A DNA stretch of 64,000 bases. Source: Salpingoeca rosetta. Its lineage: Eukaryota > Protista > Choanoflagellata. The DNA lies in contig JAWQFM010000005.1 of the NCBI GenBank assembly GCA_033442325.1, positions 2,138,313 to 2,202,312 of the forward strand, given 5' to 3'. Position 1 is the first letter of the stretch. Each line of letters opens with the position of its first letter. Shown here piece after piece: positions 1 to 64,000 of this stretch. Below the pieces are notes generated by a model. It ran no database searches. It was not told the origin of the DNA and saw only the letters and a list, made by a program, of their open reading frames with translations. The position numbers were made by a program, and so were the translations under genes.

Positions 1-17
1 TCTGTCGTGCTCTCGCA

Positions 18-66
<49 letters not shown>

Positions 67-199
67 GCACGCACACACACACACACACACACACAGGCGA
101 TGTGCACGCATACGCATCCCATTCACACCGCTCACGTTTCTTGATTCACCGTCGTTTTCTTTCACTCATGTCGGCTACCATCGCCATCACCATCATCAG

Positions 200-320
200 G
201 CCACCCAATGGGCCCATTCCAGCTGCTGGACTACGTTGGCCTGGACACGACGAGCTTCATCACCCACGGCTGGGCCCGCGACTACCCCGTACGTCCCCAG
301 TGCCCAAACACAGGCCCATG

Positions 321-390
<70 letters not shown>

Positions 391-634
391 TTGTGTGTGT
401 GTGTGTGTGTGAATGCTTCGTTTGGGGAGGATCACGCACAAGCTGGTCTTTACATGCACAATAACCAGTCGTGCCAACATGCACGCATGCCACACATGAC
501 TCACCCCCCCCCCCCTCCTCTCGCTAATGCCACAGGACGTTGAGCTGTTCCAGCCGGTCAAGTCGATTGACGAGAAGGTGGAGCGCGGCGAGATGGGCGC
601 AAAGTCCGGCAAGGGATACTACGAGCACAAGTGA
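200..634 (+). CDS. HADH: 3-hydroxyacyl-CoA dehydrogenase, last two exons (200-288, 536-634); 5' part lies upstream of the window
   Basis: Spliced translation [30 protein letters not shown]|[32 protein letters not shown]. It carries the 3HCDH C-terminal motifs HPMGPFxLxDxVGLD and GxKSGKGFY. GT-AG intron 289-535. Confidence 0.9.
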
Positions 635-1458
635 ACCACCTGAACCAGCTGAACCCCCCCCCCCCGTCTTTCCACTCCACACCTCCGTTTGTGTGTCTGG
701 GTTCGCGTTTCCCCTGTACCCCAACTGCTGTCGTTTCTTTTGAACTCTTTCCCCTCTGGTGGGTCTCTCTCTCTCTCTCCCTCTCTCCCCTCTCCCCTCT
801 CCCCTCTCCCCTCTCCTCTCTCTCCCACTCTCGCTGTCTCCGTTCCCGTGTCTGGTGATGTTCAACCCGACCCAAGCAAGCCCTGTTCCCTGGCTTCACG
901 GCTGCAACCCCCTCTTCCGTCACCACCACCACCACCACCACCACCACCATCACCATTACCTCGCTCTCAAGCCATGTATGTTGGTCGGTCCGTTGACTTT
1001 GGTTGGTTGGTTGGTTGGTTGGTTTATCCCAGACATTACACAAATCCACAACTGCATACAATACAAAGCATGCGCAGCCGGCTTCGCTTTTGCTCTGCCT
1101 GGTGGCACAACTAGTGGCGATCACGGAAAACGCAGAAGAAGGGAGCGGGGGTAAAAGGAAATCTTGTTGCGAACGAAAACACACACACGCACACACACAC
1201 ACACACGCACACACACACACGCACTGCAGAAGCACAGCAATTAACACCTTGGTTGACCACATCAGAACACCACGCAGGTGTGTGCGTGAACCGTGGCACA
1301 CTCGTTGAAGTACATGCACACAAATAAACACACACACAACCACTCACACACACACACACAGACACACACACACAGACACACACACACACACAACCACTCA
1401 CAGACACACACACACAACCACTCACAGACACACACACATGAAGTGCCGCATGCGGCTT

Positions 1459-3792
1459 TCAATGCATTTGTCTGTAGGACTCTGCAATGGCCTTCCACTC
1501 GGCAAGGTTGGCGTCAATGGTGTCCAGGAGGAAATCAAGCTTGGGAAAGGCCTGTGACAGCTGCTGGTGCCATGGTTTGACAACAAAGTTGATAAAGCCA
1601 ATCTCGCCCTTGGCAAGCGACTCCTCGTCGTTGCCGCGCATAAACGGAAGCGATGGCAGGTTCATCTTCGCTTCAAGCTCAACCTATTTGTGTAGTTGAG
1701 CGTTTGTGTGTGAATGAGGGTGAGTGTGAGTGTGCGTTCATGTGTGTGTGAGTGTGTATGAGTGTGTGAGTGTGGGTGTGTGGGTGTGAGTACAAGTGTG
1801 CATGCGCGCACGTTTGAGAGTGCTCGATTTGAATGCGTGAGCTTGGTTCGAGAGTGACACGGATGTACAAGTCAAGGTGCACCCCCCCCCCAACACACAA
1901 ACCTGGTTGTTGAATTCCTTCTGGAGGCGGGCGGACCAGCGCTTGTTGCTCTCAAAGGGCTTGATGGGGTTGTGCAGGTCGGCCGTGTGCAGCAGCACAG
2001 CGAGCACAAACAGGCGCTGGTCATTGTTCTCGGCCAGGTTGATAAACCCTCCGAGGCGGTTCACCTCCTCCATCTTGGACAGCTTGGTGTGGTGCGTGGC
2101 CATGTCCGTGTTGAGGATACAGTTGATGATGACTGCGCGCAAGCGCTTGAACTCATCTTCGTCCAGGTTCTCCACAACGTTGCAGCCCTTCTCCAGCAGA
2201 ATCTCAAAGGCAAGGTGGCTGTGGTGGTTCTCCAACACGCTCTGGTCGTTGTACACGAGCGCAAGCTCGGAGCGGGAGTTGATGTGGAAGGCGTTGGTGA
2301 GGCCGTTGTGGTCCAGGTCGTGGCTCAGCGCCGCAATGAGCATGGCCAGCAGCTCAACCTCTGTGATAAACTCGGTGGCAACGGAGGTGAGGAGGAGGTA
2401 GGTGGTGTGCAGCACCATCACGGCGTGGCGCCAGTTGTGGAAGGGGTTCTTGTTGTACTGCGTGCGCACCTTCTGCAGCCACTTGCGCAGCTTCTTCTCG
2501 TCAATGTTGAACTGCTCAATCACGTGCAGCTCCTGGAACACGCGCACGCACACCGCCGTCAGGTCCTCGTCCGACTTGTCCAGCGCGTCAAAATCCCACG
2601 TGAAGAGGCTGGACGCCGCAAGCTTCTCTGCGTCCATGGCTGCGGAGTGGCCCTTGCGCCCGCGCGCGCGCTGCTGTGCCTTTGCGTCGTCGCCGCCCTT
2701 GCCGTCGGTCGAGCCCGAAAACTCGTTCATGATCCACGACTTGACGTCGTCGTCCACGCCGTCCAGCTGCGCCATGCGCGAGGAGGAGAGGTTGGTCTTG
2801 CGCATAACCTTGAGCATGCCCGTGAGCGCGGAGTGCATCTGCTGCACGCGCAGGGCGTTGATCTGCTCCAGGTTGCAGTTGACCATGATCATGGCCAGGC
2901 CAACCTTGGCGGCGTAGTCCGCCACGCAGTTCATGGCCTCGCCCACCTGGAAGTCGATGTACCCCTGGCGCCGCAGAAACTCGACCAAGGGGAAGATGCT
3001 CCAGGACATGACAATCTCGCAGCGCAGCAGGTGCAGGGCGTGGCGCGGGAGCGGCGGCGGCGGCTGGAAGTCCGGCTGCATGGCCTTGCCGAACATGCCC
3101 CACATGTGCAGCATGACATAGATGTACGTGGCGAAGGAGCCCGCAAACACGAAGAAGGCGGGCCAGCTCGGGAGGATGGAGGAGAGGGCGCCGCCGGCAA
3201 GGAGCAGCGCGTCTGCCGTGGCAATGTCGGAGACGGAGGAGCGGTCGGCGCGGGAGGCGAGGCCGCACCAGTACAGGAGGGTGGGGCAGGTGATGATCCA
3301 CTCCGCGTAGCGCATGAGCCAGACCGGGTTGCCCTGGGTGGAGTCGACAAGGAAGTAGAGGTTGAGGGTGGCCATGGAGAGGTAGGAGATGCAGGCGACG
3401 CCGTCGACGTAGGCCAGGATGCCGGACAGCACGCGCTTCTCATCGGAGACGGCGTTGACGTAGGCCAGGATGTCGAGGCCCGTAGCAAAGGCAAAGGCCA
3501 CGGAGGTGGCGCCGTAGAAGCTCTGCAGGTGGGAGAACTTGGCGAAGACGCGGCGGGACGCCTCCGGGTTGGCGAAGAAGATGAGGCTGCCCATCACGCA
3601 CAGCCAGACGATGATCATGAAGATGCCTTGCCATTGCACCTCCTTTGTACTGGCGATGGCAATGTTGCGGGTTTTTGCGCGGCGTTTCCCGCGCCCCGAC
3701 GATGATGCGCCTGAGGCCGCCGATGTCATGGAGTAGTTGTTCATCGACGCCTCCTGCAGCATGCTGCTGTTGGCAGCGTTCTTCCTGCCCAT
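1459..3792 (-). CDS. RhoPDE: Rhodopsin-phosphodiesterase (type-1 rhodopsin fused to class I cNMP PDE), 704 aa; exons 3792-1903 and 1683-1459
   Basis: Helix C motif WLMRYAEWIITCP (E164). Helix G DYAAKVG with retinal-binding Lys296 (codon 2905-2907). Extra N-terminal TM. PDE motifs FHNWRH, HDLDHNG, LENHH, TDMATH, HTADLHNP and EIGFI. One phase-0 GT-AG intron (1684-1902) gives 2115 nt. Confidence 0.97.
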
Positions 3793-4469
3793 GTCTGCTG
3801 TTGTGTGTGGCGTGTGTGTGTGTGTGTGTGTGGTGTGTTGAATGTGATGTGTGTGTGTGTGGTGCGTTGAATGCGATGTGTGTGTGTGGTGTGTTGAATG
3901 CGATGTGTGTGTGTGTGTGGTGTGTTGAATGTGATGTGTGTGTGTGTGTGTGTGTGGTTCTGTGATGTGATGTGTGTGTGTTGTGTGTGCGTGTGTGCGT
4001 GCGTTGGTGATTTGTGTGAGCACAAAGAGAACCAGCCACGAGAGCCAACAGCAAGTGGACAGAAAGCGGTACTGTTGAACAAGGTGTGGTGGACAAGAGC
4101 AGCAGGGCCCCCTCCCTCTCGTTTGCCCCGTTCACTCGTGCTCCAACCACAAGACCACACACTATGGGTTGATTGATTCTTTCACGAACCAAGCAGCCAG
4201 AACGGTTGTTGACGACATCACCACCACACAATTACACATCACGTCATCACCACACAGACACACACAGACACACACACACACACACAAGCGACACATCGCC
4301 CGCATCAGCCACACAACCACACACACACACACAGACACACACACAAACACACACCCCAACCCATCTGAACCGCCGCTCATCATCATCATCATCATCATCG
4401 TCCAGCACGCTGCCACCGCACCGCAACCAACCCTGTGGAACCCACCAACCTGTCTGCACGCAGCAACGC

Positions 4470-4640
4470 AACCTTCGAGGTTCGAATGTTGCGCCGAATC
4501 GAGGATCAGCTGTATCTTCATTAAATCATCCGAAGTGCCCGATTTCGCAGCTTAAACAAGATCGACATGATGAATTTTCATCGAATTTCATCATGTCGTT
4601 ACCTTCTCAGTAGGGGATCGACTGATTTCAGTTGTGATGA
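4470..4640. promoter_or_regulatory. Candidate bidirectional promoter between Rh-PDE and the divergent gene, with a 12-bp inverted repeat and a GACTGATTTCAGT element
   Basis: Repeat-free island between divergent starts at 3792 and 5086. CGACATGATGAA (4563-4574) pairs with TTCATCATGTCG (4587-4598). Near-palindrome at 4620-4632. Confidence 0.4.
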
Positions 4641-5085
4641 CGGGACTCCTCCAAAAAAGAAGTGAAGCAAGGCGAAAAAAAAAAAAAGAGGCAAACGCAA
4701 CCACACACCCCCAACACTTCCTCCAGAAACCGACACGCACACAGACACACACACGCCTCCCTCCAACACCAGCACGGAAAGCAGAACCTGCAGCAGCAGG
4801 TGTGTGCATGTGTCTGCGCGGTCGTGGTTGCACGTTTGGCTGGCTCTCTCCCTCTCTCTCTGCTCTGACGTCCTTGTGTGCTTGCTTGCTTGCGTGTTTG
4901 CCTTTTGGCTTGCTTGTTGTTGTATTGTTGTATTGTTGTTTTGTTGTTCAGCTCATCCCACGAGAACGCACGCGAATACCCACATGCACACGCATCACTC
5001 TCCAGCGCAGCCAGCTCTCCTCCACACCATCAGCACGATTGAGCCCTCTCCACAATCTGCACAACCACCACCACTGGAGGATGCC

Positions 5086-5219
5086 ATGCGCCAGTTGACA
5101 CAGGATCGCCCCTCTGGCGTGCGGGCGACACTGCACCAACAACAACCACAAACACCACAAACACCACAACAACACCAACAACTACAACAGCAGCACCGAC
5201 CACAAACACCACAACAACC

Positions 5220-5258
<39 letters not shown>

Positions 5259-7537
5259 GCAGCAGCACCACCACCACCAACAGCAATACCATCAGCAGCT
5301 CGACAACGCCCCTGCCATCACACAGCCGCCGATGCGTAGCTTGCCGCCAAATGCAGTAGCCGCTGCCATGATGGGCACGCACCACGTGCCCAACCACCCA
5401 GCGGGGAGGACACCGTCATCGACACTGCAATCACACACACCCGTCATCAACCAAGCACTCGCAACAACAAGCACAACAACAACGATCACAGGGCCACCAC
5501 CCCCGCCATCATCAACGTCAGCGTCACCATCGTCCTCATCATCCGTGCCGTTGCGTCGGCCGTTTGACCTGCAGTCCCTGGCGTCTGGTTCCGTATCCGG
5601 CAACAGCCACCGTGGCAACCCACGGCCCTCCTCGTCCGATGATGAGGGGCATGACAGAGCGCACTCCCGCACATCCTCCAGAACGTCGCTGGGCACGGAT
5701 GAGAGTGATGCCGACAGCGCCGGGGAAGAGTCTCAGCGCACCACCCCTGCCTCATCCCGTGCCACATCCCCACAGCCAGCACAGCAACAACAGCAGCGTG
5801 TACACAGCGTAGGGGACTTGTCCACATTAAGGGCAATGACACAGGCGCAGCGTGCCCACAGTGCCGCCAACCTGCCTGCAGTAGGCGTGCCACCTCACCC
5901 TGCCCATGCTCGCCCAAACGCCGCCAACACCAACACCAACACCAGCACCAACCCTGATGCCCGCAACGCCGACGGTAGCTCGAGCACCAACAACGACAAC
6001 ACGACCAACGTGCACCTGCTGTGGGCAGCAACGGGGCAGCGATACCCTGTTGGGGTTGTACCTGCGCCCGTTGACCCGCAGCTTGAGCAAGGCCGCGAGC
6101 GCGCAGCAAGCCAGCCCCACCTGCGCATTGCACAACACCCGCACCCACCGCCCTCCTCCACACCGCCGTCGTCATCAGCAGCCTCCCAGCAGCAGCCGCC
6201 GCCAGGCATCCCGCCTGAAATGGTGCAGCGCTTCAACCAGTCCCCTTCTTCCCAACGCCACCTGCAAAGCAACCCCCAAACGCACGGCATTCACCGTCAA
6301 ACGCACGCCACAGCGCAGCAGCACCAACAGCAACATCAACAACGCGGTCAGCACCAGCAACAACACATGCAGCAGCGCCAGCAACACCAGCATCTTTCGC
6401 GCAGGCCCACCAATGCCAACGCAGCTGCCAGCAGCACGGGTGTTCAGGGGCTGGTGCCAGCCGTCTATTTCGGCTGGTTCGCGCGCCAAGATGACCGAGG
6501 CAACACGCACACGCGCCGCTTTCGCCTCTATATCAACAACGCCAACAGGGACATGCTCAGCGGATACGGTAAGCCAGTCAACCACGCTGCAATGCCAGTC
6601 TGGGATGTGTGATGATAGGATCATGTGTGCACGTCGGGTGTGCACGTTGTGTTTCGGCTCAAGTGGGGCCCTGATCACGCGCGTGATTGTCTCTGCCTTT
6701 GCATGCATGCATTCGCCTTGCCGCGCCGTTGTGTATTCATGTCACTCTGCTCACACATACACACACACATGCGTCCACATACATTTGTACACACATGCGT
6801 ATACCTACATTCATACATGTACGCACGCACGCATACACCAAACAACGCATCTGTACGCAAACGTGTGCTCGCTTCCAGCTGTGGACGACATGCTGGGGCT
6901 GTATGCGGTGAGCGCGTTTGCTGGCGCATCCCCGCTGACGTACGACCTCGTCTTCTTTCGCTTCGGTTCGTCGCGCACCATCGAGATGACGCTGCGCGCA
7001 ACCACCACGCGTGAGCTGCAAGGCGCCACCACCGTCTCCTCCCACGGCCAGCAGGCCGTCAAGCTCATTCGCGAGGTGGCATGCCGCCCCCTGGGCCACA
7101 ACCAACCAAAGCCGCCTGCCGTCCAAGGTACCCCATCACATCATGTCATGTCATGTGGCACCTTCCGCACTCACTCACTCTCTCACTCACTCTCTCACTC
7201 ACTCTCTCACTCACTCACTCACTCACTCACTCACTCACTCTCTCACTCTCTCACTCACTCACTCACTCACTCTCACTTCCACACACACACACACACACTC
7301 TCTCTCTCAATCACACACACACACACATTCACTCACTCTCATCCCAAACCCACAAACACGACTGACTGTGTGCCAGCCTCTGCGCTGAATCTGCTGCAGC
7401 TGGAGGCGAACGACCTGGCGGCACTTGTCGCTGCACACGGTTACAGGGAACTCTCCGTCATCATCAGGCAACAGGTATGCAATGCAACATGCAAGCACCC
7501 AAACGCGCGCACACGCACACACACACACACACACACG

Positions 7538-7580
<43 letters not shown>

Positions 7581-7581
7581 G

Positions 7582-7624
<43 letters not shown>

Positions 7625-7985
7625 ACGAACGACAGTAGCAGTGATGCATTATCGCTGACTCGTTTTTGAGTGCCCTTGTGTTTTTTGTGCTGTCGTTCCG
7701 CCCTTGCGTCATGATGGCCCACGATGATGACATGTTTGTGATGATGTTGATCATGACCCATCAAACGCTCACACCTCCATCTCCGCCACATATTGTACTG
7801 TTCTGCTCCATCATAACCACGTCATTTCCCGTCATATGCTCGTTTTGTTCAATTGCACAGGAGCTTTCGTTCCATGCGCTGCTGTGCTGTCCTCCCCACG
7901 CCCTCACCTCCACACTTCACATCCCACCCCTCTACACCGCCGACTGCGTCTCGTAAGTTGCCCAGTTTGTCTGTGTGTGCGTGTG

Positions 7986-8046
<61 letters not shown>

Positions 8047-9439
8047 TTGTGCGTGTGCTCTGTGCGTGTGCTCTGTGTGTGTATTTGCCTGTCATCCTTT
8101 CCCCCCCCCCATCCCTTTCTTATCACCCACCCCTTTCTTATCCCCCATCCCTTCTTTATCCCCCCCCATCCCTTTGTGCCCCTCTGTCACCAGGGTGGTC
8201 CGCTGTCTGCTGCGCACGCTGCAGCACGCCACCGAGGAGCCCATCCCCTCGGTGCTTGCTCGCTACAACATCCCCTACTGGGACCGCGTCTTCTGCGCGT
8301 GTTATGGCGTCAACAAGTTTCTTGAGCAGCCCCTCGCCAGCATCGCCTCCTTTCTCCAACTCGGTGCGTGCATATGAACGTGTGAAGCGCCGTCCGTGTT
8401 GCGTATTGTATGCCCCCTCTTGGTGGATCCGGTGTCGTCGGTGATGCGTCATGTCTGTTCGTGTTGGCATGAATGCGCGCGCAGCCTTGCCCCACCACGC
8501 TCACAGTCCCTTTCTCCCTTTCCGTCGCCACTACCACCACCACCATCACGGCCCGCGACCCGTCTGCAGATGCCACCTCGCAGAAGGACTTGCTTGCTGC
8601 CCCATGCGCGCGCCAGAACATGTTCACGTCGCCTGGTGCCATTGCCAGCATGCGGCTCCTCACCACCATTGACTGGAATCGCCGTGACGACCCATGTGTC
8701 CGCGCCATTTGCACCAACGCCCAGCTCACCTCCTCCGGCACTCCCAAGCTCATCCACCTCGTCTCCATGCCCGCAGAATCCCTCACCAGCCTCGGTTCGT
8801 TATGTGTGTGCGGTCGCTACGTTCTGGCTGCTGCAGCGCCTGCTGTTGGACGTCATGTGTTTAGTTTTGGTTTTCCCTCTTGCCTCTTATCTTGCTTGCT
8901 CTCTCTCCCCCCCCCCTTTCCTCTCTTCACTTGCCTTGTGCCATCGCTTGCCTGACCGCCCTTGCACCACCGCTCCCTCCCTCCCCCCCCCGTCAACCAC
9001 CAGGCCTGCAGCTGGCTGTGGAGACGCTGATGGACTTTGGAGCGGACTATGTCTCGTACCTCCGCCTAGGCACCGCCAACCTCAACTACGAGCCGGCGCT
9101 GCGGCTGCTGGTGGAGGGCTGCGAGTACGACCGCTTGTACGACGTGTACACGGCGCTGGCCTGGTGCCCTGCGCTTGCCCGCGACACGGCGCACATTGAC
9201 GAGCTGCTGCAGGTTGTGGACCGGCGCGAGCTGAAGCAGCTGCTGCAGGAGCACAAGCGGGCCGGCCGCGAACAGGCAATGGCCTCCTCCTCGCTCATGG
9301 AGCTGGAACTCGCAGCCTCCGGACACGGCCACGGCCACCACCCGCCGTCTGCTCACCACGGCCACCGCAACGATCACCGCCAACACCGCCATCAGCACAG
9401 CAGCAGCAGCGCCCGTCGCCACCGCCGCCGCCGCGAGCG

Positions 9440-9472
<33 letters not shown>

Positions 9473-11613
9473 TGGTTGGGGCACGCGAGCCGGCGGGGGG
9501 CGCGGTCCCATTGGATCGCCAACATCACACGGCAGTGGCGAGCGGGACGATACAGGTGTTGACAGCCCGAGGCCGCACAGTACAGACAACAGCACTTACC
9601 ACCCCGACCAAGTCATGCACGTGCATGCGGCGGAAGGGCGGCGTGCGTGGAGCGGCGTGAGCAGCGGCTATCGTGGCGACGTGATGGTTGCGCGTGCATT
9701 CAAGGGCCACCACCACCGCCACCACCCATACGCGGATGACAATCCTGATGATGATGGTGATGACAGCCAGGATGGTCGCGGTGGCGGCATGCGTCGCAAC
9801 CCGGTCTCTTCCGGCACCCTCTCTGTCAACAGCCTGCCTGATGCTCTGCACCTCGCGCCAACGGACTCGGTAAGTGCGCGCTGTGTAAGTGCGCACATGT
9901 GTGTGTGTGTGTGTGTGCATATATATGTATGCGCGTGGGTGCAAGCCGCAGTATGCACTCTGTACGTGTGCGATGTGTGTGTGTGTGTGTGTTCTGTTTG
10001 CTGTACTCGTTGCGCACACGTGTACATCCGTCCGTCCATGCAAGGTGTGCTTGACTTCTCACGCCTATCCCCAAACAAAACAAATGACAATATCCTCACA
10101 TAACGCCATGGTGCCTTGCTGTTGCTCCTCCTTCCTCCCACGTGCTTCCAGCGGCGACGCTTTGCCAAATACATTAAGCGGTTTGCCATGGGCCTGGCGT
10201 TTGTCACGTTGGTGCTGTGGGGCCTTACCATCGCTCAGGTACGAACGATAGCCAGCAGTGAAAACAACTACGGAACACACACGCGCGCGCGCGTGCATGC
10301 TGATATGCTGCGTTTGCGTGCCCCCATTTTGGCCCTTTGCCTTCTCGTGCCCTTGACCGTGCACTCACCCACCCCTTGTTGTTACACATCGCGCCTTCTT
10401 CCCCCTCCTTCTCCTTCCTTGCCTTATTGTCTCCTGCCATTGTCTTCGCCCTGCACAGATGTCGAGCGTGCCGTCCCACCGCCGCTTGGCGCACGGATCT
10501 GTGACCTCCATCTACAGCGCCCCGACCCTGAGCCTGGGCTCGCTCGTCTGTCTGTTTTTCCTCGTCACGGCGTTCCGGCACTGGGACCGCTTTGTTTGGC
10601 ACCGCGGCATTTTGCAGTTTCTGTGGGACACGTTCCGCTTTGTGGTGGTGCTGCTGGCGTTTATCAACGGCGTGTATGTGAGCTACCACACGGCAGAGCA
10701 CCTTGAAGAAGACCACTACCCCATGGACGTGGTGCACATTGCCCTGTACAACTTCCGCACGCTCGTGCTGTGCGGGCTTGCCCTGGTCAACCACCTGGCT
10801 CTCAACTCCAAGACGCGCATGATCAGCCTGCAGCGCACACGTGTGCTGACACCGCGCCTGCTTCACCCGTTCCCGTCACACCCGTACAACACGCGCCATG
10901 CGCAGTACGCGGCCACAGAGCGCACGGGGCTGCTTGCTTCGCCTACGCAGCCAACCACAACCGCAACCGCAACAACAGCAGCAGCAGCAGCAGCAGCGCG
11001 GGGCCGAGGGAGGCGTGACGGCAGCACAAGCAGCGCCGGCAGCGGCAACGAGCACGATGACTGCGCGCGTGCAGGTGGCGCCGGTGGTGTGGATAGCATG
11101 CCCTCGTCCACCGTCGACGCCGTCGCCGTTTCGCTCGAGGAGGGCCTGCAACATGAACCACAGCAACGTGAGCACGCTGGTACCGTTGGCGGTGTTGCAC
11201 GCTCGCAGTCGAGCGGCTCCTCCGGGCGCGGGTGGATTGCGCCCTGGGCCGGGGCGCACCTTTCCTCGTGGCTGGTTCTGTTTACGCTCGGCAGTGAGAT
11301 GGAGTACACGTACTTTGTCATGGCTGAGGGCGACCTGGGCGGCCGGCAGGAGTGGATCTACCTTGGCGGCTACTGGCTCATTGACGTGTTTTTCCTGTAC
11401 GTGTTCCTGCGAGGCGCGCTGGCCTGGGACGACTGGGGCCTCTCCGAGCTGCTGAGGCGGGTCGGGTGCTGTGGCCCGAGCAGCCGCAGTGCTGCAGCCG
11501 CCAGCAAGGATGCAGCCAAGGCGTCACGAAGTGATCCTGCACGCTCTCGTCGGCGGAATGCCCCACCGCAGGCGCGCTACGGTGCCGTGCAGGACGCACC
11601 GCAGCCAGCGTGA
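5086..11613 (+). CDS. Uncharacterised ~1474-aa protein: Q/P/S-rich N-terminus, PH-like domain, SAM-like repeats, C-terminal ~6-TM domain
   Basis: Nine exons with consistent phases: 5086-6568, 6879-7127, 7377-7474, 7861-7952, 8194-8363, 8570-8794, 9004-9869, 10152-10238, 10459-11613. PH-like VYFGWFARQ..RRFRLY..LRATTTRELQ. SAM-like LVAAHGYRELSVIIRQQELSFHALL. Hydrophobic helices in the last two exons. Confidence 0.65.
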
Positions 11614-12796
11614 TGCGCGCAGCCATCTTTGGGGTGTGGGGGGGGGGGTGTGGGGGACGCGGGTGTGATGTGATCTGCCATAACCAAGGCACATGTTGTG
11701 ATGGAGAGTGATGGCGTCAGTTTGTGATGGTTGATGTAAACGACTTGACGTGGTGGTGAAATGAATGTGTCCTGTGGTGTGGTGTGTGGTTGACAAGTGA
11801 TGGTCGTGTGGGGTTTGACCGCGATGTGTAGCAGTGACTTTTGTGTTTGATCGAACCAGACAGCGATATATTTCTCGTTTTGCTGATTATTGTATTGCTC
11901 CTCTTCTCTCCCTTGTGGCCGTACTCTTCTTCTCTGTTTGTTGGCTTGTTTGCATGTGTTTTGTCTCTTTGCTTGCGTGTGTTTGTTTGTTTATTTGTTT
12001 GTTTGTTTGTGTGTGTGTGTGTGTGTTGTGTCTTGTTTGTTTGTTTTGTTGACTCGTTCGCTGTGGAGGGAAGACCCGAGCTTGTAGCTTACATTATCGT
12101 AATTGACAGCCTTGATTGACATGCGAAGCTCTGTTGCTCTTCTCCTTTTCTTTCTTCTTTTCCCTTGTTCTTTTTCCCTGCTTTCCCCCTTCTTGCTCAC
12201 TTGCTTGCCTGCTTGCTCGTTGTCTTGCCGCCGCCACCGCTGTTGCGCGGGTGTTTGCGCGCAACAAGCCAACAAGCCAAGAAGTACACAGCTAGCTAGC
12301 TGATTGTGAGTTTACAGTTCATGCGTGCGGCGTGAGTGGGTGGACTCCAAACACGTGAACACGATGTGACATATGACATGCATGATGTGTGTGACACAAC
12401 AGGCAGGACGACACACGCAAACAACCAAACCACGTGAGGTCAATTTTTACCTTTGACCTGGAAAGCAATTTTGACTTTGCCCTTGACGCACACAAACAAA
12501 CGCAAACGCAAAAACGAACAACAGCCAAACATCCAAACAACCACCACCATCCCCCTCGCGACCGACCTTGCCCTCGCTTGCGTGCCATATCCATCCATCT
12601 CCCCTGGCTTGTTGTTGGCTACTTGATCCTACCACCACCACCACCACCACCCACTGTACAGCAAGAGAAACTCGGATCATTGCTGTGCCGCTGCTCCTTT
12701 GATTGTCTCGGTCTCTCTGATTTGTGTTATTGTTGGCGTGCGGAGATCACCGTCGTTCTTTGTTTGTTGTGTGCGCCCCGACGACTGACTGCCACG

Positions 12797-14776
<1,980 letters not shown>

Positions 14777-15460
14777 TGACTTGGTGTGTAGAGTGACCGT
14801 GTTGTTTGTGCATGTGCTGTTTGTGTGCTTGGTATACTGTACTTTCTTCCTCCTGAGTAGTTGCTGCTGTTTACTGCATGTTCCCGTCTGCTTTGTTGCT
14901 TCCTTGCTTGTGTGTGTGTGTGTGTGGTGTGTATGGTGCATCAGTGTGATAATCCTTGTCTGGGACGCACGTGATGCATTGCCCTTTGTCGTCATTGACC
15001 GTCTGTTGTTGACTGTTGTCGTCTGTCATCGTTTGTTGCCGTTTGTGGCGCTGCCTGTGAAGCGAATGCCGCCACCACCACAACACGCGCACGCCCACAT
15101 CTCTTGATTGACAAAGCATTTCTGTCTTCACATGCTGCTTTCTGGCTCTTGGCAGTCCCACACTGCCCACGCGAGCACATAAAGAAAGCCAATCGGACAT
15201 GTGTGTCTGTCTGTGTGTGTGTCTGTCTGTCTGTCTGTCTGAATAATGACTCTGTAATGTGGAGAAGATGGCGCGAATTTACAACGTGGTCGTGTGCAAA
15301 CCCTCACTCCCTCAAACCTGAACCTTCCGACTACTCATCCAACACTCACTTTCCCGCCAAACTTCTTTACCTCCCTGCACTGCTTCAAGGACACGCGCAC
15401 GCACAAACACACATACATACATACACAAACGCACACGCACACTCCAGCACACCCTTCTTC

Positions 15461-17653
15461 ATGGCCCGCAGACTCAACTTTGAAAGATCGCTCACGCCAA
15501 GCGTGACTTACGAACGCCAGAGGAGCTGTCACGACCATGGTCATGAAGAGGCAGCTGAATTCCTTGGTTCAAGCGGGACCCTGCACCCTGAGCGCACGGA
15601 TGCTGAGGGGACACGCAACAAGCGCACAAAGAATGACAGCAGCAACAATAGCAGCGACGAAAGCGCACATGCACGCCATGCAGCTAGCCCAGCTGCTTTT
15701 GCCACGCCGACTGGGAAAGGGACCGGAGCGACTGAGCCAGCAACTCCAACAAACAACTCTCTGGCAATGTTCAACTTCAAGCAGCAGCAACAAGACCAGC
15801 AGCTGTTGCTACCGCTGCCGAAAGGGAAGATGCCTTCCCTGCCTGTCTCGCTCACAGCTGTGCGAGCCCGAAACGACACCAGAAGCCGCAGCAACAACAT
15901 CGCAGACAAGAGCCACAACAACAGCACGAACAGCAGCAGCCGTAATTCCGCCGACAGCAGTGACGGCGGCAGTGGCAACAGCAGCAGGTCTGCAACTTCA
16001 AAGGCTTCAACACTCCCATTGCTGGCGAGTGGAAGCAGCGTCACCTCAAGAACACCAGCATCCCCTTCGGGATCTACAGACCTGGTCAGCAGCGCACGAG
16101 GAAGCAGCTTGCATGTACCTACTGGTGCGAACACCAGGCTGCCACCAAGCTCGCCTTCAATGAACAAGCAATCCACCGGCTACGAAGAAGAGCTGGTACA
16201 GCGGCGCCTCCCTGCCGAGGTTGCACTCCGACCCAGCTCGCCCGCCACCCTCCGCCAGTACGCCTTGCCCCTTCGGACACACCCACAGCTGCAGCTACAA
16301 CAGGCCTTCGGCGCAGTGCAAGAAGAAGAGTACGATCAACAGAATCAACAGCAGGGGTTCGAGGAGCAGCCATCAGGAACGGCGACAAGAACATACCCAG
16401 GGTTGGATGTGTACGGCTCTCACCAACTGGCTCAAGTGACCCCACTAACGACAAAGCCACCAGCACCACAGGCAACGTCCCCACTGCCGGTGTCCTCAAC
16501 TGCGGCAGCTATGACAAGTTACGCGCCCCAACACTCGCACATGTACCATCAGTTGCATCACCAGCAGTGCCAACACTATCCAACCCACAGCTCAGCCTCG
16601 ATGCACTATGATCTTCAGCAGCACACGCCACTGCCTCCTACTCACTTCCCAGCGGCGTGGCCTGCAGAGGAACCACTGCAGCACCTCCACACCATCGGTC
16701 AGTTGTGTTTGCTTGCAAGCACTTGATGCTGCAATGTGCAACAGCACAGGGTGCCACGGCGCGCCAGGGTGGTGCAAATCTGCTCTACACGTTCAGCACA
16801 TCCCCTCAACACGTACACTTTCAGTGCCCTGCCACACAGCCCTCATCGAGTCATTGAGCCATTGAGTCATCCTGCCCGTGCTTCTCTCTTGCGGTCTACT
16901 TGCCACGTTGTACAGATGAGATCGCGGCATCCGAGATTCAAGACATTCTCTACAAGCTGCACTTGCAACACATTTCCTTGCTGGCACAGCTGAGACAGCA
17001 GGAGGAGGCCCACCGCCAGCATCACTGGCCTCTGTCTTCGTCATCAACGAGACATGACAGGTAAGCCCTCAAGCGTGATGAAGAATGCGAATAAGTGCTG
17101 CGTGTGCGTGTGTGCGTGTGTGTGCGTGTGTGTGCGTGTGTGTGCATGTGGTGCGGGTGTTGGTGTGCATGTGGTGCGTGTGTTGGTGCTTTGGTGGGTG
17201 CATGCATGCGCACAAGGGCTCGCACAAGGGCTTGCATGAGCACGTTGTGTGTGCGGTAGCCTTTGTAAAATCTATCTGTGCGGCGGCGTGCCAGTGACAT
17301 GGCTTGTCCAACTCTGAAACTGGCTCTTGGCAGACCTGGGCCGACATTGTCCTTTGGCATGCAGCCTGCAGCCTCCACCTCCGATGCAGACGTCGAGTGT
17401 GCGCTTAGGATTCTCAACATGACGCAGGTGGGCGTGTGTTCGGCTGTGGAAAGCTGCCAACAACGCAAGATGTTGTAACACTTTGTGTTCTTGTGCTCTT
17501 CGCGTGTGTGTCATTTCCTCATTCGGTCCTCTGGGCGTTTCTGTCTCTTGCTCTCTTGCTCTCTTGCTTCTTTTGTTACGACAGGAGCTCGTGTGCGCCG
17601 TGCTGTCGTCGTCTCACACATTCACATTTGACCAAGGCAAAGACGAACACTAA
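15461..17653 (+). CDS. Hypothetical low-complexity (S/Q/P-rich) protein, ~4 exons
   Basis: Long non-repeat ORF from MARRLNFERS to donor ~16697, plus phase-compatible downstream exons ending ELVCAVLSSSHTFTFDQGKDEH*. No recognisable domain. Confidence 0.5.
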
Positions 17654-17971
17654 GGGGGTGCGGGTTGTGGTGGGGAAGGAACGGGGTGTACTCGTGCTTG
17701 CATGCAAGCAAGGTTCCGCAGGTATGCTGGTCGTGTTAACGAAGGAGATTGCTGCCTGGTGACTTCCTAACTGGCTTGCTGGCTTGCTGGTTTGTTGGCT
17801 CCTGGAAAAGGCGTGTCTGCCACAACACACTGAAAAGAAGAAAAGAAGAACGAAAGAATTGATGTGAATCCACCACAAACACACGCACACGCAGCACATA
17901 CACACACATCCCAAGACACACGCACACACTCACACACAGACATCCAAAGACACACCTACGCGCGCGCACAC

Positions 17972-18007
<36 letters not shown>

Positions 18008-18499
18008 ACAGCACACAGCACACAGACAGCACCGCACGCAACAACACAGTTCAAATCTTTTGCGCCACTCATTTCCTTGTTTTGGTTTTTTCCTTGTGCG
18101 CTTTGCTTGTTGTTGCGCGTTGTGTTTGGTTGGTGGGTGCGTATTTCTCCCATCGCTGGCTGTCGTGCCGGTCTTGTGTTGTCGCCACCAAACATCAAGT
18201 GCGGAGACAGACACACAACACCGCGGGCGTGGCGATCGGACAATCCTATTGAGCAGCAGCAGCAGCCTTCTGTGTTGTGTGACGCACCAGCAACACTCGT
18301 GGACAGGCAGCTGCCTGTGCTATCTTGCACGTCACAGTCTCAATCTAACGGCTTCCAGCAACAACCGACCGACCGACACACACAGAGGACACAAGCCTTT
18401 GCACTTTTGCATGCGGCCCAACCACTCCGCACAGGACAGTTGCAGTGACTGAGTGGCAGTGGCAGTGGCCGTCATACTGGCAACACTGCCACCAGTGGC

Positions 18500-29503
<11,004 letters not shown>

Positions 29504-29851
29504 GTCGTTTGTATTGTATTATGAGTGTTTGTGTGTTTGTGTGCGTGCGTGCGTGCGTGCGTGTGTGTGCGTGTGTGTGTTTGTGTGTGTGTGCGTGTGT
29601 GTGTTTGTGTGTGTGTGGTGGGAGCAAGCGGGGAAGATTGAAGGGTTGAAGGGCACGTGTGCATGCGCGTTTGTTTTGGCCGTTGGCAGTGCCAAGTTAC
29701 AAGCGCACACGTTCCACAAATAGTCGTAGCATTTATACAGCCCACGTCTGTGATGACATCAACCATAAGACCATAGAACCACTCGAACAACGCAGCAAGA
29801 TACGCACCGCAGCCAACCGAGCATCTCGTTGTTGTGGCTCTTGCACCCGTC

Positions 29852-29891
<40 letters not shown>

Positions 29892-30418
29892 TTGCGTGGC
29901 CCCTTATGTGCTCACGCTGGCTCATACTGTGGGCTGTGTGTTGGTTTCATTGAAATCGTCATCAATCAAGGAACAGCGCAAGTTTTGGGCTTCAGGGGGG
30001 GGGGGGAGTCAGCCATGCACGGCACGCAAACGAAGAAGCAAGGCCATCGGGGATGGATAACGGAAACAGGTGATGGGGGCACAGCGTGCAGTCAAAACAA
30101 CAACAAAACAACACGCATGGTCAATCACGGAAAGTGGCAAGCAAGCAACAAGCAAGCAAAAACAACAGGTTGTCAGCATAGGAAAACCATGCGTGAGAAA
30201 CAAACGTAGCTGCAGGCAACAGCAAACGACACGCGGCCGTGCGTGTTTCAAAGCACGAGGGCAGAAAAGTTGAAAAAGGAGGAAGAGGGGTGAAAGGGGG
30301 GAAAGGAGAAGGAGAGGGGAAGGGGAGGGGGAACGAGGCCACAAGCAGTGAGGAAGGAACCCCAACAAAAGACAAGCAAGGAGAAAGGCAGAGGGGGGGG
30401 GGGGAAGAACAAAGAGGA

Positions 30419-31870
30419 TCAACGGATGAAGATGGCAAGCGTCATCTGGTTGTGGTTTCCGGTTGGCGGGGCGCAGTTTTCCCAGCGGCAGTCCTGGCCG
30501 CTGCTCTGGCGGTACCGGTCCGTGTCGCAGTTGCTGTGCGGTGGACACGTGTGTGTGTGTGTGTGTGTGAGCAGGCATGGTGATGGAAGGAGGAGCAACG
30601 CAAGCAGGCTTTCTCAGGCTTCAAAAGGTTAACGAGCAAAACACACACACACGCACGCACACACACACACACACACACGCACAGGCAGACAAACAGGCAG
30701 ACAAACAGGCAGACAAACAGGCAGACAAACATACACACACACGCACGCACGCACACACACGCACGCACGCACACACAGGCAGACAAACACACACACATAT
30801 ACACATACAAGACACAAACACGCATACCTACACCCACACACCCACCCCCACACCCACCCACACGCACACGCACACGCACACGCACACACGCACACGCACA
30901 CACACACACCCACACACACACACACACGCACATGCACACGCACACACACACATACAAACACACAAGCACGCACACGCAAACGTCAACGCACCCATTGTAC
31001 TTCTGGGCGTTTGCCTTGTCAAAGGTGATGCCACCAATTGCGTAATCGGTCTGATCTGGAGAGACGGGCTCGGGTGGAATGCCATTCCCGGAGGTGCACC
31101 TGTCCACAAGTTTCGTGCTGGGCGAGTGCAGGATGCCGCCAAGATAGTCCGTGTCGAGCAGGCCGTTGAAGTGCGCCTTGTACGCGTACTGAAGTGCGCC
31201 GTTGTGGTAGGCAGCCGTCATCTGCTCCACCGCGCGCTGCTGCGTCTTGGACGGCGTGTTGCACCACGACAGGTCCAGGCCCGTGCACGGCTGCGATGCC
31301 TGGCTGTAGAATGCCATGTCACCACCAGGGCTGAGCGTGTGCAGGTACTCGTGCAGCCACACCAGCTGCCAGCCACCGCCGTCTGTGTCCATGTCGCAGT
31401 ATGCCTGCACCAGGCCCGTTGGCGTGTCCAGCCAGTATGTGCCCGTGGGCATGTTGAACAGCGACTTGAGGGTGAAGCAGTCTGACCCAGGGTTGCTGCG
31501 CGTGCCGTTTCCACCGCGGCTGATCTTGTTGCGCATGTCGCAGTAGACCAGCGGCACGGGCTCCACTGTCCCGACGTAGTACATACCGGACGACGCATCC
31601 GGTGAAACCTTCTTGATGCTCGCACACGACGGCGCCGCGCAGTCCTGGCTGTGGCCGCGGTCCTGCGCCTCGCACCCACGCGTGGTGATGGACACAAACT
31701 CCGAGCCGTCGCACATCACCACGCGTGTGTGCTCGTCGTCAAACAGAATGCGCCCCTTGTTGGCGTCATTGCACTCAAACGGCCTCGTGCTCAGTTGCCA
31801 TACGGCAGGTTGTGCGCAACGTGGATGAGCTGAACCTCCTCGCGCGCTGAATTCAGTCAAATCACCATCA
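30419..31870 (-). CDS. Fibrinogen-related domain (FReD/intelectin-like) protein; 5' end uncertain
   Basis: Two units: APSCASIKKVSPDASSGMYY..VYCDM and DCFTLK..TGTYWLD..AYCDMDTDGGGWQLVW. Last exon 30533-30419 ends QMTLAIFIR*. Intron 30534-30991. Confidence 0.75.
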
Positions 31871-31876
31871 TGACTC

Positions 31877-32012
<136 letters not shown>

Positions 32013-32429
32013 TTGTCTCTCTTGACACGACGCGAACGCCGCACGTGTCGCGCAACCATCGTGTGTATTGGCGTGGCAAGCGCCCCACATGTTTCAAGCA
32101 CACCGGGCCAAAACACCGCCCGCCGTCAATATAAAGGCAACGGAAGGTGACGCGATAGAGCAAGCATGGGAAGAACAGAGACGAGAAATACGATAACAAA
32201 TTGGGGCGGGGCACAAGCACATGCATGCATGCAAGCACGCAAGCACACACGAAAATAAACGATGCACGTGAAGAAGTCACATATCACATGTCGCACGTCA
32301 CCAAAGAAACAGCAATGGTCACGGCAGCGCACTCTCTCAGCGACTGGACGCACGCGCAACACGCACATGCACGGCGCGAATAACGATGCACTTAGGTGGA
32401 GCGGTGCGCGGTTAAATGTGTGGATGACG

Positions 32430-32877
32430 CTATCTGGTGAAGAGGGAGAAGAGGGTGCGCACATCTGTGGCGAGACCCAGTTGCAAGAGAAAGTCGGCCA
32501 CAGCCTCGGCCTCCTTACAGTTTCCGGCAAAGAACTCGTTCACCTGCTCCTCAGAGAGTTTGTGCTGCTCCCAGCCGCGCCAGCCTTGCATCAGGCACTG
32601 CTTGCACTGGTTGACAATGTTATCACCGCGTGCGCTAAGGTACTCGAAGATGCGACGGCCAACAGGCTTTGGGTCTGCACGGCGCAGCGCCTGCACCTCA
32701 TCGCTCAGCTTGCGGCGGTGGTTTGACGCCGGGCGCACCATCGCCGTCGCTTCTTGCCCTTGCTGCTGCTGCTGCTGCTGCTGTTGTTGTTCTTCGTGCT
32801 GCTGCTGTTGTTGTTGTTGTTGTTGTTGTTGTGCTTCTTCTTCTTGCCCTTGCTGCTGCTGTTCTTCTTGCTGTTGC

Positions 32878-32914
<37 letters not shown>

Positions 32915-34705
32915 CCTGCTGTTCTTCTTGCCCTTGCTGCTGCTGCTGTTGCTCCTCTTGCTGTTGTTGCGCGTCCTTGTGCGAGGGTGTTGCTTCGTGA
33001 GGGCGGTGCGCTGGCGTTTCCTGCCCCTGCTGTGAGTGAGCTGTCTGCACCGTGCTGGTCTGTGGAGCCAATTCGTGGGCGTGCTTCCTCTCCCCATGCG
33101 TTGGATGGCGCGTTTCTTGTGCTGCTCGTTCCTGCAGCGCGCTTGCCGCTGGTGTGTCGTTGTCGGCCGTGCCCTGCAGCTGTGCAATGCACCTGCACGT
33201 CAGCGTGCTTGACAGCAGCTGCCTCCTCTGTGTCGACATGGCCCGCGTAGGGGTGCCGTCGCTGCCGCCAACCAGTGTGACGCGCGCCTCCTTGTCAGCG
33301 TCGCATGCAGGGGAGGGCGGCGCCACGTGCTGGTCCTGGTGTGGTGGGGTCGCAGCTGTGAAAACCGCACCACCATCAACATCACCATCAGCACCATGAC
33401 CGCCAGCAGCAACGGCAGTTGGTGACGGCATGAGCAATGTGCACGAGCCCGATGTGGATGTGCACGCGGAGGTGGATGGAGACGGCAGCGGGGAGAGTGA
33501 ATCGGATGATGATGATGGCGATATGGAAGCCGTAGTGCACGTCGAGCACGTGGACGTGGTTGACGATGACGGGCTGATGGTTGGGGCACTGTCCCGCTGC
33601 GTGTCAGCACAAGTCGTTGTGGTCCCTGCAGGAGGGGCTGCTGTTGTGCTGTAGCCGAGCAGCTTGAGGAGGCCCATGCGTGCAAGCAAGGTGCATTTTG
33701 CAAACACGGGCGCCCAGCGGCCGATGGCCGGTACGCGGTTGTGCTGCATGGTGTGGCGCAAACATGTTGTGAAGGCAAGGAAGGTGTGTGTGTGTGTGGT
33801 GGGGGTGAGACAAAGGAAATGGTGTATTCGCGATTGTGCGTGTGCAAAGATGCGTGCATGAAGACATGTGTGCATGCAAAGCGAGCATGTGTGTGTGTGC
33901 GTGTGTGCGTGTGTGTGTGTGCGTGTGTGCGTGTGTGCGTGTGTGTGCATGCAAGCACGGGCAGAGAAAAACGCACCACCACGTTGTGCATGGCGACGTG
34001 GTCAATGCCGAGGGCTTCCGCCACTTCGTCTTCGCTCTTGCCGGAGAGCTTGAGGAGCTTGGCGATGTTGGGTGGTGGCGGTCCGTCCGGCACGCGGAGT
34101 GGCTGTGATGATGACGATGACGATGACGATGATTGTGCGGTTGTGGGCCTGGTTGGCCTGGGAACAATGCTGCTGTGGTGGGCGGTGGTGATAGTGGTGG
34201 TGGTCGCTGTTGATGATGATGAGCTGCGACGGCCGCGGTGGCGGTGGCGCCGATTCAAGCAGTGCGCGTGGTGGTGCAGGCGCGGGGTGGCAGTCGGCAG
34301 CGCCGTCGGCGCGAACGTCGGTGACTGCTGTGGCGACTCCTGTGACGACTCCTGTGACGAGGAGACCGACGATGAAGAGGACGAAGATGAGGAGCAAGAG
34401 GAAGAGGTGCGCGCGGCAAAGGGCGGCGTATCGTGTGCCGTCTCACTTGTTTTTGCCAGCGGGCTTGTTGCCTTGGTCCTGGAGTGCCTCTTGTAGGCGC
34501 GGCCTGTGCTTGTGTTGGTGGTGTTGCCCGTGTTGACGGTGGTGGGGGTGATGTTGATGGGGGTCATGGGGGTCTTGGTATCGCGCACAGTCACGCCCGG
34601 CGTTGCTGCTGTGGCTGTGGTGGTGGCGGTGGCTGTGCCTCCGCCTAGAGGTGGTGGCCTTGGTTCAGATGGGTCGAGGGACGCCATGGCTGTGTTGGCT
34701 GTCAT
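32430..34705 (-). CDS. Hypothetical T/S/Q-rich protein (exons ~34705-33977 and 33743-32430; 3' end may be spliced further)
   Basis: Two long non-dinucleotide ORFs joined by a phase-0 GT-AG intron. Small helical C-terminal region (RIFEYLSARG..VADFLLQLG). No recognised domain. Confidence 0.55.
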
Positions 34706-36247
34706 GGTTGACGTTGGTGTGTAGGCGTAGAGTGTGGTGGGGGGGGGAAAGGGTGTAAGTGGCGAGGAGAAAACGAAAGAAAGTGTGAAAAGTGCGAGAC
34801 TGTGGAGTGTGGTTGCACACATACACACATGCGTGCGGTGGTGGTGAACAATGACCCAACCAACCAACCAACCAACCGGGCACCTGACACAAGGACACGG
34901 CAGTGATGGATCATGTGTGTGTGTGTGTTTGCGTGTGCGTGTGCGTGTGTGTTGCGTGTTTGCGTGTGCGTGTGTTGTGGAGAAGGAGGAGAACAAGAGG
35001 GTGATTGTTCTCTTGTCTCTATTGCACTGGGGGTGATATATGCAAGTAAGTATGCGTGTGTGGCATGGCTCTAACTGCAGGCTCCAAACCTGGTTGAGAT
35101 GCTTGTGCTTGTGGCTGCTTTGAGTGACGCAGCAAGAGCGATCAACGGCGGTGGCGCTTGGTGTCAACGACGCAGGGACGAGTTCTTGTGTGTGTGTGTG
35201 TGTCTGCTTGACTGTGACGTCTCCTTCACACGCTTCGAGACACACAACAGGAACAACGCCGGGTGTTGTGTGCGTCTGTGTTGGGTCTTGGAGAGACGAG
35301 AGCACGGCCAGATTATGGAAGGGAAGAAAATGAAGGCAGAGGTGCTGCTGAATATATCTGCTGGTATGTATTGCTGATCACCCACCGCCGCAGTGTTGGC
35401 TGGCAGGCAAATCAGTGAGCCGCGTGGTAGCAGTGGTGGTGGTACTGCGCTGTTGGCCACGAGCAACACCAACCGGCCTGGAAGAGATGAGGTACGAAAG
35501 CACGAAGGCTGGCTGGTTGGTGCTGATGCTTCTGGAGAGTGACACACACGAGCAACAAGAAGAGGCGAAGAGAAGCACAGCGAGGACTGCGTGTTTCATG
35601 CGCCGTGTGTGTTGTTGGGAAAGCAACCGCTCCAATCACAAGCGAGCAAGCAAGCAACAAGCAGCAAGAAGCAATCGGCAAATTAATTTTTTTTTGCAAG
35701 CAGCCTGGGCGTTGCGCTTTGCACCACACAAAATGAGATTTCGAAAACAACAGCACAATTCGCAGTGAAATTGGCTGCGCTGCCCGAGCATACAAACCTC
35801 GTTTTCGTTGTTGTTGATGCTGCTCTTCTCTTGCTGCTGCCACCTTTTCTTCAGGCCCCCTATTCTCTCTCACCAGTTGTGTATGCGTGTGTATTTCGAG
35901 TGAGCTGAGCCTTGCACGATGCAGGGGCCCAGGACACTGCACTGCTGAAAACAGAACAGAGAAAACAAAGGAACAGAAGAGAACCGTGCTGTGGAAGCAA
36001 CAGCAGCTCCAGCCGACAACACACAACACAACACACAACACACACACACACACACACACTCTCTCTCTCTCTCTTGCTTAGGGCCGCATATAAGGAATGT
36101 AAAACAAGTGTCATCAGCTGTTAAGGCTCAAATGGAATCAGTTCGCACAGCAAACACCCACGCACCCACACCCACACACACACGCACACGGGAAACACAG
36201 TTCACACCCACGCATCTCTCTCATTGCTTCGCTGCTTTCCTTTCACG

Positions 36248-36643
36248 TCACTGGCGGTGTGGGGAAACCACTGAAAGAGAAGAAACAGCATAGACTGGAC
36301 GTGGCCGGCGAAGACGGAGATGGATTTGCGACTGCTCCCCTTTCTCCTCAGCTTCGTCATCACTGTGTTGTTGCTGCTTCTTGTCCTTTCGTTTCTTCCG
36401 TTTCTGCTGTTGGCAGTTGTGACCATCATCGTGCTGGCTGCTTTTGGTGTCGTTTTCGTCGTTTAGACCTCGATGTGCCTGGCCTAGGTTGGCGATGAGG
36501 GTAACAGCACCGCTGCTGGTGCTGCCGGCTCTGGCGCTGGCACGCCAAGCACCAAGAGCGTCCTCACCCTCCTCGCCATCACCATTATCGTTGTTGTCGT
36601 TGTCGTTGTCGTTGTCGTTGTCCTCCTCCTCCTCCTCGTTACT

Positions 36644-36724
<81 letters not shown>

Positions 36725-38293
36725 GTCATCATCATCATCATCAGCAGCAGCAGCATCGCCGGCACAGGCGTGAGTGCCCCGGTGGCGGCCATGATGACCA
36801 GCGTGTTGGCACAGGCCGCTGTCCACACGCTCCACGGAGGTGCTTGTAAAGCAAAGACGCCCAGCGGCAAGGTCCAGCATTTCAAGCTCAGAGGGGGAGG
36901 CGCGGGCAACGGCACGGGGTGGCGCATCAACGGCCTCTGACTCTGTCACTGTTGGCGCCCTATCCGTCACTGAGGGAGGGCGTGCATCCTGCACGCCAGT
37001 ACTCGGCCATGATCTCACATCCACGGAGACCGACACGCCCTCGTCAACAGGGAGCGACCTGCGCCGCTGTTGGTGTCCTCGCTGTCCTCGCTGTCGGCGC
37101 TGTCGCCGCCGCCGCGTGCTGGTGGTACCCTGTGCAGCGAGCGGTGGCCCACACTGCAGCAAGGACGCCATGACCGCGTCGACCGTCACCTCCTCATCGC
37201 TGCTGCTGCTGCTGCCGCCAATTTCGGCCACGACGCGATGCAGCTGAGCCTCGTCCATGCGAAGAAACGAAGTCTTGCTGAGGGCAACCTCTGATGGACG
37301 GCTGCTGCTGTGGTGTTGGCCGCTGCCACTGCTAACCGTGTCGTTGCGCCCGAGTCCATCGCTGTGACCATGCTGCACATCAGCACCGGCGATGTGGCCA
37401 GGGTTGGCATCCTCGTGTCCACGCTCGACAGTGCTTGGCACCCCGTGCAGGGACGCCATGTCCGGAGCGTCATCGCCGACTCCGCCTTGGCCATGAAGTG
37501 CGGGAAATCGTGCCCTGGGCTGGTTGCTTGCGGCCTGGCCCTCGACTTTGTAATTATCGTGGTCAGCGTCAGCATCGTCATCCTCAGCATCATCCTCGGA
37601 AGCACCGGCAGGCTGGAACGTAGGCCATCTGCTGAAGCAAGGCTTGATTGCCCGAAACAGATTATGCACTGAGCTCAGCCCTGTTCCCCCGCAGCGCAAC
37701 ACGTCGCGCTCGCTTCGGGCGTCCACGAGACGGGGCATGCCTTCGTTGGTGCGGCGGTCTGGCTTGGCGCTGCGCAGGACGGTGAACTTGCGGCCTCGGC
37801 GTGTGCGACGGTGCTTGCCGCGCCTCGCGGGCCAAGACACCCAGCAGCGCAGGCAGGGCTGCCTGATGGGGTCTTGGTTGGGCGCAGGGGTGACTGCTGC
37901 AAGCTCCACACCAATCAAGATGGGCCTGTTCACGCCCGGCTGTTGGTGGAGGCGCAGGTCCACGCCATCCACGCCGCGGGCCCTCAGCCGCACAGCAGTG
38001 TGCTCGCCCCAACTCACGCGCTTCCAGGCAGGGGAGCCCGGGAGATGGACGATGGAGGTGCCTTCGTACGCGCGGATGTAGAGCATTGAATCCACAGGTG
38101 CAGCCCTGCCCTCAGGCCAGTCCACCTTGACCGCCACATATGCCCTTGTCTTCTTCAGCTCCTGCCAAAAAAAAAAAAAGCGCGCACGCATGCATGTATG
38201 TATGTGTGTGTGTGGGTGGGGGGGGAGCAATGAGGAAGGTGGGATCATCCAAACGTGGCATGCAAACATGACTGCAGTTGGAAAGCGAGCAAC

Positions 38294-38370
<77 letters not shown>

Positions 38371-38385
38371 AACAGCAGCAACAGC

Positions 38386-38419
<34 letters not shown>

Positions 38420-38421
38420 GC

Positions 38422-38488
<67 letters not shown>

Positions 38489-38575
38489 CCAACCAACAAC
38501 AACAACAACAACAACGTCGTGACATACCTCGGAAAAGTAATATGGAGTGAAAGTGATTGTTGGGTCGGCGTCCAT
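36248..38575 (-). CDS. Hypothetical protein with N-terminal beta-rich globular domain and acidic/basic low-complexity tail
   Basis: Exon 1 MDADPTITFTPYYFSE (38575-38528), GT-AG intron 38527-38162, long exon from 38161. PolyD tracts and NLS-like KRKKRKDKK. Confidence 0.6.
38297..38515. repeat. Compound (GA)n + (CAA)n intronic microsatellite
   Basis: Direct reading; it explains the poly-Cys/SL read-through in the ORF track. Confidence 0.9.
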
Positions 38576-39405
38576 GATGGAACAGGAAGGTGTGCAAGTG
38601 ACTGTAACAACAGCGGCAACCAAGGGAGGGTAGCGTGTCTGTCAGATCATGCGATTGGAAGGTCGGGGGAGATGATGAGGAAATATGTGTGGTGGGGCGG
38701 GAAAGGCCCACGACAGCCGCCAAAACAGGAAAGGTGCCGGGCTTGTGTGTTGGTGGTGTGTGCAGGTGAACGTACGTTCGCAGCAGGAAGGCGAGTGGAG
38801 CGGATGGACAAAAACAGAAAATGGCGAACAAGTCAAGGCAGCCGCGCGAAGCAAACAAGCAAGTTTGGACTTGCCGCATGGGGAAAAAAAATACCTTCAT
38901 GCAATGCTCTGTCATCAAAATAAACAACAAACAAACCCAATGAGGGTTTTCCCGCGCAGAAACGCGGAAACAACACGCAATGGCGCCAATTGCTGTTTCT
39001 TGCATGCTTGCCTTTCAAGTGCCAGAGAGGAGGAGCCCTGGAGCTGGCTGATGTTTACCAACAAGCAGGGCTCCCTGCACGGCATGCGCAGCTGTGGCTA
39101 GTGGGGCGGGGCGCTGTTGTCCACATTGGGTCACCAGGTCCTCACTCAATTCGCGTGCACACGAGAAGCAGAAGTACAGCAAGGGGTTCCCGCGCGAGGG
39201 GCAACGCTGCAAGAAAAATGGCATTTGGGCATGTCAGCAGTATTTTTTTGCTGACGATTCACCACCAGTGGTTCTTGTGCGAGCGAACAGCGAGGGTGAG
39301 TGAGACAGGACGTGCTGCTGTGCTGCTGTACTGGACTCGAGCTCAGAGTGAACTGAGCTTGTTGTGGGCAAGGGACTGCTGCGTGAGAGAAAAGCACTTG
39401 AGATC

Positions 39406-39747
39406 ATGGAAGGGTCCAAACGTCTTGCCGACGAAGCGTCGTCGGCGCTTGTGCCTGTGAAAAAGGCCAAGCAAGATGGATCAAGCAGCAGCAACAAGCA
39501 ACTTGCCACCCAATCGTCCTCGGGCGCGATACAGGCTGCGGTGCGCTTGATGCGTGTGTCATGCGTGTGTGATGTGTGTGTGTATGTGTATGTTTGGGTG
39601 TGATGCGGCTGTGCGGGTGTGATGCGTGTGTGATGTGTGTGTGTGTATGTGTATGTTTGGGTGTGATGCGGCTGTGCAGGTGTGTATGTGAATGGGTGGG
39701 TGGGTGAGTGTGATGGCTTGAGTATATGTTCACACTCGTCAGCTCAC

Positions 39748-39827
<80 letters not shown>

Positions 39828-40278
39828 TTGCTGCACCAACAGGCGCCAGCACGGACGTCCAGTTTGATGGCACCCGTGATGCTATTGGAAGGTCACAAGG
39901 TAAGAACGCATGTGCTGTTGTGTGCGTGTGTGTGTGTGTGCGTGTGTGCGTGTGTGTGGGTGTGCATAGATCCTGCACATGTGCATGTGCACGCACGAGC
40001 CCGCATACGATTTGGATGTGGTGTGTCTCGTGTGTCCTTTTGCTCATGGTACTTTCCGTTGCAGGATGAGGTGTTTACGTGCAAGTACAACCCCAGCGGA
40101 TCGCACATCGCCTCTGCTGGCATGGATCGACAAATCTGTGAGTACACGCCACTTTGCCGTTGCGGATGCCACCAAGGCCGCGAACCTGACCCAAACCTCC
40201 ATCACAGCAGCTTGACGCCTTGCACTCACGTGCGTTCATATCTCGCGCCACACACACTCACACACACATACACACATG

Positions 40279-40325
<47 letters not shown>

Positions 40326-41511
40326 ATGCCAGTTTTGTGGAACACATTTGGGGAGTGCGAGAACTTTGCTGTTCTTCCTGGACACACTGGTGCCGTGTTT
40401 GACCTTTCCTGGTCAAAGGATGGAGAGTAAGTGCTTACCTTTGCTCGTGTGTGCTTGAAGTTGCTCGTGCATGCGTGCGTCTGCTCGTGCTTGTGCATGT
40501 CATACAGAAGGAGGGTGCACTCGTGCGTTCAAAGTGGTTGTGCTATTGGGTCTCCTTCCTCCCTCGAACCAGAGCACGCTTGTGCTTGTGCGTGGTTTTG
40601 TGTGCATGCACATGTGTGCGTGCCTTTATGTTGTACCTCCCTGACGGGGTTGTGACCTTGTTTGCCGGTCTTTTTTCATGCAACAGCAAACTCTACTCCG
40701 CGGGCATCGACAAGACCTGCATTGTGTGGGACGCCGAGGTATGTACATGTGCGTGTGTGCGTGTGTGCGTGTGTGCGTGTGTGTGTGTGTGTGCGTGCTT
40801 CATTATTGGTGTGCTTCTTTATATCTGCGCTTGTTGCTTGGTGGCGTATTCTTCTGTGGGAACCGGCCACGTTGTGGAGTGCACGCCAGGTTGCATTTGT
40901 TGACTTGCATCATCCCCTACCGTGCAACCTGTTCTCTTCACCACATCGCGCACAGGCTGGTGCGCGCGTACGCAAGCTCAAGGGCCACTCGGACTTTGTG
41001 AACAGCTGCTGCGCTTCCCGCCACGACGCACACACGTTTGTCACCGGCAGCGACGACGGCACCGTCCGTGTAAGTGCTCGCGTGTCTGATGGTCGTTGAT
41101 GGGGAGAGTGGCTGTCTGCTCCAGGGCACCACACCGTTTCGCTGACTATCAAGTGCATCGCCCTTTGCCTTGTCACACCACCACATCACCGCCCCCTTCC
41201 CACCCGACAACGTCTTCCCACACCACCCTTATCACCCTTATCACCCATATCACCCTTATCCGCTTACCTGCTGTGCAGGTGTGGGATGCGCGGCGGCGGG
41301 GCGCTGTGCACACGCTCAACAGCGGATATCAGGTGATGGCGGTGGTCATGGCCGATGATGGCGAGCGCATCATCTCCGCAGGCCTCGACAACGCAATCAA
41401 GGTCCGTCATGTGTGTGTGTGTGTGGTTGTATGTATTTGTGTGTGTGTGTGTGTGTGTGTGGTTGTATGTGTTTGTGTGTGTGTGTGTGTGCGTGCATGT
41501 GCATGTGTTTG

Positions 41512-41547
<36 letters not shown>

Positions 41548-42461
41548 TGTGTGTTTATGTGTATGTGTGTGTGTAACCATTGTTTGCATGCTTGTGACAT
41601 GGTGAACACAATTGCTCATCGCGTGCGTCTCGCGAGCGGTTTTGCCGCCGCCCACCTGCCTAATTTCTCTCACACTGGACTTCCTCTCTTCCTCCCTCCC
41701 GGACCACTGTTGCTGCCACTTGTTGCAAAACAGATGTGGGATCTGCGCACCATGGATGTGACTGAGCGCCTTGCTGGCCACACAGGTGCGAGCACGTGTC
41801 CCTGTTGCTGCAGCACATCCACACTCTTTTACAGCAGGAGAGCACTCAACTTGCCAACAACCACCACCATGGTCACCACCTCTTTGCTTTCCTTTTTCCA
41901 CTATCACTCGCTCACTCACTCATCCGCTCACCCACCCGCTCACCCACTCACTTACCATGACCACCATGGCGACAACCGTGCGAGCAGACACGGTGACGGG
42001 CCTGTCGCTGTCGCCCAACGGGAAGGAGGTGCTGTCGTTTGCTATGGACAACACTGCGCGCATCTGGGACGTGCAGCCGTTTGCCCAGGGCCCGCGCCTC
42101 AAGAAGACACTCATGGGCGCACAGGTCGGCCTCGAAAAGAACTTCATCAAGGTGCGCAGTGTGTGTGTGTGTGTGTGCGCGCGCGGCTGTCTCTCTGTCT
42201 CTCTGTCTCTCTGTCTGTCTCTGCGGTGCGTTTCTCGCTTGACCAAACCAAACCAACTAACCAAACCAATGCACGACGCAACACATGTGCAGTGCGCGTG
42301 GACGCCCGATGGTAAGCACGTTGGCTGCGGCTCTGGCGACCGCAACGTGTATGTGTGGAACGTGTTCTCGCAGAAGATTGCGTACTGTCTGCCTGGACAC
42401 AAGAGCTGCGTCAACCAGGTCGACTTCCACCCAGAGGAGCCCATCGGTGAGCGCCCAGCAC

Positions 42462-42528
<67 letters not shown>

Positions 42529-42883
42529 ATGTATGTATGTATGTATGTATGTATGTATGTATGTATGTATGTATGTATGTATGTATGTATGTATGTATGT
42601 ATGTATGTATGTATGTATGTATGTATGTATGTGTGTACATGTCCTGTTTGTAGTGTCGTTTTGTTGTATGGCTGCTGTGCATTTACTTGCTTCACATTTC
42701 TTTGACGTCGCGTTCATTTGCATTGTGGTCACCGGCGGCATTATGTCTTGTACGCCACACTTTTGTTGTGTTTGAACTAACCATATTCTCACCACTCATA
42801 CCATCACCACTACCACCCATGAAACCACAGTTGTGTCCTGTTCATCCGACAAGAAGCTGTTCCAGGGAGAGCTTCACCTCTGA
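39406..42883 (+). CDS. SNRNP40: U5 snRNP 40 kDa WD40 protein (~11 exons)
   Basis: ARTSSLMAPVMLLEGHK|DEVFTCKYNPSGSHIASAGMDR..LWNTFGECENFAVLPGHTGAV..KLKGHSDFVNSC..GSGDRNVYVW..LPGHKSCVNQVDFHPEEPI..SSDKKLFQGEL*. Confidence 0.93.
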
Positions 42884-43040
42884 GAAGGGATCAGCGTATC
42901 ACTGTGTTTGTGCCTGCAAGCATTCCACTTGCCCTGCTTCTCGCTTGCTGTTCGCGTCAAGTACTACAACACTTGTCACATCACTGAACCGTGTTGTGCT
43001 TTGTGATTTGTTGTGTGCCTTGGTGTGTGTGCGTGCATTC

Positions 43041-43090
<50 letters not shown>

Positions 43091-43375
43091 AATTACAATC
43101 CGAGTGGCAGCATCTGAAGTGCCAAAGAATCGTCTACTCGTTCTCGCCAGTAGCGCCATTTTGTACAGAGGGAGGCTTGGACCAAGTTGGAGGTGGAGAG
43201 AGAGAGAGAGCGGATATGCAAAGCAGCACGAAGGAAGAAAACGGAGAGAGGAGGGGAGGACGCGAAGAGCAGATACAGTAAGGGTGCGTGCGAGTGTTTG
43301 TAACAAAAAAACAACATGTTGTGTGGCCAACAAACATGTGTTCACATCACATCAGAAGTGGGGGGGGGGGGGTGG

Positions 43376-46395
<3,020 letters not shown>

Positions 46396-46930
46396 TCAAA
46401 CCTCTCAGCCACGTGCGAGACCCCAATTTGTGCTGTTGTGAGCGCTTGTCGTTGCGTTGGGGTGGATACTGCTGCACGAGTCATGTTTCGCACACATTCT
46501 CCGCTTGATGGCGCCAGTGCGCATTTAGATCAACCAAGCCAAAGCTGGCAGAAGGTGGGGCTTTGCTGGTTGGTGGTGATGATGGGTGTTGTGTTTGTGT
46601 GTGTGTGTGTGTGTGGCGCTGCTCCTGCGTGGTGTGCGGTGTGCGGTGTGCGACAGCTGCGTGATGAGGCGGTGGCAGGATCGATCCCAGAGCAAAGGAA
46701 AGAGGATCGCTCTCGGCAAGAGATGGCACACGCCAGCATTCCAAGCGTCTCTTTGTTCTTCTTTCGTGTTGTGCTCATTTGATTGTGCAGCAGCTCACGG
46801 ACACACACAAACACCATCACACATCACCGCATCATCACACTGTTTTCCCCCCACCCCCCATCCGCCAGATTCCAATTGTGATTGCTCGTAACAGCTGTCA
46901 ACAAACAACACAGCAACCAACCAACCGACC

Positions 46931-49861
<2,931 letters not shown>

Positions 49862-49914
49862 GACAACCAGCACCCCCGCTCGTTTGCTTGCGGCCGTGCT
49901 CTTGTTTGCTGATG

Positions 49915-49969
<55 letters not shown>

Positions 49970-50575
49970 TGCAGTGCCATTGGCAACTGTTTTGTGTGGT
50001 GCCACTCTTTGATATGTAGACCTAATGATTGAGGCTTTTCGCGTGTGTGCGGGTGGGCGGTGGTGGCGTTATCGTTTTCTTCATGCCGAATGCTGTTGTG
50101 TTGTTGTTGTTGCTTCGTGTTGTTAACGTGCTTCACTCCGCCAGCTGCTTTGCTGGTTATCATTTTTCCGTTGCTTCTCCCTCTCACATAACCCCTCTCT
50201 TGCTCTCAGCACCCCTCTCTTTCTCTCTCTCTCTCTCTCTGTGATTTGCTTCTCTCGATATCATCCTCTCTTCTACCTCTGGGCGGTGTTGTTGTGTGCG
50301 TGTGGGCTGCTAACTTGCTGTTGTTGTCCGAACAATACCGTGAATTGTAATTGCCCTCATACCCATCAAGCGAGCAGCCACAACAAGCAAGAGGCAAAAG
50401 GAAAGGGGAAGAATGGGGGAAGAGAGAGAAAGGATAAGGAGGGGAGGGGTTGAGAAAGCACTTGATTGGGCAAGGAAAGTGTTCAGTGTAAGATTCACGT
50501 GGAGGTGTAGCGTCACGTTGATTTCACGTACGCGTGTGGGCAGAGACAGCAACCAATAGTTCACACCGCAGCGGA

Positions 50576-50640
50576 TTACATGAACGTGACACCGCGCTGG
50601 ATAATCTCCACCCAGTAGCCTGTGCACCAATCGACAAGAG

Positions 50641-50712
<72 letters not shown>

Positions 50713-52070
50713 CCAGTGAAGTGGACATGTGGTGAGGCCGTTTCCACATAATGGGGCAAGCACGTTGGAACCTCGCAGCCCATTGGAAGCCAGCAACAAG
50801 CAGCACAACACCAACACACACATCAGGCAAACAAAGGTGCAGAGAGGGTTGTTGTTCATGTGTTACACGCACCGTCTGGGTCGTATGCAAACGCAATGTT
50901 GCGCATTGTTCCTTCCTCGGGCTTTTTCTTGAACTCAATGCCGTCCGCAATCAGCGAATCTGCACAGGAAGGGGAACGATGGAGAGTTGGCGAAGACCGG
51001 AGTTGGAGCAAACAGGAGGGAGCAGACTCACGTGGGCATTGTGATGATTATTCACTATAAACTCACACACACACACATACATACATACATACATACATAC
51101 ATACATACATACATACATACATACATACATCCATACATACATACATACATACATACATACATACATACATACATACATACATACATACATACATACATAC
51201 ATACATACATACATACATACATACATACAGACAGACAGACAGACACACACATACATGCATACATACATACATACACACAGACACCGAGCGACGAACCGCA
51301 GGCTGCCTTGAGATCATCGACGAGGAATCCAACGTGCCCGAAGCCGCGCGGGTCCGTGTTGCCTGCAAGCACGATGGTGGGTGAGGTTGGGGGACAAATG
51401 ACACTGGTGAGAAGTGGTGGTCACGGTGTTGAGCAGCAGTATGAATGAATCGTGGCGACGGTTGGATACCGAAACAAAGAAAAGGGTTGGTGCGGTGCGG
51501 TGTGACGGGCAAGCCGACGCTGAAGCGCGCTGGCTGAGCATTGCGGCATTGCAGCATGTCAGCATCGCAACTCGGAGTGGCGTGCGATGTACCGTTGTGG
51601 TAGGAGAAGTTGGGGTCGGACTCCGTGCCGTGGTTGTGCGTCTGCGCAACACCGCATGAGTCACAGCAGAAATGAGCGAGTAACACAGGTGTGACGCCAC
51701 CCGGAGCAGCAGGAGGTGGCGTGCAAGCACCACGCGAGAACAGCACGCCCGTCCCAGAAGCGACAGGACTTGTGCATGTGCATGTGCATGTGTGTGTGTG
51801 CTGTGTGTGAATGCGCACGTGTGTGTGCATGAGTGCATGTGTGTATGTTGGTGGGTGTGGCTGCATGCCGTGGGAGGGTGCATCACCAGCTCGAGCACGG
51901 GGAAGTCAAACGTCTTGATGAACTCGTTGGCCTGGGCAGCAGCAACGGATATAAAGGGGTTGAGCGTTGCGTGGAATGGTGAGGAGAAGAGGAATGTCGC
52001 ATGAGGAGGGGTGACGTGGGAGGACGTGGGAGGATGGAGACACAAGCACACACACACACACACATCGGTA

Positions 52071-52101
<31 letters not shown>

Positions 52102-52673
52102 CGGTACTCACACACACACACACATCCACGCACACACAGACACAGACACAAACACACACACCACCCTGACCTCGTCTGACTCTGGGTCGGGGTACTTGGT
52201 GTCGACGGGAAGATGGGCAAGGAAGTAGAGTGAGAAGTCACTGAAATGCTTCACACGCACGAGCGACATGCCTATTGTGGTGGACGTGGTGATGTGGTGG
52301 TGTCATGTGCAGTCCAGTGTCGTGCGTGTGGTGGGGAAGAGGGTAGCAGGTGAGCCCAATGTGGGTGCATGAACATACAAACGAAAAAAAAAAAGAGCGC
52401 ACACACGTACAAATGTACATGCAAAGACACACACACACACACACACATACACAAGCTGACTGACCAAACTTGTCCTTGTAGAATGCGAGGGACTTCTCGG
52501 GATCCTTGATGCGCAGCATGGTTTGGGCTGGAGAGCGGCAGTCATGGGCAGAAGGCATGGTATTCGTGTGAGATGGCACATGGTTGATGGGTTGGTGGTG
52601 CTCCGCACTTTTCAGAAGATGCCGCCTCTATACACCCAAACAGACAGACACACAGACAGACAGACACAGATAC

Positions 52674-52708
<35 letters not shown>

Positions 52709-52717
52709 CACAAGCAC

Positions 52718-52768
<51 letters not shown>

Positions 52769-52794
52769 CACACAGACACACAAGCACACAGACG

Positions 52795-52825
<31 letters not shown>

Positions 52826-53395
52826 GCGCACACACACCATATCCACTGCAGTCTCACCAAAGGTGAACCGTTCCTGCTTGTGCGATTCAGCACGCTTCAC
52901 AATCTCCACCCAGTAGCCTGCGTCGTGGTGGAGAAGAAGCGAGGGCGATGGGGATGCACCATTCGTGAAGGCAATCACAGTCAAGCAATAGGCGTTGATT
53001 ATAAGCAAGGGGCAGCCGGTGAGCCAACGTAGCACACTTGCGAGAGAGGGAAACACAATTAAACCAACGCGCAACACCAACAGCGTGTGTGTGTGTGTAT
53101 GTGTGTATGTGTGTGCATGCAGTTGGGCGTGGGCAGCCGCACCATCGGGGTCGTAAGCGAATGCGAGGCCCTTCATGCGGCCCTCGTCCGGCTTCTTCTT
53201 GAAGGACACCTGCACCGCCGCCATGACGTGCACGTGTTGTCGACAACCACGCGGCAGTTGCAGCGTAAGTATGAGGGGGGATAGGCGGAAACACACACAC
53301 ACATTCAGATACAGATAGGCACAAAAGCACAGACAGAGAGACAGACAGACAGACAGACAGACACACACGCACGCACACACACACACACACACACG

Positions 53396-53438
<43 letters not shown>

Positions 53439-54295
53439 ACGTCATGCTTCTCCAGGTAGTCACAGGCGGCGTAGACGTCGTCGGCAAAGACGCAGATGTG
53501 TCCAAACCCACGCTTTGGTTCGTTGTTGCCAGAGTCGTAGTGGAAGTTGGGGTCTGTCTCAGTGCCGTGGTTGTGGGTGAGCTCAAGGCAGGTGTAAGGC
53601 ATTGTCCACAGAAACTGCTCCGACTCCTTGGTTCCGGGCTTGGGCGCCTTCACGTCCTGCCAAAACAACACAAGCAAGTGCAAGTGAATGTGATTTTGGT
53701 TTGGTAGTGAGTTGGTTGCGCTTGTTGAATGAGCCCGTCACACGATGGGTTGAACGCGTAAGTCAGCGAGGCGATGAGGAGCAGATGTCAGTGTTCTGCT
53801 CGAACGCAACGCTTGGCTGCAGAAAGGATGTCGGGAGAACAGGTATGCAGCCACTCTGTTGTACCTTGGGGAGCGTGGCGAGAAAGTACAGGCTGAACTT
53901 GTTCTCGGGAAAGTCGTACTTGTGAATGAGGCTGAAGCTGCGAGTGAACAACGTGTCATGTGGAAGTAGGTGAGAGTGTGTGTGTGTGTGTGCGCGTGGA
54001 GGGGGAGGAAGAAGGGGACGGCGATGGGCAGAGAAACAGCAGAAGGCAGCACACACACACACACACACAAACAAACAAACAAACAAACAAACAAACACAC
54101 ACACACAAACACACACACACACACACACACAAACAAACACACACACAAACACACACACGCACACAAACACACAACCAACCCAAGGAGCTCGGTGTAGAAG
54201 CGAAGGGAGGCGGCCGGGTCACGGATGCGCAGCATGGTCTGCTGCCAGCTGGCCCCAAAGGGGCGAGCACCAGCAATCAGGGAGCGAGCAGCCAT
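50576..54295 (-). CDS. GLO1: Lactoylglutathione lyase (glyoxalase I), internally duplicated two-active-site type
   Basis: Two copies of [27 protein letters not shown] and AYDPDGYWVEI; ends RGVTFM* at 50576. Confidence 0.95.
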
Positions 54296-54386
54296 CGTCT
54301 GACTTTGGGTGGTGGTGGATGGTGACAGAGAGCACTGATGCTGCTTGCTTCTTGCTGCTGCAAAAGAAATGAGTGTGCATGTCAGC

Positions 54387-54400
54387 GACTGAATTCAGTC
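54387..54400. promoter_or_regulatory. Perfect 14-bp palindrome GACTGAATTCAGTC in the 224-bp GLO1/GNL3 divergent promoter
   Basis: Direct reading; related copies at 4620-4632, 31847-31858 and 63977-63988. Confidence 0.45.
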
Positions 54401-54519
54401 GCTAGCAATTCCGCAGCGTTTTGCGGGTGCATTCTCTCGCCTCAAATCATCACACCACGTGCCAAGAAGCCCACGCACGCCAAGAACAACAGCACACCCA
54501 CACACCCACACCAGTCAAG

Positions 54520-54974
54520 ATGGGGATGAAACCTGTGGCAAAGAAAGCTCGTAAGTCCAAGTTGGCATGTGTGTGTGTGCGCGCGCCATGAGGGTGTTGG
54601 TGTATGCTTGCGGTGGTGTGTGCTCATTTGTGGCGCATTTTTAAGACACGCACACACGTACACGTACACCCTCGTCTTCTGTTTGGCGTGCGTGGTTTTG
54701 ATGGCGATCGATCTGCTCACGTCTCACACCGAACATCACCACAGGCTCGAAGAGCAAGCGTATCAAACTCAAGGACAAGGTGTGTGTATGTGCGTGTGTG
54801 TTTGCGTGTGTACATGCTTGTTGGTGGGACAATCCTGCTGTATGTGTAGGAGACACCTGCCATCTCACTCGAACTTGAGCCCACGCGTGCACTCTGTCTG
54901 TCATTCATGCACATGCGCTAACTACACACATACACACACATACACACACATACACACACATACACACACATACA

Positions 54975-55013
<39 letters not shown>

Positions 55014-57656
55014 CACAAAATCCGCCGCAAGGTGGCAGAACACAACCGCAAGCTGCGACGCAAGCAACGGCTTGAAGGAAAGAGCACATTGAAAAAGGAC
55101 CCCGGCGTGCCAACCATGCACCCGCTTCGCAAACAGATTCTGAAGGAGGTGGAGGATGCCAAGGAGCAAGCCGAACAGGAGAAGCTGCAGCGCCGCAAGA
55201 TGCTGCGCGAGGCACGCGAGTCGCTCCGCTCCCAGACGCACGACCTGGCCCAACTGCAAAAGGAGGCTGAGATGCGCAGCCGCGTTTTCGAGACGGCCAT
55301 GGATATGGACGAGGCCGATCCCGCAGGTGCCGCCAAGGACCAGTCCCGCCGCAACTTCTTCCGCCACTTTGCACAGGTTGTTGAGGAAGCAGACGTCATC
55401 CTGCAGGTGCTGGATGCCCGCGACCCCATTGCCAGCCGCTCTGACATTGTGGAGTCGCTCGTGACGAGCTCTGCCTCGCGCAAGCGCCTCGTCCTCGTCC
55501 TCAACAAGATTGGTACGCGCACCCAATGCATGCGGTCATGGGAGGAGAACAAGGGAGGGAGGGGGTTTCTGTGGTTGTTGCGATTGTTGTTCTTGAAGCA
55601 GGTGGCGAGTGTCTCTTGATGCATCTTCCTGCCACGCACCACCTTGCGTGCAAAAAATGCCACAACCCACCCATCTCCACCACGCCTTCACCTTTCATCT
55701 CTCCACCCTCACTTCACCTCACCCCATCCCCACCCCACACGAATGGCGGCTGTGCACGGATGCGCCTGCGTTGCTAGACCTCGTGCCGCGGGAGGAAGTG
55801 CTCAAGTGGGTGCAGCGCCTGCGCAACGAGTTCCCGACCATCATGTTCAAGTCGTCCACACAGTCACAGCGCAGCAACCTCACCCACACCAACGTGGGCG
55901 GCTCCGGCTGCTTTGGCGGCGACAGCCTGCTCCAGCTCCTTCAGAACTACGCCCGCAACAAGGACCTCAAGATGGCAATCACAGTCGGCGTCGTTGGTGC
56001 GTACGCAGGCGTGCTTTGTGTGTTGTGTGTTGTGTGTGTGCGTGTGTGTGTATGTGTGTGCGTGTGTGTGTGTGTGTGTGTGTGCGCGTGTGTGTGTGTG
56101 TTGGGCTTGATTGCATGTGCGAATGTACGCACGTTGGAAGTGGCTGCACTCTTTCTTGTCAAGGCATACGAAACACCAACCCAACCCAACTCCCCTCCCC
56201 CACCCCGTCCACGCCATGCAGGGTACCCCAACGTGGGCAAGAGCTCGCTGATCAACTCGCTGAAGCGCGCAAAGGCGGCGCAGGTTGGCGCTATGCCCGG
56301 CATCACCCGCGGCGTCCAGCGCGTCATGCTCACAAAGAAAATCTGCCTCCTCGACAGCCCAGGTGCGCGTGACGTGTGACATGTGACGTTTATATGAATA
56401 GGGTTTGTGTGATGATGTGTTCGTGTGTGTGATTGTCTGAACGACTTTGGTGTATGCCTTGTATTTTGGTTTCTCACTCTCCATCGTCATCAACCCTCAT
56501 CACCACCGCCTTACCACCACCACCACACCGCCTCCCCCTCCGCCACCACTACCACCGCCACCACCAGGCATTGTGTTCTCGTCCAAGACGGAGGTGTCGT
56601 CGCTTGCGCTGCGCCACTGCATCCGCGCGGATGCGATCGAGGATCCCATCACCGCCATTGGGCAGCTCCTGCGCCGCTGCGACCTCACACACATCATGGA
56701 GATGTATGGCCTGCCACGCTTCTCCTCCACCATGGAGTTTCTGCAGCTGCTCGCGCGGCGACTGGGCAAGCTGAAGAAGGCCGGCGTGCCGGACATTGAG
56801 GCGGCGGCGCGGCAGGTGCTGCACGACTTCCACACGGGCAAGATTTCGTTCTACACAAAGGCACCGGAGAGCTACAAGCCAGAGAACATGCTCAGCGCGC
56901 AGATTGTGTCGGGGTGGGCGCAGGAGTTCAACCTCGAGGCAATTTACGAGAAGAACAAGGCCGTTGTACAGAAGCTCTCGGGCGAAAAGGTACAACGCAC
57001 TGGGAGAGGCAGGCCATGTTGTCGATGGAGGGAGGGAGAGGGGGTGGCTGTGGCACGCAGGGTGCTGGCTGGCGTGTGGTATCTAATGCATCCACTCTGA
57101 ACGAGGTGGCGGAGGAAGAGAGGAAAGAAGGAAAAAAAAAAGGGGGGGGGCGAGAGCAGGAATGCATTACTGAGGCAGAGTGCTGGAAGCGATGCTCTGC
57201 GTAGCGCCTCAACCGCAACCTTACGCATGCCACCGCACCCTTTGTTTTCTCTCTCCGTCTTGCGTGCGTGTGTGTGTGTGTTTGTAGGCGCTTAAGAAGA
57301 TGAAGCGGTTTGCGCTTGAGCCGACGGAGAAGCCCGCAGACGACGTCGGCGCCATCCGTATCACAGGTCAAGCCAGCTGTGTGTGTGTGTGTGTGTGTTT
57401 GCTTTTGTGTATGTGTGTGTGTACAGTGGTGCGGAATATAGACGCGCGCATGCGCGAGAAGCATTGACGCATGTGCGAGTTGTTTGGTCGTACCGCGCAC
57501 CGCCAGATCGCAAGAGATCACTCATCACTCGGTGACTCACTCTCGTGCGCTGCTTGTTGCAATCTTGTTGGTTGCTGTGCTTCCACTCAAACAGGCGGCG
57601 CTGGAGGCGAGAATGCAGATGCCGGAGAAGGCGATATGGACGTGGGGGAGGAATGA
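54520..57656 (+). CDS. GNL3: Nucleostemin/GNL3(L)/Nug1 circularly permuted nucleolar GTPase
   Basis: GN3L_Grn1 N-terminus SKRIKLKDKHKIRRKVAEHNRK..KKDPGVP. Motifs in permuted order: VLDARDP, LNKID, GYPNVGKSS, PGITR, LLDSPG. Confidence 0.93.
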
Positions 57657-57940
57657 GCACAGTGAATGTGCCAAGTGTTTGTTGGTGGTTGGAACAGACA
57701 GGCGTCTCCTTTCGGTGTTTACTACATATCCGGCTGCCAGAGTGTGTCGCGTGCGTGTGCGTAGCTGTTGTTGTGCGGTTCTGGACGCGTTGTTGGTGTC
57801 ACATTGCACGTTTGACTGGTGTAACAACCTCTTTTCCCTCTTCCTCCTCTTCTTCTTCTCTTTGCTCCTGTCTTCCTGTCCCTTGTGCCTTTGATGACGA
57901 TTAAACCTTTGCGCGCACCACTGACCGGACCCGGCTGGCA

Positions 57941-59966
<2,026 letters not shown>

Positions 59967-60313
59967 TGCGGCACGCAGCGCAGTGCACGTGTGTTTGCAG
60001 CGGCAGCTGCTGTCTCTTTACGGTTGTTTGTTTATGTTGAAGGGGATAGGTGGTCAGTCAGCAATGCACACGACAGATGGATGGAGCGAGTGTCAGCAAG
60101 AGCGGCAATGGAAGGTGAAGGGATGGATGGTACCCACAACAAGTGACAATGGGCGCAGAACAAGGGGGTAAAAGACTGGCTGGCCAACACAACGTAACAA
60201 CGCAGCTCGCTGCAGACGCATACACAAGCAAGCAAACTGCTGTGCACATACACAGATAGTACAGACACAGACACACGCACGCACAGACACACAGACACAG
60301 ACACAGGCACACG

Positions 60314-60369
<56 letters not shown>

Positions 60370-60419
60370 CACGCACGCACATACACACAAAGAACATGGC
60401 ACGCGGGCACACGTGCAGC

Positions 60420-63160
60420 CTAGCTACAGAGGGGCTTGAAGCCAAAGGACTCGCCGCGATCGTGCGCGGCCTTGAGCTGCAGCGAACCGGAGACGAGCAG
60501 CATGATGGCTGCAAGGCCAATCACAAACCCCAGGATAAACGCAATCACAGAGGAGTTGCCCGTGCGCCGCACATACGAGTGGAGCAGGATCTGCCCAACA
60601 ACAGAGGCGGCCGCAGCCAGGAGGAAGAGGGCAATGCCATAGTCGTAGGGCACGCGGTTGAGGATGACAAACTGGGTGAACGAGCCCGCAGAGGTGAAGA
60701 GCGTCATGTATGCCGTGGTCGCCGAGCTCACCTGTTTGTGGTGGACACAAGCAGCTGTGGTGAGCCCTGTCATCAAAGGGAAATGGAATGCACGCAGAGC
60801 CAGCAGGCTGGCCAACAGAGATGCAGGCAGACGACTGGATAGACTTACAGATACGCACTGCCACCTGGACAGACAGACTGACTGACTGACTGACACACAC
60901 ACTTACATACAAGGACACACAGGCGTACACACGCGCGCAAGTGCAGAGCATAACAGCGACAAAGGCTCGCTGACACCACCAGCATCAACATGTCGCAGGC
61001 CACTCACGAGCGGGTGCATGTTGAATTGGAGGAGAAGAGGAGCGAGGACCATGCCGCCGCCAATGCCGAGGAAGCCAGCAAGCATACCGGCAACAAGGGC
61101 TGGAGGTGCGCAGTGGACGGCAGCAGTGTGAGAAGCACGAACATACGCCCTTGCGTGCGTCTGGGGCAGGAAAAACCACGTCACATACACACATACAGAT
61201 ACACATACAGACAGACGCACACACACACACACGCACAGAGCACACAAACAGGCGGACACACGCACACAGACACACATGCACACACATGCACACGCCACAG
61301 AGCACACAAACAGAAACACACACACACGTACACCAGTACGAACATACCAAAGAAGAGGTACTTGGCGACGCCGCCACCAATGTAGTCAATGTCGCCTTCC
61401 ACAAAGGTGTAGTTGACAGCAAGCCGTCGCTCGTGGTGGCGCTTCACATACAGATACCCGCCAAACGTGCACAGCAGGAGGAAGCAAAACGTGGACACCT
61501 GCACGCCCCAGTACGCGCCATCACCGCACATGATGCCGGCGAGGGAGGTTCCCGAACCACCGCGAATCATGGAGAACACAATCACGCCGCCAAGTTCAAA
61601 CAGGGTGATGAGCATCGGCGTCCACGGGATTGCGGCCTCTTCCTTCAGCAGCTTCTCCCGCGCCTCCTGCAGGCGCTGCTTGTCTGCCGTGCTCGAGCTC
61701 ATGCCCTTCATCTCCACGCGCTCCATGCTGTCGTCGCTGTCGTTCCTGCGGCGGTTGTGCGCGCCATTGTCGTCAGCATCGTCGGCTGGGCCAGAGTAGT
61801 CCACCACCAGCACCTCCCCGCCGCTCAAGCTGCTCCTGCTGCGCCGCTGGGACTGCCGCTGCCGGCTGGTGGTGCTGCTGCTGCTGGTGCTGCGCGACAT
61901 GCCTCCCTTCTTGGTGTCTTGGCTGGCGGCAGCAGTTGTGTCGGGGCCACCGTTGCTTGCTGCGTTGCCATCACTGCTGGACCCGAGGGCGTCACGCTTC
62001 GCGTCCTCGCCCACTGTGTCGATGGTCTCCGTGGTGCCTGAGTCCTCCTCGCCGTTGACGCTGTTTGGATCGTTGATGCCGTGCTTGACAATGGAGCGGC
62101 GTGGCAGCGCCCGCGCCTCCTGCTCCTGCCGCCGCAGCTCACGGCCTTTGACAAGCGTCTTGAATGTCGTGAAGACAAGCACGATGATGACAACAACCAG
62201 CACGAGCCAGTCCGGGGATACGGTGTTGAAGATGACACCCACGACGGTGCCGGCGAGGGCGAGCGGCAGCAGCATGAGGATGGTGTCAAAGTCGATGACG
62301 CGGCGGTGTTGCGCGCCGGGCAGCGGGTGCCGCCTGCGGATCTGGAAGAAAAACTGCACAATGGAGGCGCCGACAATGGCTGTGGACGACAGCGGGACGG
62401 CGTAGTATGGCGGGAAGAGGGTGATGACGCTGAGGATGGGGATGATGAGACCGCCACCGCCAATGCCGCCGGCACTGGACATGCCCAGGAACACAAACAG
62501 GACAATCAGCGTGCCCACGTCCTGGCCCACGCCCGTCGAGCTGAACAGGTCCACGTGGTCGCACTGAAAGTCTGCGTGCGAGCGAACGCGGTTGTTGGGT
62601 TGGCATGCAGTAAGTGAGTGAGAGAGTGAGTGAGAGTGCGAGTGAGTGAGTGAGTGAGTGAGTGTGCACCTATGTGTCAAGATGTGTGTCCGAGTGTCTA
62701 TGCAACGTGACACACACACACACACACACACAGAGCGACGGGGGAGGCACACTTGAGATGCCTTCTCCTGTACGTTTACCTGTTGTGTTGGTTGCCAAGT
62801 CCACGTCGCGGTTGCACAAGTACATTGGCGACGAGCAGTCATCGGGGCACCCTCCGGACGGACAGGTGTAGTTGTGTGTTTTCTGCGGGCGCAACACAAA
62901 CATGCACACAGAGAGGTTGAGAGGGAAGCGCGGCATGCGTGCGAGGTGGCGGAAGACTTAGGAACAGGAATAGGATTGCGACGAGGTGGAGGACGAGTGA
63001 GCATTTACGCAGAGGACTGGGGTGGGGGGATCAGTGCAATCGCCACAACAAACACACAGTGGCTTACGCAAAGGTTGCCGCTTGTGCCTTGCACTAGTGG
63101 CAGCAGCATCATGATGATGAGGCTGGCGCAGGTCGCCAAGGACAGCAATGACGGCGCCAT
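60420..63160 (-). CDS. TauE/SafE (TSUP) sulfite-exporter family membrane protein with signal peptide and Cys-rich N-terminus
   Basis: MAPSLLSLATCASLIIMMLLPLVQG signal. Duplicated glycine motifs AGGIGGGGLIIPIL and AGFLGIGGGMVLAPLL. IDFDTILMLLPLALAGT and VSSATTAYMTLFTS; ends KPLCS*. Confidence 0.88.
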
Positions 63161-64000
63161 TGTCTCTGATCAGTGGAACACTGTGCTTTTGTGTGTGCGT
63201 GTGTGTCCTGGGGGAGGGATACTGCTTGAGACGGCAGGCATTCATCATTGGAAACCAGAGAGACAAACGTGAGTTCCAAAGGCAATTGTTACGCAGTGGA
63301 AGAGAGAGAAAGAGAAAATGCGTTGTCACACACATACGACGAGCCGTGTCACATCACGGAGTTTGCGAACCAGCTCTCGTGTTCGTGTGTGCGTGCGTGC
63401 GTGCGTGTGTGTGTGTGTGTGTGCATGTGTGTGTCTTGTTGTGTTCGGGATGGGTGGCCACACGCATGCGTGGCTGGGTTGCGTCACCACCACCACCAGC
63501 ACCACCACCACCACCAGCACCACCACCAGCAGTAGCAGAAGCACCACAACCAACCAAGCACGTGTGTTGTTTACATTATTCAACCAACAACAAGCACACG
63601 CTTGCACCTCCACCTCCATGCCATGTCTCACCTTTTCCTCGATGGATGTGCCTTGTTGATTACATGCGTTGTCGAGGGGGAGATGAGGGGAAAACTGCAC
63701 TTGTTGCCACAGCGCAGCACCATGCGTGAGCTGGCGAGCGATCTCTCCAGGCAAAACCCAACACGCTGACGACTCCACTTGTCTTCTCTCTCGTTCGGCT
63801 GCTGCTGCGGCTTTGTTGCTTTCTTCGCTCTCCTGCCCTCCTGCGAATGCGCACCAACCAACCAGCCACAACCAGCCAGCCAGCCATGCTTCTTCTTGCT
63901 TGTGCCTGCGAGGTTTGGAGTTTCTTCGTCCAGTCAGGGTTTGCTGCTGCGGCCCCGAACGCTGCAACTGCGTGAAACTGAATTCAGTGCACAGGTGTGA

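Follow-up and report, generated by a model that had tools for sequence, protein, structure and literature searches.

The Salpingoeca rosetta rhodopsin phosphodiesterase gene: structure, transcript and relation to other light-regulated enzymes

The gene at positions 1459-3792 (minus strand) of the window, that is, of the 64,000-nt stretch of S. rosetta DNA analysed here, is almost certainly the published SrRh-PDE (RhoPDE) gene, which yields one spliced mRNA and a 704-aa phosphodiesterase (PDE) with light-enhanced activity. Nothing in our analysis speaks against this identity. SrRh-PDE is not merely a member of the Rh-PDE family but its founding member, and it is already known in detail, having been discovered in 2017, solved in four PDB entries, mutagenised and used in optogenetics; the family has been in the literature since that year (PMC7590022). 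Identity, architecture and the single transcript are established here; the photochemistry and enzymology are those published for this same protein.

To our knowledge, Rh-PDEs are the only natural light-activated phosphodiesterases, and their hosts, the choanoflagellates, are the closest unicellular relatives of animals. These enzymes are of interest for the optogenetic lowering of cGMP and cAMP as well as for the origin of phototransduction logic. Working from raw sequence, an unaided reader had arrived at the right gene model, key residues and family, and this first-pass annotation therefore serves as a positive control.

Gene structure and identity with the crystallised protein

The coding sequence runs on the minus strand from an ATG at 3792-3790 to a TGA at 1461-1459. 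When spliced by script, its two coding exons give a product of 704 aa containing no internal stops. The gene and its parts are laid out as follows.

1903-3792, minus strand: coding exon 1, 1890 nt, residues 1-630, comprising the N-terminal tail, TM0, rhodopsin TM1-7, the linker and the larger part of the PDE catalytic domain (open reading frame, mismatch-free PDB alignment, continuous RNA coverage)
3574-3645, minus strand: TM0, the extra eighth transmembrane helix, residues 50-73 in the structure solved for this same sequence (PMC7644710)
2866-3528, minus strand: type-1 rhodopsin domain (Pfam Bac_rhodopsin, PF01036), residues 89-309, E 2.2e-56, score 191 bits (cut-off 24.6), spanning profile positions 2-223 of 224
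3301-3303, minus strand: E164 in helix C, at the position of bacteriorhodopsin D85 (motif script; PMC7644710)
2917-2919, minus strand: D292, the only counterion of the Schiff base (motif script; PMC7644710)
2905-2907, minus strand: K296, the retinal Schiff-base lysine in TM7 (motif script; PMC7644710)
2635-2862, minus strand: linker, residues 311-386, opening as a cytosolic helical extension of TM7; its end was derived from the start (311) and the length (76 residues), both from PMC7644710
1903-2442, minus strand: exon-1 part of the class I PDE domain (Pfam PDEase_I, PF00233), residues 451-630, E 1.1e-60, profile positions 1-183
1684-1902, minus strand: sole intron, 219 nt, GT..AG (GTTTGT...AAATAG), with much CA-type simple sequence (RNA joint and drop in depth)
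1516-1680, minus strand: exon-2 part of PDEase_I, residues 632-686, E 6.1e-9, profile positions 185-238, containing E657 near the substrate pocket
1459-1683, minus strand: coding exon 2, residues 631-704 and the TGA, encoding the C-terminal PDE helices (PDEase_I profile positions 185-238, PDB alignment)

Scores for both families lie far over the Pfam gathering cut-offs, well outside what chance would give. Together, the two exons cover PDEase_I profile positions 1-238; the catalytic domain is complete and is split cleanly by the intron. The junction between rhodopsin and PDE lies within exon 1, which ends only at Q630 of the PDE domain. A motif script located RYAEW at residues 161-165 (with E164) and DYAAK at 292-296 (with D292 and K296), the linker helix NLEQINALRVQQMHSALTGMLKVMRK at 307-332, and four PDE motifs, namely FHNWRH at 451-456 (HNWRH being residues 452-456), HDLDH at 491-495 (window 2308-2322), TDM at 562-564 and ADLHNP at 604-609. 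W175 stands where bacteriorhodopsin has its proton donor D96. Ahead of the Pfam rhodopsin domain, a script marks a hydrophobic segment at residues 52-79, and an extra helix of this kind, TM0, is typical of enzyme rhodopsins. Every feature of the Rh-PDE family that can be tested in sequence was found: a type-1 rhodopsin, the Schiff-base lysine and its counterion, TM0, a complete class I PDE domain, and both parts encoded by one transcript as one polypeptide.

The start of the protein deserves comment, given that the longest open reading frame overlapping the gene (1738-4023, minus strand) reaches further upstream. We rejected an extension to the GTG at 4023, as in this frame the upstream stretch is a CA microsatellite that translates into His-Thr repeats and contains no ATG. 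Because this stretch lacks methionine, the ATG at 3792 was taken as the first usable start, and the published residue numbering is consistent with it.

Residues 33-704 of the product align to the PDB chains 7CJ3, 7D7Q, 7D7P and 5VYD combined with 0 mismatches. The match to 7CJ3 covers residues 33-316 and then reaches the tag, and that to 7D7Q covers residues 33-378, with residue 379 meeting the tag of the construct. In 7D7P, residues 346-630 correspond to chain positions 1-285 and residues 631-703 to 286-358; in 5VYD, an earlier PDE-domain structure of S. rosetta Rh-PDE, residues 387-630 correspond to positions 1-244 and residues 631-704 to 245-318. The numbering of both chains thus runs gap-free over the predicted splice junction. 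The first three entries are the transmembrane domain (7CJ3, aa 33-316), the transmembrane domain with linker (7D7Q, aa 33-378) and the linker-PDE (7D7P) of S. rosetta Rh-PDE, NCBI Gene 16078606 (PMC7644710). The reference protein is XP_004998010.1, for which the mutants L623F and E657Q have been described (PMC8774190). All residues that we compared with the literature, K296, D292, E164, W175, W63 and S136 (PMC7644710) as well as L623 and E657 (PMC8774190), carry the same numbers here. Residues 1-32 lie outside all PDB chains, and that they agree with the reference is supported indirectly, by the numbering, the lack of an upstream in-frame ATG and the RNA coverage.

These results agree with most of what the first-pass annotation had read from the letters. 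Its 704-aa, two-exon gene at 1459-3792 was borne out by the reading frame, the splicing and the RNA joint, and the motif script returned E164, D292, K296, the linker helix and the four PDE motifs at the places it had given. Its call of a type-1 rhodopsin joined to a complete class I PDE holds by the Pfam scores listed above, and the assignment to the choanoflagellate Rh-PDEs, specifically to the S. rosetta protein, by the mismatch-free alignment to the PDB constructs. The match in length and residue numbering to the known protein that it had stated was likewise correct (K296, D292, E164, L623 and E657 agree with the literature), as was the expectation that the family had been described, which it has been since 2017.

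The surroundings of the gene are plain. CA/GT microsatellites lie on both flanks, and similar CA-rich simple sequence occurs in the intron. Neighbouring large open reading frames are of low complexity and carry no Pfam families, the exception, at 61184-63004, being a TauE-like permease. Among the neighbouring large reading frames of the window searched with Pfam, nothing resembled an operon or a gene cluster.

Light regulation and the supply of retinal

The published structures explain how the conserved residues are used. The rhodopsin domain consists of 8 TM helices, a topology that leaves both termini in the cytosol; TM0 packs on TM2 and TM3, and without it neither stable binding of retinal nor regulation by light is achieved (PMC7644710). 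The all-trans retinal sits on K296, D292 serves as the sole counterion, and E164 is protonated and hydrogen-bonds D292; in 7CJ3, retinal is held by these same K296 and D292 residues (PMC7644710). Rh-PDE is dimeric, its PDE domain being loosely coupled to the membrane domain via the 76-residue linker, and this loose coupling is thought to cause the high dark activity (PMC7644710). The action maximum lies at ~492 nm, and cGMP is preferred ~10-fold over cAMP (PMC7590022). In PMC12004702, light lowers the Km for cGMP from ~80 to ~13 uM and raises kcat from ~22 to ~28 per s, and the M state decays in ~4 s. Another study gives a turnover of ~12 per s in the dark vs ~28 per s in the light (PMC8774190).

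Taken together, the protein sits in the membrane with a cytosolic N-terminus followed by TM0, the 7-TM type-1 rhodopsin, the 76-residue linker extending TM7 and a class I Zn/Mg PDE. Blue-green light (~492 nm) drives a retinal photocycle with a seconds-long M state, whose signal passes through the linker in the dimer and increases the hydrolysis of cGMP, with cAMP affected ~10x more weakly. The gain in hydrolysis stems mainly from the lower Km (80 to 13 uM), with a slight rise in kcat. By analogy with Choanoeca flexa, we infer that light would keep cGMP low in S. rosetta and that darkness would let it rise.

How strongly light acts on the enzyme is a separate matter. The first-pass annotation had called the protein light-gated, which is correct insofar as light-enhanced hydrolysis has been published, but overstates an effect with a ratio of only ~1.4-4 and high dark activity: light/dark ratios are 1.4-1.6 in HEK cells, ~2-3 in Ikuta et al. 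and up to ~4 at low substrate (PMC7644710, PMC8774190, PMC7590022). SrRh-PDE could accordingly be seen as an essentially constitutive, membrane-anchored PDE that its rhodopsin hardly regulates in vivo, if at all. The dark turnover cited above would fit such an enzyme, as would one study of purified protein that saw no light regulation, as cited in PMC7590022, and the failure to detect an RPE65-type or Blh-type enzyme in the genome (for Blh, with blank controls), which implies that the holoprotein needs retinal from outside. Against this stand several independent laboratories that have reported light-enhanced hydrolysis by the identical protein (PMC7644710, PMC12004702, PMC8774190, PMC7590022), the intact K296, D292 and retinal pocket, and the C. 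flexa relatives, which have been linked to a retinal-dependent, cGMP-mediated light response. We consider a constitutive enzyme improbable and retain the reading of SrRh-PDE as a light-enhanced PDE. That the rhodopsin part is instead a light-driven ion pump or channel to which the PDE is merely attached, as its full-length Bac_rhodopsin match might suggest, has next to no probability, since W175 at the D96 position closes the cytoplasmic pathway in the crystal structure and E164 is permanently protonated and hydrogen-bonded to D292, which according to the authors may rule out activity as a pump or channel (PMC7644710).

The SrRh-PDE fusion is the only rhodopsin of S. rosetta; in a six-frame profile search of the whole 55.4-Mb genome (68 contigs), this locus gave the only Bac_rhodopsin match. 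The PDEase_I profile found it together with ~5 other class I PDE loci without a rhodopsin, on contigs 31, 11, 4, 6 and 8. An exon-by-exon six-frame search of the 55.4-Mb genome returned no RPE65-type carotenoid oxygenase (PF03055), a profile that was positive in the control genomes, although such a search does not prove absence. The Blh/BCD-type profile (PF15461) had no match in the six-frame HMM search of the genome, but is uninformative given that the controls were blank too. For PF05834, we obtained a weak N-terminal match of 50 residues, and the family also matches in E. coli; a lycopene cyclase assignment was rejected because the match is weak and unspecific.

The missing RPE65-type enzyme fits a dependence on retinal derived from prey, as has been shown for C. 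flexa. We tentatively suggest, while leaning somewhat against it, that SrRh-PDE may need retinal, or a precursor cleaved by other means, from bacterial prey and may be functional in its host only with carotenoid- or retinal-producing food. If true, such a dependence could explain that no light behaviour has been reported for S. rosetta in monoxenic culture. This reading is an extension of the C. flexa result and not a new kind of system.

Evidence for a single transcript

Since the proteins used for crystallisation derive from a synthetic gene designed after the gene model (PMC7644710), we checked the RNA independently. The material comprised two stranded RNA-seq runs from 2026, used as raw reads, and two older contig sets (2011 and 2024). 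The gene stretch is contained in 20 public S. rosetta runs, many of which match 0.90 of the sampled words, the share to be expected when the 219-nt intron, 9% of the stretch, is absent.

Only one joint exists in the span. It skips 219 nt, with CT..AC at its ends when read on the plus strand and GT..AG when read on the minus strand, the equivalent cut lying at 1684-1902, and is supported by 87 raw spliced reads (57 + 30, from 21 + 16 start positions) plus one contig each from 2011 and 2024. These spliced contigs, 2204 and 2203 nt in length, start ~38 nt ahead of the ATG and end 50 nt past the stop, with 0 mismatches and the intron absent. RNA depth in the intron is ~1-4 vs ~55-125 in the adjoining bins. 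Nearly all reads have one orientation, with the first mate on the plus strand, which, as in the usual stranded library, indicates minus-strand RNA, and the raw stranded reads cover the rhodopsin-PDE junction region continuously. The rhodopsin-PDE fusion is one transcript.

These data settle whether the fusion could be an artefact of the gene model, with rhodopsin and PDE being neighbouring genes or residing on separate transcripts. What could be said for this view is that the structures derive from a synthetic gene on the predicted model and are not independent proof of a transcript; we know of no other point in its favour. Both domains share one uninterrupted 1890-nt exon, and the two ~2.2-kb contigs, from different studies, run from ATG to stop with the intron removed and show no extra joint. 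An artefact is refuted by this RNA evidence and has virtually no probability left. The first-pass annotation had placed the junction inside the 1890-nt exon and excluded an artefact on that ground, naming domains on separate transcripts as a result that would count against it; the single exon bears out the placement, and the 2.2-kb contigs and the continuous reads span both domains.

A second large reading frame, on the plus strand at 1972-3705 (577 aa), was rejected as a gene, given that reads in the opposite orientation amount to 0-3 per bin vs 15-140 in sense in the stranded RNA-seq. In our judgement, its Ala/Gly/Val/Leu-rich translation resembles what a GC-rich coding strand gives when read in antisense.

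As a separate observation, in each of the two raw runs ~10% of the RNA reads (3/31 and 9/84) carry a G>C change at window position 3286. On the coding strand, it would turn codon 169 from TGC (Cys) into TGG (Trp), a difference that RNA reads alone cannot separate from systematic sequencing error.

Comparison with known light-regulated systems

The closest known relatives of SrRh-PDE are found in other choanoflagellates. CfRhPDE1 of Choanoeca flexa and MrRhoPDE of Microstomoeca roanoka have the same architecture, in which an 8-TM rhodopsin, a linker and a PDE follow one another, and show light-enhanced hydrolysis of cGMP. Their identity to SrRhoPDE is 63% for CfRhPDE1 and 79% for MrRhoPDE (PMC8774190). 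CfRhPDE1 has the higher affinity for cGMP, with Km values of 1.9 and 4.4 uM compared with 13 and 80 uM for SrRhPDE (PMC12004702). While S. rosetta contains a single copy, C. flexa possesses four paralogues. The two species also differ in behaviour: C. flexa has a documented retinal- and cGMP-dependent light response, the inversion of its sheets, in which the role of RhoPDE was putative in that study, whereas no light behaviour is known for S. rosetta.

The fungal rhodopsin guanylyl cyclases (BeGC1/BeCyclop) likewise possess an additional TM helix at the N-terminus and, fused behind TM7, a cytosolic enzyme acting on cyclic nucleotides (PMC7644710). Their output is the opposite, as the enzyme is a cyclase, and their switch is far tighter, with low dark activity and a ~5000-fold change, compared with ~2-fold in SrRh-PDE (PMC7644710).

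Phototransduction in animal rods follows the same logic, with light activating a class I PDE so that cGMP falls, and the PDE catalytic domains are homologous. Rods, however, rely on a type-2 opsin, transducin and PDE6, whereas SrRh-PDE uses a type-1 rhodopsin, involves no G protein and unites sensor and enzyme in one polypeptide. Among the best non-self PDB matches, exon 1 returns a mix of PDE4, PDE9 and PDE5, and the short exon 2 returns PDE6, trypanosomatid PDEB1 and PDE10; judged from these sequence matches, the catalytic domain is not specifically PDE6-like. The parallel to the animal opsin-transducin-PDE6 cascade that the first-pass annotation had drawn consequently stands for the logic of the design and fails as homology: given the type-1 rhodopsin and the mixed PDE4, PDE9 and PDE5 domains that come closest, S. 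rosetta and animal rods share an analogy of design.

Antisense reading frame and repeats around Rh-PDE

The strand opposite the rhodopsin-phosphodiesterase gene (Rh-PDE) carries a long open reading frame, and the gene is flanked and interrupted by repeats.

1972-3705, plus strand: ORF of 577 aa, antisense to the Rh-PDE coding exon
1300-1450: long imperfect CA/GT microsatellite, directly 3' of the Rh-PDE stop
1700-1830: long imperfect CA/GT microsatellite, inside the single Rh-PDE intron
3800-4000: long imperfect CA/GT microsatellite, directly 5' of the Rh-PDE start codon

Stranded RNA-seq yielded essentially no reads in the orientation of the antisense ORF, which was rejected as a real gene; its open frame most likely arises as a side effect of GC-rich codon usage on the opposite, coding strand. 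The RNA-derived contigs of Rh-PDE end ~38 and ~50 nt beyond the limits of the CDS; breaks in assembly at the microsatellites are the probable cause, so the contig ends may not be the true UTR ends.

Further reading frames in the window

208-400, plus strand: start of an ORF, read over 22 residues
18500-29503, plus strand: two very long back-to-back ORFs of 1405 and 2261 aa
61184-63004, minus strand: ORF of 607 aa, matching membrane proteins of the TauE/SafE sulfite-exporter family (E 2.9e-11)

The start of the first ORF appears to resemble the C-terminal domain of 3-hydroxyacyl-CoA dehydrogenases, and the ORF is probably the final exon of a gene starting ahead of the window. The 1405-aa and 2261-aa ORFs are divided by one stop codon alone, contain polyQ and other low-complexity tracts (e.g. 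a KH repeat) and match no Pfam family; they may represent a single giant orphan gene with one or more introns.

Retinal supply and other class I PDE loci

Searches of the whole S. rosetta genome returned no match to RPE65-type carotenoid oxygenases (PF03055), a profile that did match in the control genomes, and none to Blh/BCD (PF15461), for which the controls were equally without match, so that this blank carries no weight; the lycopene-cyclase search gave only a weak, unspecific match. The sole rhodopsin of S. rosetta may depend on retinal, or on cleaved carotenoid, from prey bacteria. Besides Rh-PDE, the genome contains five class I PDE loci, none of which adjoins a rhodopsin domain.

Class I PDE loci other than Rh-PDE, by genome contig
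C31: 260760-262071
C11: 211874-213609
C4: 1879986-1881392
C6: 1196109-1197643
C8: 446357-447640

Codon 169 and residue E657 of Rh-PDE

At position 3286 (plus strand), ~10% of the stranded RNA-seq reads carry C in place of G (3/31 in one run, 9/84 in the other), changing codon 169 on the coding strand from TGC (Cys) to TGG (Trp) in helix C, shortly past E164. This variant, found in neither of the two contig sets, may reflect either an allele carried by a subpopulation or systematic sequencing error within a run of G/C.

In the PDE domain, E657 (1603-1605, exon 2, minus strand) lies within the motif KGEIGFINF, and this Glu apparently occupies the position presumably held in other class I PDEs by an invariant, substrate-clamping glutamine. 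The E657Q mutant of Rh-PDE has been reported to show ~30-fold lower activity at an unchanged light/dark ratio (PMC8774190).
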